In this document: positions 1-64,000 of the stretch, piece by piece
How positions within the stretch are numbered: position 1 is the first letter of the stretch
Layout: the number at the start of each line of letters is the position of its first letter
Origin: Vermamoeba vermiformis
Taxonomy: Eukaryota
Length of the DNA stretch: 64,000 bases
NCBI GenBank assembly: GCA_045837725.1
Contig: JBEWZL010000013.1
Location: forward strand, 186,001-250,000
Direction of reading: 5' to 3'
Program-made: the position numbers and the translations under genes
Notes under the pieces: generated by a model
Told to the model about the DNA's origin: nothing
The model's database searches: none
Seen by the model: the letters and a program-made list of their open reading frames with translations, nothing else

Positions 1-672
1 CAATCAAAGCAGTTATGGTAAGAAGGTTTAGCTAAATCCACTCCAACGCCAAGAAAAATTCTTAATATTCATTGCAAGGCTGGCATTGATGCAGCAGGTA
101 AATCAACGCTAGTATATAAGCTTAAAGCTCAAGTCGAATATTCGCGCCTTGGTCCTCGTGGCCCGTCGATGGAAATAGCCAAATACAAAAACTTTGAACT
201 GGTGGTGTGGGACTCTGATAGTAGTGCTAGAGTAAGTACAATTAAGTCTCTATCCTCGCTAAAAGATACGAAATTTACGCGATCCGTTGGTTAGTATGGC
301 CCACTTAAAAAGTACGCGTCCTCCGAAGCAGTCGGCTTGATATATGTAGTGGATGTAACGGAGAGAGAGAGAATAGATGAGGCTATAATTGAGCTCAGAA
401 ACGAACTTTCATTCATAGAGGACAACGGACGGTCAGATGTGCCGCTCTTGATATTCGCCAACAAGATAGATCTGCCCAACGGACTAACCAAGGCTGAAAT
501 TATTGATAAATTTGGCCTGAGATCGATGATTAATCGTCCCTGGCACGTTCAGCCTTGTTCTGCATTGCAAGGCACAGGCCTGAACGAAGGATTTGAGTGG
601 TTTATGGAACAGATCGCACGGCGGTCTTTCCAAGTAACCGCTGCGTGTGATTTGGATGATAGGACGCTTTAA
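1..672 (+). CDS. Atypical ARF/ARL-family small GTPase, 5'-partial; introns 18-78 and 232-294
   Basis: Spliced translation IKAVM-AGIDAAGKSTLVYKL...FELVVWDSDSSAR-YGPLKKY...GLIYVVD...PLLIFANKIDLP...WHVQPCSALQGTGLNEGFEW. G1, G4 (NKID) and G5 (CSA) are ARF-like; G2 and G3 are degenerate. Confidence 0.85.
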
Positions 673-866
673 ATAGATAATTATTTGATATTTAAATTGT
701 AAATATAATAATATAATATAAAAATCACCGTTTATTTTGGTGAAGCAGGTACCATTTATGCCACAACAGACAAATTGATGATAGGTTGCATGTTGTAGAT
801 AATAATATATTATAATTATCTAATTTTGTGGTGCTGTTCTTTACGCTGCTAACTTTGTGCTTGAAG

Positions 867-1763
867 AAGCACAAATTTTGGTCGAAATTGTTGACACAGG
901 TAATTAAGTTTCAACATTTATTATCACGAACACAATGCAGACACAATTAGTAGGACAAAAATTAATTAACAGCAAGGGCCAGAGTTTCGCAGCTGACGAG
1001 ATCTTGAAAGATAAAATGGTAATTACGGTTTGAAACACGATAAAAGCGCCTTCTTTAATTTTAAAATAATCACAACAAACCATATTAAATATGGAGTAGT
1101 GAAATAAGGCTTTACAGCATTGCCTCATAATTTTAAATTATTTTTTGACAGATCGGACTATATTTCTCTGCCAACTGGTGTCCACCTTGCAAAACGTAAG
1201 CACAAATAATAATACGTTAATAATGTGCTAATTATGCGCGCATTAGATTTACTACAAAGCTCGTAGAATTCGTGAATGAACTTAAAGCTGAAAATAAGCC
1301 ATTTGAAGTTGTCTTTGTGAGCTCAGATCAATCTGAAAAGAAAATGATGGAATATATGGCACCTGTAAGTATTTTTTCAACTTGGCGTTGCGACTTCAGA
1401 TCAAGATCCAGAGATACATCAGCTAAATGCTTTTAATAGACTCCTTTCTATGCTATTCCGTTCGGCAGCTCTTTAATAGAAGAGATTACAGACGAATATG
1501 ATATAATGGGCATTCCAGCTCTCGTAAGAATTGATTTGTAGCGATATATTTTTTGGAGCTGACAACGTTTCCAATGCCAGGTGATTGTTAGGAACGGCAA
1601 ATTAATTACTTGCGAGGGTCGTGAAGGTGAGTACTATTAACCTACAGCTCAATATTCAATATTTGTCCGCGACTAATGCTAGATCTCAGAACTCACCGCG
1701 AAAGGCAAAGCAGTGTACGACGAGTGGCTCAAAGCACCAACAGCAGCCGCGAAACAAATTTGA
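867..1763 (+). CDS. Nucleoredoxin/tryparedoxin-like thioredoxin; multi-exon, start codon not resolved
   Basis: Exons join to GQSFAADEILKDKM-IGLYFSANWCPPCKT-FTTKLVEFVNELKAENKPFEVVFVSSDQSEKKMMEYMAP-TPFYAIPF...YDIMGIPAL-VIVRNGKLIT. WCPPC active site; stop TGA 1761-1763. Not captured by the ORF track. Confidence 0.88.
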
Positions 1764-2713
1764 ACACGTGTAAATATAGCTTGAGTAAATAGATTGATTG
1801 CACTTCCGGCGATGTTGTAAAAACTTCAGAGAAAGGCGGCAAAATCATTCTTGCCAACCACCAAAACTGTCGAACAGATCTCAACAACCGGCGAATGCAC
1901 CTCATAATGCAGTACGAAAGAACTGGTGCTACGCATTGCCATGGAGTCGAAGAGCCTCTTGTACTGTAAGTTCTGCAGATGGTTCGCAACATCCAATCCG
2001 CTCGGAAGTTGCAACTTCGTCGCTGTTAATCAAATCATTAAAGTAATATAGTACATGTACTAACTATTGATCACTCGTAGGATTGCTCTTCTGATTGGAA
2101 CAAGAGGAAGCGAGATCTTGGCGCTACGTTTCGCGCTCAAAACCAAACTTGCTAGTAAGTATTTTAATAATTAAACAAATACAATCATTGGATAAAATTG
2201 AACGTATATATGCGTTCTTTAAAGAGAATCGCGATATTTAAAATTACTGGTGCCTTAATTTTTATTTTTTTTTGTTTCATCGTACCGGATTTCAAGACTT
2301 TGAAATTGTCGTTCAATCTTTTTGCGCAAATCTTTTGAGCCATAGACATTGGTATGCTTCGCGCCAACTTTTAAATTGAATGAGACGCAACAACATCCAA
2401 ATCTGATCGCATGCCGTCGAACTCGACCTTTCGCTCTTAGAGGACTAGATAAATTGTCCTATTTCTCTGCTAACCATTAAGTGATACGCCTTATTATCTG
2501 CAAATAGAGGCATCTTACAGCCATATCGATTTCGCGCTTACCCATCTCGAGTGTTTTGCGGCATGCGCGACGTCGGATTGAGAATTTTCCGTACAAGATC
2601 GTCGAAAAGACAGTACTGCTATGTGCAGCTTGTTTGCTCACACCAGAGGCATTCGACACGTATGTAACTCAGTGCAAAAAAGAGGTATGGTATTCTTGGT
2701 GGTGCGCTCTCAA

Positions 2714-5561
2714 GCTGTGGGCTGAGATCGAAAAACCGAAGAAGTCTCTCACATATAGCCAGGTAAGCTTTTTCGCAGCAAATGTACGAGACCATCTCTT
2801 CGGCGAAATTTCGATAACTTACTAACATTGCGCAGTCAGCAACTACAGTACTTCGACGGCATGAAGAGCTGTTTATATGGACTGTCTGTGGGAAGCAACA
2901 ACTCTCACACATCCGAAGACGTACTAGGGCGGCACGTGACTATAAGCGTTGAGAAGTTCTTTTTTTCTCGGCAGTGCGGTTAGTGGGTCGTTCCATTGCC
3001 TGTCATACTCGGCGAGTTCAAAAAGGCTAAATCGAAAGGCATAATGTCTGATATGTAAGTACAACACCGCCCTACTTACCGACAATTAACACTACACTCG
3101 CAGATGCAAGTTGAGCCGCTCTGGCGATCCACCACATTGGAACAGCTCTACTTGACCACGTCTACATCGTCACCTACATTCATCGATTTTCTTTAGCCCT
3201 GTACATCGTTGGCAGCTAACGTTCGAGAGTGAAGGTCATTTCATTGGAGCTTCATATCGGTCTGTTGAAAAGACTCGGGGAGTTGGTGCAGAACAGGCGT
3301 GCTTCTCAAGTCGATAGCAACAATACCAAAAGAAAGACTACAACTAGCTCATCGCACATCCATCACTTTGGAAGTGACAAGCACAACGAAAGTCCATTGA
3401 AAGGGCCGTTCTACGCAGAAGAATACGCCAAAGAGAACCGCGATCATCAACTAAGAAAAATGAAGGGACTACAAGCGGAAACAAGAACTTCAAGACCACA
3501 ACATTGTGGGTAGTTGAAAACGTAAGTAAGTTGCCCGTAGTACTTGATAAACTTCAATGCATTAGAGTGTTGAGAAACACTCGTATAAACGCAGGTATGC
3601 CCTAATAAGGCAACCTAAATACATACATACCTAAGAAGAGGTACGCTAGTAACCGATTTAGGTGCCTGAAAATGTTCGAACCAACAACTTTGACGGTCAA
3701 ATCGCTGTTCAAAAGATCGGCACACAGCAAGATTGAGTACGAGGCGATCGCAGTTCAAAGGTAACATCAATTATTCCGTGAGTACCAATTTAACTTGCTT
3801 CAGGTCCCTATGTGGCAGAGCGCTTATCAGTTGGCACGAATGATACTGGACGGAGAAAGACTACAAGGATGATTATGATCGCGTTTATGCCGCCAGACTG
3901 AAGGTTAGTTTTTTTTGTTGCATTTGCATCTAGTTCCATTTAATTATGATTTAGCGCACATCTTACTCCCCCATCTTGTTTTTTTAAATTTTTTTTTATC
4001 CGAAGTATTAACTCCTTTCGCCTTAGAACATCCAGCATCAAGCGTATCAACTGCCGAAAGGTACAAAGATCATAGACCAGTGTTTATCGTCGAAGAGAAA
4101 CGGCCGGACCAACTATGAAGTAGTGCGGAGGGAACTGACCTTCTACATAATTTTAATATTGGAACTGTATCGTTCGCTATTCCCACAAGGGACCTTCAGT
4201 CTCTGCGGACTAGGACAAGTCGGCGAACATCATCTGAGAGGTGCTTCATGGTCCTTAGACCGAATTGTGTATCGACAGAAAAAAGTTTCTTTTTTTAAAT
4301 TTTTTGGAAATTTATTTTTTTTTTTGGGTTTTTTTTTTTTTGCGACGTGAAGCTGCGTTGGTTGGGTGTGGGACTCAGCATAAGCAGGATGAGACGAAAA
4401 GGATCTTGGCAGAAAACAGCAAATGAGAACATGCACAAAAAGTAAGTATCGCAATCATTGATTCTTGGCAGTACTATTACCCAATTTCTAATTATGCCAT
4501 AGAGTCTCAGCAAGTACTTTGATGGAATCTTTGTGCGCATGAAACTCCGCTTCCTCGGCACTGTTCTCGACAATGACAGCAGGCACATTAAGACCAGCTG
4601 TCTTGCTTGGCACTGATATCAACAAATCCGGATATAATTGAAGTTGCTCGTATTTAGTACCAGGTGGTTGGCACGGCAGCTGTTTGTCACTGGTTGAAGA
4701 TTTTCCAAACCTCAAATCCGGACAATTGCGGATGCGATTGCTCTCGTTGTCAAGGAAGGAAAAGAGGTCGAAGATATATGGAAGCCGTATTTCATCGACT
4801 CTTATTGTGGCTCCAGAAGTAAGTCCAAGTTAAGCTGAAACGTGGTTTTACGTACCAAGCGTAAATTTGCGATATTTGTCTATCGATTCACCAACACTGT
4901 TAACAATTCATTATTTAACTATTATTGTATTAGCATCACACCAAGCTTAAAGTTAGCGACTGCGATTGATTGATCTCGAGGTAAGCGCAGCGCTGATTGT
5001 TAATAAGACGTAAGTACTAACGGTTAACAGACCGCGCGACCTTTCATCCCAGGAGAGCGAGAGAGTTTTTATTGTGGCACGGACGTCTTTTTATGGCCCC
5101 GAAATGCTGCTACAAGAAACCTGCCAACGAAAAGCCAGATATTTTGTCTGTCAGTTTGGCTATCGCCCGTTTAGTACGTAACTCTAACCCAGCATTGCAC
5201 TAGCTAACACCTAGCAGACGTACAATGCACACTTAATCAACACAACAACGAGAGCTGATGTCATCAACGCGGTACGAGCTCAACAGACCTCAAAACTGGC
5301 AACAAAATCGTTGAGTATGTGGGACTTAATTATCTTTCGTTGTTGCAAAATAACTGAAATTGTTTCAGTCGAACTGTTGGCAAGATGCTGACCGACAACT
5401 CTCGGCAACTCATCATCACTGCGACTGACGCGCTCGCAATTTGACGTCAGATCGAAGCTCGTCTGCTGCCACAACGTCGCGAGCACCGCTGAAGCCAATG
5501 TCAACGTTGCTTACCTGGTTCCGCGAGAGACTTGTTCAGTTTTTCGATCTCAGCCCACAAC
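2714..5561. repeat. Inverted repeat pair, arms 2714-2750 and 5525-5561
   Basis: gctgtgggctgagatcgaaaaaccgaagaagtctctc versus the reverse complement of 5525-5561 (gttgtgggctgagatcgaaaaactgaacaagtctctc): 34/37 identical. Both arms are followed by ccag|gtaagc. Confidence 0.9.
4289..4341. repeat. T-rich low-complexity tract
   Basis: Several T runs of 7-14 nt in about 50 bp. Confidence 0.8.
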
Positions 5562-5640
5562 TCACGAAGCACTGGTCTTGGGATAGCTTTGTCGTTTCGT
5601 AGCCAATGTAATATTATTGTAAATGATGTAAACTTGTACA

Positions 5641-7843
5641 CTATTCCACCTTCAATTGCAAACAATTCAAATACGCCTCATTGTTGATATATTCTTGAGC
5701 GTAGAGTGGCAGCTTGGTGTACGCGCCGTGAAGGACACCAACAAGTATGAGACGTGACTGGTCGTGATAAATGATCACACGGCCGTACGAGTCCGGGAAG
5801 TTGTACGACTGGACTGGTTCTTTGAACACCAGTGGCATTGGGCACCACACGCGCACGATTACTTGAGCTTTCTCGCCTTAAGAATGACAAGTTAATTGAC
5901 GTCCATACCCTGCCAAGTCTACATTAACTATTACAATTGAGTCGTACCTCGTTCAAGACCCACGCTGCCGCGCTTAGTTTTGAGTTCATTCAAATCGAGC
6001 TCGTTGCCGTCTTTATCGAAGATCTTCAGGATTCGCTCCACCGTCATCAGACCTCGCAGCGAGACCGTTGCAAATCCACCGGAGTAACCCTGTAATTATT
6101 GCATGTTAGTCTTCACGACCGATGCGGTTCGAGATCCAGGTTCGAACGTACCTGCTTCACCACTCCATCCCACTTGCGATTGAATTTGCTTTTGTTTGCC
6201 ACGTGCACCAAGGTAGCACTGAACAGGCCTTGATATTGGCGGTACATAAACTCAGTGTTCGGCTTCAGTGCAACAGTGCCTTCAATCAGGTTTTGCAAAT
6301 GATGATAACGCTAGTAGACGCACACTTAGCAAGCACGCTTAATAGTCCAAAACACAGCTACTTACTGGTCGAAATAATAGTGTCGGGAATTGAAGTTTGA
6401 GCCCCACGTGTGAACTGTCACTTGTCAGTATCAATTGTTATATTGAAGTCTAGAGAACGTACTTGGGCAAGGCGTATTGCTTGGACATGGCGAGGTATTG
6501 TATCTCCAACACTTTTGCGTGGCCCACATACGGGTACACGCCCTTGGGCATATAATTTCTGCTGGGTTTGGCACTGCATGGGGGATAAAGCTCCACTGTG
6601 CCACCCACGCGCAGTAGGCCATCTGAAAGACAGATCAGTTTGCACGACAAGTACGGCACTGCAGTCACCTTACCCATCACATAAACAGAGAGCACGACCG
6701 TTGAGTCCTTGGGATCCACGTACACCTGTGACAGCTTGTTGGTACACGGCAATCACGCTCATGTTCAATTTTTTCACGAGTTTGACTGCGGGCACTTGGA
6801 ACTGAACTGCACGCGAATTCAATTCGCTCAGTAATGTGGGACCGTTGTACCACGGCATGTTGAGATTGGCACTCGCAGCAATGCAGTGCTGTGACGTGTC
6901 AGTTGATGTCACGGGCACAAAGGTCAATTGGTCCACGTGCTGGCCCATAATCTTCCGCGCATATTTTTGGACAGTAGCGACAGTATTATTGTACTCTACA
7001 AATGGAAATAAGTTTTCGTGCATTGTTGCAATAGATCCGCGGGTCATTGTTACCTTGTTCGGAGTACTGAATGAGATCCATTTTGTTGACGACTACGATC
7101 CAATTGGTATGTCCAGCGAGGGAGTACAAGGCGAGCAGTGCCTCTTTCAAGTCTTGTTTGTTGCTCGCAGTCACTTGACTGGGCACCACAAATACGACGA
7201 GTTGATTCTGAAAAATTTGGTTGTAAGTCATAAGTAAATTAGTAAAGCATTCTGATATCTTTCGCAACTTCAATAGTTTTCTGATAAACATTTGACGTAC
7301 CACGCCGTAGTAGTGGAACATCATCTTGCGTTGTTTCGGGCGAGTGGATGCGTGCCAAACATTTGCCATGCACGATTTCAGCTGCACGCCGAACACGTTG
7401 ACGGAATTATCGTTAATACGAACTGATCTTATCTCGTCTGAAGATGCAGTCATTCGTAGTGTATTATCGACGCCTAACGCTTCTTTTATGCGGGTCGTCA
7501 AGGTTGTGCATCCTGAAAACAATTTAAATTTTGAATATTCATAAATATTAATAATACTTATGCGCCATACCTGCACCGTTCATGCCAGTCACTAATATAT
7601 TTGATGAATTTGGTGCTGCTCCGCTTACTAGCAGCGCATCTTCAAGCAATCTCGCATAGTCCTTGGAAGCTCTTACAATTTGTATTAATTTTAATATGAT
7701 ATAACCGCATGATTTCAGAAAATAATTTAAATCGTGATCTACCTCGCAATAGTACGCAGCAACTCTTTAGTCGTTAAATAATCAAATATCTTTGCATGTA
7801 CTTCGCTTGGAATATCTTCAAATCGTGTATTACTATGCTCCAT
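5641..7843 (-). CDS. F-box plus degenerate eEF1A/HBS1-like GTPase (domains I-III) fusion, about 11 exons, roughly 540 aa
   Basis: F-box FEDIPSEVHAKIFDYLTTKELLRTIARASKDYARLLED; P-loop-like NILVTGMNGAGCTT; ALLALYSLAGHTNWIVVVNKMDLIQYSEQ; FVPVT...NMPWYNGPTLLSEL; domain II DGLLRVGGTVELYP...ALPNSHVG; domain III GEKAQVIVRVWCPMP...YGRVIIY...LVGVL. Confidence 0.8.
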
Positions 7844-8029
7844 GTTTGATACGATTTTAAAAATACATTTCTTGAACATTACAAATTTCTTAAAATCAAC
7901 GCCGACCTGGATCTCGCTAAAAATTTCCAAAACAAGCAAATAGTTGTTGTGACAAATTATTTATATGAGTTCATTTTATATTACAATAGTATTAGGTTTA
8001 AATAGACAAGGTTCGGATCGCAAGGGGGT

Positions 8030-9537
8030 TTAAATAAATACAAGAGGCTTGGCATCTTGGCGCGCTTTTTCTTCTTCATTCAACACACTACGCACCTTAT
8101 TCAAGTCTTCGCTATACTCCTTCAAAAATTGTTCCAGATCTACGTCCTTCATCGCTTTAAACGTTCCTAATGCCCGCAGCTGTTCTTCTAACTGCACCTC
8201 CTCCTCAGCGCGCTTCCTTCGGTCCTCTTCGAGCGCCAAGTTCTTTTCGAGCTCTTGAATGCGTTCAAATAGCAGTACATTTTGTTCTTTCAGCTTCTTG
8301 TTTTCAACTTTCAGATCTGAGGTCAGGGCCTTAGACGCCGTTAGCATCTGCTCCATCATATGACTCCTAATAATACCATATTTAATTAGAATAAGTACTG
8401 CTCGATAAGGCTTATAATTATTCATTACCTTTCTTCATAAAATTGTTTTTCTTCTGCGAACGCATCTGCACTTGATAATGCGCTCATTCGCAAGCAATCA
8501 TCTTCAAAGGCACTAAACATATCATCTGAATAATACGGTAGTGTTATTAATCATATTCGGAGAAGTAGATCTAGTCGACAATTGAGCACGTACTGACATT
8601 AGCAGTCTCTTGCAATATGAACTGCTTGAAGTCCTGCAGCTGTCGCTTGACTCCCACGATTGGATTGCTCGTTTCTTCGCGCTGATCGAAGCGCAACTTG
8701 AATAATGAAATGTACAACAGCAATCCTCGGGCATCGCGACCTACATCCAGTTAGTAAACACTCGAATCGAACATCTTACGTGAGAGTATCTTATTTTGTA
8801 TGTATAGTTTATCATATTATGAGTATTTATGCTTACCGTTAGCAATGTAATCAGGATCCAAAATATTCGGAATTTTCAAATGTTTCTCGGCAAGTTCAAA
8901 AGCAACGATTAGCGTCTGTTTTTTGTCCTTCTGCAATACAATAGTTATTATAAACGAATATTAAGTGTTTTAATCGAGGCTAATTCCTACCTGATCTTCG
9001 TGCTTCAAAGTTGAAAAGTCAATTATTGAGTTATCATACTTGTGTAATAAAGCCAAGAAAGGCATGCCGTTAGTGAAGCTAATGTAATAAGTGTCAGTAA
9101 GTAAGGCGCCAAATTAAGCGGTATTATGAAATTTCATCGAAGAGATCGACGACCGTTTTTTTTGCATTAAAATTGTGTGAGCATTATAATAATATTAAAA
9201 TTATACTATATATCGATATGGCATTATCCAGTAAAAATGACAATCGTTACCTTTCAAGACTATCGATTTCGACTCGATCTTTATACTCCCGCAGGAACTG
9301 ATCGCACCATTCAATGATTTGATCGCGTAGTCGTACTGCTCTATCATAAGGACCTTTATATATGTCGTTAAATATTTGTTTGATTGAAGTTGGCGTGCGA
9401 GGGCTGCGTTGTTTGTAGACGTCTTGTGAATACGAATTAAGCGAGGAGATCGAGCTGAACGAAGCACTTCTCTCGCGAGGAGATGATATTGGTGATATAA
9501 TAGGCGAGGTGTAAGTCTCGTCGGTATAAAATTCCAT
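8030..9537 (-). CDS. Single calponin-homology domain (cortexillin CH2-like) plus coiled-coil protein
   Basis: IIEWCDQFLREY...SFTNGMPFLALLHKYDNSIIDFSTL...AFELAEKHLKIPNILDPDYIAN...LLLYISLF, followed by a heptad coiled coil (ORF 8030-8425). Confidence 0.8.
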
Positions 9538-9732
9538 TCCTTGAATACCAGTTATTGAATTGGATGTGGAATTGGCCAATAAAAATTAAAATATAATAAA
9601 TATATCAATCAATTTTGCATTGACTTGTTGTTATGTCTATTGTTGTTTTCGATAAATAAGCCGATAAAAAAAGACGAGAATCTTTTTTTTGACACTCGAC
9701 GTCAACACTTGTTATTCCCGATTTGGAATTAC

Positions 9733-11344
9733 TTAAACTTGCTTCTCCCGTTCATGAAACAACCGCTGCCCTCGCTCAAGCCACATACGAGTTACTATAA
9801 AAGGAAATAAGTACGTACCTGTAGTGCGCGCGGTGGTTGGTTTGGTGCGTTGCAGCGGTGCCAACAACAGCTCGTCGAGACTCAATTCATCGACCACCCA
9901 GCGATCAGGAATGGACTTTTGCAGATTTTTCAGTGAAATTCCATTCGCCATACCCGCTTGCAGTGATGCGGCAGTGGTCTCATCGATCGCTGAATAATTC
10001 TCACAGTTAATACAATGCACGAACGACACAAGTCACGTGACTACATACACGACAGCGACATGGAGCCACGTCGGTCATCAATCGTTGTCGCTAATGATCC
10101 GCGACGGCCAGCGCGATCAGTGGCTGGAATTTCAGTAGAACTGCTTGTCATCACTCGTCGACCAGTCAGCGAGGCACGGTGTGTGCGACTCGAGGGCTCG
10201 CTGCACGATAACAAACACGTGATCAGCACCTGCACTAGTGACATTCAAAGGGCTAGTCAAAAGGACTTACAGCTCCATGCTGCCAGGCTCAGCGTAACTG
10301 TGTTCTTCTGAGCGCGGTGTTTTTGTACTAGTGCTCGCTGCACGGATGACAAATGTGAATATTACAACGACACATCATTAGTAATATAGTGCTGTGGACG
10401 TACTCATGATAATTGAAGGACTGCTGTTGCCCTGTGGCACGTTGATGCCGGGCACTAGTTTGCCTGACAACGATGATCTTCGCTTGCGTTCTGAGTCTAT
10501 TTGCGTCTGTGCACATCGATGCATTAATATCAATAATTACGAGTATAGGCGTCATGTTAATATAAGCATTGAACAGTTTGATCGTACCTGATACTGTTGG
10601 CGCCAATTAACTTCACCTGATTTGCGATCGCCCTAAGAATTATTCGTTAGTATACTAATAGGAATAGTAATATGCATAATTTAAGTTAATATAAAACGCG
10701 TAGGACAAATGGAACTTTTTAGGTGACATTTCCGATAACACGGGACAAAAATTATAAATTAGCAAGATCGTATCTGATATTGAATATACGTACTAAGCCC
10801 TCTTGCGACCACCTCTTTTTGTAGACGAGCAGCCAAAAATAATTGCTGTTGACTAACGCCTTCCATCGTTTGCAAACTTGAGCGCATTTGCCCCATTGAG
10901 GCAACGCCATATTTTCGAATATTTTGATCATAACCTGCGAAATATTAAATAGGTCAATATTAGTTTGCTGTATTTCAATGATTTTGAATTGCCGATTAAA
11001 ATTTCGGCAATTACGCGAGTGTTTCGAAATTAGAGCTGAAAATAGCTTGAACTTAAGAAATGTTAATATAAATAATTATTACAATTATAAGGATACCATA
11101 TTACGTTGCTTGATGCAGTTTGTGAATTTATTAAATTTTATCTCGATTGATCCCCGATCTAACTTACCTTCTCAGGAAAGTCGCAAAAAGAAATATTAAG
11201 TGATGGATAATTCATCATTGGCGCTCCTCGTGGTGAGCTTAGTCTTCTATTGCCACTCGTTTCTAGCGAGATCCTTTTTTCAGGACTGGTTGCTTTTCCA
11301 TCCTTCTTTCCGCTTTGATATACGCTCCGTTTATCCGACGACAT
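9733..11344 (-). CDS. F-box protein with S/R-rich low-complexity C-terminus; multi-exon
   Basis: Exons join to FCDFPEK-VMIKIFENMALPQWGKCAQVCKRWKALVNSNYFWLLVYKKRW, then GEVNWRQQYQ. Internal exon boundaries are approximate. Confidence 0.7.
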
Positions 11345-11714
11345 TAAATAATATATTTACAACTCGTATTGTGGTCCATTCGTCGTCTCATATAAATTTG
11401 TGTCCTAAAACCGAACAAATTTGTTACTAGCCGTTGTTCCGCCTCTTGCTTGGATCAGCTACAAGGAAACAGCTCTAGTGATATGAAACATACAGTAACT
11501 GGCAATACTCAACTAGGAGTCAGCGCATCTTTCCGGAGTCGTAGGGAAATTCTCCATCTGGCGGGTAATCTCAATCAGTGGTCAAAAAAGATTGTCAACG
11601 AGCATCTACAAGCAATCACTACGATGCTTAATCTCACAGAAAGTGATTTTAAAGTTTGAAAGGCAATTATCGTTGAATAATTCCTCTCCAATTATTTTTT
11701 TGCTCGAACGAAGG

Positions 11715-13508
11715 ATGGCAACACGGGCTCGAAATAATAAGCGAAAGAAGCCAGAACCTTCTGAAGATCCCAGCGACGATCATGAGGAGGGTCGTGTTGA
11801 AAAGAAATCCAAAAAGGCTGTAAGTCCTCGACGGGATTGGCATCTCGGATTACGCTTTTGACACTCCCTGAGAACCGCTTTGAACTAATCTATGAAATTC
11901 AGCGTGTAGAAGCAAAGAAAGAAGACGAGCTCCCATCATATGCGGGCGCCGTTACAGACACTGGCGATCGCTATGGTGATTTGAATCAAGATCGCTACTT
12001 GGTGACCGAAATCAAAATTAAGAATAATTCTCCCGTGCTTGTAATGGGTGTATTCGATGGTATGGTGTTATATATAACTCGATATATATTTTAAGTATTT
12101 TCTTATATTTTAATTTTAATTCGCGAAGATATCTTAAGAAAATTACCGCTTAATTTAATAATATTATAAATATGTAGGACACGGCAAACATGGTGAAATA
12201 GCAGCTGAAATCGCGAAAAATTCTTGCGCAGAAATTTTGAAGGAAAAACTGCCATCCCTTCCTGCTAAACCCACGAAACGAACCTACACGAATTTAATGA
12301 ACGATCTTTTCGACGAAATGCACAAACGTATTATCGATGAATATCAGAACCTCAAAAAATTAGAATGGGACGGCAACGTGTACGAGCTCCGAGTTACTCC
12401 AGATGGCGTCAATTTTTATTATTGCAAAGAGTCAGACACGGTATTTTTGCAAGATTTTGGTACTACAGGTACGTCTATAGTATAACACGTCATTTGCGAG
12501 CTCGTTAATCTTGATTTCAATTGCACGATTGATCCGTTTTTAGTGGAATTTCGCGCTGTAATTTAAAAATAGCCGCACATTTGTACCGTTCACTCCACTC
12601 ACATTCATATCACACAGCGGTCGTAGCACTCGTGTTCCAAGAGACTAAGACCCTCGTGGTCGCGGATGTCGGTGACAGCAAAGCAGTGCTCGTGCGCCAC
12701 ATGAACAAACCACCGCGCAGCACACGATTGCAAGCCAAAGTGCTGCAGTCACAGACCACTGTTGACCATGCGACTCACGAGAAGAGCACGGGCAAAGACA
12801 GCAAGAAAAAGACCAGCAGTCACAAGTCTGGCGAAGAGAGCGAAGAGGAGCCGAGTCACAACAAACAGAAAGGCAGCAAGAGTGCAGCAGAGACCAAAGG
12901 CAAGTTGTCGGGCAGTGGCGATGACACGATCAACAGCAGCACGGAGACAGTGGCTGTAATGCCGTGGGAGGCCCTCGTGCTGACTGAGAGTCACAACGTG
13001 TCCGAAGACAACAACGAGGACATTGAACGCATCAAAAAGCAGCACGGCTCCAAGGTCGGATTCACACGCGGCTACATTCATCCTACGGACGGCAAGTACA
13101 GCTTCCACGCCCTCGCCATGACGCGGTCGCTGGGCCACAAGTTCTTGACGCGCATTGGTGTCTCGTTCAAGCCACACATTGAGACCGTGCAGCTCGATCC
13201 CAGCGAGGACGTGTACCTCGTGGGTGGATCAGACGGACTGTGGGACTGCATGGAAGACGATGAAGTGATTGAAATCATCAACAACCACGACACCAACTTG
13301 CAAACTGCTGCGTTGGAGCTCGTCAAGGGCGCTTTGAACGCGTGGAGATTGCACTTCCCTAACGCTAGTGAGGCCTCCGAGAAAGGTATTTTATTATTAT
13401 TATTGTCATTACTTTAAGTGAGATTAATATGAGGTTATTTTAGCGGACAATACTACAGCAGTGGCGATCAATATTCAAAAGTTTTTGACCGCCAATCAGC
13501 AAGAGTAA
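11715..13508 (+). CDS. PP2C/PPM-family protein phosphatase
   Basis: NQDRY, MGVFDG-HGKHG, GTT, VADVGDSKAV, LAMTRSLG, GSDGLWD, terminal DNTTAV; N-terminal NLS-like KRKK. Confidence 0.92.
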
Positions 13509-13733
13509 CAAGGAGTGGTGCATAGATAGCTGCTGCGATGATGTTTTAAACTTGTCTTGTATAATATATGAGAATATCTTTCGATAAAATCAAACAAAAA
13601 AGAATGAGGCGCTACTTGGAATCAATCAAGTCAACCGACTTATGAGACCGGAACTCTGCATTGAGACCTTTTGTTGAAACCCGCAATTTATTTTTTGATC
13701 GCGCATTAATATTACAGCCTATTTACATTGTTA

Positions 13734-16700
13734 TTATTGGTTGATGCCTAATCGTGAGAAATACGATGCTCTAATTTGTTGTTCTCGACGCGCGATCTGC
13801 GCCGAGTTGACGTGCACTTGCTGCACACTGGGGCCATTGATCGCTGAGTTCATGGCAATGTCACCATCGCCCAGCTGCTTCTTGAAGTACTGTCCGACTT
13901 GAGTCTTATGTACTTGCTCGAGTTTGTTGTTCTTGTCCAAGTCAATCACTTTGACCATGCCGCTCGAATAAAAACTCTCGTCTTCCAGCACTAACAAATA
14001 TCGCACGCCACTCTGAATAGCCTTGCGCTTTTGTTCCTCCAAACTATAAAAGTGTAGAGTTAGTCTCGGCTAGTATGTTAGATGTATATTAACATGACTC
14101 ACCTAGTGTCTCTATTGCGCCAATAATCCACGCGCAAATCGGCCTCCCACAGCTTGGAAGTGATGTTCAATCGCTCAGCAAACAAACTCTTTGGTGACGC
14201 GACAAAAATGTCAAATAGTCGCACATTCGTTGGCAGTTCCTGAGGGACTGCTCGTTGCGCCATTTTCTTCTTTTTGATCGCAATGATTTTATCCACTGCA
14301 AAACTGAGACCAACAGCATTAGTCTTCTTGTAGACTGGTGCTGGTGGCACAGTGACTGGCAGTTTGTCGCTCAGTGACATAGGCAGACCATTTTGAGGGC
14401 TAAATTGGTTGTTTGTCGAGGGCTCTTCGCTGTCACTTTCCGTGTGTGCTGTGCGATCACTTGACCGCTCACTTTTGTCATTTCTGTGCACGAACAATGA
14501 GCGACCAATCATAGATAATCAGTTTGTTAATATGAACATACCTGTCAAAGCCAGATCTGCGATGACGTCTGCTGCGATGAGGAGGTTCGTTCGAGTGCGT
14601 ATTTTGATCGACAAGTCTGTCCCAACGACCTCCAACAGCGACACAATTCAACTTGCGATGATCGCCCATCACCACCACGACTTGGAAAATAAGACCTGCT
14701 GAGAAGTCGCGCGTGAGTGACATTGATGCGTCAAACGAGATCAATGTCAAGGGCACTGTCATGTCGTCCATGGCTTGTAACAGCTTGGAGGTATGTGCCA
14801 CTGCATGACGCGCTTAAAACAAGGTGTCAGCATCATCTGCTTCATGAATTTAATTAATTACCTCTGTGGCAAGCCTCGGGATATCTATGCGTGTATGGTG
14901 ATAACAAACTCTCCACGGCACTCAAAGCCCTGATTGAAGGTGTCAGACCCACGTATGACAGTATACACACGAATGTCCTTACCGTTTAGGTTCGCCTTTG
15001 ATCTGCACAAATCGCTGCAAATCATCGACCACGGGCTCAGTGAGACTCAGTTCTGAGATCAGTTGACCGCGCACAGCTGACCATGGTGACTTGCCAAGCG
15101 TGCCAATGATGCTTGACACGCTACTTCGTGTATCAACATCAGGCTCAATACCACACAGATCGTAAAAAGCTTCGAGGAGTGCAGTGTGATTGATACGAAT
15201 GTAATAAGGGGGCATGAAAGACGAGAACTGGTCCATCACTTCCGTGGCTACTTTGATCACTTCAGCTTCGGCTAAAATGACTTCGAGCTTGTCTGCAAGA
15301 GAAGGAATTAGAACACGAACTAATGAACTCAAACGTACCATTGGAGATGTTGCTAATGGACGAGGGCAAGATCATTTGCGATGGCATTGATGCGCTCAAC
15401 AATGAGACGTGATGACTGGCGAGTTGGTCTGGAGGACTGAAATCAACACGTGATTCGGTCTTGGGAACATAATTGGCGAGCATTGAAGGGGCTTGATAAC
15501 TGAGGGGCTGATGGCTGCTCATGAGTGGATTGTCACGGGCAGCAGGTGGTTGAGAGACAATGGGAGCACTGACATTCAAAGAACCAGTGGAGGTAGAGGT
15601 CTTGAGTGACTGTGATAGATTGTTGGCCTTCATGAGATTGGAGGACGATGAACTCTTGGAAAAAGAACTCAGGTTTGTCTTAGGAATGGTGATGATATTC
15701 GAGGTGGTTGGAGACGAAGGGATGGCAATAGCACCGCTACTGCGCAAAGGAGGTGATTGCAGGTGTGGTTGTGATGATGACCGCACGAGCAAATTGTCAC
15801 TAGTGCGTGCTTGAGGTATCGGCGAGGGCAGTGTGGAGTTGGGGCTAGAATGTGTTTCACTGCTTGAAAAGTCTGCTGAGGAGAGAGGGCTGAGTGGTGC
15901 TAACAATGGCAATGCAGCTCGCTTTGGGGCACTGTTTGGAGCACTTGTGACGCGTGAGGGAGTCTTGATAGGGACGTTGTTTGGCTGCACATATGAAGGA
16001 GGGCTGATCGGTCCAATAGGAGGACTGGTCGTGTGTTTGTTGTCAATTGATCTACGTAGCGGTCGTTTGCTGCCTCCTGCTGGAGTACTAGTGCCGCTGT
16101 TGCTGGGCGGAGTGGACGTGGTCTTCTGCAACACAATATCGAAATCTGCAATGAAGAACTCTTTTGGATGCAGCTCGAAGTTGTTCTTGCGGTAGACAGG
16201 GCCGAGGTCAAATCGCTTGATGATCGTTGGCTGAGCTCGTTGTTGTTGCTGCACCATTGGTCCGGGTATAGGTGCTGCTTGGAGCTGTGCCAAGTATTTT
16301 GCAAAGGGCAGTCTTAAATCATACGGCAGAGACAAGTTTGTGCCGTTAGTGAATAACACATCAACGGCGTCATCAGAATCAGCTGCGTTGATGTGATGGA
16401 GATCGTAGTCGATCCACGGCATGCGAATTTTGATGCCTCCGTGGCGCTTGAACACTTTGCCAATCAACTCGTGTGTTTGTTCCGCATCCACGAGCTCCGA
16501 AAGACTCGGAACAATAGGAACCGGTGCTGCGTCAGTGCGCGATGAAGGTGAGCTCTTCATGGTGTTCATCTTGGACAAGATAATATCTACACATGTTTAG
16601 ACGCGCGAGACAAAGGACATAACGTACCATTGCGCTCTTTTGAGAATAGAGCGTTAATCAGTCTGGCAAAGTCAGTGGACTCGGGCGAAGACAGCGTTGT

Positions 16701-18696
16701 CATTAAATTCTCCACACCGTTGGAACCAAAGATTTCACGTGGCAACAAAGGACTGCTCAGCAATTCAAAAGCCGTGGGTCTAAACCATAATTAGACTCTG
16801 CCAACTTACAATGCTGAATACGTACCGTTGATCAGGCTTTCGCTTCAGTAGCCAGCGAATGACTGCACGTTGTGCGTCGTACTTCGGGTCTTCAAAATTC
16901 TTGGGGAATATGCCTGACTTGCGCAATTTATCTAAGACAACTGCACGCTCCATTTTTGTGTCGAATTTGTAGCACAACTAGGTATATTCACACAGTTAGA
17001 CAGCCGTACTATTTTGTTATGCTTCGCGTACCTCAAACAAAATGATGCCCAAGCTGTAAATGTCACACTTGGGTCCTCTGCAACCTTCAGGACTCGTGTA
17101 GAAGAATGTCCCGACGTTTTCAGAACTCTTGCTAAAGTCAGAGTCCTCTTCTTCCTCGAGGTCAAAAGATTTGTCAATGAAGTGACAGGTCTCCATCAAT
17201 GCATTGCTCGACGGTGCCTTGCGCATCACAGCATGCAGTGTAGTAGCGAGACCAAAGTCACCAATCTTCACGTTCTCGTTCTCATCCAAGAAGATATTTC
17301 GCGGTTTAAGCTGCGGTACAAAGTCAGCTAGAGCGTGCCTAATAAAAAATCTTCACAATACGTACATCACGATGAATAATGCCTTGCGAGTGAATGTAGA
17401 CCAAGCCTTCGATGATCTGACCGAAGATGTGCCATATTTTGGTTGGATTGTTGAAGAGCGTGCCTTCATCGATTACATGGCGCAATGTACGTTCACAGTA
17501 GTCCATCTGAATGTACAAATACTGAGGAGGCTCTGATTTAGCTTGTTTCTTGCGTATATGAAGCTATATAGTAGGGTTAGCTAGATTGTCGGTTGCACAG
17601 AAATTGAGGTTAAAAATCAACGAAATTCACGAGTTCTTATTTCGATGAAGATCTGGATGCATACCTGTTTTATATCCAAACCAGCCTGTCTGAGTTGCTT
17701 CTTGTAGCAGTTGGGACATAAGTGCAATGTGCGTATGCTGAAATGGAGCTTTTCCCACTCTGAATCCGAAACCTCCCAGTCGGAGTATTCGATCGCGCAC
17801 GTATCGCATTCCAAATGTTCTTCTTCCAGTTCAAAGGTCTCGTTTAAAGAAGAATCTTCTTGTTTTTTAGAGGAACTCTCGGAGACGGAGCTCTCGTCAG
17901 AGTCCGACACCTCTTCGTCGGACATTCCGAAAAAGGTCGGCTCGCGCTGGAATTTATCCAGCACCGTATCCGTCGATTTAAACTTGTTATTCGTCGCTAG
18001 TTGCTTGAGTCTAGGATTCGCTATCGGTTGTAATACTGGGGAATTGTTGCCGTCTTTTTCCTTTGTGATACCTTCGCGCAGCCAATCATCGAAATTTAGA
18101 TCTTCATCTTCGCTGCTATCGGACACGACGCCCGTTGATTCTACTTCTGTCCATGAATGATAATATCTTACAATGTGTTTATGATATAAACGCGAGAGGG
18201 TTTTGACTTCTGTAAGGATCTTCTTTTTGAGATTCCGAAACAATTTGATTTTCTTGATAGCATATATTCGGCCATCTAATATATTCTGTGCTTTCACTAC
18301 TTCTCCAAAAGCTCCTTTACCCAAAAATTCGAGCTCTTCGAAATCACTGCATTAAATAAAAAATCAGATCAATCGAAATGGAATTTCCTGGTTTATTGAC
18401 ACATGCAAACTCTTTGATTCCTATCTTGTTATTTACGATATCGAAGATTTGAATTAGGTAGAACACAGTTCATGAATAAAGAAACTGCAGAGTAAATTTC
18501 GTATGATGGATGTTACCGTTGCAAGAAAATAGAGTAATGCCTCTAAAGCATCGAGGCCCTAATTTATTTAATATGAATTAATTTACCTTTGGTACCGTGA
18601 AGACTTGGTGAGATTAACTAGATTGCCAGATGCTGATCGAGCAATTTTTCTTCGAGGTTCAGCAACAGATCCTTTTCTGACAGATCCTTTATCCAT
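13734..18696 (-). CDS. GCN2: GCN2/IfkA-like eIF2-alpha kinase: kinase plus HisRS-like and C-terminal domains, no RWD or pseudokinase
   Basis: [74 protein letters not shown]. HisRS-like LPYDLRLPFAKYLA, HPKEFFIADFDIV, IRINHTALL, AVGGRWD. Confidence 0.88.
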
Positions 18697-18977
18697 TATA
18701 ATGAATTTATTTATTTTAAATGCTGAGCATTAACTGTATTGTCGTTGTATTGTGATCTCTATTATCGATTTCCTCTGGATCCTGCGTAACTACATAACAA
18801 TCTACTAATATTTTGATATAAGTAATAAATAATATGGGGGTATCTTCCTTTAATTAAATGATTGAACTCGATGATATTTTATTGCCGTAATTTAAAACAA
18901 GGTTTGACCAGGTTTGACCGGCAACAAATCCCACTGACATCAATACACACGTCGTGAATAAATAACAAACGTTTATT

Positions 18978-20439
18978 TTAATAGTAGTCTCTGTGAATCT
19001 CAGGGATCTTTTGAGGCTTACGTCGCTTGCCGTCTTCGTACATGTTCTCGCGCCACTCCATTTCAGGCTCTAATCGATTCAGCACGTGCTCAGCGAGTTT
19101 CTTCTCTTCGACATTCATGTCTTGCCAGAACTGAGGGATAAAGAACGGGTTCGGGATTCGAACCTTCTTAATATTAGGGTTGAACTTGCTCATTTGGTCC
19201 TCGTGCTCGGCCTTCAGTTTCTCCACACGATCGTCTTTCTTCTCTTCGTCTTTGTTCTTCTTGGAGGCCTGGACACCTACTTCCTTGCCGCGCAGCTTGT
19301 CATAAGCTGCTTGAATCTTCAAGGCCAGATACATTGAGCCACCACCAGCAGGATCGTTTAAAGAGAACAGGAGTTTGTATTTCTGAAAGTCAAGTAGGTT
19401 AGCACGAGGTACATTACACTGATTATATTATTTACCTTCTCCAAGTCCTCCATGTCATAGATCTCTTTGCCGTCCTCTTCACCAGTAACTTTGGCTTCCA
19501 AAATCTTCTTGGCCTCATCGATTGACATCATGTTCTTCGGCTCAGCAGCACCACCACCACCACCTTCTTTGTCTTTCTGAGAAGTGCCCATTTTCATTTC
19601 TTCTTCTCCCTCTTCAGTTTCAGGTGTGCGAGCTGTACCAGTCTCCTTATCGTCCTCGTACTCCTCGTTTCGCAGCTCGAGATGATCATCGGGCAAGCCT
19701 GCCTCTAGTGGCTCCAACAAAAAGTCAAAATCGTAGTCAGGCATTGGCCGCAACTCTACTTTGTTTAAATGGTTATATAACTTCTTCAGACGTTTTGGAT
19801 TGTAAAAATTGAGCTCTTGTGTCAACAGATCGTCTCCTCTTTCTTCAATGACGTCTCCTCCCGGAATTGGCAGGGCGGATTTAAATGACATAGTTTGCAG
19901 TCTGTCGAATATTCCGAGGTGATGTTGACGCACGTGATATTTATACAAGGGTCTGCGTTCGAACTCTTCCTCATCTTCTACTTCGTACCTCAATCTGGAC
20001 CACATTGGCAATGAGTGTTTAAATAAAATTGGTCTTTCTTTTAGTGCATCGTGGTTGCGTAGTCGTAGCCAAACATTCTTTTTAGGAGCTTTGGATTTGG
20101 CGAAGGCAAGAAAAAGTGTCTCGCCAATTTTATTATCAGGTTCTTTTTATAAAAATAATTAGAACTTACAATAATTAATTTAAAAATATTTACTCTGTAT
20201 TTAGTCGAGAAAATAATAGATCGACTATTTTAAAATGTTATTTTACTTACGGACGGCAAATTCTCTCGGGAAATCCCTTAATAATGCTGCACCAGTCCTT
20301 GTTACAGCTGCGACTGCCCTAACTAGCCTCGCCACTGGAAAGGAAAGTTAGCAATCTGCATCTGTACAGATCCGCAGTAAAGATCGGTGAATAATCTGTT
20401 CTCGTAGGCCGCTCAAGAACTATGCTCATAATACTTACT
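18978..20439 (-). CDS. Expanded Pam16/Tim16-like J-like protein, about 400 aa
   Basis: N-terminus MARLVRAVAAVTRTGAALLRDFPREF; J-like domain MSIDEAKKILE...EDLEK-KYKLLFSLNDPAGGGSMYLALKIQAAYDKL (NDP, no HPD). Confidence 0.75.
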
Positions 20440-20619
20440 ATCTACAGTTATTTACAAGTTGTGCTCGTAGGGCAACCAAAAATAAAAATATGAACTCAGC
20501 CAGAAACGGTCAGGTCAAAATATTATCAGCAGCGCTGGTAAAGTTTGACACTAGCGACATTATCGAACATTGTTTATATGCTATAGAATATTAACATTGA
20601 GATGTAAGGATGCCCAAAT

Positions 20620-22455
20620 CTAGTCGTCGTCAAGAGCAGTTTCCATCTTCTCCAAAGCCACTGCGGCGACCTCTTCTTCTTCGCTAGTGGCAATCTTGAA
20701 ATAGGGGTTGTCTTCACCAGGTCTGAACCAATAACTACGAATAGTAACAATGAGTTTGATGACTAGATCCAAGGACTTCAAGGACTTACCCGGTGGTGAA
20801 ATAGAGGACCACGGCTGCAATTTCGTTCAAGAAAGGAGCGATCCAAGCGACAGTGTAGGGAATGACGGGCTCCAAGAGAGTGACAATAATACGGCTGAAG
20901 TAGATGTACGCGATGACCATCAAATAGAACGAGCGGAACAACTGCAACATCTTCAAGCTCTTTGCAGCTGTAGTCAAGACGTTAATAAGACACGTTACAA
21001 CTCCGTGTAAACTTTGTTGGGTCCGTACCTTTGCCGTCAGATTGGGCAGCTTGTCTCAAGTGTTTGATCGACCACATAATTGGGATGATGATAGCAGCAC
21101 AGCAGATCAAATCTACCATGGCAAAGATGTCCTTCTGTAACATGAAGGACTGTTAGCGCATAGTCTATAAATAACCAAGGTCGCACGTACCCAAGTGACC
21201 CATTCTTGTGAGCCAGGGCTGCTCTCACCGACAATAATCAAAGCAATGTTGGCAAAGAGTTGCAGAGGAATGACGAACATGAACACCTTCTTCTCACGGT
21301 CGTTCAAGAATGGCTTGAGGAATGCCCAGCCAGTACCGATCAAAAGAATGACGGTGAACAGCATCATACCACGTAGGCTGTAGACACGTTCATTAATCGC
21401 TGTCCATTAACATTAAAACAAGCTACTTACAATGAGAAGATGTAGTACACGACACCCCAACCTCCAGAAGAACCAGCAATCTTCATTTGTCTCACTTCCA
21501 ACTGCAATTTGTTAGGCAAGGGTTACGATAGCTATTGACAACTTACTGATTGCCACAACATGGTCAAAGTCTTGATGACAAGCAATGCAGTCATCAGCAA
21601 GTGAAGCTTGTTGACGGTAGGCCTGGACAACACAAGGTGTGAATAATCTTGAAGTGATAAGTAATTAAGTGGGCACGTACCAATTGCGCTTGATCACGCG
21701 ACCCCAAACACCGCACAACACGAGGTGAGTAGCAAACAACAAGAAGTAGATGGTGGGCAGTGCTGATTGACCAGTGGACAAGTAGTTTCTGGTGCCAGAC
21801 TCGACATTGAACATCTCGATTTTGAGCTGCAAAAATTAGATTAGATTCGCATTGCGAGAGCCACCGCACGTACCTTGAAGGACAGCTTCAAGTTGGAGGC
21901 GTCTTCTTTAGGGCAAGTAACAAAGTAGACGGTGTACAAGCCCTCGGTTGAGACGTCAACAGTACGCTCGTACTTGCCGCTGAAAATTGCACATTTAGTC
22001 ACCGTATCAATCAATAAATTTTGACCTTACTCTTTGAAATCGTCATTAACTAACAACTTGATTTCGGTCTCAGTATTGGCGCCTTTGATTAGATTTTGAC
22101 AATTGCTTTTGTCGAGGGAGTAGACCTCGGTGTTTGAAATGCGCATATGAAATCCGTACATGCCATAATTAAGCGCCTCAGCACCTGAAGCAGTTTTATC
22201 GCCAACATTAACCTATTTTTAACTTGATTAGACAAACGAAATTTGGAAAAATATTAATAATTATTACGGATTTATTTCAAACATTACCTTAATGTCTGAC
22301 AAATTAAGCACAATGCTTCCTTGTTTACTAAATCCAAAACTTTCAATTTTAAAAATGCCTCGGCTGTCTTGATCAAGTGTAAGCTCGTGGATCAAAGCTT
22401 CACTGCCTTTAACGACCATAAGAGCGACTAATAATAATCCCCAAACACTCTTCAT
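20620..22455 (-). CDS. GPR107/GPR108 (lung seven-transmembrane, GOST family) protein
   Basis: Signal peptide then IHELTLDQDSRGIFKIESFGF; LLIGTGWAFLKPFLNDREKKVFMFVIPLQLFANIA; LQLFRSFYLMVIAYIYFSRIIV; FRPGEDNPYF. Confidence 0.93.
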
Positions 22456-22669
22456 TGTAAATTGTGCTATTGTGGTGAATGACGCTCGATTACAATTTAC
22501 TTACGGGCACATCTAATTTTCTGACGTCGCACAAAAATTTCGCAACTCATACCGCGGAACATTCTTTCGAAATTCGACGGAAGTAAAGCCACCATTATTG
22601 TATTGCTATTATTGGGTCGTGAACTATTGTGCTCTGAGTTGAGTAAGATGTAAACGATCCAAGTTACAA

Positions 22670-25600
22670 CATGGACCAGAGATATTTGATTACAAAGCAA
22701 ATATGCTCCAAAATATTAACAACTAAAATCATCGAGGTAAGCGAACGTAGTTTTAATGGTTCTTTTAAAAGAATTAAGTTATTGATTATTACTGTCTTCG
22801 ATGGTGTGACCTAATATTGATGCAAACAATTTGCCAATTTTTAATACAATTTAATAACAAAAATAATCTGGTATAATAGGAACGCGATCGGATCCAACTC
22901 CACAAAGAAATTATTCGTTGCCCGTTATTAGCTCGATTGATATTGGATAAACTCGAGAACGCATTATCTCAAGACCAATCACAAATAGCGTGCATTAAAA
23001 ATATTGAAGTAGCTTTACTGGTAAGGGCACAGATCTCATATTTTTCTTAGCTAACTTCCGTCAGATCCTGCTCAATACTAGCACTTCATTCGAACATTAC
23101 GCGGAGTCCCTCACATACTTACTCGAGGCTATTGACAAAATAAGCACCAATCACAAACAATTACACCTAACATGCGCTACATTGCAACCGTCAATAGTCG
23201 CTCAGACACGCGCTGTTTTGGCGGTACTTTTGCTACTTGAACGATCAGATCTGTTCAAAGCGTCTTGGATCGATTTATTGATTATAGAATTACGCGCAAA
23301 GATCAATAATACTGACGAGGATCATCTCAATCTTATTGTACTCGACTGGCAATGGGCCTCAAAACAGATCTCTTGGAAATACACTTCAAACTCGACTAAA
23401 ACTTTATTCGAGCAAGTAACTCAACTAATCGATAAGAAACACCATTCTGTACCAAAGGCACTCAGAGAAACATCTTCTGAAGAGTTCAAAATATCTACGC
23501 AGCACATCCAAAATGCCATTGAAGAGTTTTGCAGTGCACCACGTGATCAATGGGTGTTCTTAGATATCAATGCGGATGTATTCTTCAGCGCACCATCAAC
23601 GTTCAAGCAATTTATTCCAGCGAAGAATGTATTCGAATCATACGTACCAATAGCCACACGGGCACAAGATAACGACATCAAGCACAAGCTGTTAGAAGTT
23701 ACCAAACCAACAGGCAATAGCAAATATATCGGGCTACAAGATTTGTTTTCAGCTATGTACCGGTTAGTCTTGGATAATCATTTGGACAAACGTAGATTCT
23801 GCACGCTTTTGGCTATTCTTGCTAAGCAGCTAGAATACTCGTCACAGTTGGAGTTTTTCAACGGAATGCTCGCACTGTGCTGCGATTATCGTGCACGTGA
23901 ACTGTCGAATGATACTGCTACTGAGTCTATTCAATCTATTGACCTCCCAATCAACTCCTCAACGGCATTTGCATTAACGTCGTGGACTTTAATTGTAAGC
24001 TATATTATCAACAATAACATCCCTAATCATGATATAGATGTACTGTCAACACCTCCACAAGAATGCACAATTGTCGGATGTACTTGAAATCGTTGCACAG
24101 CTCTATGAATTTGACAGTGCTGGAGCAGCGCATGCATCACCAATGCTAGACTGGTCCAATGCGTCAGTGATTGACTTGGTCCTTGTATCATTACTTCGCA
24201 ACACAACGATGATGGCACAGTTCGAGGCGCTGGTGGATCGAGGCAAAATTTGGATGAACAAGTTCAAAGCCATGAAAACTGTTCTCAAGGTAAGCCTCCT
24301 TAATTCACACATTTAACTTCTAACACTACGTAGGTCTCGCTGTTGAAGTTCTTGTTTCAATCAATTGTTCACGGAGTTACTGCGCGTGTCGCACTGCACC
24401 GCTGGTTCTTTGAATTTCAACGGCAGTTATTGCGTGCCTTCATGAAGGACGATAGTGTTATTTTGTCGCGTACTGTTGTATCAGCGATTGCAGCACTTCT
24501 TGGCGAGGTCACAGCGATGACTGATGGTGTCCTGTCTCCAATGGTAAGGACTACTCTTTGCGGCCATAACTGTAACTAACCCCAACTCTTAGTCCTATAA
24601 TGACGGCAAGCTCGAGCTATTGTTGAAGTTTCTTCTCATCTACGATGACACCTGTCAACAAAAAGAATCAGAACAAACACCTGTTGCGATGGTATGCTTA
24701 GATAACTTCAACGCTACGAATAATAACGATTGTACAGCTGCTGGAAAGTATGTTGAAAGACACGAACACTTTGTTGGTAAACCATGGCCTCAATTTATTA
24801 TCGCTGCTCATGTTCAAGAACTTCCTCTCCATTCAGTACGTATCCGAGGCACGCCAACTAGTCGTCGCGTATTAACTTTCTGTAGCAAAATCAAGCTTGA
24901 CTCTGCCAACGTGATCTTCACCGCCGTTGAGAGCTCACCAGATACCCTCCTTGAATGTTTGATACGAAGGTTACCACACGAGCCCAAGACAGTTATCATT
25001 GCATATGAGAAGGCCATTGGGCGAGCGTCGAAAACAGAAAAGCTGAAGACACTCGGTCTACTTAAGCTAGCGAGCGAGAAGATTAAAAGAGTTCTCAGCA
25101 ATAGCACACTTGATATCTCGATATTGACGTCAGGCAATGGAAATGTAGGTGTCACCACTGAAATCACACGTTTATTAACGTTGCCGCAGATTAACGCCTT
25201 CTCGTTCAATGTTGTTGAAATGTTTCGCACTTCCCCCAATGAGCTCAAGCGTGCCCTCTCTAATATTCACAATACCGATGACGGGCTAGCTGCTGCAACG
25301 CAACTGATGGATCACCTTATCAATACTGTACGCAGAGTACATCTGACACGTGAAGAAAGCAACATCGATATCACGCGCAAAGAATTAGCTCGACTCGTGA
25401 GCTCATTGGTGGCTTGGAAACTAGCAAAGTGGCAAGAACTGCAACTATCATTGCTGCCGTTGCCTGAAGAACTCTCAAATCACGTGCTTCAAGTACTGCA
25501 CACAAACACAACGCCACTACAACCTCACATCATTTGGGCTTCCATTGCAAACGGTAGCTCTAAGCAGTTTGTTCCAATCATCGCTTGACTGGCAAGACAG

Positions 25601-28600
25601 CACAAGTCCAGACGACATTTCTTTCTACGGAAATCAATCAATACCTCGACCTCCACCTTCATGGACACCATGGCTCCTAGCACCTAGTCTGCCCACAAAG
25701 TCCATCAAGCCTCTTACTACACTCCGGCTCGAAGGTCTCATCAAATCATACCTCGACTTCGTGACTGGACTGCCAAATTTAGATCTGCTGACACGATTCT
25801 TCGTTGTGTCGGTGCTCGGTTCAAACGACCGTCTGTTCACCCAAGCACTCGTAGATACTGCTGTGAGCATCGAGTCTTGGCTACTAGATCACGTGATTGT
25901 CGAAGAGTGTCAAGTGAGTCTTCTCGAGGCTGAATAGGCTTAATCAGGCCAGCACTGACAGCTTCTCTGCCTGCCTACAATCTCGTACAACTCTTGCTGA
26001 AGTGGCCTCGCTCTTTGTGGCACAACATATTCGACGCAACATTCAGTCAGTCAATTTCAACTGACCAGTCTTGTCTTGGTCTGGGCACCTGCTAGAGTTT
26101 ATTGAACAGCAAAAGACAGACCTCAGTGGATGCACTGACTTGTGCGGGCGATTGCAGTATTGCCTATCAAGGCCATCTATCACCACGCAGAACGCAATGA
26201 CCCAGCGATGGTCTGCTCTGTTCAAGCGCATTTGGATGATGGACTATACGGTCCTGGACCCCTCCACGATCGAATTTGGACTGATTGAATGGCTTGACTG
26301 GGAACTACTTGCCTTCAACGACCCATCTTGGCACCTGTCACAAGTGTCAACAACAGACCTCGATGCTTATCACAAGCGTATGATTGACACGTTGACATCT
26401 AGACCTGTCCAACACCGGCGAAATAAGTTGAGTGTCGATATGGAGTCTGCTCTGAAACACGCGCTGTTAACTCTTCTTAAGCACAGCGTTAATAGTTACA
26501 ATCGTCATCAATAGTAAGTTACTATCCAAAGCCTAAATTGTGTTGTTAATCGAGTTGCTAGCTCGGAGTGTCCTAAGTTCATCACAACTCTATTTGATAA
26601 GCTGTGCCAAATCATCAACAACCCAAACAACACCACTGTCAATCATTACCCGGTCACTATGTGGCTATTTCAACAGTTTCAACAGATCGAAGCTCTTGCT
26701 CCGATAATATCTTTCATCGACAAGATTCTCCCTCACATTTTGTTAGTCCCCTTCATGCAAACTGAAGAGTAAGTAATAAGTGTTAACTAAGACGACGAGT
26801 GCTAACATTTAATGAAGTGAACTCCAAACGTGGACCGGTGCGTGGAACAAGCTCTGCAAACGTGCACGGTCTAACGAAGTGTTTGCACGTGTGGTGTTAA
26901 TCAGTATAGCACGTGGCTGGTGTTTAAGACACTCGTTGCTTGGAGCATCGAAAGGGGACAAAGCAAAGCAGTCCCATTTAGAAACGATGTTGCCGACTGT
27001 CATTAGTGCGATGACCGAACCAGTCAAATCGACAATTGTTTCACAGCTCGCAAAAGACTTCTCGGCACTACGTGATAGCAAGCGGTCATCAGCCATCGAC
27101 AAGAGCTTCAAATACTTCGAGAACAAGTGCGCTGAAATTGAATCTAATGACGAGATGGCCATTGACCAGAGTGACGTTTCGAATGAATTCAAGAACCCAT
27201 TTGAAGTGATCGCGCGAGCCCCTAGGCAGATGAATCGTCCATTGGCACAAAGTAGCATTGATCTTCCAATCGCTTCTTCGCCATCAAAGGAAGGCCAACC
27301 AGAGAACAATACCAATGTCATAGCACGGCTGAACAAAAGCCTTGACTTACCCACGGACAACTACACTCCCGTCAGATTACAACCTCGACCAAGTCCAGTG
27401 GCTGTACCTCCAAAGCTTTCAGCACTGCCTCCCAAAGAACATATTCAAGTTGTTCTGCCTCAAGAAGATGAAGCCTTGAACAGTCAAATGGACATTGATA
27501 TTGAACTTAGCTTGCCCAAAGATCTCAGTGAGGTCAATTTAGATATGTCAGAGAACGATTTGTTTGAAGACATGACACTCACTGACAGTCCAAAGAATAA
27601 GTCCAATAGAGCAGTTAAATCACCGAAGACACCAACTACAAAGACACCTGTTACTAAAAAGACAACGCCAAAGTCTAAATCTAACACTAATCGCAAGTCG
27701 GGCACTGATGAGGAAGATATTCAAACAAAGGCCAAAGAGGTAGATACGCCAAAGGATGATTCCGAGGCCTCGGAAGATAAGGAAGTTGAGCTCAAGAAAC
27801 ACAACAAAAGTAAGGCAACTCCAAATAACAAAGCAACTAAAAAGGAAGTCGAAGCGAAGAATACCATTAACGAGAAGAAATCTCCTTCCAAATCACCAAC
27901 TCAAAAGAACAAGATCAGCAACTCAAAGACTTCAAAATCTAAAGCAAGTACGAAAAAATCGCCCGCGTCCAAGAAGAAGAAAGCAAAGAAAGAAAGCGAG
28001 GAGAGCTCCAGTGAGAAAAGCGAAAAAGATGGAGAGCAAGAGCGAGAAGAATAGTGAAAAGAACAGTGACAGTGACAGTGACAGCGAGAAGAACGAGAAG
28101 AGTAGCCATAGCAAGAGCGACAGCGAGAAGAGTAAAAAGAGCACGAGTAGTCGCGAAGAGAAGAGCGATGCGAGTTCTGAAAGTGAGTCAAAAGAACAGT
28201 CAAAGAGCAAAAGCAGCAAGAAGAACAAAGCAAGCAACGATTCAGACAGTGACAGCGAAGAAAAGAGTTCGAGTTCTAAGTCCAGCGCTAAGTCATCTAG
28301 CTCCAAGTCATCATCGAGCTCAAAATCCAGTGCCAAGTCCTCGTCGAGTTCTTCGAGTTCTAAATCAAGTTCGGCCAAGAAGTCATCAAGTGCAAGTGAA
28401 AAAAGTGACAGTAAATCCAGTCGAAGCAAAGACGAAAGCGACGAAGAAAAGAGTGAAACGAGCAAGTCCGCGAGTGCAAGCGAACTTAAAGCCCCGGTTA
28501 AGAAGAAGAAAAGTCCTCCGAAAAAGAAGCCCCAGAGACCGAACGGCAGAGCTACAGCTAAGAAATCACCGATACAGAATAAGAAGCCAAAGAACAAACA

Positions 28601-29225
28601 GAAGAAACTTAAGAGCGAAAGCGACGAAGAAAAAGAGGAAGACAAGACAAAGAGCACGAATAAGAGCAAGAAAAAGACCACGAAAGATACTGATAAAGAC
28701 ACTGATAAAGATGCAGCGAGTGAAGACAAAGAGCAGACACCCAAAAGCAGTAAGAAGATGCCGAACAAAGACAGCGAGCCAATTAACAAACAACCAGCTT
28801 TGCGGAAAGAGAAACATGCACAGAAAACAGCCGACGCCAAAAAGAAACAAAGCAAGAACCAAGAGGCCGCTGTTGAGAATATGATCGATGAAGGTGACAC
28901 GCGTCAAAGTGTCAATCTTCCGCTTTCCCCAGTTAAATCAACCACTGCGCCAGTGCGGTCACTGTCAGGTCTGTCGCAAATCAAGATGTCGTTAGATCTG
29001 CCACTGAGTCAAGATACAATTGACCTGACAGTCAGCACTGATGTTAACGGCAGTATCGATGGTGATTGCGTCGTGTTGAGCTCTCAAGGGCCAATTGACG
29101 ATGACTTTCAGCCCACTGGCTCGCATTTGAAACGTAAACGAAGTGACGCACTGACGATGAAGCCGAACAAGCGCTCCAAAGCCACACCAAGCAATGCCAA
29201 TGCGACGCAAGAAATGAGCGATTGA
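22670..29225 (+). CDS. Large alpha-helical protein, weakly FANCA-like, with a very long K/S/E-rich disordered tail; apparent +1 frameshift near 28030
   Basis: Chain of spliceable ORFs 23182-26514 and 26879-28054/27756-29225. Segments EWLDWELLAFNDPSW...DLDAYHKRMI and LIRRLPHEPKTVI recall FANCA. The gene is well supported; the family call is weak. Confidence 0.55.
27950..28900 (+). repeat. Low-complexity coding tract (SEK/SDS/SSK repeats, GACAGT tandem units near 28065-28085)
   Basis: A/G-rich repeats encoding SDSDSDSEK, SSSKSSAKSSSSK and KDTDKDTDKD. Confidence 0.85.
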
Positions 29226-29458
29226 GGAGGAGATGTAGCGCTTACTGTAAATACCTTGTAAATAATCATACATCGCACTTGATTGTTAATGCACGCCTTG
29301 CGGTCGGAAAATTGTTCCCACACGCTAAAATTGGTTTGCGACAACAATTTCTGTGTGTCACGAGACAAGTTGACCGACAAAAAACTGTCCCTTTTCGATG
29401 AATTATTATAGTTTCAAGGCAGTAGCACAACAAATGAACTGATCGTATTCTAGACACG

Positions 29459-30625
29459 ATGAGGCTTCTAAAAAGGCGTCTAATCGAGATCCTGTTCTTC
29501 GTTATTGTTATCAGTTTCTTTACGCTACTGGCCGTTTGTTTATGGTTACTATCTACCTTCGGAAGGTATGTGATATTAATGCGCTTGTTATTGAAATTAG
29601 GATTGATCAGATTTTAGATTTTAAAGAAAACGATTATTTACTAACTGCCTTGCTTTAGCCCAGCAGCAAATTATATAGGCTTTTCAGTGATCCTTTTTTG
29701 CGGTGGATTAATATTATTGCTGCCCTTCTTTCAGCCCCACGGACATATTGGTAGATTCAAAGCTTGGTCAATGAAAAATAATGTAAGCGCCGTGACTTAA
29801 ATATGCAATCTTAAATGGGAAAGGTAATTTACAAGTGACATCTTTAAAGGTTTTATTCAAAGCGGATTGGATCTGGGCACCATCCGCCGCCGCTGTTGGC
29901 GCGAGTGCTGTCGGAATTTTAATCGCTTCTCGCTCAACCATCGTGTTTTTTGTCGCTACACAAGGTAAGTCGCCGATAGAGCTCCCCGCGGTGTCTGATC
30001 TGATCGTCTTTCCTTTGCAGGAATTTTAACTGTACAATCGAACGTAACTCTGAATGACGTCCGCTCCCATTACGCATATGAATTCCCCTCGACCTATCAA
30101 ATCCAGTCTAAAATGATGATGCAACAAGATTACGCTTGCGGTCTCGCGCAACAGACGTGTCATTTCTGCATGGCTCCCGTGACTGACGGCCAAGCACCAT
30201 TCTTATTTTGGACTGGCTGCGTAGTCACTGACGAGGACTGTCCCGATTCACTTGCGTAAGTTGTATTCACTCGCTTGTGTTCGCTGTACTAACGCTCATA
30301 CAGCCATGCCCACGAAGGCTCGTGTCTTGGCTCGTGGAGTAAATTCGATCCTCCCGCAGCAATATTAGCCGACCAAAACTCTCAAGGTCTCAATGCGATC
30401 AAAGCGACGTACGGCTACGACGCCGTCCTGATCCAACAAAGCGATGTCATCGCGCAGTACGAAACTGGTCTGCTTGAAATTTCCCTTTCCATCTCGTTGT
30501 TTGTGGTACTCTTCTGCCTAGCTGCGCTGTTGCGTCGACCATTTGCTAACTGCTTCAAGTGTTATCCGCCTATTCCTCTTGCGCCAGCTCCCAAACCAAC
30601 ACCAAACGCAGGCCGTCGCAGATAA
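29459..30625 (+). CDS. Uncharacterised multi-pass membrane protein with a Cys-rich luminal domain; 5 exons
   Basis: MRLLKRRLIEILFFVIVISFFTLLAVCLWLL...; CGLAQQTCHFCMAPV...FWTGCVVTDEDCP; C-terminal TM LSISLFVVLFCLAALLRR; Pro-rich tail; stop 30623-30625. Confidence 0.7.
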
Positions 30626-30756
30626 GTTCCGATCTGCAGCTCCTTTTTATCTCCATTTTGTAAATTGTTGTGTATATTCACATTGTACAGTATATAAACA
30701 TATCTGCGAAGCGAATATCGTAAGGTCTTTTATTAGGGTGTTTAAAACAGACAATT

Positions 30757-31731
30757 TTAACGGTATCTCCAGAGCTTGAGAGTGTTTCTTCTCTTCCAGT
30801 TGGCGCGACGAGAAGGATGGCTCTTCTTGGTGCCACGGCCCTTGCCCAAACCACGAGCCTTCTTACCAGCAGCGGTAAGACCTCTCAATTCACGGTGCTT
30901 GTGAACGGGGTTGGCGATCCAGTTAATGCGAGGATCACGACGGATAGCAGGGTGGCTGGGGTCAACCATAATAACTTCGAAGAATTTGTAGGTACCGTCC
31001 TATTGAAGTAATAATATTATTAATAACAGCTCACTTTAAAAACGGTTTAAGTCGAAACTCAGATCGTGATCGAAAAACTTACTTGAGCAACCCAGTAGGC
31101 GTTCAAAACTCTGAGGTTACCGCAAACACGTCCGGCGCGTTCTTCAGCAATAGCGCGGTGAGATCTTTGGTTCTTCAAGCTGTTGACACCATGGGTCTTG
31201 GGCTTGCCGTAAGTGATACCCTTGGGAACGGGTCTCTTTCTGCCACCACGGCGAACGCGGACACGGTAGATAACGTATCCTTGCTTAGCCTTGTAGCCCA
31301 ATCGTCTAGCCTTGTCGGGGCGGGTGGGGTGGCTGGCACGGTGGATGGCGGGGAGTTGTCTGGGTTAATAATAAAATTAATCACTGTTTAATAACCATAT
31401 TTTTGTGATACATAATGTTTATAATAATAATAATACTCGTGAAAGCATTATTATAATAAATTTTATGACCGTAGATATTTTTTGGCCAACAGATTTATAA
31501 TAATTAATTTTTGTTTTAATTACCTGTATTCCCAGCATCTCAATCTCAACAAAAATCTGAGAGCATCAGATTGTTTCTTCTTCCAAAGTTCTTGCAAGTA
31601 TTTGTAGGCACCTATAAAATATTTGAATAAGATTTGTGAACAACTGGATCGCTTTGGTAGGTTGCTGCTATTATTTGAAATATTTATCTAGCTAACAAAT
31701 AATCAGTTATAATAATTAGATAATTACCCAT
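30757..31731 (-). CDS. RPL15: 60S ribosomal protein L15 (eL15)
   Basis: [30 protein letters not shown]..., [51 protein letters not shown]. Confidence 0.98.
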
Positions 31732-31948
31732 GGCGTAGAGCTCTTGTCTGTTCCTTCGAAACTAACGGGACTGATAGGAGAAAAAGGGCAACAGTGTTTT
31801 TGTCACCCAAACTTGTTGCGCAGAAATTTGACCCAAAATACGGCCAAACATTTTCCGAAGAAAAATTGGCCAAAATTGAACAAACTTTTGCGACGTCGCC
31901 ATCGCCTTTCATAGCTACAATACTATCAAATTGAGCCACACAATAACT

Positions 31949-32321
31949 ATGGTAAACTAGCTAGTTGTCGTATTTCTCTCCTGACGTTCGATACATAGGC
32001 TAATCTGGCTGATCGTACTATCGGCTTTGTATTTCTTACTATAAGCGTGGCAGTTTTTTTCTATTATTCAGTATGGGTTTTAATAACGGTATGTTATTAT
32101 TTCTTGCTCCTACGGGAGAATAAGATATTTTGAAATTAATATTTTTTTTTCAGCCTTTTGTCGAAGAAGCTCACCCGATACACAAATACTTTCTGCCTAG
32201 AGAATATGCTATTACAATTCCATTGGGGCTACTTTTATTTGGCTTATTTGTCATCGCCACATTCTTAAGCTTGGTTATGATCAGGAGTGGAAAGAAGAAA
32301 CAGAAGCCCAAGGCAGAATAA
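31949..32321 (+). CDS. DPM2: Dolichol-phosphate mannose synthase regulatory subunit 2
   Basis: M-ANLADRTIGFVFLTISVAVFFYYSVWVLIT-PFVEEAHPIHKYFLPREYAITIP. Confidence 0.95.
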
Positions 32322-32394
32322 TAGGCGCTATTTACACGAGCCGATTTGTTCACAATTATGTACAGTTAAATGCTATATTACAACAAAGATCTTG

Positions 32395-33299
32395 TCACGC
32401 TGACTCATAGACGAGATAGCCTGCTTCTTCGAGTCTGAATGTCACTTCAGTGCGATCAAACTTGCCGAATATTTCAACGTTATCATTGCCATTTTCGAAA
32501 TCAAAAGTTGCATCTTGAATGCCCTAGCGAAAGTAGCGTTAGATCCATACTTTTGTGATGACGTGTCATATTCAGCACCATACCTCAGTTGAATTAATGA
32601 TATGTTTCACTTTGTCTTCACATTGCTGGCACATTACGCCCTTGATGATGAGTTTCAGTGTTGTCTATGCTCCTGTTAGTTTGATGATTCATGACTGCAT
32701 GTGGCTTGAGACTAGCCTTACCTCACTTGCTACAGGTGCTGACGTTGCTTGTTGTTGCCAACCGACGGTCACTTTCAACAGTGCGTTCATCCAGCTCTCC
32801 ATGTCCTCAAGTTTGTCTGCGGGCCAGATGGGATAGTTAGAAACAAGTTCACATTTTCAAAATGAAAGCATTTTTGCACTTACCAGCAAAGAAATAGTAA
32901 ATACGCTTATCAGCTTGTAATTCAAAGCAGTTGTCTTTGCCCATTTTATCGTTGGGCTGCACGATCGTCAATTCTGTAAGCGGAATGATTCCTGCGGGTA
33001 CTTTATCCTGCATAATAGGTAGTTGATTATATCACTCAATTTAGGTTAAACTTACTTTGTGATCTTTGAAATAAGCTAATTTTCTGTCTTGCAGTACGCA
33101 CCACCTTCGCTTCCAACTCTTCACCCATCCACCTTGCTTCGTTAAAAAGCCTATCAAAAATTAGAAAAAAATAATTAGAATGTTTAGGTTAGGTTTAAAT
33201 TGCTCAGATCTACCTTGTTTAATAATTGGTCCTCCTTGCGTTTCGTCCTGTCATTTACAGTCAACTTCGTGACGCAGACTAAGGTTGACATACCTGCAT
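32395..33299 (-). CDS. PH domain plus heavy-metal-associated (HMA) domain protein; 7 exons
   Basis: PH: IIKQ-GFLTKQGGWVKSWKRRWCVLQDRKLAYFK...NCFELQADKRIYYFFA-DKLEDMESWMNAL. HMA: TLKLIIKGVMCQQCEDKVKHIINSTE-GIQDATFDFENG...LEEAGY. Missed by the ORF track. Confidence 0.85.
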
Positions 33300-33471
33300 T
33301 TTAAATGTGACGAGGTAATATATAATAAAATTATGCGGTCAATATTGCTGCTCGTTGTTATGTGTGCTTGAGCGGGCAAGTTCAACTAAAAGAAAAAAAT
33401 GCCGCCTTCATTTTGTATTGGCCGCGTTGTAAAGAAGTGAAATCCATGTAAATATATTATATATTCTTATA

Positions 33472-36400
33472 ATGTCATCACCTGAGCAAAAGAGGAAGAA
33501 TAGCAATAGTATGTGGGATACGAAGCTGATTGCAAGCGATCTGGAGCAATCTTCATCAGGTCCACCACATACTAGGGATTCAAAAGCCCTCCAAATTAAA
33601 GAAAGAGGAGGAAAGCAAAATGGAGATGGCAAAGGAGCAGATGCGAATTACTCCCCCTCGGATTTTGTTATCAAAATTTTATTGGACGAATTCAAAACTC
33701 AAACACGAAAGAAAATAGACGAAATAATGAAATTTGGTATTGTAAGTATTAAAATGACCCATTTAAGGGTTTGCTAATATTTTCTAAATTATTGACAATT
33801 ATTCGGTTAAATATTCCAATCTTTCTAGGCATCATTTATTTGAATGCATGCTAATATAGTATTAGGACGAGAAGTTTCTACTATCAGATATTTTAGAATC
33901 AGATCCAAAAATGCACCATTTGATAAACTCAATGGCAGAACTTTCCAAATATCACTTGTCAGTATTAATAGACGAATTACTGACTTGGCGAGCAAGTTTG
34001 ACGTCTGACGTAACCAAAACGTAAGCCGATGATATAATTAGCACCGCGTCCATATTAGGATCTCTAATTTGTCGTCAGAGAATCTAATTCGCAGAAGGCC
34101 AAATCAACCAAAGAAACATTGCTCGTCGAAGAACGAAATAAGGTACGCATAGATATTAACATTATGATACTACTTGGTGGGTTACTAACGAGTTTTCATT
34201 CGTGTGTAGCTGGCCATTGAGTTTATATTCTGCAAGATTGTACTGCTATTACTCGAAAACAACTTGACAAAAGAAAGTTTAGAGGAGAATTTGAGCATCG
34301 AACTCGAACAGTTAGCGTTTAAATACCTCAAACCACCAGAGCGCAAAGAAGGTGACGTTGATGATTTGACACTGCTGCCTGCTAATAGACTCAAAATTCC
34401 GACACTATATGCGAAGATACTCGGGTCATTATCACAGTTTAGATTCAAAGACATCGCACATCAATATGTCAAAGAAATCACTTCTAATCCCGTGCGCTCA
34501 AAGAAAGCGATTTACGTCATTCAAGGCATTAGATATTTACGCTTTCAGGTATATTAATATCCATACACTTTAAATTACGATAAAATACTAATGTTGTTCG
34601 CAGCTGTCGAGTCAAGAAGGTGTCGAGCAAGCAGTGTGGTTCCTGTCAAAATTGCATTTGTTATTTAAAGCAGCACAACGCAGTGAAGTGCGACAGGCAT
34701 TAGCCGAGCTCTTTGTGAAGTTTTTACGGCCTTACGCACATTTTTGGATCAAGATACAGCAGCCTGGCATGACCGAGAAACTGCCGTTGTTGTCGCCATT
34801 GGGCACGTCACAAAAAGTAGCCACAATGACTGCGGTATGTCATGGTATAACTGTGAAATTTCATAATATTAACACTTCTAATTAGCCAACGCCACGAGCT
34901 CCAATTGATTTCTCAGCGTGGTTTGCGTTCCTTAAAACAACGTTTGAGAGTTTTGCTTTGAAAAAGATGAAGACAAAAGAATTGATGCCGACGTTCCCTC
35001 TCATGACTGTCGTGCTGTGTGCTTGCAAGGCTCAAGACTTCTCAGAACACTTCTATACATTCACCGAGAAGCTGCTACACGTGCTAAAGGTAAGAAAGGT
35101 TGACTACACCAACGGATTTGCTAATAATGATTCAGGATACAAAACTTCGACCAGTGGCGTTAGATTGTATTTTATATTTGTTAGAGACGTATTTGGTCTC
35201 GTCTGATGGCCCTGATGTCACGAAGTATTTGTTGGAGCTCAGCAGTGTCGTGTTCAGCTGCATTTCATCAACAAAGAGACAACCGCACCAAAACACTATG
35301 TTCGAAGCACTCGCGGTATTTGTGGATATTATTTGTATCATAGCTCATTTTAAGTTGCCCTTCGCTGTCGAAAATATTCTCTTCGAGTTATTGACGTGGA
35401 AAGGTGACAATTTTCAAGCCGAGTAAGTGCGCTTATACTCTATTAGGGCCCATCTAATTAACTCATTAGGAATGCAATGGTGGCCGTGTGTGTTATTGAG
35501 CGGTTACTCGTCAATGTGCCGTACAGAGGAAAAGATAAATCAGCGACAACAAAGACACAAGACGGACTGACAGAATATGCTCCAAAGTTAAGCCAGTACA
35601 TCTCGTCTGTATTATTGACCATCGACCAATCTTTGGGCAACTATCTACTGACGCAAACTAAGCCCGTCAATGGTAAGAATACTTACACTTCCCGTGAATG
35701 ATCTAACGTCCATCATTCAGAGGTGAAAAGTGAAAAAGAAAGTCTCATGCTCGAGCTGACACGAATCCTGTTGTCGTGCATACCGAAGATCATTCCCTCA
35801 AAGATTCCTTTGCCACGACTAATCAACATATTCTCACGATACTTGATTCACCTGGACAAAGGTATCAGCGAGAAGGCCACAGGCACACTATCAAGGCTCA
35901 TGAAAGAGCGACCTGACTTCCGACCAAATATCATCTACGGTCTGTCAGATTTTATCTTGTCAATACCTCACGGTCGCTACGACTTGATCTTCTCGTTGCT
36001 ATTCAAGCTGGGTCAGTTGCTAAAACAATGGATCGAGTACTTGAAGAACGGCGACACACAAGTGCCTCGCGATGCAGGAGATTTTGCAGAAGTCATGCCA
36101 AGCCTTCCTATCGAGAAAATAGAAGCAGCAGCCATTGTATTTTTATGCAGTCCAAAGGCCAAGATTAGGTTGCTGAGCTTGGAAATCCTTCGGTCACTTC
36201 GTTCGATCTCAGAGGAGCTCAAACAAGACAAAACACCTCGCAGCGGCCCTGGTTTATTCAATGTGCCATCGACACGTGTCATGGATGTCATTGACGAGAC
36301 TGGAAATGACGTCGTCAAGGACTTGCATACCGAGATTAATTTCTTGCGGGTAAGTTGTGCTCGTAGTCAAACAGTATAGGGCGGTAATAATAACAATGTT

Positions 36401-39400
36401 GCAGCCTGTTCGTCCAACAGCGAAGTCAATTGACCGAATTCTGTCTCGAGAAAGCCGTGAAGACCAATTAGTGTGGAGTTACAGTTTGGCCGGCCTAATG
36501 AAGTACATCTTAGAGCTGTGTTCTGATGCAGCACAACACACGTGGAGCTTGGTAAGCAAATTGCGTTGATATTTTTGTGAGCACAGCCTGACAATCACCC
36601 ACCAGATTTCTTCGAGAATTCATCAAGTTCAACCCGAAGAGAGCGATCGCAATCTCACCGGCGAGGAGCAGGAAGAGCTGTTAGTATGGTGGCGCAACTA
36701 CATTATTGTAGCGTGTGCAACTGTCTCAGCCGCTGATTGTACGTATTAATGTCTCCTTGTGTCATTCGCTAACAATTTTGCTTTAGTGTATTATGAAAGC
36801 AAAAAGAAAGATAGCAACGTAGCCTACAATGCGCGAGAGCTATTTATGAAGATAATTCCGTTCTTAAAGTCTTCATTCGAAACGCACAGAGAAGCGGCTA
36901 TAATGGTAATGTCATTCGAGCGATATCACACGCGCTAATTTTCTATCAGGCGCTACAAAGAGCTAACTATAACGTGTACGACATCTTATTTGACACACTG
37001 CGGCCATACGCTAAAGACTTTGATGACGACAAAAAGCCTCAGAAGAAGAGCAAGACAAAGCGTGATCGATTCCGTTATGAACTGATTCGTAAGGACCATA
37101 ATACCATTGCGATAAGACATTGATTAACTTTCTATTAGTGATCTACAGCAATATTTCTGAGAACATGAGACCTGGAACCCTGTCAATGAGCTCCAGTTTG
37201 AAGCAGCATTACATCTCATTCATCCAAGAGACCTGTCAATACCTATCACCGAACATCAATCCGTTCGGACACTTGCCACCGCGCTATTACTTTTGTATAT
37301 TAGTTAAGCATGTTGCACGCGACCTACAGTGCGGTGGTGAACCAATGGACAATGTACGTTAAAATTACGCGCCTAATTTGAGCTGACGTCGTATTTTAGG
37401 CCCTGCGAAAGGACTTGTTCCATTTGTTTGCCAAGTGGTGTAACATCGATGAAATGTTGCACGATGAAACTACCAAGAAGAAGCTGGTATGTCACAGTAA
37501 CGTAGATTGTTGTGCAGCTTATCTAATGTCAAACAGAGCACGGTTCTTGGTCCCATCAAAGACGTTGAGAAGAAGAAGGCGTATCTCAATTTGTTGAAGG
37601 AGCATGGCATTCAGTTGCAGCTAGTAGCATTCCAAGCAATTGAAGCACTGCTAGCCGGCCCGCACTTCGAAGCTGTTGGCCCCAACTACGAGTTCTTCAG
37701 TTGGGTATCGACGTTCTTACACAGCGAGGATGCAATTGTGCGACGACTGGCACGTTACGCACTCGAATCATTTTTGGACTCGATTGCTTACAAGTCCAAC
37801 ATCTTGGCGATCACTATCTCACAGTGCTACTCACCTGACTGGGACATTTCTTCGGCGTACTTTTTAAGCTTGGTTGAGCTGTACACCGAGGAGAAACTTC
37901 ATTGCAGTGAAGTTGAATTGCTCTTGCTCAGCATCTACAAGATGGGCGATCGCTCTTATTCAGTACGACGACGAGCACAAGACCTGTTGATCACTTTCAA
38001 GTCGCTTGTGAAGCAAAACGAGAAGTGGCAAAAGTTGTGCTTGGCGGTTGAGAGTGGCGTAGATGAGACCAATGAACGAGCTCAATTAAGTTTGTCAACT
38101 CGCCTTGCAAAAGAACACGTTGGACTTGTGTGCATGATCATCGAAGAGATGGTCTTGCGATTGGAAGCAGTTGATGAACGAGGCAAGCGTCAAATGTTGA
38201 CTTGCTTGATCCCGTGGATCGAGAACTTGGATTTGAAGACACTGCCTGGAGAGTTGCTGCAAACCACGATCGAGCACCTGTTGTTGATGACCCTGAAGTA
38301 CAGCATGGATCACGCTGCTCAAATCGAACAGATTTGGTTCACTGTTGCCAAGTCCGAGAGCAACGTAGTGTTGCTGCTAAATAAGCTCTTAGATATCGGT
38401 AACACGAAGGTAAGTGCAGCGGTATTGATAAACAATTTTGCTTACAATTCTCCTCAGCGAAACTTTGACTTCATCGACTTGGCGAGTACGGTGATTATCT
38501 ATCTTGGCCGTATTTGTTCCAAGTTGACTGTGGACACACTTGTGCCCGAGCTTTCCAAACTCTACAGATCAGAGTTCGTGCCTAGTGCACACGTCAAGGG
38601 CTTGAGCAACACATCGAATTCGGGTGACTTCAAGTCTGTACCGTCAAATAGCACACTGACGGATCCATCGTACTACACGTTGAGCTCGTCAGAGATCAAG
38701 CGATCCGAAGCTTTTACAGAAATGTCCACAGCAGAGACACAATTCAACTCGTTCAGATCTGTCAAATCACGCAGCGATGGAACTAAGGAAATGGTAGCAG
38801 AAGAAACGCCTTCCAAGCTGACGATGAGTGCTGAAAATCGCGATCCTAATCCTATGGTTAAAGTGAACTCCAGATCAAAACTGCCACGTCCTTCAGTGCC
38901 GCCCATCCCTGAAAAGCCACCGAAGGTGAAAACACGCCGAGGCAGTATCAGTGACTCATCAGGCCAAGGACGCAAGCGCTCAGCGAAAGACGAGGAATCA
39001 TTCAGCTCAAGTGAAGTGATTGACATTGAAAGTTCCGAGAGTTCGGTGTCAAAGTTCTTGCCAAAGAGCTTCTCCACTCCTCTCACTATTCCAGAGATTC
39101 ACTTCGAAGAACCTAAGCTGAAGCCACTCTCCATGTTCATTCCTACCATCAATGACGCTGACGTGCATCGTTGGGGTCTGTCGCGTGGTCATCTGGCTCT
39201 AGTCTTCCTTGCGCAGCTGACCTACGAAGTGGTCGACGAGTGCAAGAAACACTTGCCTATCATCTTCCAACTGGCATTTTTGGGCATGGACTATCCTCAG
39301 CCAGTGGTCTACGAGAACTGTCGTATTATCTTGCTCAACCTCGTACAAAATCTGATTGTCACTCCCATGGAAAGCAATGCACAGCCCAAGACACAAGAAC

Positions 39401-42400
39401 AAAAGAACGTGTACGAAGAGGCAGTGTACTTGGTGCAATTCCTGCGCGCTAAAGCGGGCAAGCAATTGTGGACCAACGAGGAGATCACCTTGAAGAAGAC
39501 AGAGATTCGCAGCACACAAGAGTTGACGGACCTCGTGCAAGCGATGTGCACTATCTTTGGAACTGACAAGGAGACTGTCGAGAACTGGGCCAGCCAAGCT
39601 CTCGGCTGGGCTCTTGGCGGTCTATCAATGCACATTCGCGGTCGCTCGTATCAAATCTATCGTGCCCTTAGCCCGAGCTTGAATCGTGAGGCGATGAACG
39701 AGCTGCTCGAGTCACTCTTGACATCTATCAGTGAAGTCAAGCGCAGTGAGAATCGTGCCTTGGCATTGGAAATCTTGTACACATTGCAGAGCATTGTCAA
39801 GAGCATGGACGCACAGAAGTTGATTCTGTTCCCGCAGATCTTTTGGTCCATGGCTGCTCTCCTGCACATGGACTACGAGCAGCATTACTTCAGTAAGTGC
39901 TGATAGATTCTATCGATCACGTTTAACAATGTTTTAGATGCTTTGAAGCTGCTGGGACAACTGTTTGACAAACTCAATTTCAACGACAAGTACATCCAAA
40001 ACGTGTTCTCGGCGAGCATTCCTAAGGATTGGTATGGACGACAAAGTAGATTTGTGCGGTATTAACACGTTACCTTGCAGGGATCCACCATTCAAAGGAT
40101 TGCAACCGTTGATTTTGAAGGGTCTCTTCTCCCCAATAAGCGAAGAGAAAGCGATCGAAGTGTTGTCAAAACTCACTTTGCTGCCATGTGATGCGATTAT
40201 TCACTCAGATCCTGGACGTGCCATTGTCAACTTGGTAAGCGGATTGCTACCATGCTACAAGCATTACTAACTAGCACAGATTGCTTTGTTGCCGTGGATC
40301 ATCACCATGTCCAGCAAGGGTCACTTGAGCGAATGTTCCAAAGCACTCACCAACCTAACTCAGTTGTGCACTACAAAGGGTTGGACAGAGCTCGGTGATG
40401 CATTCAAAGCATTGAGCAAATCCAAGTCTTCAGAGGGCTTCGATCAGTTCATGAATGACTTGCGCAAAGCACTCCCAAAGGTGATCTATCCCGACTACTG
40501 CTACTTCACTTTCACGTTCTTGTTTGCCATGCTCGATGAAGGTGTCGAGAAGTACCACAAAGCAGTGCTCTTGTTGCTTCAACTGTTGCTGCAAGACAAG
40601 TCCATTGTCGTGCAGTTGTCAACTCTGCCTCCTTCAGTCGTGATGGAATCCACCAGCAATCAACAAGGCTCGTCCAGTCCTCCAGGCACGCCACTCGCCC
40701 CTATTGTGCATTGGGTCGTGCAGTTGTGCAAGCAGCTACAAGGACCACACTGGGAATTGGCTCTGCCCATTCTGTCCAAGTACATGGCCACAGAGTCCAC
40801 TAACGTTGAAATCGCGTCCAACTTGCGCTCCTCCCGAGCACTCAGTGGCATGCCCAAGCTACCGATGGATCTCAATCAGTTCTTGAACAAGCCAGGCAAA
40901 GGTGTCTCGCACACTGCCATTAACTTGGACAAAGTTTTGTCCACTGAGTCACGCAAGAGAGCTCAGCTCGATCAGAGCACGTTGAGTTTGGTCAGCTCGT
41001 CTGAAGGCGATTCTGACTCGGAAGAGTCTTTGGACAGCGATTCATCTGTGGACGAGGATCAGTTGGGGTATGTCTGCTTGTGAATACGATTTTCGTACAT
41101 CAATTAACCTTTGCATTAGATTCTTGTTGAACGACAAAGAAGCTGAGCCTGAGGACATTGACAACTTCACCAATACTAACTTTGGACGGTTCCCGACTTT
41201 CAGAGGATTTGATGGTACGCTCGCCAAATCGAGTTAAAGCTAGCTCGTTACTAACACTTTATAGATCTTTTGGCCAAGTTAGAGTCGATTCCTCAAGACG
41301 CCAAAGATAGAGAACGTGAAGGCAAGGAGAAGGACAAGGAGAGCAAGGACAAAGACAAAGAAAAGGACAAAGATAAAGACAAGGATAGGGATCGAGAGGG
41401 CAAGGACAAGGCTGAAAGAGACAAGGCTGCTGTGCCAGTGTCACCGCGCAAACAAGTCGGCTCTTCATCAAGCAGAACACCGTCCAGTCCTCAAAAACAA
41501 TATCCGCGCAGCACATCGTCCAAGTATCCAACGAACGGCAGTGACTTCAGTGACAGCGGCAGTCAGTCTGGTGGCTCGTCGCCTTCAGGTACTCTGCGCC
41601 GCAAGTTCGCTATTTCGTTCGACAACAAACTCTTGAAGACCACCAAGTACGTATAGTCATATTAGTGTGTAAATAAGGTTCTAATTGATACACAGGAAAT
41701 GGCGTCGCTTGGCAGCACAAAAGACCTTCCCGCACACTGCAGAGCTGTTCGCTATCTTCCCAGTGGTGAATCAGCTGATGGATCTGCTGCAGGTCGATTA
41801 CAAGTCAGCCTATCAGAATGTGTTCAAGACCTTCAAGACTGACATCAAGTCGCAAATCTACTCGCCCACATTGAAGGGCGACAGTCCGCTCTACAACTCA
41901 CTGTTGAAACAAATCCCTGAAATGATGTTCAGTCTCGTGACCACTAAATACAATCAACGCTTGAGAGTAAGTGACACTTGTGACACGTGTCATTCGCGAG
42001 TACTAATGACTTAACAGACTGACTCATCGTTCCAACAAACATTCCTGGAGCAGCGTGCCAAGCTCATTCAAGATTTCTCGCAGCAGCAAATGACGTACAC
42101 CGAGGGCCGTGTCAAGGTCGAAGAAGTCAAAGCACAAGTGCACGAGACGGCGCTGAGTGAGGAGGAACAAATCAAGCTGGAGAAACAACTCGCCCTCGCA
42201 CTGTGCAACTTGCACTCACAGCTGTTGCAGTGCACCAAGGTCTATCTCTCGCTGCAGCAGTTAGTGCAGGACATTCTCAAGCAAGAAACGGTGAGTAGTG
42301 ATACGAGGACTCAATTGATTGATACAGTGATATTAACGAACTCGGCTACAGGCTGAAGACCAAGAAGTCAAGACAAAGATCATCACTGAAGAGATCCGAA

Positions 42401-42516
42401 AGAACCGCGAGGTTGTGGACAAGATCTTGGGCAATAATTCACCGCCCGCAATTGAAGTGACTAAGACTGCTACTTCGAAGAGCGATGCTAAATCTACTAG
42501 CAAGAGCAACAAATAG
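33472..42516 (+). CDS. FRY: Furry/Tao3/MOR2-PAG1 cell-morphogenesis scaffold
   Basis: SPSDFVIKILLDEFKTQTRKKI; LYAKILGSLSQFRF; QMLTCLIPWIENLDL; HLPIIFQLAFLGMDYPQPVVYENCRIILLNL; RGRSYQIYRAL; FPQIFWSMAALLHMDYE; PFKGLQPLILKGL. Confidence 0.92.
41290..41425 (+). repeat. KD/KE dipeptide low-complexity tract within Furry
   Basis: Encodes KDKESKDKDKEKDKDKDKDRDRE. Confidence 0.8.
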
Positions 42517-42660
42517 GCTGTATAATTATGGCCTCGTTCATTTATTTAATTGTACTATCCTGTAAATAAACTCGACAAATGATCATTTCATTCGACTGTT
42601 CAGCCAGTGATTAAAAACAACAAGCGACAACAAAACCAACTGATCAAAAAAAAAATCGAT

Positions 42661-43253
42661 ATGAATTATCCACACTATTACCCATTATTACCTCCACCGC
42701 CACCCGTGTTACAACGCGCGGATCTGGAAAGAATGAATAAATCCTCAAAAAAATCGAATAATTCTCAACAGCCACACCTTAGTCCATTCTATTATATGGA
42801 CCCTCAATACCAATATTTCAATCAATACCAAAATTACTACACTCAGAATTATTCAAACTATTATTATCCTCCATACCCAGCACAGCCTCAACAACAGTAC
42901 TACGCTCATAACAATACTGATGATTATGAAGAAGTAGAAGAGGAGGTTGAAGAGGATGAAGATGAAGGCACATGGGTGTTGACAGATGAGGCTATTGCTT
43001 TGTTCGCAGCAGGTGAAGAGCGCAGAAGACAACGTGAGTAATGAGCGCTATTTAAACACTACAGCATTAATATTAACGCGCACTTTGACTAGGGAAGAAG
43101 CAGCAAGAAGAAGACGAGAAAAAGCTGCGCGCAGAAGAAATATTTGCCGAACTTGAGGCACGCAATCAAGGGCGCGAATTCATTAACAAGAATAACAATA
43201 GTGGTAGCAATGATAATAGTGCTCATAATGAGGAGGAGAAGGCAACCAAGTGA
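42661..43253 (+). CDS. Small Y/P/Q-rich and acidic protein, weakly Gemin8-like; 3' exon frame uncertain
   Basis: ORF with YYPPYP repeats, then EEEVEEDEDEGTWVLTDEAIALFAAGEERRRQR. Two candidate donors give alternative ends at 43253 or 43353. Confidence 0.55.
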
Positions 43254-43514
43254 TGAAACGACGTATTTTTCGGGAACACCCTTGTCTAACACGATTGATA
43301 CGAATGTCATTGTGCAAAGAGTGATATTGTGCTCAGCATCAGAGAGCACTTGATTATTACCAGCTTCAGTATCACAATCAGTTTGAGTACTATTGAAGGA
43401 CACATTCAACGGGTACAATAAACAATGCCTGTTTTAATGCTAGTATAATGGTTTATCAGACACTCGTAGATATTTACAATTCAGTGAATGAGATCACGTG
43501 ATTCAGCCTTAGTC

Positions 43515-44742
43515 TCACTGCTCGCTGTGCTTGCTCGGCAATTGCATCACTTTTTCAGTGTGCCACTCGATGTTGTGCACGTTGTGGATTGTTTCCCACT
43601 CCTTCTTGATCACCTCTGCCATTTCCTAATATAGACATCAGTGTTATGGCATAGTCATTGGCTGCAATTGGACGTACCTCCGCTGAGCGGAACTCGGACC
43701 AGTTGACGCGAATGACAGGAATCACGCGCGAGATGTCCTTCAAGAACTCTTCGTAGGCATCGTACAAGTTCTTCAAGTACTGCAGTTCAATGCCTGCCTC
43801 GCACTCGCGATTTCTGTGAATGAATGACACGTGTCAACAAAAGTGTCAACACGAACACCTGCTACTGACCTCATTTTAATGCGACGCATGCTCTCTTCAG
43901 GCTTGACATCGAGGTGAATGATCTGTTCGCAGTGGTGAGTATTTGATTGCCTAATTTGGGCAGCCAATTACCAAATTCGGCTTGCGCATGAAGTTGGCCA
44001 TGTTGTTGAAGAGTTCCATGTAGGTCTGATAGTCACGGTCGTCCATCATTCCGGAATTTCGCAACATCTGCGCGTGGTGTTAATTACCAAATAAGGTAAC
44101 GTTAATTATGGACCATCACTCACCTTCGCGAAAATTGAGTCCTCGTAGATTGTGCTAGAATGAGCACGTGTGTTAGGCTCGATATGGAGTCATATTGATA
44201 TCATTCGTACCGATCTTGCACGCCACCCTTGCCTTGCCAGATGATCTGCTGGTGTTGACGGAATCGTTTGTTCAGCAAAAAGATCTGAAATATGTCGGTT
44301 AGTGGGTGGCATGAATAAGCTGCAATTGTCTTACTTGAAGAGGAAATGCATATTTTTTCATGTCTTTGTAGAAATCAGCCAAGTACGTGTTGTCAATAAC
44401 GCCTTCGAAGTGCGATCCGAGTTAAGGGACGAATAAATATTGCCTTGTATTATTAAATTGCAATAAAAAATAACAGTTGAAAGGATATGTATACAGGAAG
44501 ACCTAAAATAATAAAGATTTAGCACAAAATTAATGAAGTTTAATTTCAATCGAATAAACTCACCCATGATGTTCGCTAATGAAGTAGCCAAAGTCGTTTT
44601 TCCAGCGCCGATGAGGCCACTAATACCTAAGGGCAATATGATTAAATACTCGGGCAGTGGGGTCAGATTCAACCGTTGGATCCGCAACTGCTTCGTTCAA
44701 CTTTAATGGCTCGGTGAACTTACCAATAAAAATATTTTCCAT
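43515..44742 (-). CDS. Deoxynucleoside kinase (dAK/dGK type)
   Basis: MENIFI-GISGLIGAGKTTLA...GLPVY-FEGVIDNTYLADFYKDMKKYAFPLQ-IFLLNKRFRQHQ...VQDR-TIYEDSIF...RNRECEAGIELQYLKNLYDAY. Confidence 0.95.
44410..44488 (-). other. U12-type (minor spliceosome) AT-AC intron, 79 nt
   Basis: 5' site ATATCCTTTC, branch TCCCTTAAC, terminal AC 11 nt after the branch motif. Removal restores GLPVY|FEGVID. Confidence 0.93.
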
Positions 44743-45023
44743 ATTGAATTAATTTGTGGTTGCTAACACGCGTAGTAATCTTCGAATGTGACCGTTGCAA
44801 GTTTGAATTTTGAGCGGGACTTGCCTAATTGGGAAATGTACTATAGACCTACAACACTAGTGCCGAGTTGATTATGAACATATATAGTTTATTACTAAAT
44901 TCACAAAATTGATGCAAGAGTGTCCTAATCACTACCCGACCCACGCAACCAGATCTTTAATGATCTGCTAGTCAAATTCAGTACGCGATGAGAGCCCTCT
45001 CGCACCTAACATGAGCTGGTGCA

Positions 45024-46033
45024 TTAGTGCACCTTGGAAAGCTTCTGCAGCACTTCACGCATGCGCGAGGTGTCACGCTTGGCGACAGGTCGTTCGTTGG
45101 AGGCAGTGGGGTTAGCAGCGTTCTTGTTGTTCTGTGCCGTGAGCTTGGCGTTGTGTTCAACAATTGTCAGCACGCGCGACCAATCAGCGCCTGTCTCGTC
45201 ACCTTCGCTCTTGTGGCTAGCTTGCAGCGTGGCTTCGTGCTCCCTGACAGACATTTTGAGAACTCACTCGGAGCAGTAAATAGCAGCGTATTCAAATAGT
45301 GTTGGTTAAATGCATAAAATGAAATGATAATATTTTAAATCGGGTATTATTGGATAAATGTGCCGTTGATTGCTGAAAAGATATTTCGACGATAAATTGA
45401 TGGAACAATTAACGTACTTGTTCTTGGCCTTATTAGCCTTGATATGCTTCTCACGGTCCTCGTTAATTTTTTTGAGCTCTTCTTTAGCGGCATCTCGTAC
45501 GCGAGCTTGTCTTTCCTCAGATTTCGAAGCCTTCTCTTTCAATTCTCTTTCGTGATCCTCTTTCCATTGACTAAAAATATACTTGTTATTATTATTGCGT
45601 ATTATATTGGATTTGACGTTAATTTTCTTTTTAATTTTCGAAATTGTTTGAAAAATATTTTCATACAGGAAAGAAGGAGCCTCGTAATCGTCTTTCTTAG
45701 GGAATCCCCAAGGATTAATAGCGGAGGACTTAGAAGTATCGTTAGTTGCAAAAGGTGATGAAGGAATTGAGCCTTGGTTAGATCCAGGAGTCGGATTGGT
45801 ATTAACTGCAGATGAGGGCAAAGAACTGGGCTGAATAGTCGTCAAAGGCGACATAAATTCATTGCCAGGTGTTTGAACACCGACCACTGGGCTCGCAAAT
45901 GAGATATCATCGTGAGTTTGGATCGGGAGAGATGGCTTGATCAGCGGCAGGAGTTCCAAAGATACTTGCTGCAATAACATTATGAGTCAATTGTCGAGAG
46001 TACAGTCACCAGTAACGTACCGTCAAAAGACAT
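45024..46033 (-). CDS. CLC: Clathrin light chain
   Basis: S/P-rich N-terminus; QWKEDHERELKEKASKSEERQARVRDAAKEEL...KAKNK; DWSRVLTIV; RDTSRMREVL. Confidence 0.85.
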
Positions 46034-46204
46034 GGTGGTGTGTTGATTTTGAATGGCGGTGAAAATAATTGAACAAAACTCGCTTACGTCGCGGCTTTTA
46101 TTTTTATCGAGCAACGTAGTGCGGTGACATTATTCATAATTTTGTAATTACACGCAGCAACACTACGTATTAATATAGAACACTCGGCTCGCACAATATA
46201 CACA

Positions 46205-47507
46205 ATGGTAATTATAATATTGCTATCTTTGAGCTAACTTGATTTTGTGGCGTAATAACGAGCTAATAATTTATTATTATTTAACTATAGTCCACGAGCG
46301 TTGCTACATTTGACACACAACATGATGATATGATCGTAAGTCAAATTGAAATTTTTCCATCATTTTTAGATCTTTATTTTTTTTTTCAATACGCAACGAA
46401 GCGCAATAATGTTGCGAAGTAATTTTATGAATCAATGAAATACCAAATAATAAAATAATATTGAATTTAATTCGTGATATTTACCCTTTCAAAAAGCATG
46501 ATGCACAGATGGACTATTATGGAAAACGACTGGCGACTTGCTCATCAGACAAAACAATCAAAATATTCGATGTCACCAGCGGCACACCTACACAAACAGC
46601 TGAATTGGTCGGGTAAGGCGGATCTGTTCTGCAACCAGCACGTGCATGGAGACTAACGCAGCTTGCACCAGTCACGAAGGACCAGTCTGGCAAGTAGCGT
46701 GGGCTCATCCCAAGTTCGGCTCTGTCATTGCCTCGTGCTCGTACGACCGCAAGGTGATCATCTGGCGCGAGAACGACGGCACCAACTCGTGGGTGCGCGT
46801 GTACGAACACAAAGTGCACGAGCTGTCAGTCAACTCACTCGTCTGGGCACCGTGGGAGTACGGACTCATGCTCGCGTGCGGCTCCTCTGACGGCACTATT
46901 TCAGTGCTCAGTCACCGCACTGAGTCCCCGAATGAGTGGCGTGTCGAGCGATTTGAAGCACACACACCGGGCGTGTTGGCAGTCAGCTGGGCACCCTCTA
47001 CTAGCCCTGCAGCTCTCGTGCAGAGCGGTGGCTCACCTAATGTCGCTCCTCCTCGTCTCGTGTCTGGTGGCTGCGACGCCCTCGTGAAGATTTGGAAGCC
47101 AAAGACTGCAGACCCCAGTCAAGGCTCTAGCTGGGAATGCGATGCAGTGCTGAAAGAACACAACGACTGGGTGCGCGATGTGGCCTGGGCTCCGAGCATT
47201 GGTCTGCCCACCACGAGCATTGCTTCAGCCTCACAGGTATGTACTGTCCATCTGTCACTGTGCAATCTATCTCACTCGCGAATAGGACGGCACAGTGGTG
47301 ATTTGGAGCAATCAAGATCACCTCACATCGACGAATTGGACTAAAAAGGTCCTGGATAAATTCCCAGAGACTGTCTGGCGTGTCAGTTGGAGTGTCACGG
47401 GCAACATTTTGGCAGTCAGCAGTGGCGACAACAAAGTTACATTGTGGAAAGAATCGCTGGGCGAGTACAAGTGTATCAATGTGATTGAAGACAATCAACA
47501 GAAATAA
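46205..47507 (+). CDS. SEC13: COPII/nucleoporin WD40 protein Sec13
   Basis: [104 protein letters not shown]. Confidence 0.98.
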
Positions 47508-47740
47508 CCCTGAACAACTTTTTGAACCAGATCTAGCTCTTAGAACAAACTCGAAATAATTTCAACCAACTCGTAGTGGTCTTGATCTGTGCACTGCAGA
47601 TCACGAGTGCTACACCAAATTGTGATTTATTATATAAATATTACCCTTTCAATCCATTTGAATGCTTTGAAGTCAAAATCATTCGGATCCAAATTTATCT
47701 ATTTACACATAGTACAAAAAGTATTAACAACGATGCGATG

Positions 47741-48272
47741 TTATGTAAACATCCACTTGGTAGCATAGAATACTAATGCTACAGTGCCTAGTACGCAGCT
47801 CAATATGGCAGGAATGCGCGCGAGTGGATTGGAGGATTTCAAGTAGAATGGACCAAACACCCACATTACATTGAAAAATAGGCCAGTTAAAAATCTGCGC
47901 AAATTTTTGTCAGCCAAAATTATTGCCTGAAAAGTCTAAGAGTAGCTCTTACATTAAAAAAGATAAGTAAGGATCGACGAAACCTTCTGGAGCATTCGGA
48001 ACGGTGCTAAATCCTCCATTGCCAATATTCTTAATTAGGTCTTGCCTGGTAAGTAATCCATTTAATTAAATAATCACGTGGAAATTTAAAATAATTTTAA
48101 TCGTTACATCTGGTTTGGCTTATTCAGGTCTATGTACGCAGCTCGCACTTTAAATTCAGGAATATCAGTTACAATATTACTGCGATTTTTCTAACGATGA
48201 ATCGCGTTAGTAGGAGCGAAAAAGGACTGAGATGCAGCGACAAATTACCGCAACACTGGGATCGGCCTCCAT
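47741..48272 (-). CDS. Small two-TM membrane protein, about 117 aa, 4 exons
   Basis: MEADPSVA-KNRSNIVTDIPEFKVRAAYIDLNKPNQM-QDLIK...DPYLSFLI-FLTGLFFNVMWVFGPFYLKSSNPLARIPAILSCVLGTVALVFYATKWMFT*. All introns GT-AG and phase-compatible; absent from the ORF track. Confidence 0.75.
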
Positions 48273-48414
48273 TATTTTAGCAAAGGACAGCAAAGAGTGC
48301 ACAATCTATCGAACAGATATTCCTTGTGTAATTCTTGATCGTCGGTTTCAGAGAAGATCATTAGAAATCGCGTGGAATTAATTCAGAGATCTTGGTCAAA
48401 CTTCGGCAAATTCG

Positions 48415-50812
48415 ATGTTTTCTGACATAACAAAGAAGAAACAATTTCTGCGGCACTTGGTGACACACAATCAACGCGACATTTCACTACCAATAGAAAA
48501 CTCGCCCTTTTTCGCTGCATTTCTTAAAAGTTCAGGCTGGATGTTAAGTTTCAAATTAGATCGGAAACAAAACACCACAAGAGAGCAAAAAGTTCTCGTG
48601 TTTTCACGATATTACCACTACTTATACCCACAGTTATTTATGAACGCTTTTCAGCCGATTGAAACGTCATTTGTAAAGACGTCAGAGAACGGATGGAATC
48701 TCACACCAAAAGGCTCGCCGCGGTCACCACGTCGCAGAGAATTGAGTCCTCATAAGTCCTCTCTTAGCCCCAAATCAGCACACAACTCACCCAAATGTAA
48801 GTTCAGCTCTAAATCTAATTATTAAATCGCCAGCGGAACATTTCGGGCCGGCTGCCGCGTTTTATCAGTAAATTATGAAATCTAAACTCGCGGTTGCGCT
48901 CCATACTAATCAAATATGAATACTAACTCATTGGTATCTGCAGTACTGGTCTCAGTGCGCGACCTCAAAATGCCGCAACACGGTTTTGCAAAAGGACCGC
49001 TGCTTTCTACGTCTCAAATTCATCATGAAGCTGTAAGTGCACCACTCTAGGTTAAATATACTCCTTGTATACTAATAAGATCGTATCACAGATCAAATTA
49101 GAAAACATTATGTCGAACAAAACACTGCTGACAGATTCAGACATTCGATATCTGTTTCAAACCATTGGCTTGCCTAAATTTTGTGCGCGCCCATTGATAG
49201 ACAAGCTCAATGGTGTCTCTGAAGAATACATCGACTATACGAAGAAAAGAACTGCCATTGAAGAGTACGCCAAGACCGTCTCATCCGAAGTATTTAGAAA
49301 GTTTTGGGAAGAGAATTTGAAGTACTTTGATAATGTTAGACGAGTATTCAATCTGATTAGACACCCCACTCGCGATTATATCATTCCGAACGATTTTGAG
49401 CCCATTTTCAAAGGTAAACTCAGATGTGCTGACAAAATTAGAGCAAGTTTCTGGAATACTGACCGAATTTAATTATTAGAAATTCTAAATACTCACCCTG
49501 GTCTCGCCCCATTGAAGAGTGCCCCTGAATATCAAAACAGATACAGTACGTTCAAGACAAAGTAGTTTTTGCCATTTATGGAAATATTAATAATCTTTCA
49601 TTACTTTGCAGAGGAAGCAACCATTGCCAGAATATTTTATACTGTGTCCAGGTCATGGAGGAACAGAATCACTTTGAGTGATCTGCGCGCGAAGAAAGCT
49701 CATTTTGTAGAAAGTTTTTTGTCGCTGGAGAAACACAACGACATTCTGACTGTAAGTAGTTATAGTTGATATACTATATCGTATATTAAGCAAATCATTC
49801 AAAGACTTTTAGATCGAATCAGATTCTCTTGAAAATACGTGAATTCGTATAAAAATTAACCGCTCGTATTTTTAGAAACCGGAGCCCTTCGACTACATGT
49901 CCTATTACATTATATTATGCAAGTTCTGCGAGCTCGACGCTGACAGAGATCAACGCATCACTAAGGAAGAGCTGTTGCGCTACAGCAATTACTCGCTCAC
50001 CACACGCATTGTCGATCGCATCTTCGAAGTGTGTCGATTCTCTTACCCTGGTGCTCCTGGCTATCAAGGAAATAAGAACTACTTTAATTTTGCTGACTTT
50101 GCTTGTAAGTATCTCAACCAGCTTATAATTTCAAGAACAAGACTCTAACTAACTGATCTTATTTTAGGGTTCTTACTGTCAGAAGAAGACAAGACGACTG
50201 ATGCATCGATCAATATGTGGTTCAAGTGCATCGATATCAATGGCCAGCACTACTTGACACCAGCGGATCTGTACTACTTTTACGAAGAACAAATGGACAA
50301 GATGGAGCTCTCAGGCATGGAAGTCATTCCTTATCAACAAGCACACGTGCAAATGTAAGTACTCGATGTATATTGGCGTTAAAAGACGTAACTAACATAG
50401 CCTCAGACTGGACATGCTGCATCCAAAAGACGAGTCGCGCATCACCCTCGAAGACATCAAGAAGAGTGGTGTGGCCTCAATGTTCTTCAATTTGCTCTTT
50501 AATGCCAACAAATTCATCGAAGAAGAGAGCAGATTTGCGACACGTGCCAAGCGCAATGGCGGTTACAGCGACTGGATGAAGTTCGCGAGCAAACAATACG
50601 AACTCGCGCTGCAAATTGACCGCGCGGAACACGCTGCCAAACAGAAGCACACTGCGCGCTCATTCCAAGAGGCCGTGAATGCTGAAGGTCTCGCCCCGCA
50701 CATGGAGTACGACGAGAACAGCGACAGCGACGAGGACATGGAGACCTTGGCTGGCGAGTACGACGATGACTCGGGTGATGAGGACTTGAACATCATGCGC
50801 GGTGATCGTTAA
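48415..50812 (+). CDS. PP2A regulatory subunit B'' (PR72/PPP2R3 family, EF-hand)
   Basis: ILNTHPGLAPL...YQNRY; TIARIFYTVSRSWRNRITLSDL; YYIILCKFCELDADRDQRITKEEL; LLSEEDKTTDASINMWFKCIDING; ITLEDIKKSG...FFNLLFNANKF; SDWMKFA. Confidence 0.92.
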
Positions 50813-50979
50813 AACAATTTTGTAACAAATAATCGAACCATAATCATGTAAATAGTTGCGAACAAAAAAAAATCAAAATAACAAAATCAAATAACAAAAA
50901 AATGTAAATAAAATTTACAACGCGAAATTAATTTGTACAAGCGTAACGATGGTATTATATATTATAAGACTAGCGGTGA

Positions 50980-52639
50980 TTATTTGAACTCTTTGATGAT
51001 ATTCTCAATGCGATGTCGATCGAGCAGTGAATTGTGTCGCGCTTCACTCACCAATTTGTTGTACAGCGTGATGAATGCGTCCTTCAAGTGCACCTCATCA
51101 ATCTCGGCGTTATCGTCATCTTTATCAGTGTTGTTGTTATTGTTGTTCTTGGTCTTATTCTTAGACTTGTTCGCTTTGTTCTCTTCGTCTCTCAGTTTTT
51201 TGTTGGCAATCACATCGCGTGTAGCTCTCAGACTGGCTTCATTCACCAGATTTTTCAAGTCTGCGCAGTTAAATCCTTGCGTCTAGTACTTGTGTTAATA
51301 AACACTCATAGTTTGTATTAACAAAAACTTACGAGAATGCTGAGCATTGAAATGAGACCTTTCTTCGCTAAATTCTCCACGCCCGGCTTGTCTTGCAAAT
51401 AAAACTTCAAAATTTGTTCTCGACTCGCTGCATTAGGCAAATCCATCTAATAGACCATAGTTAGTAAGTGCATTAACAGATACTTCAAGTATTGCTGTTG
51501 TTCTTACATTCACAATGCGGTCAAATCGTCCAGATCTGAGCAAGGCTGGATCGACATGATTCAAGTTGTTGGTGGCCGCTGTATGAAGTGTTAGCACCGC
51601 TGATTGAACACAATACTCATCGACAATAACATACCTAACACGAGCACGTTGTGGTTCTCCAACAGACCGTCCATGCACGTCAACAACTGTGACACGGTCT
51701 GCGTGTCTTTCATACCCAGCGGGTCCTTGCGACTGCCAATCGCGTCAATCTCGTCGATGAATAAGATGACTGTTTGGGGCTTGGCCTCGCTCTCTTTCTT
51801 GCCCGTCACTTTGTTCCACAGTCGCGAGAACATGCCGCCACCGCCGCTGCCTTGTGCGCGACTCTTAGCGTCGTCAAACAGATTGCGAATACGTTGGGCA
51901 CCACTGCAATAATATTAGCGCTATAATAATACTAACGAGACTCTTGACGTACCGGCCAACTAAGATCTCGTCAAATTGCGCGGCTGAGGCGTACAAGAAA
52001 GGCACTGTGAGTGATGGTGGCAATGATCTTGGCAAAGTACGTCTTGCCCGTGCCAGGAGGACCGTGCAACAAAATACTAATGAGAATTGAAGACTGGTTA
52101 GTTCAATGAAAACACCATCGATCAGATCGCGAATTAAGAATTACCCTCTAGGCATGGCAGAGCCGAACTTAGCGTACACTTCGGGGTACTTAAGCATATC
52201 AACAATCTCTTCAGCGTCCTTTGGTATTTCTGTTGGTACCATGACGAGTCAGTTTTATTTTTTGAAATCCGGTAAACTCAGCACAATTTTTCAAACTTCA
52301 ATATTATTTGAAGCAACAATACGTATTATTTGAGCGTTTGTCATAATATATAAATTAATAGAATTTAAAATTACCTCCGGCCCAGAGATCTGCAAAATCA
52401 ATAGATGGCTCAGCGCTCTTTTTCTCCTTTTCTTTAATAACGAATCGTTGATCATCAGCATTTAATGTGCGTTGATAAATCTTGGCCATAGCATAGACTA
52501 GCAATAAATAAAAGCCCGCAAGACCGAGGCCTTTGACGGCAGTACCCACGACCGAATCCTTGCTCGCGACCTCTTTGATACGTGAGGCGAGTGCTGAATT
52601 GAGCATAGGACGGTTTTTATCTGAGAGTACTATCTCCAT
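50980..52639 (-). CDS. Membrane-anchored FtsH-like AAA+ ATPase without the M41 protease domain
   Basis: N-terminal TM; [57 protein letters not shown]; AATNN...DPALLRSGRFDR; GFNCADLKNLVNEA; ends with no HEXXH. Confidence 0.85.
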
Positions 52640-52731
52640 TGTGTTCGTGTCCGTTGATTAAAAAATACATTTTGGATCGCGCAATTATTTGTCTTATTTC
52701 CAGATCGGAGCGCATATCGAATGCTTAGATC

Positions 52732-54414
52732 ATGAGTGACATAACACCTGCTAGACTACAAAAGGTATTGCAGCAATTGAAGAGCCAATCACCGCTTGCT
52801 GGAGCTAGCAAAACTGAGCAAATTAAGAATTCTTTGAAAGATGACACCAAGAAGTAAGAAAATTATTTTAATATAATAATCAATTATTATTGATAGTATT
52901 GTTATGAGATATTCTTCTAAATAATATATTTGAATTTTTGCAATAATTTATTTTGGCGCCGAATAAATTTCCAATTAATTTCTAATTAACACCATTACTA
53001 GCGCGAGTTTTGACTGCAGACCATGGGACTACTCGATGTTTTTGCGACGAGTGCGCACTTATCAAGTCATGACGTGGTTCGCCAAGCCCAAAAAAATTAA
53101 TCCCTTTGCCTGTGCTCGGTACTGCTACAACATACCCATATGATTAACCATACTAACGTATTGTCATATTGTAGCTTTGGTTGGATAAATTGTGACTTTG
53201 ACATGCTCGAATGTCCCTCGTGCAAACAGCGCCTCTTGTTCGCACCCTCTAAACAACTCACGCAACAGGGTCGTAAGTGCTGTGTTGTCACTGATTACAC
53301 TGCCCCATGTGCTAATAATACACAGTGGAGGACGCAGCAGCGGCATTCTTGACACAGCTCGAGACCTCGCACTCAGAATACTGCCCGTGGCGCAACAACC
53401 CGAGTCCGTCGCACTTCACACACTTGCCGTACGATCAGAGCAAAGTGCTGGACCAGTTCTCAGATAGATTCAAAACATTTCAAGCTGTCTCTCTGCCTGT
53501 GGTGAGTGTACAGACTGAAGAACGCGTTGTAAGTGATAGATAGATATTTATGACGTTAATGACCGATGACTCATCGAGTTCAACAGAAAACACTCATCGA
53601 TGACAAGTTAGATTTGCTAGTGGACGATAGGGGACACAAAGACGCTGTCAAGGTAATGTTAGTTGTCTGTAAACATACAGCCAACTAATGAGCTCATGAG
53701 CAGGCAGCATTCATCTTAGCCGTGTGTGGCTGGGAGTGCATGCAAGAACAAGAGCAGCACATCATTTACTGTTCGCAGTGTCAGCGCCAAGTAGCACTCA
53801 AACAATGCAATCAACTATTAGAGCACCAAGTCAACGAGGATGATGTAAATATGACAGTACGGCTTTTGAAAGAGAGTCAGCACGGTGCTGCTGAGAATGA
53901 TGATGCGCACCCATCGAGTCCAACACAATCACCGCACAGTCGCAAGAGAGATCGTGAGCCAACAGAGGGCGACAAAGACAGTGAACAGGGCGCTAGCAAA
54001 CGAGCAAGAATTGAGCCACAAGAAAGCAGTACCAACGGCGAACACAGCCACAACACCAGCACTGACAATGCTGGCACAACAGTTGAGCCCAGTGCTCCAT
54101 TCGACAGCACGAGCACGGCACAGCAACAGACTGCCTCGCCGTACAATTCACCCACCGCAACACTGGTGCGTGACAAGCCATTTGATCCGGTGAATGAACA
54201 CCGCTACTTCTGTCCGTGGATCAACAGCTACGAAGAGAGTGCGCAGACCAGTCTCGTTGCGTGGCAGAAAGGTCTCGTCGCACTGTTTTCATTGCCCGCT
54301 GCACCCACCGAACACGTCATTGCCGCGCCCAAATCATTCTCAGATTTTCAAACAATTTTGAATCGTATTCGCGCTGTGGTGCAAACACCGAACAAAAGTG
54401 TACATAAACTGTAA
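52732..54414 (+). CDS. ZC3HC1: NIPA/ZC3HC1 (Rsm1/Pml39-like) C3HC zinc-finger protein
   Basis: CRPWDYSMFLRRVRTYQVMTWFAKP...CAR-FGWINCDFDMLECPSC; HSEYCPWRNNPSP; LAVCGW...CSQCQR; FDPVNEHRYFCPW. Confidence 0.9.
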
Positions 54415-54452
54415 TATCTACTCTAGTTTACATCGATTAGTCACTTCTACAA

Positions 54453-55540
54453 TCACTTTCTCTTCATTGTGTGCAGGTAAGTGCATTGCTCGCCCTTGTT
54501 GCACATCTTCTGCAGCCAGTGAAAGCAGACCAACTCCTCGCGCACTTCAATGTCTGGCTGTTCCTCTTCATTCGCAGCATCCTGGGCATTATCTGGCTCA
54601 GCCTCCTCTTCAACCTCCTCTTCCTCGCCGTTCTCATTATTTTCACCTTCAGCGTCTTTCTTCGCAGGATACATGTTGTACCACGTCTTGCGGCCCAAAT
54701 GAGGGTTGGGTGCGTGCCAGGGCATGCCATCCTCGTCCAAATAAGGTAATATTTCAGACTCGTCAATAAATGTCGTGCGACCGTCTTCGATTCGATTCAA
54801 ATAAAATCTCGTTGGCTTCCTTTCAGTGGTCAGACCGAGCGCCAATACGGTGCCGAGGACTTGCTTCACGGTGGAATTGAACGTGGCAGATGTGGTCTTG
54901 TGATGAATTTGTTTGGCAATGCGCAATACGTTCTCTAAGGTGATGTCGCCTTTGTACTTGTCTACAAAGGGTCAGTTCAATTAACCAATAGAAGTGACAA
55001 TCGTTGTGTCACGTACATTGTTGCTTGGTCCATCGTCTGCGATTGATTTCATACCCTGCGCGCCACAGATTAGCAGAAATTAAATTGCGTGATTCGAAGT
55101 CCTTGATGGGTGCCGATGAGGCTCTAATCACCATCTGCGAGGTCGTGGGAGTGCATCGGCAGATGCACTCTCCGGATTTGTTGCCCTTCCACGTAAATGT
55201 TATATCAACTTTATAATCGCGCCACGGCATGGTAAAATCTGTCGTGTAAGTCGAAACTCCAGCTACTCCACCCTTTACTGGCTAAATTGAGATAAGAATA
55301 TTGCCCGAATTTATTAATTTCGCTACCAAAACTTACTGTGCCATTGATAGTTTTGGGCATTAATGATTTTATAAGATCAAATGCTGCACAACCAGTGGAC
55401 TTCGCTCTCCCTCCATACGCGCGGTGCGTAACTCGAAAAAAACGTCAATACTTTTAGTATTAACCACGCGCTAACTTACCACTGTGCTCCTCGAGCGTAG
55501 TTTGGTTACTATCGGCGCTTTGTTTTGGTTTGTACATCTC
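54453..55540 (-). CDS. Divergent uL11/RPL12-like protein fused to an acidic linker and C-terminal CCCH zinc finger; start uncertain (about 55540-55628)
   Basis: LRTAYGGRAKST; PWRDYKVDITFTW; CTPTTSQMVIRASSAPIKD; KYKGDITLENVLRIAKQIHHKTTSATFNSTVKQVLGTVLALG...LNRIEDG; terminal CFHWLQKMCNKGEQCTYLH. Confidence 0.75.
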
Positions 55541-55806
55541 TATTGCGTTGCCGTTGTGAGAATAAACGGAGCAGAAAAACTCGAGAATAAACCCACCGAC
55601 CGTCCCAACCTGTCAGTGTGTATCGCATTCTAAGAAAGATCTGGGTACAATGACGCCAAGATATTTAGCAAGGGGTATGTTCGAAACTTAGGTGGAAACA
55701 AACGACTTCCGGTTGTTCTGCCTCTTGGCGGTCAAAAAAATTAGTCGTGATTTCCCCATTGCCATAAAATCCACGAGCACAAAGCCCGATACATTTAAAT
55801 AATCGG

Positions 55807-57513
55807 ATGAAGCGCAAATCAGATAGCGAAGCCCCGAGCCACAACAAGAGGGCTCGTGTCAATAATAACAATGAAAGAATGCACGATCGCAACAAATACA
55901 AAGACAAGCCACCAGATTTTTTAGAATTGAGCCAGAAATACGAGTCATTTGCTCAATAGTAAGTCTGTTCGTGCCAATAACATCGCATTAATCGACCTCA
56001 GCGTAAAATATTCGAAAAAAGGAACGCCAACCATTGATTTTACGGATCCTTATGCGGCTAGGCACGTATTGAGCGATTAAATATTTTTTCTAGCATCTGT
56101 TAATTATTTTTTAAGGGAGTTGACGAAAGTACTCCTGGATCACGACTACGGCATTAAAATTGACTTGCCAATTGATCAACTATGCCCAACAGTACGTATT
56201 TCAGTCGATTATTTCTGATTAGATGTAGATAAATATATAAATAACAGGTAACATCAAGGTATGAAAATTCTTTGCGGAATCAAAGAGGAAGGTGATCTGA
56301 CTAGTTGAAGGACCAATTACATTCACTGGCTAGAGGATGTTCTCAAATATTCCGAGCCAGTCAATGAAAATGGTGTTGTAAGAGGCATTGACATGTAAGT
56401 TGTTGCATTTGTACGCTTTTATACGGCACTAATCTGCTGTCAAGTGGCACGGGTGCCTCATGCATTTATCCACTGCTGGGCGTTGCGATAAATAATTGGT
56501 CGTTTGTCGCTACAGGTACGTCAATGGATTACGCGCAGCAGTAACTTATAGTTGCATTCAGATATTGATGATAAGTCACTGGAACTGGCGCAGAAGAACA
56601 TTGAACTGAATCAATGGCAGCACAAGATTGAGCTGCGCAAGCCCACTGAAGACAACATATTGCTGACAGTAGTGCGCGACAATGAGTAGTAAGTGATGCG
56701 TGCGGATTAAAACAGAATTAACTCGTTTCACAGCTATGACTTTTGCATGTGCAATCCACCGTTCTTTGGCAGTGTCGAGGAGAAGGGTGAGAACCCTCAG
56801 ACAGTGTGCACGGCCACATCGAATGAGCTCGCTACTGAGGGCGGTGAATTGGAGTTTGTCGGACACATCATTCGCGACAGTCTGCAGCTGCGACATCAAG
56901 TGCGATGGTACAGCTCGATGATTGGTCGCAAAGTCAATGTCGCGCCACTGCTGAAACTGCTGCACGACAATCACATTCACAACATTCGTCAAACGACTTT
57001 CTATCAAGGCCGCACTACTCGTTGGGCTATTGCATGGTCATTCAGCAACGACGGATATTATCAAATACAAGTTAGTATTTGTTTGATATGCCCCTATAGC
57101 CTAGAATAACACCTTTTTGTTAGAGAGAAGCTCGCCGTGAGTTAAATACGACAAAGAAGTCAGTGGCGTTTATTCTGCATAATGCGCAAAGCAGCCAGGT
57201 ACAAAAGATCATTCAACAAGTGCTGGAGAATGAATCAGTGCCATACGAATACAATCAAGTACAATCTACATATTACATTGTTGTTGAAGGAGGTACTCCA
57301 TTAGCAGCCAGTTGGAACGAGTTCAACGGGGAGGACAAAAACCACCGCGAGGGGCAATTGATACTCAAAATGTCGCTACAGATACATCAATCGCAAGAAG
57401 ACCAGGTTATGGTGCTTAGTAAGCTAATGAATGGAGATCAATATTTGTACGTCATGTTCTTCGAGTACTTAGAGAGCATTTTTGATGCTGTACGCGATGT
57501 GGAGGACGAATAA
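55807..57513 (+). CDS. METTL16: METTL16/RlmF-family RNA m6A methyltransferase
   Basis: MHDRNKYKDKPPDFLELSQKY; LCPT-VTSR-TNYIHWLED; GIDIGTGASCIYPLLG; MCNPPFF; TEGGELEFV; WYSSMIG; QGRTTRWAIAWSF. Confidence 0.95.
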
Positions 57514-57937
57514 ATGTAATTTGTTTTGTTTAAGACCTACGCTTTAATAGCACCTTATAATCGCTTATTAAGATCATTATTCTAAACCTCGTTCTAATAT
57601 TAGGTTTATCAATTTTATTTTTCCCGCCTCCGAAAATAAAAGCGAAATTCAAATGTTTGTTCGCTATTTGAGGCCTGAAACATAATTGAAGGCGCTATTA
57701 TATTTGTACTTGCCGTAAGTAACAGAAATCTGAGGGTATTTACTGCGCGTCTGATCTTGGTTTCCGTTACACCGTTTACTCGAGATCTTCTTCAAATTAT
57801 TTGACTATATTGTTTAGTATTTTTTCTAATAATATTTTATGCAGTACAGGCTTTTGGAGGCTCTGAATAATGTGGATATGATAGCAATTTAGATGCATTA
57901 TTTTTTCAAAGCAAGACGAGTTATTTAAGCAATTTAA

Positions 57938-60532
57938 ATGACAGCAAGGCCACGTAGATCAACAGCGAACTATAATAATAATAACCCACTGGGCTTACCA
58001 GAGGATGCACCTAAACAGTGGACAGAACAAGAACTACAAACTTTCTTCAAAGGTCAGTCAGCATAATATTTTAATAGCATAATATCAATATGAACATGTT
58101 ATTAAATTACCGTTTATTGTAGAACTCGTAAAGCACGGCAAAACTTGGACACAAATTGCCGAGGCACTGCCAGCACGAACACCACTCGACATTGAGAACT
58201 TATATAAGAACCACGAGAACTTAATCAAGACACTACTAACACAACAAGCCAACTTACCACCGCCCGAGCCAAACGCGGATCCAACCCTTCCCGATCTGTC
58301 GGTATTCGTTGCCTCAGTACACGACCACTACAGCGCACTGTACAACATACAGCAGCGCAGCAGTGAGGCCGAGAACGAGTCACCAACGATCTTGGGCCGA
58401 ACTAAAGCGGTCAGCAGGACGGGCAGTGCAAAGAAGAAAACAGGCAAGAAAGACAGTCCCACCAAGGTACGTGCCACACCAGTCTTGTTGCGCACATTGT
58501 TAGGTCTGATGTCACGTGCACTGACTGCGCGCACTAGATCAAAAGGAGGTCGCGGAGGAAATTAGAATACGACGAGGACGAGGAAGCGAGTTCAGAGGAG
58601 AGCGACGAGTCACAGCCCACGGTGAGTAACGACACTGCGTGAGGACGAGCATTCACTACTAACGATGTGTTGACAGCCTGTGCGTCGTTCTGCACGTACT
58701 AAAGGACAAGCGTAAGTGAACAAATAATTCCACACCGCCATTGCACCAAGCTGACACGTGACAGGACCGACGATGTGGAAGGAGTGGAAGAATTGTTAGC
58801 CCTGGCACTGAGTGGTCACGGCGACAAGGCCGATGGTCAAGCCAACACTGGTCGCACTCGCAGTCAAAACAGTGCCGCACAAGACAAACTCCCGCCACGA
58901 CTGCGCAACAAATCAGCCAAAGATCAGAGTGCCAAGTCCACGAGTGCCATTCAGAGTCCTGCACGGTCAACTTCACCGACGAGAATCAGTGTGATTCGTG
59001 TGCCGGGCAGTGACAAGCTGCTCGAGGCACGGCTGAACAGTGCCCTCGCCAATCCCAAGTTCCGTCAGTGGTGTTTGTACGAGTTCTTTTACGCCACTAT
59101 TGATCAGGAGTTCTTTGCACAAAATGATTTCCAGCAGTGTCTCGACGGTCTGGGCTTGGCCTCTGTCACGCATTTGACTCGTCCCAAGTGGCGTTATGTG
59201 CGCAGTGTCATTGGCAAGCCACGTCGTGTGTCCCATGCATTTTTCATGGAAGAGCGCACCAATTTGAACGCTCATCGCATGGCACGACGAAGTTCTGAAG
59301 ACGAGCAAGAAAAAGATGAAGAGAACAAGAATGTTGAAGAGGACGAAGCGAGTCAAAGCAGCAAAGAAGAGCCCGCGTTGATTCCTGTGGGGTCACCAGT
59401 GTTGTGTACGTGCTCTTATTTACTTCAATTACCATGCTAACACTTCGCAGTCTATGACGAGGACAGCAAAGAATTGTTGCGCGGAGTAATCACTTCACCA
59501 CACTCCAACTGTTGTTATGACATTAAGCTGAGTACTGGTGAGACCAAGTCTGTTGAAGACATCTGGGTCATGGTACGGAGAATCACTCTTTGTCATGTGT
59601 ATTACGGTATATCTAAGACAAATTATTTTGCAGTCATACGAAGAAGTCAACGAAGCTAAGCGTAAATTCGACACAATATCGACTACGAATGTCAACAATG
59701 TGACAGCACGAGACGACAAAGAGGACTCGGACTATTCAACTTCAGAAAGACCGACTAAACGGCGGCGAGTGGAACCGATCAAAGGAGGTACGTGCCGTTG
59801 TGGTCGTTGACACCTTAGTTCATGACACTCTAACTAATCCTAACAGAACGTGTACCAAGCCCCGAACGAACAACACGCACCGCAGATCTGTCAGAACACG
59901 TCAAATTGAGCAAAGACAGCTTGCAGAAGGTTGCAGGATTGATTTGGCTGTTAGAAAAGAAGGACAGTCTGGTACTCGAACTGCGCGGCTTAAATGACGA
60001 AGCAGAACGACTGACACTCGCTGAAGAGGAGTTGAGTGAAGATTTCAGACACAAATACGCCACTGTAGTTGTCGCTATCAGTCAATTGAATGTCGAACTT
60101 GAAACAGCGCTCAATACCGTGCGCCAGATGAAAGAACAGTCGAAACAGAGCACAGGTCCCACACCAATCAATCGTGCGAGTTGGTGGACTGAATTGAATG
60201 CTGAGTGCAAGAACACTGCGCGCCTAGTAGTGCAGCGCATATTGGGTGACATGCCGTCAGATGAGGACAAGAAACACGTCACACTAGTCGAGCACAGCGT
60301 GGCCCTGCTACAGTACGTGGCACAGTGCACTGAGCTCGATCTGAATGACAACGAAGTGGCCCTAGCACTCAATGCAGCACTCACCGCACTTAGACCACGC
60401 ACCGTGACGAGCAACGACCTCACCGTGCAGAATCCAAATATGCGATTGTATGCTGAAATTGAAGCCGCGGTGAACGAATTGAAAAACAAAATGACGAAAT
60501 CGAGTGCGAATAATAACAAGGAAAGTAAATAG
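57938..60532 (+). CDS. LIN9: LIN9/ALWAYS EARLY (DREAM/MuvB subunit): Myb/SANT, DIRP, Tudor-like and coiled-coil domains
   Basis: QWTEQELQTFFK-ELVKHGKTWTQIAEAL; RQWCLYEFFYATIDQEFFAQNDFQQCL...LTRPKWRYVRSVIGKPRRVSHAFFMEER; FRHKYATVVVAISQLN. Confidence 0.9.
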
Positions 60533-60692
60533 CTAAAATAAATTGTAAATATCTTTTTGTACCACTCTGCCTGTGTTTATTCTGTGGCAATTGAACTGTT
60601 GGCATTTTGAATTCGAGCTCTTCGAATCCTTCACGGTGTCGCCAAACGAGTGCCTTATCGATCCAAGTCCTTTCACTTAACCCAAAGGTTTC

Positions 60693-63107
60693 TCACACGT
60701 TGAATTTATCAGCGATCCAACTGGGCCAAGCATTCACTGGCACATTCTCTTCCAATGCACGGTCGTACATGGCCGTGGCTGACAGTGATGTGCCGAGTGG
60801 TTGGCGCTGAATGCTCGCAGTTAATTTGCTGCCCAACACTAGCGAACAGAAGTAGTCTTTGCGAATAGCTTCAAGCTCATCAGCGAGCGACACTTGATTC
60901 AAACTCGATGCGCGCAGCTCTTGAAGGCGTGCACGGCGCAATTTGAACTGCCTGAGTGCATTGTCTACCTTCTCATTCATCTCTTCCAATTCACTCGCGC
61001 ACGTCGCTTGCACTCGTTGCAGTTCTTCAGCGAGAAATTCAGCTTGGGCCAAGTGTGCCTCTTGTGCTTCTTTCTGCGTGCGAATAGAGCGGCGCAGTTC
61101 AGCGATCAACACGCGCGGATCATCAGTGCTGCTGCGTGCCTCGCGTGCCTCTTTCAAGCTTTGCACTTCACCGTCCAAGCGCAGTGCTTCACTCGCAGCC
61201 ATTTCACTCTCTTGGCGCACCTCGCGCAGTTTGGCTTCACTGACGCGCAGCTCTTGATGCAACTGACTCATTTCGTGCTCGAGTTTAGTCTCTTGTTTGA
61301 ACAACTCGTCGAACTTTTGTTTCTGCTGCTGAATCTCTTGTTCGTAAATGTCCTGTGTGGTGGCGTAGAGCTGAATCTCGTGCTCTTGTTCATTCACTGC
61401 GTCATTCAGCGCAATCATCTCTGGATTCTGTGCCTCTGCTTCGCGTTCCAATCGTTCTTGTTCGCGGCGTTGTGCCTCGAGACTTGGCAACTCTTTTTTC
61501 AACTGCTCCAATAGCTGCTCTTTCTTCTTAATCTGCTCTTCACGTGTGTGCAACAGTTCAGTGCGCTCTTGTTCGATTTGTTCGCGTGTCTTGGGCTTGG
61601 TGACGATCACGGGCACTTCTTCACCACCCTCGCGCTGCTCACCGCGGTAGTCGTGAATGATCACTGGTGCAATGGAGTCGCGTCGCTCTTCATTAGTCTC
61701 GCGCACATTCATCTCCTGGCCCAACAGATTCAAGCTCTCAGGGAACATGTCTGCGCCCTTGTTGCGCTTCATGAAGCCGAAGAAGCCCTTCTTGTCCTTC
61801 TTCTTCTCTTTGCTGCTCGTGCTCGCACCGCTCGTGCTCTCCAACGAGTCCACACTGCTGCGCAATGACGTGTCCTGTGAGGCAGTGGTCAGTGTCTCGC
61901 TCTCTGCTTGTTCACGCAGCTCTCGCTCGCGGCGCTCTTGTTCGCGTCGTTCACGCTCTGCCTGTCGCTCTGCCTCGCGCTTCAATCGTTCTTCACGCTT
62001 CTTAGCGCGCTCTTGTTCACGAGCCTCGCGCTCTCGTCGCGCACTCTCGCTCTCACTCTCGCCCTCTTCACTCACTTCAGGCACTGCCTCTTCGTCGAGT
62101 GGGGCAGGTGCTGACTCCACACTCACGGGTTTGATCTGCGGTCGTTCCCAGTTCTTCTTCCACAGCAGCAGCGCATTCACCCAATGGCGCGCATCAGCTG
62201 CACTCTCAGCCTCCAAGTGCCACACGCGCGTGCTGGTCTCGATGTCAAATGACTGGCCCTCCATCACGCGTGCCCTGTCAAGTGTCAACACATCGCTTTG
62301 ACAGGTGTCACATGTCAGAGTGTCACTTACGTCGTCATCTGCGTGAGATCGATCGAGTTGATCGGTCGTTCATCGCCGTTCTCGTGATAATAGGCCAGGG
62401 AATTGCCGACCAGGCGAAAATATCTGCGACGCCACGACTTAAGGCCTTTCTCGCCTTGTTTTTTCAAGTAGCCCTTCATCTTGAACACCATGCGCGACTT
62501 GGAGGGTGAAGGTGGTGCGTCGAGCTTCGGATTGATATTTGACGGTGCACTGAGCACTGCAGGCTGAGGGTTGGATCCGCTGTCTGAGTGTCCATTCACC
62601 GCGCCGTTGTTCAGCTCTGCAGTGTCGAGTTGCATCGAGCTCCTCTTGCTCGTGTTCGCGCTGTTCGTAGCACTGTTGCTGGCACTGATATTCGCTTCAC
62701 TCGCTGCACGGCTCAGTGGAGGGACAACACGTGGTTCTGGGATCGGATCTGTGGCTTTGGGCTCGATAGGAATAGCTTGATTTATTTGCATTGGTGATGT
62801 TAGTGGCTAGTTCTTTGAATTTTACTAGTCCTGTCTTTATACGCACACTAAAATATTCAAAAAAATCTTGCATTAATAATTAATTAAATATACCAACAAT
62901 TAACACGGACCTAAATTCTTTGCATTTGTTATCATAATCGACATCAACAGGTGTTTGTGGTTTTTCTATTAATTGTTTCATGCGAATCTTCAACGATTGA
63001 AATAGAAGGGAAATCTGCGTTGCACTTTCCACAGTAAGCTCGGCATCGAGCAACTGTTCGACTTCAACCAATTCTTTAAATGCCTTATCTAGATCTGCTT
63101 TTGTCAT
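60693..63107 (-). CDS. PH domain plus long coiled-coil protein
   Basis: KMKGYLKKQGEKGLKSWRRRYFRLVGNSLAYY...FDIETSTRVWHLEAESAADARHWVNAL, then an E/R/Q-rich coiled coil. Confidence 0.85.
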
Positions 63108-63223
63108 GTTGTAAGTGTTGTGCTCATATTGAATGGTCAGTCACACTCAAATTTCATCGCGTTAATTGAAAATTTCTTTTTTGTACAAATTAGGCAAGTG
63201 TTTACAAGAGCAAGGGTGGCTCG

Positions 63224-64000
63224 TTATTTCTTGGCTACAGTCTGCCCAGCTTGAGCGAGCACGAACCACTCGTTGCGGCACTTGACAGCATGACGTCGCA
63301 CGAGTCGTTTCTTGTCGTCGAGTGCCTTGCTGAGTGCATTGAGCACCGCGCTCTTGAACGGCGCAATCTTGACATAGGCGAACTTGGAGCACTCGGTCAG
63401 GCAGTCGAGCGCTATCACACGCATCTTCATCTCGGGGTGATGCACCGCTAGACGCAGCAGATGCGGCACCATCTGCTCAGCGTGCTCCTCCATGATGCGC
63501 GGCACTTCAATGTTGAGCAAGCAGATGAGTGACACGATGGAGTGCGAGACGGACGACAGATCTGCAGTCGCTGTGCCGGCTGTGAGCTGCGCGGCCATGG
63601 AGTTGAGCGTGTTGAACAGCACGGGCAGTATCGCACTGAGGTCGTTGAGCAGCACATCCACGGGCAGCTGCGACATGAGCTGCGACCAGGCCAGCAGCAC
63701 AATGTTGTAGTGACTCGCAGAGCTCTGTTGACTGGTGGTCATCTCTTTCATCAGCATGGGCACTTCATAGGTGAAGGTCTTCTGTCGGTAGAGCTGCTTC
63801 TTGTTGGGCATGATCTCGTTCAAGGTGATCTCGCGACTCAGCAGCGAGGACTTGACATCTGCGCTGTGTTGGTGCGCGGGCTGTTCGATCAGTTGAATCA
63901 CTGTCACGTGATCGTGTTGCAGCAGGGCACTGAAGTTGAGTGCTGCAAACTGTGCGAGATTGAGATCTGGATTGCGCAACAGACCAATCACGTGCTGCCA
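63224..64000 (-). CDS. MMS19: MMS19/MET18 (CIA targeting complex), C-terminal part, 5'-partial
   Basis: LYRQKTF; MKMRVIALDCL; VLNALSKALDDKKRLVRRHAVKCRNEWF. Confidence 0.92.
   Translation of the reverse strand, partial: WQHVIGLLRNPDLNLAQFAALNFSALLQHDHVTVIQLIEQPAHQHSADVKSSLLSREITLNEIMPNKKQLYRQKTFTYEVPMLMKEMTTSQQSSASHYNIVLLAWSQLMSQLPVDVLLNDLSAILPVLFNTLNSMAAQLTAGTATADLSSVSHSIVSLICLLNIEVPRIMEEHAEQMVPHLLRLAVHHPEMKMRVIALDCLTECSKFAYVKIAPFKSAVLNALSKALDDKKRLVRRHAVKCRNEWFVLAQAGQTVAKK

What the first reader, a model, noticed from the sequence alone, without database searches (positions are those of the whole stretch)
5641..7843. F-box fused to a full-length, catalytically degenerate eEF1A-like scaffold: candidate translation-factor-mimic SCF adaptor
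Seen: hand-spliced exons give an N-terminal F-box followed, in order, by all three EF1A-like domains. The P-loop reads NILVTGMNGAGCTT (compare eEF1A NIVVIGHVDSGKST), so the invariant Lys is Cys. G3 DxxG is replaced by VWHAS, while G4 NKMD, NMPWYNGPTLL, a domain II barrel and a domain III barrel remain. Established: F-boxes bind Skp1 to recruit substrates to SCF ligases; eEF1A/eRF3/HBS1 domains II-III bind aa-tRNA, eRF1/Pelota, the ribosome and actin. Inference: a pseudo-GTPase reused as a substrate receptor that brings ubiquitin ligase activity to translation machinery or actin, possibly in ribosome quality control or defence against intracellular bacteria or giant viruses. I do not know a described protein with this architecture. 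The ORF track splits it into unrelated-looking fragments.
Basis: partly seen in the sequence, partly recalled or inferred. Interest (0 to 1): 0.85.

Follow-up and report, generated by a model that had tools for sequence, protein, structure and literature searches.

The report
F-box protein with EF1A-like body
A real, spliced eukaryotic gene encodes an F-box joined to a complete but catalytically degenerate copy of translation elongation factor 1A, a rare, apparently undescribed architecture that may link a ubiquitin ligase to the translation machinery.

Summary
On the minus strand, 7843..5641, ten GT-AG exons encode about 544 aa: an N-terminal F-box followed by a G domain, domain II and domain III of the a/eEF1A type. 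The P-loop Lys is Cys (GMNGAGCTT), DxPGH is NVWHAS, and NKMD is kept.

A 540-aa orthologue (P0002, 64-75% identical) sits as one open frame on 1.7-2.4 kb contigs. It passes Pfam's F-box-like cut-off, matches archaeal EF1A by sequence (6.6e-10), and its model matches a/eEF1A over about 500 columns (8e-28).

Transcript-like contigs of a near-identical relative remove five predicted introns and carry the exon 1-exon 2 junction.

Correction: with the transcript-supported intron 5 (6673..6623), the window has one extra base at 6738 that breaks the frame. The only DNA contig and the only transcript contig laid there lack a base.

A distant transcript (P0032) has the same F-box-EF1A order with an intact P-loop.

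The family is tiny in 1.8 billion representatives, and six literature searches found no description. The SCF-receptor function is inferred, not tested.

The parts
7743..7843 (-). Exon 1: start codon at 7843 and the first half of the F-box (residues 8-33).
   Evidence: Splice model. Pfam F-box-like E 1.6e-4 on this exon alone. The start MEHSNTRF matches the orthologue start MEHYIARF.
7571..7671 (-). Exon 2: second half of the F-box (to about 7635), a linker, and the first six residues of the P-loop (GMNGAG).
   Evidence: The P0002 F-box-like match covers residues 8-46. A 14-letter loose end of an X6 contig at 7673 equals 13 of 14 letters of exon 1's 3' end, window 7745..7758.
7505..7586 (-). 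Degenerate G1/P-loop GMNGAGCT, split by intron 2 (7570..7513). Cys69 (7510..7508) replaces the invariant Lys.
   Evidence: Lys in 33 of 33 EF1A-like rows; Cys in P0002 and in the window. An X6 joint at 7511/7570 removes intron 2. The genomic fragment P0018 of the orthologue species has an intron read-through at the same point.
7301..7512 (-). Exon 3: the rest of the P-loop, a region with no recognisable switch I (no RGITI), and the G3 equivalent NVWHAS at 7363..7346.
   Evidence: DxPG in 29 of 33 EF1A-like rows; NLWHAS, NVWHAS or NVWHAT in the family.
7054..7207 (-). Exon 4: the most conserved stretch (LVVFVVPSQ...GHTNWIVVVNKMDL), with G4 NKMD at 7087..7076.
   Evidence: 92% identical to P0002. 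There are 35 invariant columns in alignment A4. Weak Pfam GTP_EFTU match, E 0.087. An X6 joint at 6995/7054 removes intron 4.
6674..6995 (-). Exon 5 as used in transcripts: the end of the G domain (NMPWYNGPTLL at 6861..6829) and the first strands of domain II. It contains the frame-breaking extra base.
   Evidence: X6 joint at 6622/6674. Orthologue genomic fragments P0001, P0010 and P0020 read this exon in a single frame.
6738..6738 (-). Extra C (caaCaag) that shifts the frame of the window copy relative to all relatives.
   Evidence: the CDS is 1636 nt and hits stops after the shift; the only X1 DNA contig there (depth 6.01 of 6.01) leaves out one letter at 6738. The only X6 transcript contig (3.68 of 3.68) leaves out one letter at 6741.
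6623..6673 (-). Intron 5 (51 nt, GT..AG), transcript-supported. It replaces my first guess of 6725..6659.
   Evidence: X6 joint 'skips 51', with 160 letters on the shorter side. P0002 reads AVYVL|DGLVRVG across the same point.
6463..6622 (-). Exon 6: domain II barrel (DGLLRVGGTVELYPP...AKVLEIQYLAMSKQYALP).
   Evidence: PDB alignment of P0002 residues 159-311 to aEF1A. X6 joint at 6414/6463.
6366..6414 (-). Exon 7: the end of domain II (NSHVGLKLQF...).
   Evidence: X6 joints at 6414/6463 and 6310/6366. Colinear with P0002.
6152..6310 (-). Exon 8: a variable linker and the start of domain III.
   Evidence: tblastn of P0002 residues 365-415 at 53% identity. The three nonsynonymous X6 differences that were listed fall here.
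5948..6089 (-). Exon 9: domain III (GYSGGFATVSLRG...).
   Evidence: tblastn of P0002 residues 415-464 at 68% identity. Foldseek alignment of the orthologue model to a/eEF1A covers about 500 columns.
5641..5876 (-). Exon 10: the end of domain III (RGEKAQV...YGRVIIYHD...) and the stop codon TAG at 5643..5641.
   Evidence: tblastn of P0002 residues 464-533 at 73% identity..

Best explanation
This is a genuine, conserved, transcribed protein-coding gene of a microbial or small eukaryote. Its product, about 544 aa once the extra base is set aside, is an F-box protein whose whole C-terminal part is a paralogue of a/eEF1A.

Shown here:
- The F-box sits at the N-terminus.
- The body keeps the G-domain/domain II/domain III fold.
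- The phosphate-binding and catalytic elements are gone: P-loop Lys to Cys, no switch I motif, and DxPGH replaced by NVWHAS.
- The guanine-specificity motif NKMD and the structural core are strongly conserved.

Inferred:
- The F-box docks on Skp1 of an SCF ubiquitin ligase.
- The EF1A-like pseudo-GTPase acts as the substrate-recognition module. It would use surfaces inherited from EF1A-family factors to bind a partner of such factors, and so bring that partner, or something next to it, to the ligase. Candidate partners are an eRF1/Pelota-type protein, an exchange factor, tRNA, or the ribosomal factor-binding site.
- GTP hydrolysis is not part of the cycle. Nucleotide binding may be weak or absent.

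The window's own copy carries a one-base insertion in exon 5. This is most likely an assembly or haplotype peculiarity, because the only DNA contig and the only transcript contig laid over that place lack a base there.
For: Gene structure: ten exons, nine GT-AG introns and one ORF. Five of the nine introns are removed exactly in X6 contigs, and the exon 1/2 junction is present as a 13-of-14 loose-end match.

One transcript: four 540-aa orthologue proteins lie on contigs whose longest are 2358, 1667, 1721 and 2244 nt. Genomic fragments of the same cluster run into introns at the same places.

Conservation:
- Window against P0002 is 74.6% over 276 aa and 64.0% over 261 aa.
- Exon 4 is 92% identical.
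- A roughly 31-38% identical group (P0144, P0021, P0026, P0028) keeps NKMD and the domain III motifs.
- Of the 10 X6 differences listed in exons, 7 are synonymous.
- The 7 X1 differences listed inside the gene are 6 in introns and 1 synonymous.

F-box: P0002 scores 25.5 bits on F-box-like against a cut-off of 24.3. P0032 scores 25.1 on F-box against 20.5. Window exon 1 gives E 1.6e-4.

EF1A body:
- phmmer of P0002 against PDB gives aEF1A at 6.6e-10 and Hbs1 at 4e-8.
- The AF2 model has pLDDT 76.8 and pTM 0.78.
- Foldseek gives 3wxm_G at 8.1e-28, TM 0.71, 499 columns, followed by eEF1A, eRF3, Hbs1l and Ski7.

Degenerate motifs.

Old fusion: P0032 aligns colinearly with P0002 from the F-box (residue 8) into domain III, at E 5e-19. 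It has GTP_EFTU 9.1e-13, eEF1A_C 9.8e-10 and D3 8.2e-8, all above their cut-offs.

Precedent for an EF1A-like GTPase domain used as an adaptor: the Ski7 GTPase-like domain is among the fold matches (4zke, 7.4e-21). [quoted passage not shown]
Against: - No step of the proposed function was tested: neither Skp1 binding, nor ligase assembly, nor any substrate.
- The F-box part of the model has low confidence (pLDDT 35-66 over residues 1-50).
- P0002's GTP_EFTU match is below Pfam's cut-off (21.3 against 26.5 bits).
- The alignment used for the model was mostly true EF1A-like proteins, so the fold result is not independent of the sequence homology.
- Strict conservation of NKMD, and of SA in the roughly 30% identical group, suggests nucleotide binding may not be fully lost.
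- P0032 keeps the P-loop Lys and DxPG, so the family is not uniformly 'dead'.
- As assembled, the window copy is frameshifted.
- Only 10 of about 53 X6 differences were listed, so the synonymous excess is a small sample.
Confidence: 0.55

Rival explanations
1. The EF1A-like body is the working part and the F-box only regulates it. The body would be a ribosome-, tRNA- or decay-complex-binding factor of the Ski7/Hbs1/GTPBP kind. The F-box would control its own turnover by auto-ubiquitination, or dock Skp1 outside an SCF ligase. It would not be there to recruit substrates.
For: - NKMD is invariant and is the most conserved block of the protein.
- P0032 keeps GxxxxGKT and DxPG.
- The model superposes best on closed, GTP-type or ribosome-bound forms: 3wxm, 9bdp, 5lzw and 5lzt at TMt 0.71-0.73, against 0.43-0.45 for GDP forms.
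Against: - The loss of the P-loop Lys, switch I and DxPGH in the window and P0002 lineage argues against a nucleotide-driven factor cycle.
- The model's conformation may simply be inherited from the alignment.
- F-box proteins generally act as receptors (established knowledge, recalled).
Confidence: 0.2
2. The window copy is a recently inactivated pseudogene or a null allele. On this reading the one-base insertion at 6738 is real, and this haplotype makes no full-length protein, although the family is functional in relatives.
For: - The window as assembled has the extra C, and the transcript-supported splice gives early stops.
- The site is not a homopolymer run.
- X1 contigs show two alleles nearby, at 5871..6024, with 0 and 11 differences. 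The 540-nt X1 contig over exon 5 differs from the window by 4 letters and 2 gaps. Haplotype differences therefore exist.
Against: - The only X1 DNA contig at that place lacks the base (6.01 of 6.01), and so does the X6 transcript contig.
- There is no other defect in ten exons, all splice sites are intact, and exons are far better conserved than introns.
Confidence: 0.15
3. It is a decoy or defence receptor. The dead EF1A copy would mimic eEF1A so that microbial or viral factors that attack eEF1A bind it and are ubiquitinated through the F-box.
For: Only indirect evidence. The protein keeps the EF1A shape without its chemistry. The family is small, lineage-restricted and fast-evolving outside the core: 64-75% between the two full-length orthologues and about 31-38% to the next group.
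Against: - No evidence of positive selection.
- No association with defence genes in the window. The neighbours are PP2C, a kinase, a WD40 protein, Furry and DIRP.
- No viral relative.
Confidence: 0.07
4. It is a gene-model artefact: the F-box exon belongs to another gene, and the EF1A-like part is a separate, decaying paralogue.
For: The ORF track shows only fragments. RNA raw reads of runs X17 and X19 gave no usable depth on the gene.
Against: - Single 540-aa ORFs on 1.7-2.4 kb contigs in the orthologue.
- The exon 1/2 junction is in an X6 contig.
- P0032 has the same order in an independent transcript.
- The upstream same-strand ORF ends with a stop at 8030..8032.
Confidence: 0.03

Closest known systems
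Archaeal/eukaryotic elongation factor 1A (aEF1A, eEF1A)
   Same: Same three-domain order and fold. It is the best sequence and fold match for both family members tested: P0002 at 6.6e-10 and 8.1e-28, and P0032 at 1.2e-23 over residues 57-491. The NKMD and (M)PWY.GPTL motifs are shared.
   Different: It has an N-terminal F-box. The P-loop Lys is Cys, the switch I motif is missing, and DxPGH is replaced. There is an insertion at the start of domain II (alignment). It is only 16-20% identical to the solved a/eEF1A chains listed in the structural alignments.
Ski7 (and Hbs1, eRF3, GTPBP1/2): EF1A-family paralogues used in mRNA surveillance
   Same: An EF1A-type body diverted from elongation. The Ski7 GTPase-like domain, Hbs1/Hbs1l and eRF3 are all fold matches (4zke 7.4e-21, 5lzw 1.1e-23, 5lzt 2.6e-24). 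SKI7 is described as a bridge between complexes in an abstract listed (PMC13232801, start of abstract only).
   Different: Those proteins carry other N-terminal regions, not an F-box. By sequence score the family is nearer a/eEF1A than Hbs1 or eRF3. No phylogeny with named references was made.
F-box proteins of the 'other domain' class (SCF substrate receptors)
   Same: An N-terminal F-box of about 40 residues followed by a separate protein-binding domain. The general logic of F-box receptors is recalled textbook knowledge.
   Different: The receptor domain here is a whole translational-GTPase paralogue. I found no such combination in print: and 0 occurrences of 'F-box' in the main text of the trGTPase survey PMC4342817.
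RNF14/RNF25-GCN1 pathway that ubiquitinates eEF1A and eRF1 trapped on stalled ribosomes
   Same: A functional analogy only: a ubiquitin ligase directed at the ribosomal factor-binding site. I saw bioRxiv 10.1101/2022.03.21.485216 and 10.1101/2023.01.31.526456 as search listings with the start of their abstracts.
   Different: Those are unrelated RING/RBR ligases that recognise the real factors. Here a factor look-alike is itself fused to the ligase-docking motif. No evidence links this gene to stalled ribosomes.
P0032, an unnamed 504-aa protein from a EukProt Trinity transcriptome
   Same: Same order of F-box, G domain, domain II and domain III, with the same spacing from the F-box to the P-loop. 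Colinear alignment at E 5e-19.
   Different: Only 23% identical. It keeps GPPQSGKTS and DTPGN but has NFMS in place of NKxD, the opposite pattern of motif decay.

Membership tests
F-box proteins | Match to a curated F-box profile at or above its cut-off, at the N-terminus. | tested here: met
   P0002 scores 25.5 bits on PF12937 against a cut-off of 24.3, residues 8-46. P0032 scores 25.1 on PF00646 against 20.5. For the window itself only exon 1 could be scored: 21.8 bits, E 1.6e-4, for the first 23 model positions. The spliced window protein could not be handed to the tool.
F-box proteins | Three-helix F-box fold. | tested here: inconclusive
   The model has helices 2-10, 13-25 and 32-50, but pLDDT is only 35-66 there.
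F-box proteins | Binds Skp1 and assembles into an SCF ligase. | not testable with these tools
EF1A family of translational GTPases | G domain followed by the domain II and domain III beta-barrels. | tested here: met
   Foldseek on the P0002 model gives a/eEF1A over about 500 columns, E 8.1e-28, TMt 0.71-0.73. P0032 matches GTP_EFTU, eEF1A_C and D3 above their cut-offs. The P0002 GTP_EFTU match itself is below cut-off, 21.3 against 26.5 bits.
EF1A family of translational GTPases | G1 P-loop GxxxxGK[ST]. | tested here: not met
   GMNGAGCT in the window and GMTQAGCT in P0002. Lys is present in 33 of 33 EF1A-like rows.
EF1A family of translational GTPases | G2 switch I (RGITI) and G3 DxPGH with the catalytic His. 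| tested here: not met
   There is no RGITI-like stretch, and NVWHAS or NLWHAS stands at the G3 position. DxPG is present in 29 of 33 EF1A-like rows.
EF1A family of translational GTPases | G4 NKxD. | tested here: met
   NKMD at 7087..7076. It is invariant in P0002, P0001, P0019, P0023, P0026 and P0028.
EF1A family of translational GTPases | GTP-dependent delivery of aa-tRNA, or of an eRF1/Pelota-type partner, to the ribosome. | not testable with these tools
   This needs biochemistry.
Pseudo-GTPases | GTPase fold with loss of the motifs needed for binding or hydrolysis. | tested here: met
   Fold; loss of G1 Lys, G2 and G3. This rests on sequence only.
Pseudo-GTPases | Measured absence of GTP hydrolysis, with or without nucleotide binding. 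| not testable with these tools
   This needs a nucleotide-binding and hydrolysis assay. The retained NKMD leaves binding open.

The most novel reading that the evidence does not exclude
A translation-factor mimic serves as the targeting arm of a cullin ligase. The dead EF1A body would dock where EF1A-family factors dock, either on the ribosomal factor-binding site or on an eRF1/Pelota-type partner. That would bring SCF ubiquitination to stalled or aberrant translation complexes. It would be an independently evolved protist counterpart of the RNF14/RNF25-type surveillance of occupied A sites. The family would also preserve stages of the decay from a working GTPase: P0032 with an intact P-loop, and the window lineage with Cys in place of Lys.
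Probability: 0.15. Interest if true: 0.85.

Novelty: new variant of a known kind. Interest (0 to 1): 0.6.

Why it matters
F-box proteins and EF1A paralogues are both well known, but I could not find a whole translational-GTPase paralogue serving as the C-terminal domain of an F-box protein, either in print or beyond a handful of sequences among 1.8 billion representatives.

If the inferred function holds, it would show a new way to direct ubiquitination at translation machinery: by molecular mimicry of a factor. It would also add a second case, after Ski7, of an EF1A-type domain turned into a scaffold.

The family offers a natural series for studying how a GTPase becomes a pseudo-GTPase, because P0032 and the window lineage have lost complementary motifs.

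Its reach is limited by the narrow, unnamed lineage and by the lack of any functional data.

Tried and rejected
- **First splice model.** I placed intron 5 at 6725..6659, which gives an uninterrupted 539-aa ORF. I rejected it because X6 contigs use 6673..6623 and the orthologues read the skipped part as coding sequence.
- **RNA evidence from the labelled species.** The look-up of sequencing runs gave no RNA holder. Raw RNA runs X17 and X19 gave depth 0 over 5628..7446 and at most 0.5 over 7447..7660. None of their laid reads was 99% or more alike, and reads on the neighbouring gene carried many differences. These runs therefore come from a diverged strain and say nothing about expression.
- **Whole genome.** None is held for this window.
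- **Metagenome-contig scans.** P0002 matched 45 pattern stretches with none confirmed. Alignment A4 matched 476 pattern stretches with none confirmed. So I obtained no orthologue DNA, no dN/dS on full coding sequences and no synteny.
- **Viral-contig scan with A4.** 258 pattern matches, none confirmed.
- **BFVD fold search.** Only generic giant-virus GTPases at 8-16% identity.
- **Protein atlas on P0002.** Only generic GTP_EFTU clusters at 0.82, below the level the tool treats as more than a lead.
- **Protein atlas on the Furry-like neighbour.** It gave no usable taxon.
- **Word-indexed searches.** P0002 found only itself plus CysN-like proteins at 27% coverage (7 proteins at E 1e-3 or better among 8000 scored). 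P0032 found only itself plus two EF1A-like proteins.
- **Rfam on the window.** 0 matches.
- **Exon-wise Pfam.** Most exons are too short to score; 5 of 9 pieces gave nothing at E up to 1.
- **MAFFT on short exon pieces.** Several pieces were misplaced, so the rows of A1 and A2 from exons 1, 2, 6, 8, 9 and 10 should not be trusted.
- **Complex prediction with Skp1.** Not run, because no Skp1 sequence was available under the rules.
- **Supplementary files of papers.** Closed. The supplements of the trGTPase survey (PMC4342817) might list lineage-specific EF1A subfamilies that I could not see.
Full report
**1. What is in the sequence**

The region lies in ordinary eukaryotic DNA of about 43% G+C. 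Its short introns make the six-frame ORF list look fragmentary.

On the minus strand an ATG at 7843 opens an exon that ends at a GT donor. Following GT-AG borders gives ten exons ending at a TAG at 5643..5641. My first hand splice gave a clean 539-aa ORF with nine GT-AG introns of 48-93 nt.
- NILVTGMNGAGCTT.
- NVWHAS at the G3 place.
- NKMD (7087..7076).
- NMPWYNGPTLL (6861..6829).
- Barrel-like stretches after these.

**2. Relatives and the one-transcript question**

I searched with the translation of exon 5, allowing longer proteins. Two proteins came back among 42 candidates:
- P0001, a 195-aa fragment, 92% identical.
- P0002, 540 aa, 66% identical over that exon.

P0002 starts MEHYIARFEDIPSEVHAKIF... 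and runs colinearly with the window gene to its end. It is 74.6% identical over 276 aa of the N-terminal half and 64.0% over 261 aa of the C-terminal half.

Its 90% cluster has 10 members:
- Four are 540 aa long, on contigs whose longest are 2358, 1667, 1721 and 2244 nt. A 1623-nt frame barely fits on these, so they are intron-free copies, that is, transcripts.
- Five shorter members (101-111 aa) are exon-sized pieces on longer contigs, up to 590 kb. Those that reach the end of exon 5 run on into unrelated residues where the window has intron 5; the tenth member (47 aa) looks unrelated. Fragments outside this cluster (P0018, P0022) do the same at introns 2, 3 and 4.

So in the orthologue species the gene has the same introns, and the F-box and the EF1A-like body are on one mRNA.

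For a near-identical relative, contigs of run X6 laid on the window skip exactly 7570..7513, 7053..6996, 6673..6623, 6462..6415 and 6365..6311, each with CT..AC ends on the plus strand. That is five of the nine introns.

One 284-nt X6 contig that spans intron 2 also ends in 14 loose letters beyond 7673. These equal 13 of 14 letters of window 7745..7758, the 3' end of exon 1. The exon 1/exon 2 junction is therefore present too. The tool labels X6 as 'RNA?', a guess, but precise intron removal shows that it holds spliced copies.

**3. A correction: the window copy is frameshifted**

The X6 joint places intron 5 at 6673..6623, not where I had put it. The orthologues read the stretch I had spliced out as coding sequence. 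For example, DSTVVLSVYVM|DGLLRVGG in the window's second frame corresponds to ESTVVMAVYVL|DGLVRVGD in P0002.

With the supported intron, the window CDS is 1636 nt and runs into stops. The cause is one extra C at 6738 (caaCaag).

In one search the only DNA contig of run X1 over that place (depth 6.01 of 6.01) leaves out one letter at 6738. The only X6 contig (3.68 of 3.68) leaves out one at 6741. Either change restores the frame.

The X1 contig differs from the window by 4 other letters and one further gap over 540 nt, all of them in intron 5. X1 also shows two alleles at 5871..6024. The window may therefore be one haplotype of a heterozygous organism. I cannot tell an assembly error from a null allele; contigs drop rare variants.

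Apart from this base, nothing in the gene is broken.

**4. What the protein is**

*F-box.*
- Window exon 1 alone: F-box-like, E 1.6e-4, model positions 1-23 of 47.
- P0002: F-box-like, 25.5 bits, above the cut-off of 24.3, residues 8-46.

*EF1A-like body.*
- P0002 against PDB sequences gives archaeal EF1A at 6.6e-10, S. pombe Hbs1 at 4e-8 and yeast eEF1A at 2.4e-3. The match covers residues 159-311, from G4 into domain II.
- Pfam GTP_EFTU is only 21.3 bits, below its cut-off of 26.5.
- An AlphaFold2 model of P0002, built with a 53-row alignment, has mean pLDDT 76.8 and pTM 0.78.
- Foldseek against PDB gives GTP-bound archaeal EF1A (3wxm_G) at 8.1e-28, TM 0.71 on the target, over 499 columns. 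It is followed by eEF1A on the ribosome, eRF3, Hbs1l, CysN, EF-Tu and the Ski7 GTPase-like domain.
- All three domains are therefore covered.
- Caveat: the alignment was mostly true EF1A-like proteins, and several short window rows were probably misaligned. The fold is a consequence of the homology rather than an independent proof.

*Motifs.*

| Motif | EF1A-like rows of A1 | This family |
|---|---|---|
| G1 GxxxxGK[ST] | Lys in 33 of 33 | Cys in P0002 and the window |
| G2 switch I | RGITI-like | Absent |
| G3 DxPG | 29 of 33 | NLWHAS, NVWHAS or NVWHAT |
| G4 NKMD | Present in most rows | Invariant in the close family members; lies in the most conserved block of the protein (35 invariant columns in A4) |

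By sequence this is a pseudo-GTPase that may still have a guanine pocket.

**5. How large is the family?**

A full HMMER pass of P0002 over 1.84 billion representatives gave 127 proteins at E 1e-3 or better, 7 at 1e-10 or better and 3 at 1e-30 or better. The specific relatives fall into three sets:
- Exon-sized fragments of close orthologues: P0001, P0018-P0020, P0022, P0023 and P0027.
- A group 31-38% identical to the window protein (P0021, P0144, P0026, P0028). It keeps NKMD, an SA G5 motif and the domain III motifs. Its N-terminus is not known.
- P0032, a 504-aa protein from a EukProt Trinity transcriptome.

P0032 scores as follows, all above the cut-offs: F-box 25.1 bits (cut-off 20.5), GTP_EFTU 9.1e-13, GTP-eEF1A_C 9.8e-10 and GTP_EFTU_D3 8.2e-8. 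It aligns with P0002 from residue 8, with the same spacing between the F-box and the P-loop (BLASTP 5e-19, 23% identity).

P0032 has GPPQSGKTS and DTPGN but NFMS instead of NKxD. Against PDB it ranks aEF1A (1.2e-23), then eEF1A (2.6e-18), Hbs1l (1.4e-16), CysN and eRF3.

The fusion therefore looks older than the decay of the GTPase centre, and different lineages lost different motifs. Word-indexed searches with P0002 and P0032 found no further members.

**6. Selection and expression**

- Of the 10 X6 differences listed inside exons, 7 are synonymous. The 3 nonsynonymous ones lie in the variable linker between domains II and III. Only 10 of about 53 differences were listed, so this is a small sample.
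- The 7 X1 differences listed in the gene are 6 intronic and 1 synonymous.
- P0001 is 92% identical in exons, but its read-through of intron 4 is unrelated in frame to the window's.
- Frames stay open across about 540 codons at 64-75% identity, and about 31-38% in the next group.
- Together these argue for purifying selection on the protein.
- Expression is shown for the orthologue (intron-free contigs) and for the X6 relative, not for the window's own strain.

**7. Mechanism**

Shown: the domain order, the fold, the motif losses and the conservation.

Inferred from the established behaviour of F-boxes as Skp1-docking modules (recalled textbook knowledge): the protein is an SCF substrate receptor, and the EF1A-like body is its recognition domain.

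EF1A-family bodies bind aa-tRNA, exchange factors, eRF1/Pelota-type partners and the ribosomal factor site (recalled). The most economical guess is that one of these inherited surfaces is the business end.

Ski7 shows that an EF1A-type domain can serve as a bridge (PDB titles; start of the abstract of PMC13232801). The RNF14/RNF25 work shows that ubiquitination of factors at the A site exists as a pathway in animals (listing and abstract start only).

None of this was tested here, and the rivals stay open: a regulated factor rather than a receptor, a decoy, or a null allele in this strain.

**8. Context and origin**

The neighbours are unremarkable eukaryotic genes: PP2C, a protein kinase, a WD40 protein, a Furry/MOR2 protein and DIRP. 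There is no Skp1, cullin or ubiquitin gene in the pieces I scanned.

The window holds a single copy of the gene.

Viral links were not found. A viral-contig scan confirmed nothing. BFVD fold matches are generic giant-virus GTPases, weaker than the cellular a/eEF1A matches. The gene has introns and the G+C content of its surroundings.

The organism could not be named with the tools at hand.

**9. Novelty**

Searches of the paper library found nothing that describes an F-box fused to a translational GTPase:
- 'F-box' with 'eEF1A-like' or 'pseudo-GTPase'.
- 'F-box' with 'GTP_EFTU': three unrelated papers by title and abstract start.
- 'F-box domain' with 'translational GTPase': none.
- 'F-box protein' with 'elongation factor 1-alpha-like': two unrelated papers.

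The main text of the broad trGTPase survey PMC4342817 has no occurrence of 'F-box' (passages only; its supplements were not available).

Domain-architecture databases could not be queried, so prior automatic annotation cannot be excluded.

I class this as a new variant of a known kind: an F-box protein with an unprecedented receptor domain, or equally a new pseudo-GTPase branch of the EF1A family.

**10. Verdict**

Interest is 0.6.

Noticed in passing
window 6659..6725: An alternative GT..AG intron (67 nt) happens to restore the reading frame of the frameshifted window copy and gives a 539-aa ORF. No transcript supports it. It may be coincidence, or a rescue splice if the extra base at 6738 is real.
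   Followed up: partly
window 5514..5560: RNA reads of X17 and X19 pile up (depth 9-18 per direction) on only about 40 bases just downstream of the gene. At least three different loose-end consensus sequences occur on each side. It looks like a short segment shared by several abundant transcripts or a repeat, and is not part of this gene.
   Followed up: no
window 5871..6024 and 6452..6993: X1 DNA contigs show two alleles over 5871..6024, with 0 and 11 differences in 154 nt. A variant contig over exon 5 and intron 5 has 4 substitutions and 2 one-base gaps. The organism seems strongly heterozygous, or the sample is mixed.
   Followed up: partly
P0032 and P0002 (alignment A1): The motif decay is complementary within one family. 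P0032 keeps the P-loop Lys and DxPG but has NFMS for NKxD. The window lineage keeps NKMD but lost the Lys and DxPG. The roughly 30% identical group (P0026, P0028) keeps NKMD and the G5 SA motif.
   Followed up: partly
window 15262..18351 (minus strand): Large ORF pieces with a protein kinase domain (Pkinase, E 1.2e-13) and a long Ser/Pro-rich region lie about 8-10 kb from the gene. By eye the downstream piece resembles the tRNA-synthetase-like part of a GCN2-type eIF2-alpha kinase. I did not test this. The proximity to a translation-related F-box gene is probably coincidental.
   Followed up: no
window 54456..54971 (minus strand): One 172-aa open frame matches both the Ribosomal_L11 RNA-binding domain (E 1.5e-5) and Torus/CCCH zinc-finger models (E 4.4e-6 and 1.2e-5). 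This is an odd combination. It may be two genes' exons in one frame, or a real fusion.
   Followed up: no
window 27700..29300: Overlapping long open frames on both strands lie in a Lys/Ser/Glu-rich low-complexity stretch. It is probably one real highly charged exon with mirror ORFs as artefacts.
   Followed up: no

Follow-up and report, generated by a model that had tools for sequence, protein, structure and literature searches.

The gene under study lies on the minus strand of the window, that is, of the whole 64-kb stretch of DNA analysed, and all of its features given below are on that strand. The coding region of this uL11-like/CCCH gene extends over positions 54453..55537, in agreement with the span 54453-55540 given in the preliminary description, and consists of four exons amounting to 927 nt including the stop codon and encoding 308 amino acids. 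The start codon ATG occupies positions 55537-55535 and the stop codon TGA positions 54455-54453, and when the four exons are joined the frame is open over 308 codons with one terminal stop. The gene model was built by hand and then checked against a spliced contig from run X1. Exon 1 (55480..55537) encodes residues 1-19 and the first base of codon 20 and is represented in the X1 contig by the piece 55480-55550, whereas intron 1 (55432..55479; 48 nt, GTAAGT..AG) corresponds to a joint 55431/55480 in that contig, with ends CT..AC on the plus strand. The uL11-like N-domain begins in exon 2 (55337..55431), which is colinear with the homologue P0011. After intron 2 (55282..55336; 55 nt, GTAAGT..AG) the remainder of the N-domain and the first part of an enlarged inter-domain loop are encoded by exon 3 (55017..55281), and after intron 3 (54962..55016; 55 nt, GTACGT..AG) exon 4 (54453..54961) provides the uL11 C-domain, an extension, an acidic linker, a CCCH finger and the stop codon. 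The neighbouring gene content of the window (LIN9/DIRP, Furry, MMS19, METTL16-type) is, together with the introns of 48-55 nt, that of a gene-dense eukaryote. Scanning the window for Rfam families and tRNAs returned nothing, and tblastn with nine family and canonical proteins revealed no second uL11-like gene within its 64 kb.

A public contig of 841 nt from run X1, which shows 17 mismatches, lacks exactly the three predicted GT..AG introns, and in run X22 three RNA reads diverge at position 54961 into a sequence that, when translated by hand, resembles exon 3. From a related organism (X21-X23, 90-99% alike), RNA-seq reads cover both the extension and the finger. Of the 34 differences listed, 26 are synonymous and 27 fall on third codon positions; between positions 54663 and 54747, all nine listed differences from the RNA reads of the related organism are synonymous. 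These data show that the gene is expressed, spliced and under purifying selection, and it is a real and conserved gene.

The part of the product homologous to uL11 (54771..55480; residues 20-203, with three introns inside) was recognized by hhalign, by a profile search of the PDB and by Foldseek. The Pfam family Ribosomal_L11 (PF00298) matched the product of exon 4 alone with 25.2 bits (cut-off 21.4) and was above its cut-off in all seven members of the family of uL11-like paralogues described below, with scores of 23.6-34.5 bits. In a phmmer search of the PDB, archaeal L11P and eukaryotic RPL12 were matched at 2e-5 to 1e-4. Alignment of the family profile with canonical uL11 by hhalign comprised 160 columns and both domains, with a probability of 99.85% and an E value of 1.2e-30, and so bears out the resemblance to RPL12 over both domains that had been described earlier; the peptides quoted in its support (PWRDYKVDITFTW, PTTSQMVIRASSAPIKD, KGDITLENVLRIAKQI, STVKQVLGTVLALG) are present in the translations of exons 4 and 3. 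The N-terminal domain PF03946, however, gave no Pfam match in the product of exon 3 nor in any of the seven family members, and since the N-domain is included in the profile-profile alignment, homology has been kept there while the family signature has been lost. Identity to canonical uL11 is about 24%, as compared to 36.6% between a canonical eukaryotic and an archaeal-like row. Against the PDB, the family profile matched cytosolic uL11 with an E value of 8.8e-27, archaeal L11 with 1e-15 and mitochondrial uL11m with 1.2e-3, and no bacterial L11 was obtained at E 0.01 or better. The NCBIfam equivalog NF002232, an archaeal model in a library that holds no eukaryotic equivalog, scored 38.3-48.1 bits in seven of seven members, which is below its cut-off of 162, and the bacterial-type TIGR01632 reached 20.3 bits or less, or was absent, in family members. 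The gene product is almost certainly a strongly diverged paralogue of cytosolic (archaeal/eukaryotic-type) uL11/RPL12.

A structure model was obtained for the homologue P0011 from an alignment of 84 rows including canonical uL11, and it is good only for residues ~17-225, with a pLDDT of ~90 in the C-domain core and values below 50 for linker and finger (230-310). Its best Foldseek matches were uL11 of human and Chaetomium pre-60S/80S particles with target-normalised TM scores of 0.74-0.84 (0.80 to uL11 of pre-60S particles), but because canonical uL11 rows were part of the alignment, the predicted uL11 fold is no independent evidence. A previous model from the eight family rows alone had a pLDDT of 32 and was discarded as unusable. 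The ESM Atlas gave no usable match, either with P0011 or with the P0001 tail.

The two domains have diverged to different degrees. When columns conserved in at least 85% of 24 canonical rows were compared with eight paralogues and the sums taken by hand, the canonical residue was kept in 93 of 152 cells (61%) of the C-domain, including G128, T129, V130, K131, L134, G135, T136 and G141, and the signature positions of this domain were mostly kept in seven or eight of the eight paralogues. The RNA-binding C-domain core of the present protein (54834..54950; residues 144-182), delimited by PF00298 and by the column comparison, accordingly displays the G-T-V-K..L-G-T....G signature. In the N-domain, only 37 of 176 cells (21%) were kept; within the loop P-K-x-G-P-L-G..K-K, residues P30, K31, G33, P34, L35, K40 and K41 persist in none or one of the eight paralogues and G36 in three. 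This loop of canonical uL11 faces the translational GTPases, and its loss speaks against the protein having the usual function of uL11 during translation. The C-domain has not remained unaltered either, as the basic loop R-D-R-K-K..K-N-I-K-H of canonical uL11 is replaced in the paralogues by a different and longer one, and the helix following G-T reads V-L-A-L or V-D-T-L instead of carrying the small residues A-x-S-x; with these two changes, the RNA specificity may differ from that of uL11. Between the domains, the enlarged loop (54951..55101; residues 112-143, with intron 3 inside) accounts for the insertion that had been noticed before, as 38 residues separate the domains here and 35-47 across the family, compared to 17 in canonical rows. 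The family's loop is thus basic and two to three times as long as the canonical one.

Downstream of the uL11-like part follows a family-specific extension (54666..54770; residues 204-238) with the sequence FIDESEILPYLDEDGMPWHAPNP and then KTWYNMYP, whose motif (D/E)-I-(I/L)-P-(L/Y/F)-L-D..G.P is shared with finger-less relatives. The acidic linker claimed in the preliminary description is evident from 21 D/E versus 3 K/R (54531..54671; residues 237-283), with 50% D/E in its best window of 40 residues. Across homologues, in part judged from read ends translated by hand, the acidity of the linker is conserved and its sequence is not, and all family members possess acidic tails with hydrophobic residues. 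The CCCH zinc finger, C-x7-C-x5-C-x3-H (54471..54527; residues 285-303), is followed by a basic end T-M-K-R-K. Its best match in the PDB was finger 2 of CPSF30 (E 6.5e-6), as the CPSF30-like designation given to it earlier would imply, and it scored below the Pfam cut-offs, with 25.7 versus 29 bits for zf_CCCH_4 and 16.0 versus 20.5 bits for zf-CCCH. A single short finger rarely reaches whole-protein Pfam CCCH cut-offs. The finger pattern, of the C-x7-8-C-x4-5-C-x3-H type, occurred in all 26 sequences of the finger clade. It had been considered before that the CCCH part might lie outside the protein; finger and uL11 C-domain are encoded in one exon and one open frame, and full-length homologues of 308-310 amino acids contain both. 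Among other candidates, Pfam Torus (27.7 bits versus a cut-off of 29) reduces to the finger itself in full-length homologues and was therefore rejected as a domain assignment, and weak matches to F-box, DUF697, HMA and CpxA were treated as noise.

Together with other uL11-like paralogues, the protein makes up a rare family of about 11 clusters, nearly all of them environmental. The eight paralogues form one clade (99/97) in the tree, surrounded by eukaryotic cytosolic sequences and with archaeal-like rows as the outgroup, and the finger clade (100/97) is nested inside it. The family as a whole shares the tail motif and the long loop, but the finger is found in one subclade only, which makes it a late addition, and since most members lack it, the function common to the family cannot centre on it. 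The identity put forward in the preliminary description, a divergent RPL12 paralogue with insertion, linker and finger in one protein, holds; the wider, mostly finger-less family and the loss of the factor-facing loop had not been foreseen there. Homologues at 49-76% identity retain every part. Most of the relatives are represented in databases by fragmentary models of 156-209 amino acids that start inside introns or read through them. When P0001, P0011 and the finger-less alignment A6 were used in word-based searches, only the same 6, 4 and 4 clusters were recovered, and a motif scan of 80 metagenome loci detected the family in two of them (L001 and L002), the other 78 being ordinary uL11 or unrelated. 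As far as these searches reach, the paralogue family is rare and lineage-restricted. No description of a uL11-like paralogue family or factor was found in full-text literature searches. What is new here, as read from the sequences, is membership of this protein in a rare uL11-like paralogue family with a long loop and a tail motif, in which the finger is confined to one subclade.

With canonical uL11 (RPL12/L11P; PF03946 + PF00298), the product has in common the colinearity of both domains, a PF00298 match above cut-off, the predicted two-domain fold and the C-domain signature; it departs from it by its low identity, the loss of the P-K-x-G-P-L-G loop, the longer inter-domain loop and some 100 added residues with motif, acidic stretch and CCCH finger, where canonical uL11 has no tail. 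The finger shares with CPSF30/Yth1 finger 2 its C-x7-C-x5-C-x3-H spacing and a local V-C-x-H-W-L-x-x-x-C-x-K-G-[DE]-Q-C-x-[FY]-L-H. However, CPSF30/Yth1 contains an array of five fingers, whereas the present protein has one, carries no other part of CPSF30 and, unlike CPSF30, holds its finger at the extreme C-terminus behind an acidic linker. A similar architecture is seen in Mrt4 (uL10), Rlp24 (eL24), Rlp7 (uL30) and Imp3 (uS4), which, according to passages of a review, are likewise diverged r-protein paralogues that have kept the RNA-binding part and added a paralogue-specific extension, a feature present here too; in these passages no uL11-like member is listed (PMC5425277). The Mrt4/Rlp24 class is pan-eukaryotic, whereas the present family is rare and lineage-restricted.

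CCCH fingers bind single-stranded RNA, and uL11 binds the GTPase-associated centre of the large-subunit rRNA. On this background, the most likely reading, at somewhat less than an even chance, is that non-translating particles offer the protein a docking place at their uL11 site. Its C-domain would still dock at helices 43/44 of the large-subunit rRNA, in the GTPase-associated centre, and retention of the C-domain signature is what would be expected if a conserved rRNA target had been kept. There the protein would stand in for canonical uL11, in the way that Mrt4 takes the place of uL10 and Rlp24 that of eL24. The new tail, in which a conserved motif packs beside the C-domain and an acidic stretch follows, would then be a handle for recruitment, release or regulation, and in the finger subclade the finger might add a contact with single-stranded RNA. 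Gene model, splicing, homology, family features and purifying selection are established by the data, whereas we infer what the protein binds on the rRNA, on which particle it does so and what its tail is for. In the part of the review that treats them, Mrt4 and Rlp24 are described as placeholders, and the C-terminal tail specific to Rlp24 recruits the release factor Drg1 (PMC5425277). Against a stand-in counts the fact that, judging from the titles of the Foldseek matches, canonical uL11 is already present at early nucleolar stages in known pre-60S structures, so that there is no known need for a placeholder of uL11.

Alternatively, the uL11 fold might have been re-used for another structured RNA, with the finger reading a single-stranded element next to it, as in the control of mRNA 3' ends or of mRNA stability, and the protein might never be found on a ribosomal particle. 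We regard such an extraribosomal RNA-binding protein as possible, though somewhat less likely. It would fit with the loss of nearly all canonical residues in the N-domain, with the replacement and enlargement of the basic RNA-contact loop of the C-domain, with an identity to canonical uL11 that falls below the one between eukaryotic and archaeal-like rows, and with a finger whose nearest relative is that of CPSF30, which reads the poly(A) signal. Also, a ribosomal-like protein need not occupy the site of the r-protein to which it is paralogous, as Rlp7 and Imp3 show by binding elsewhere (PMC5425277); paralogy is thus no proof of a shared binding site, a point that weighs against the stand-in as well. 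The finger-less condition of most members, however, means that reading of mRNA by the finger was not the ancestral function, and the uL11 C-domain signature is retained at most positions throughout nearly all of the paralogues. To our knowledge, no other cellular RNA mimics helices 43/44. The same signature would agree with a specialised ribosome, one of the ideas raised in the preliminary description beside an assembly placeholder and an mRNA tether, in which the protein replaces uL11 at the stalk base of a subset of translating ribosomes while acidic tail and finger tether mRNAs or factors at the GTPase-associated centre. The acidic tails with hydrophobic residues of all members recall the stalk proteins P0/P1/P2, which have acidic C-termini, and the conserved finger could bind mRNA or rRNA. 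Yet such a role seems unlikely, since the N-domain loop conserved across archaea and eukaryotes is gone, so that ribosomes of this kind would probably elongate poorly, facing the GTPases without it, and since a core function in translation does not fit a family so rare and so fast-evolving.

A second divergent nuclear gene of the uL11 family is what mitochondrial uL11m looks like at first sight, and it had been asked before whether the gene is simply uL11m. This is highly improbable, as the archaeal-type model (38-48 bits) and the cytosolic PDB chains (E 8.8e-27) match far better than TIGR01632 (20.3 bits or less) and the uL11m chains (E 1.2e-3), the clade falls within the eukaryotic cytosolic part of the tree, and the N-terminus exceeds that of canonical uL11 by only ~8 residues and, by eye, holds D/E, which is atypical for a presequence. 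Equally remote is a decaying pseudogene or a prediction artefact joining unrelated pieces, which the mostly fragmentary database models of relatives might bring to mind; against it stand 308 open codons, the existence of a spliced contig, the excess of synonymous differences (26 of 34), homologues of 49-76% identity that keep every part, and the exon shared by finger and C-domain. Returning to the stand-in at the uL11 site, we only tentatively suggest that the family represents the first uL11-like 'ribosomal-like protein', a stalk-base stand-in with its own stalk-like acidic tail and, in the finger subclade, a CCCH finger.

uL11 is situated at the base of the ribosomal stalk, the docking place of elongation, termination and stress factors, and few known proteins are as conserved. 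Mrt4 and Rlp24, paralogues of r-proteins in its neighbourhood, proved to be key assembly factors. A conserved and expressed uL11 paralogue that keeps the RNA-binding half, lacks the factor loop and carries a finger tail would amount to a natural experiment that separates the parts of uL11 needed for docking from those needed for function. If it does bind the stalk base, this would point to a lineage-specific control of ribosome maturation or activity. On pre-60S or idle 60S particles, a stand-in could silence the stalk base or hold it, or it could link such particles to a specific RNA, and the docking site of all translational GTPases would then be subject to a further, new level of control.

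Reading of the minus strand and comparison with full-length homologues gave a four-exon model for the uL11-like/CCCH gene (exon 1, 55537-55480; exon 2, 55431-55337; exon 3, 55281-55017; exon 4, 54961-54453; all on the (-) strand), which lies in gene-dense eukaryotic sequence with introns. Its own introns of 48, 55 and 55 nt begin with GTAAGT or GTACGT and end in AG, and the joined exons amount to 927 nt, with 308 codons and a single terminal stop. A single 841-nt contig from the public sequencing run X1 matched 55550-55480, 55431-55337, 55281-55017 and 54961-54553 with 17 differing letters and omitted precisely all three modelled introns. As such a spliced form is only possible from RNA, the modelled gene must be expressed in a strain of this organism or a very close relative. 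This contig stops within the acidic linker; beyond that point exon 4 continues, in one open frame, into the finger. RNA-seq reads of a related organism (runs X21, X22 and X23, with 31, 40 and 43 aligned reads, nearly all 90-99% alike) span 54428-54770, finger included, and hand translation of their overhangs at 54554 and 54649 gives D-E-G-E-V-E-E-K-K-E and D-E-D-N-E-D-G-E-D. The related organism therefore also has an acidic linker, albeit of different spelling, between the finger and the extension, the family-specific segment behind the uL11 part. Also, three X22 reads depart from the window at 54961 with a hand-translated overhang, S-S-R-R-W-T-K-R-Q, that resembles the end of exon 3, indicating that the exon 3/4 joint is used in the X22 organism as well.

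Within the coding region, 34 differences were seen in the aligned reads and the X1 contig, 27 of them at third codon positions and 26 synonymous, a count in which conserved stretches are favoured since reads were aligned only at ≥90% likeness. Only synonymous changes were seen in the extension motif (nine differences, 54663-54747) and at the start of the C-domain (six differences, 54906-54951). The third-position bias is nonetheless the pattern of constrained coding sequence.

Several neighbouring genes were noted. The end of a NuBaID/ZC3HC1-like gene (53722-54414, (+); Pfam PF08600) lies just 39 nt from the uL11-like stop codon (54453, opposite strand); as the two genes converge, their transcripts must come into near contact at the 3' ends or overlap there. 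On the other side, a gene for a METTL16-type RNA methyltransferase (55807-57106, (+); Methyltransf_10, PF05971) begins some 270 nt away from the ATG of the uL11-like gene, in opposite orientation, which suggests a possible shared promoter region for two RNA-related genes; this gene order is retained in the metagenome locus L001, which is little informative because L001 is a close relative. According to the window gene annotation, LIN9/DIRP of the DREAM complex (58703-60529, (+)), a large Furry/MOR2-PAG1 gene (34210-41080, (+)) and the C-terminal part of MMS19 (63224-63991, (-)) are also present, all ordinary eukaryotic housekeeping genes of interest here solely as pointers to the lineage.

The preliminary description had read this locus as a divergent RPL12 paralogue with an acidic linker and a CPSF30-like finger, and every element it listed was found in place in the translations of exons 3 and 4 and in the joined frame; the finger is encoded by exon 4, in one open frame with the uL11 C-domain. 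Exon 4 alone scores 25.2 bits with the Pfam model of the uL11 RNA-binding domain, above the gathering cut-off of 21.4, and its PDB matches include archaeal L11P and eukaryotic RPL12 (E 2e-5 to 1e-4), with no bacterial or mitochondrial L11 up to E 10. When the family profile was compared with a profile of six canonical rows, 160 columns covering both domains were aligned (probability 99.85%, E 1.2e-30). Against the PDB, it reached 8.8e-27 for eukaryotic cytosolic uL11, 1e-15 to 2e-8 for archaeal L11 and just 1.2e-3 for mitochondrial uL11m, and no bacterial L11 was found at E ≤0.01 among the 36 sequences listed. Similarly, the archaeal-type NCBIfam model scored 38-48 bits and the bacterial-type one ≤20 bits, both far under their equivalog cut-offs. 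Identity to canonical rows is only about 24% (39/163), compared with 36.6% between a canonical eukaryotic and an archaeal-like row. An AlphaFold model of the homologue P0011 (84-row alignment) was confident at residues ~17-225, with a C-domain pLDDT of ~90, and poor across the tail. Foldseek placed it closest to uL11 of human and Chaetomium pre-60S particles and of 80S ribosomes (E 5.7e-11, TM 0.80 to target, ~190 columns), with uL11m at rank 30; as canonical uL11 rows were present in the model's alignment, this confirms homology and is not an independent test. Taken together, these comparisons identify the protein as a cytosolic-type uL11 paralogue and not as uL11m.

Word-based searches yielded six clusters with 54-98% identity, including full-length proteins of 299-310 aa labelled 'ribosomal protein L11' by a source. 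When 1.84 billion representatives were searched exhaustively with a profile, 219 matched at E ≤0.001, for the most part ordinary uL11 or CCCH proteins with several fingers. Seven matches are close relatives, two in the finger clade (P0007, P0032) and five finger-less (P0029, P0030, P0031, P0036, P0040), the latter with longer cluster members P0178, P0180 and P0182. Apart from one NCBI entry, all of these family sequences are environmental, and the family was present in just 2 of 80 loci in a metagenome contig scan. Its inter-domain loop comprises 35-47 residues vs 17 in canonical uL11 and has the core R-N-L-I...L-G-K-G-G-Y-E. Immediately behind the uL11 part, the tail has the motif (D/E)-I-(I/L)-P-(L/Y/F)-L-D..G.P in 26/26 finger-clade sequences and seven finger-less ones, with a variant in P0040/P0182. 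Replacements at canonical positions are fixed in 8/8 paralogues each (L81->M, L86->S, G56->D or N). The long loop, the tail motif and the replacements are three derived features common to the family; an acidic stretch, terminal or internal, occurs in every member.

A maximum-likelihood tree (37 rows, 165 columns) comprised eight paralogues, 27 other eukaryote-type uL11 and two archaeal-like sequences, the non-paralogues being profile-search matches with a coverage of 140 or more positions in a canonical profile; P0035 and P0123 were excluded as chimeric or long. The paralogues formed one clade (99/97) among eukaryotic sequences, with the finger clade (100/97) nested within. The exact attachment point is unsafe given the long branches, but the grouping of the paralogues has separate, tree-independent support from their common insertions and motifs. 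Among environmental data, P0087 and P0098 formed a separate divergent uL11 pair (96/94), P0117 (353 aa) carries a 190-residue N-terminal part of no known kind before uL11, and the uL11 model P0035 is duplicated in tandem, possibly through misassembly. For the clusters of P0009 and P0008, which represent the two finger subclades (~50% identical), the longest contig is in both cases 590,435 bases long; should this be one contig, a single genome may carry two finger-bearing copies. Only one copy was found in the 64-kb window.

The finger, C-x7-C-x5-C-x3-H at residues 285-303, best matched finger 2 of CPSF30 (E 6.5e-6, PDB) and fell slightly short of Pfam CCCH cut-offs (25.7 vs 29). Since canonical uL11 has no finger, it is a gain in one subclade.

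The uL11 C-domain grips helices 43/44 of large-subunit rRNA. Across 41 columns with at least 85% agreement in 24 canonical rows, the eight paralogues kept the canonical residue in 93/152 cells (61%) of the 19 C-domain columns, with A114, G128-T129-V130-K131, L134-G135-T136 and G141 each kept in six to eight paralogues, vs just 37/176 cells (21%) of the 22 N-domain columns. P30, K31, G33, P34, L35, K40 and K41 of the N-domain loop, which in uL11 faces the translational GTPases, were each kept in at most one paralogue, and G36 in three. Where canonical uL11 has a basic loop adjoining RNA, the family has a longer loop of its own, whose second half is still basic.

Tentatively, and by analogy, the C-domain would dock on large-subunit rRNA of non-translating particles, at the site that uL11 uses. 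The protein would then be a stand-in for uL11, comparable to the uL10 stand-in Mrt4 and the eL24 stand-in Rlp24; the tail might be a handle and the finger an extra contact to single-stranded RNA. We put this somewhat short of an even chance. The review PMC5425277 names Imp3, Mrt4, Rlp7 and Rlp24 as r-protein paralogues and describes recruitment of Drg1 for release by the Rlp24-specific C-terminal part. According to this review, Rlp7 and Imp3 bind sites other than those of their paralogues, so that paralogy does not prove a binding site; an extraribosomal RNA-binding role is somewhat unlikely, though to be taken seriously. Membership of mature specialised ribosomes, one of the roles proposed in the preliminary description, seems improbable, the GTPase-facing loop having been lost. 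A mitochondrial uL11m is very improbable, as cytosolic structures matched far better, and an equally slight chance is left to an artefact or pseudogene, set beside a spliced transcript and mostly synonymous differences.

In the open full-text literature, searched at the level of listings and abstract openings, no uL11 placeholder and no uL11-like paralogue bearing a CCCH finger was found described. In summary, the protein is expressed and constrained. It combines a uL11-type domain for RNA binding and a remodelled N-domain with a conserved tail motif, an acidic linker and a CCCH finger, and we rate it as a new combination of domains in a paralogue of an r-protein.
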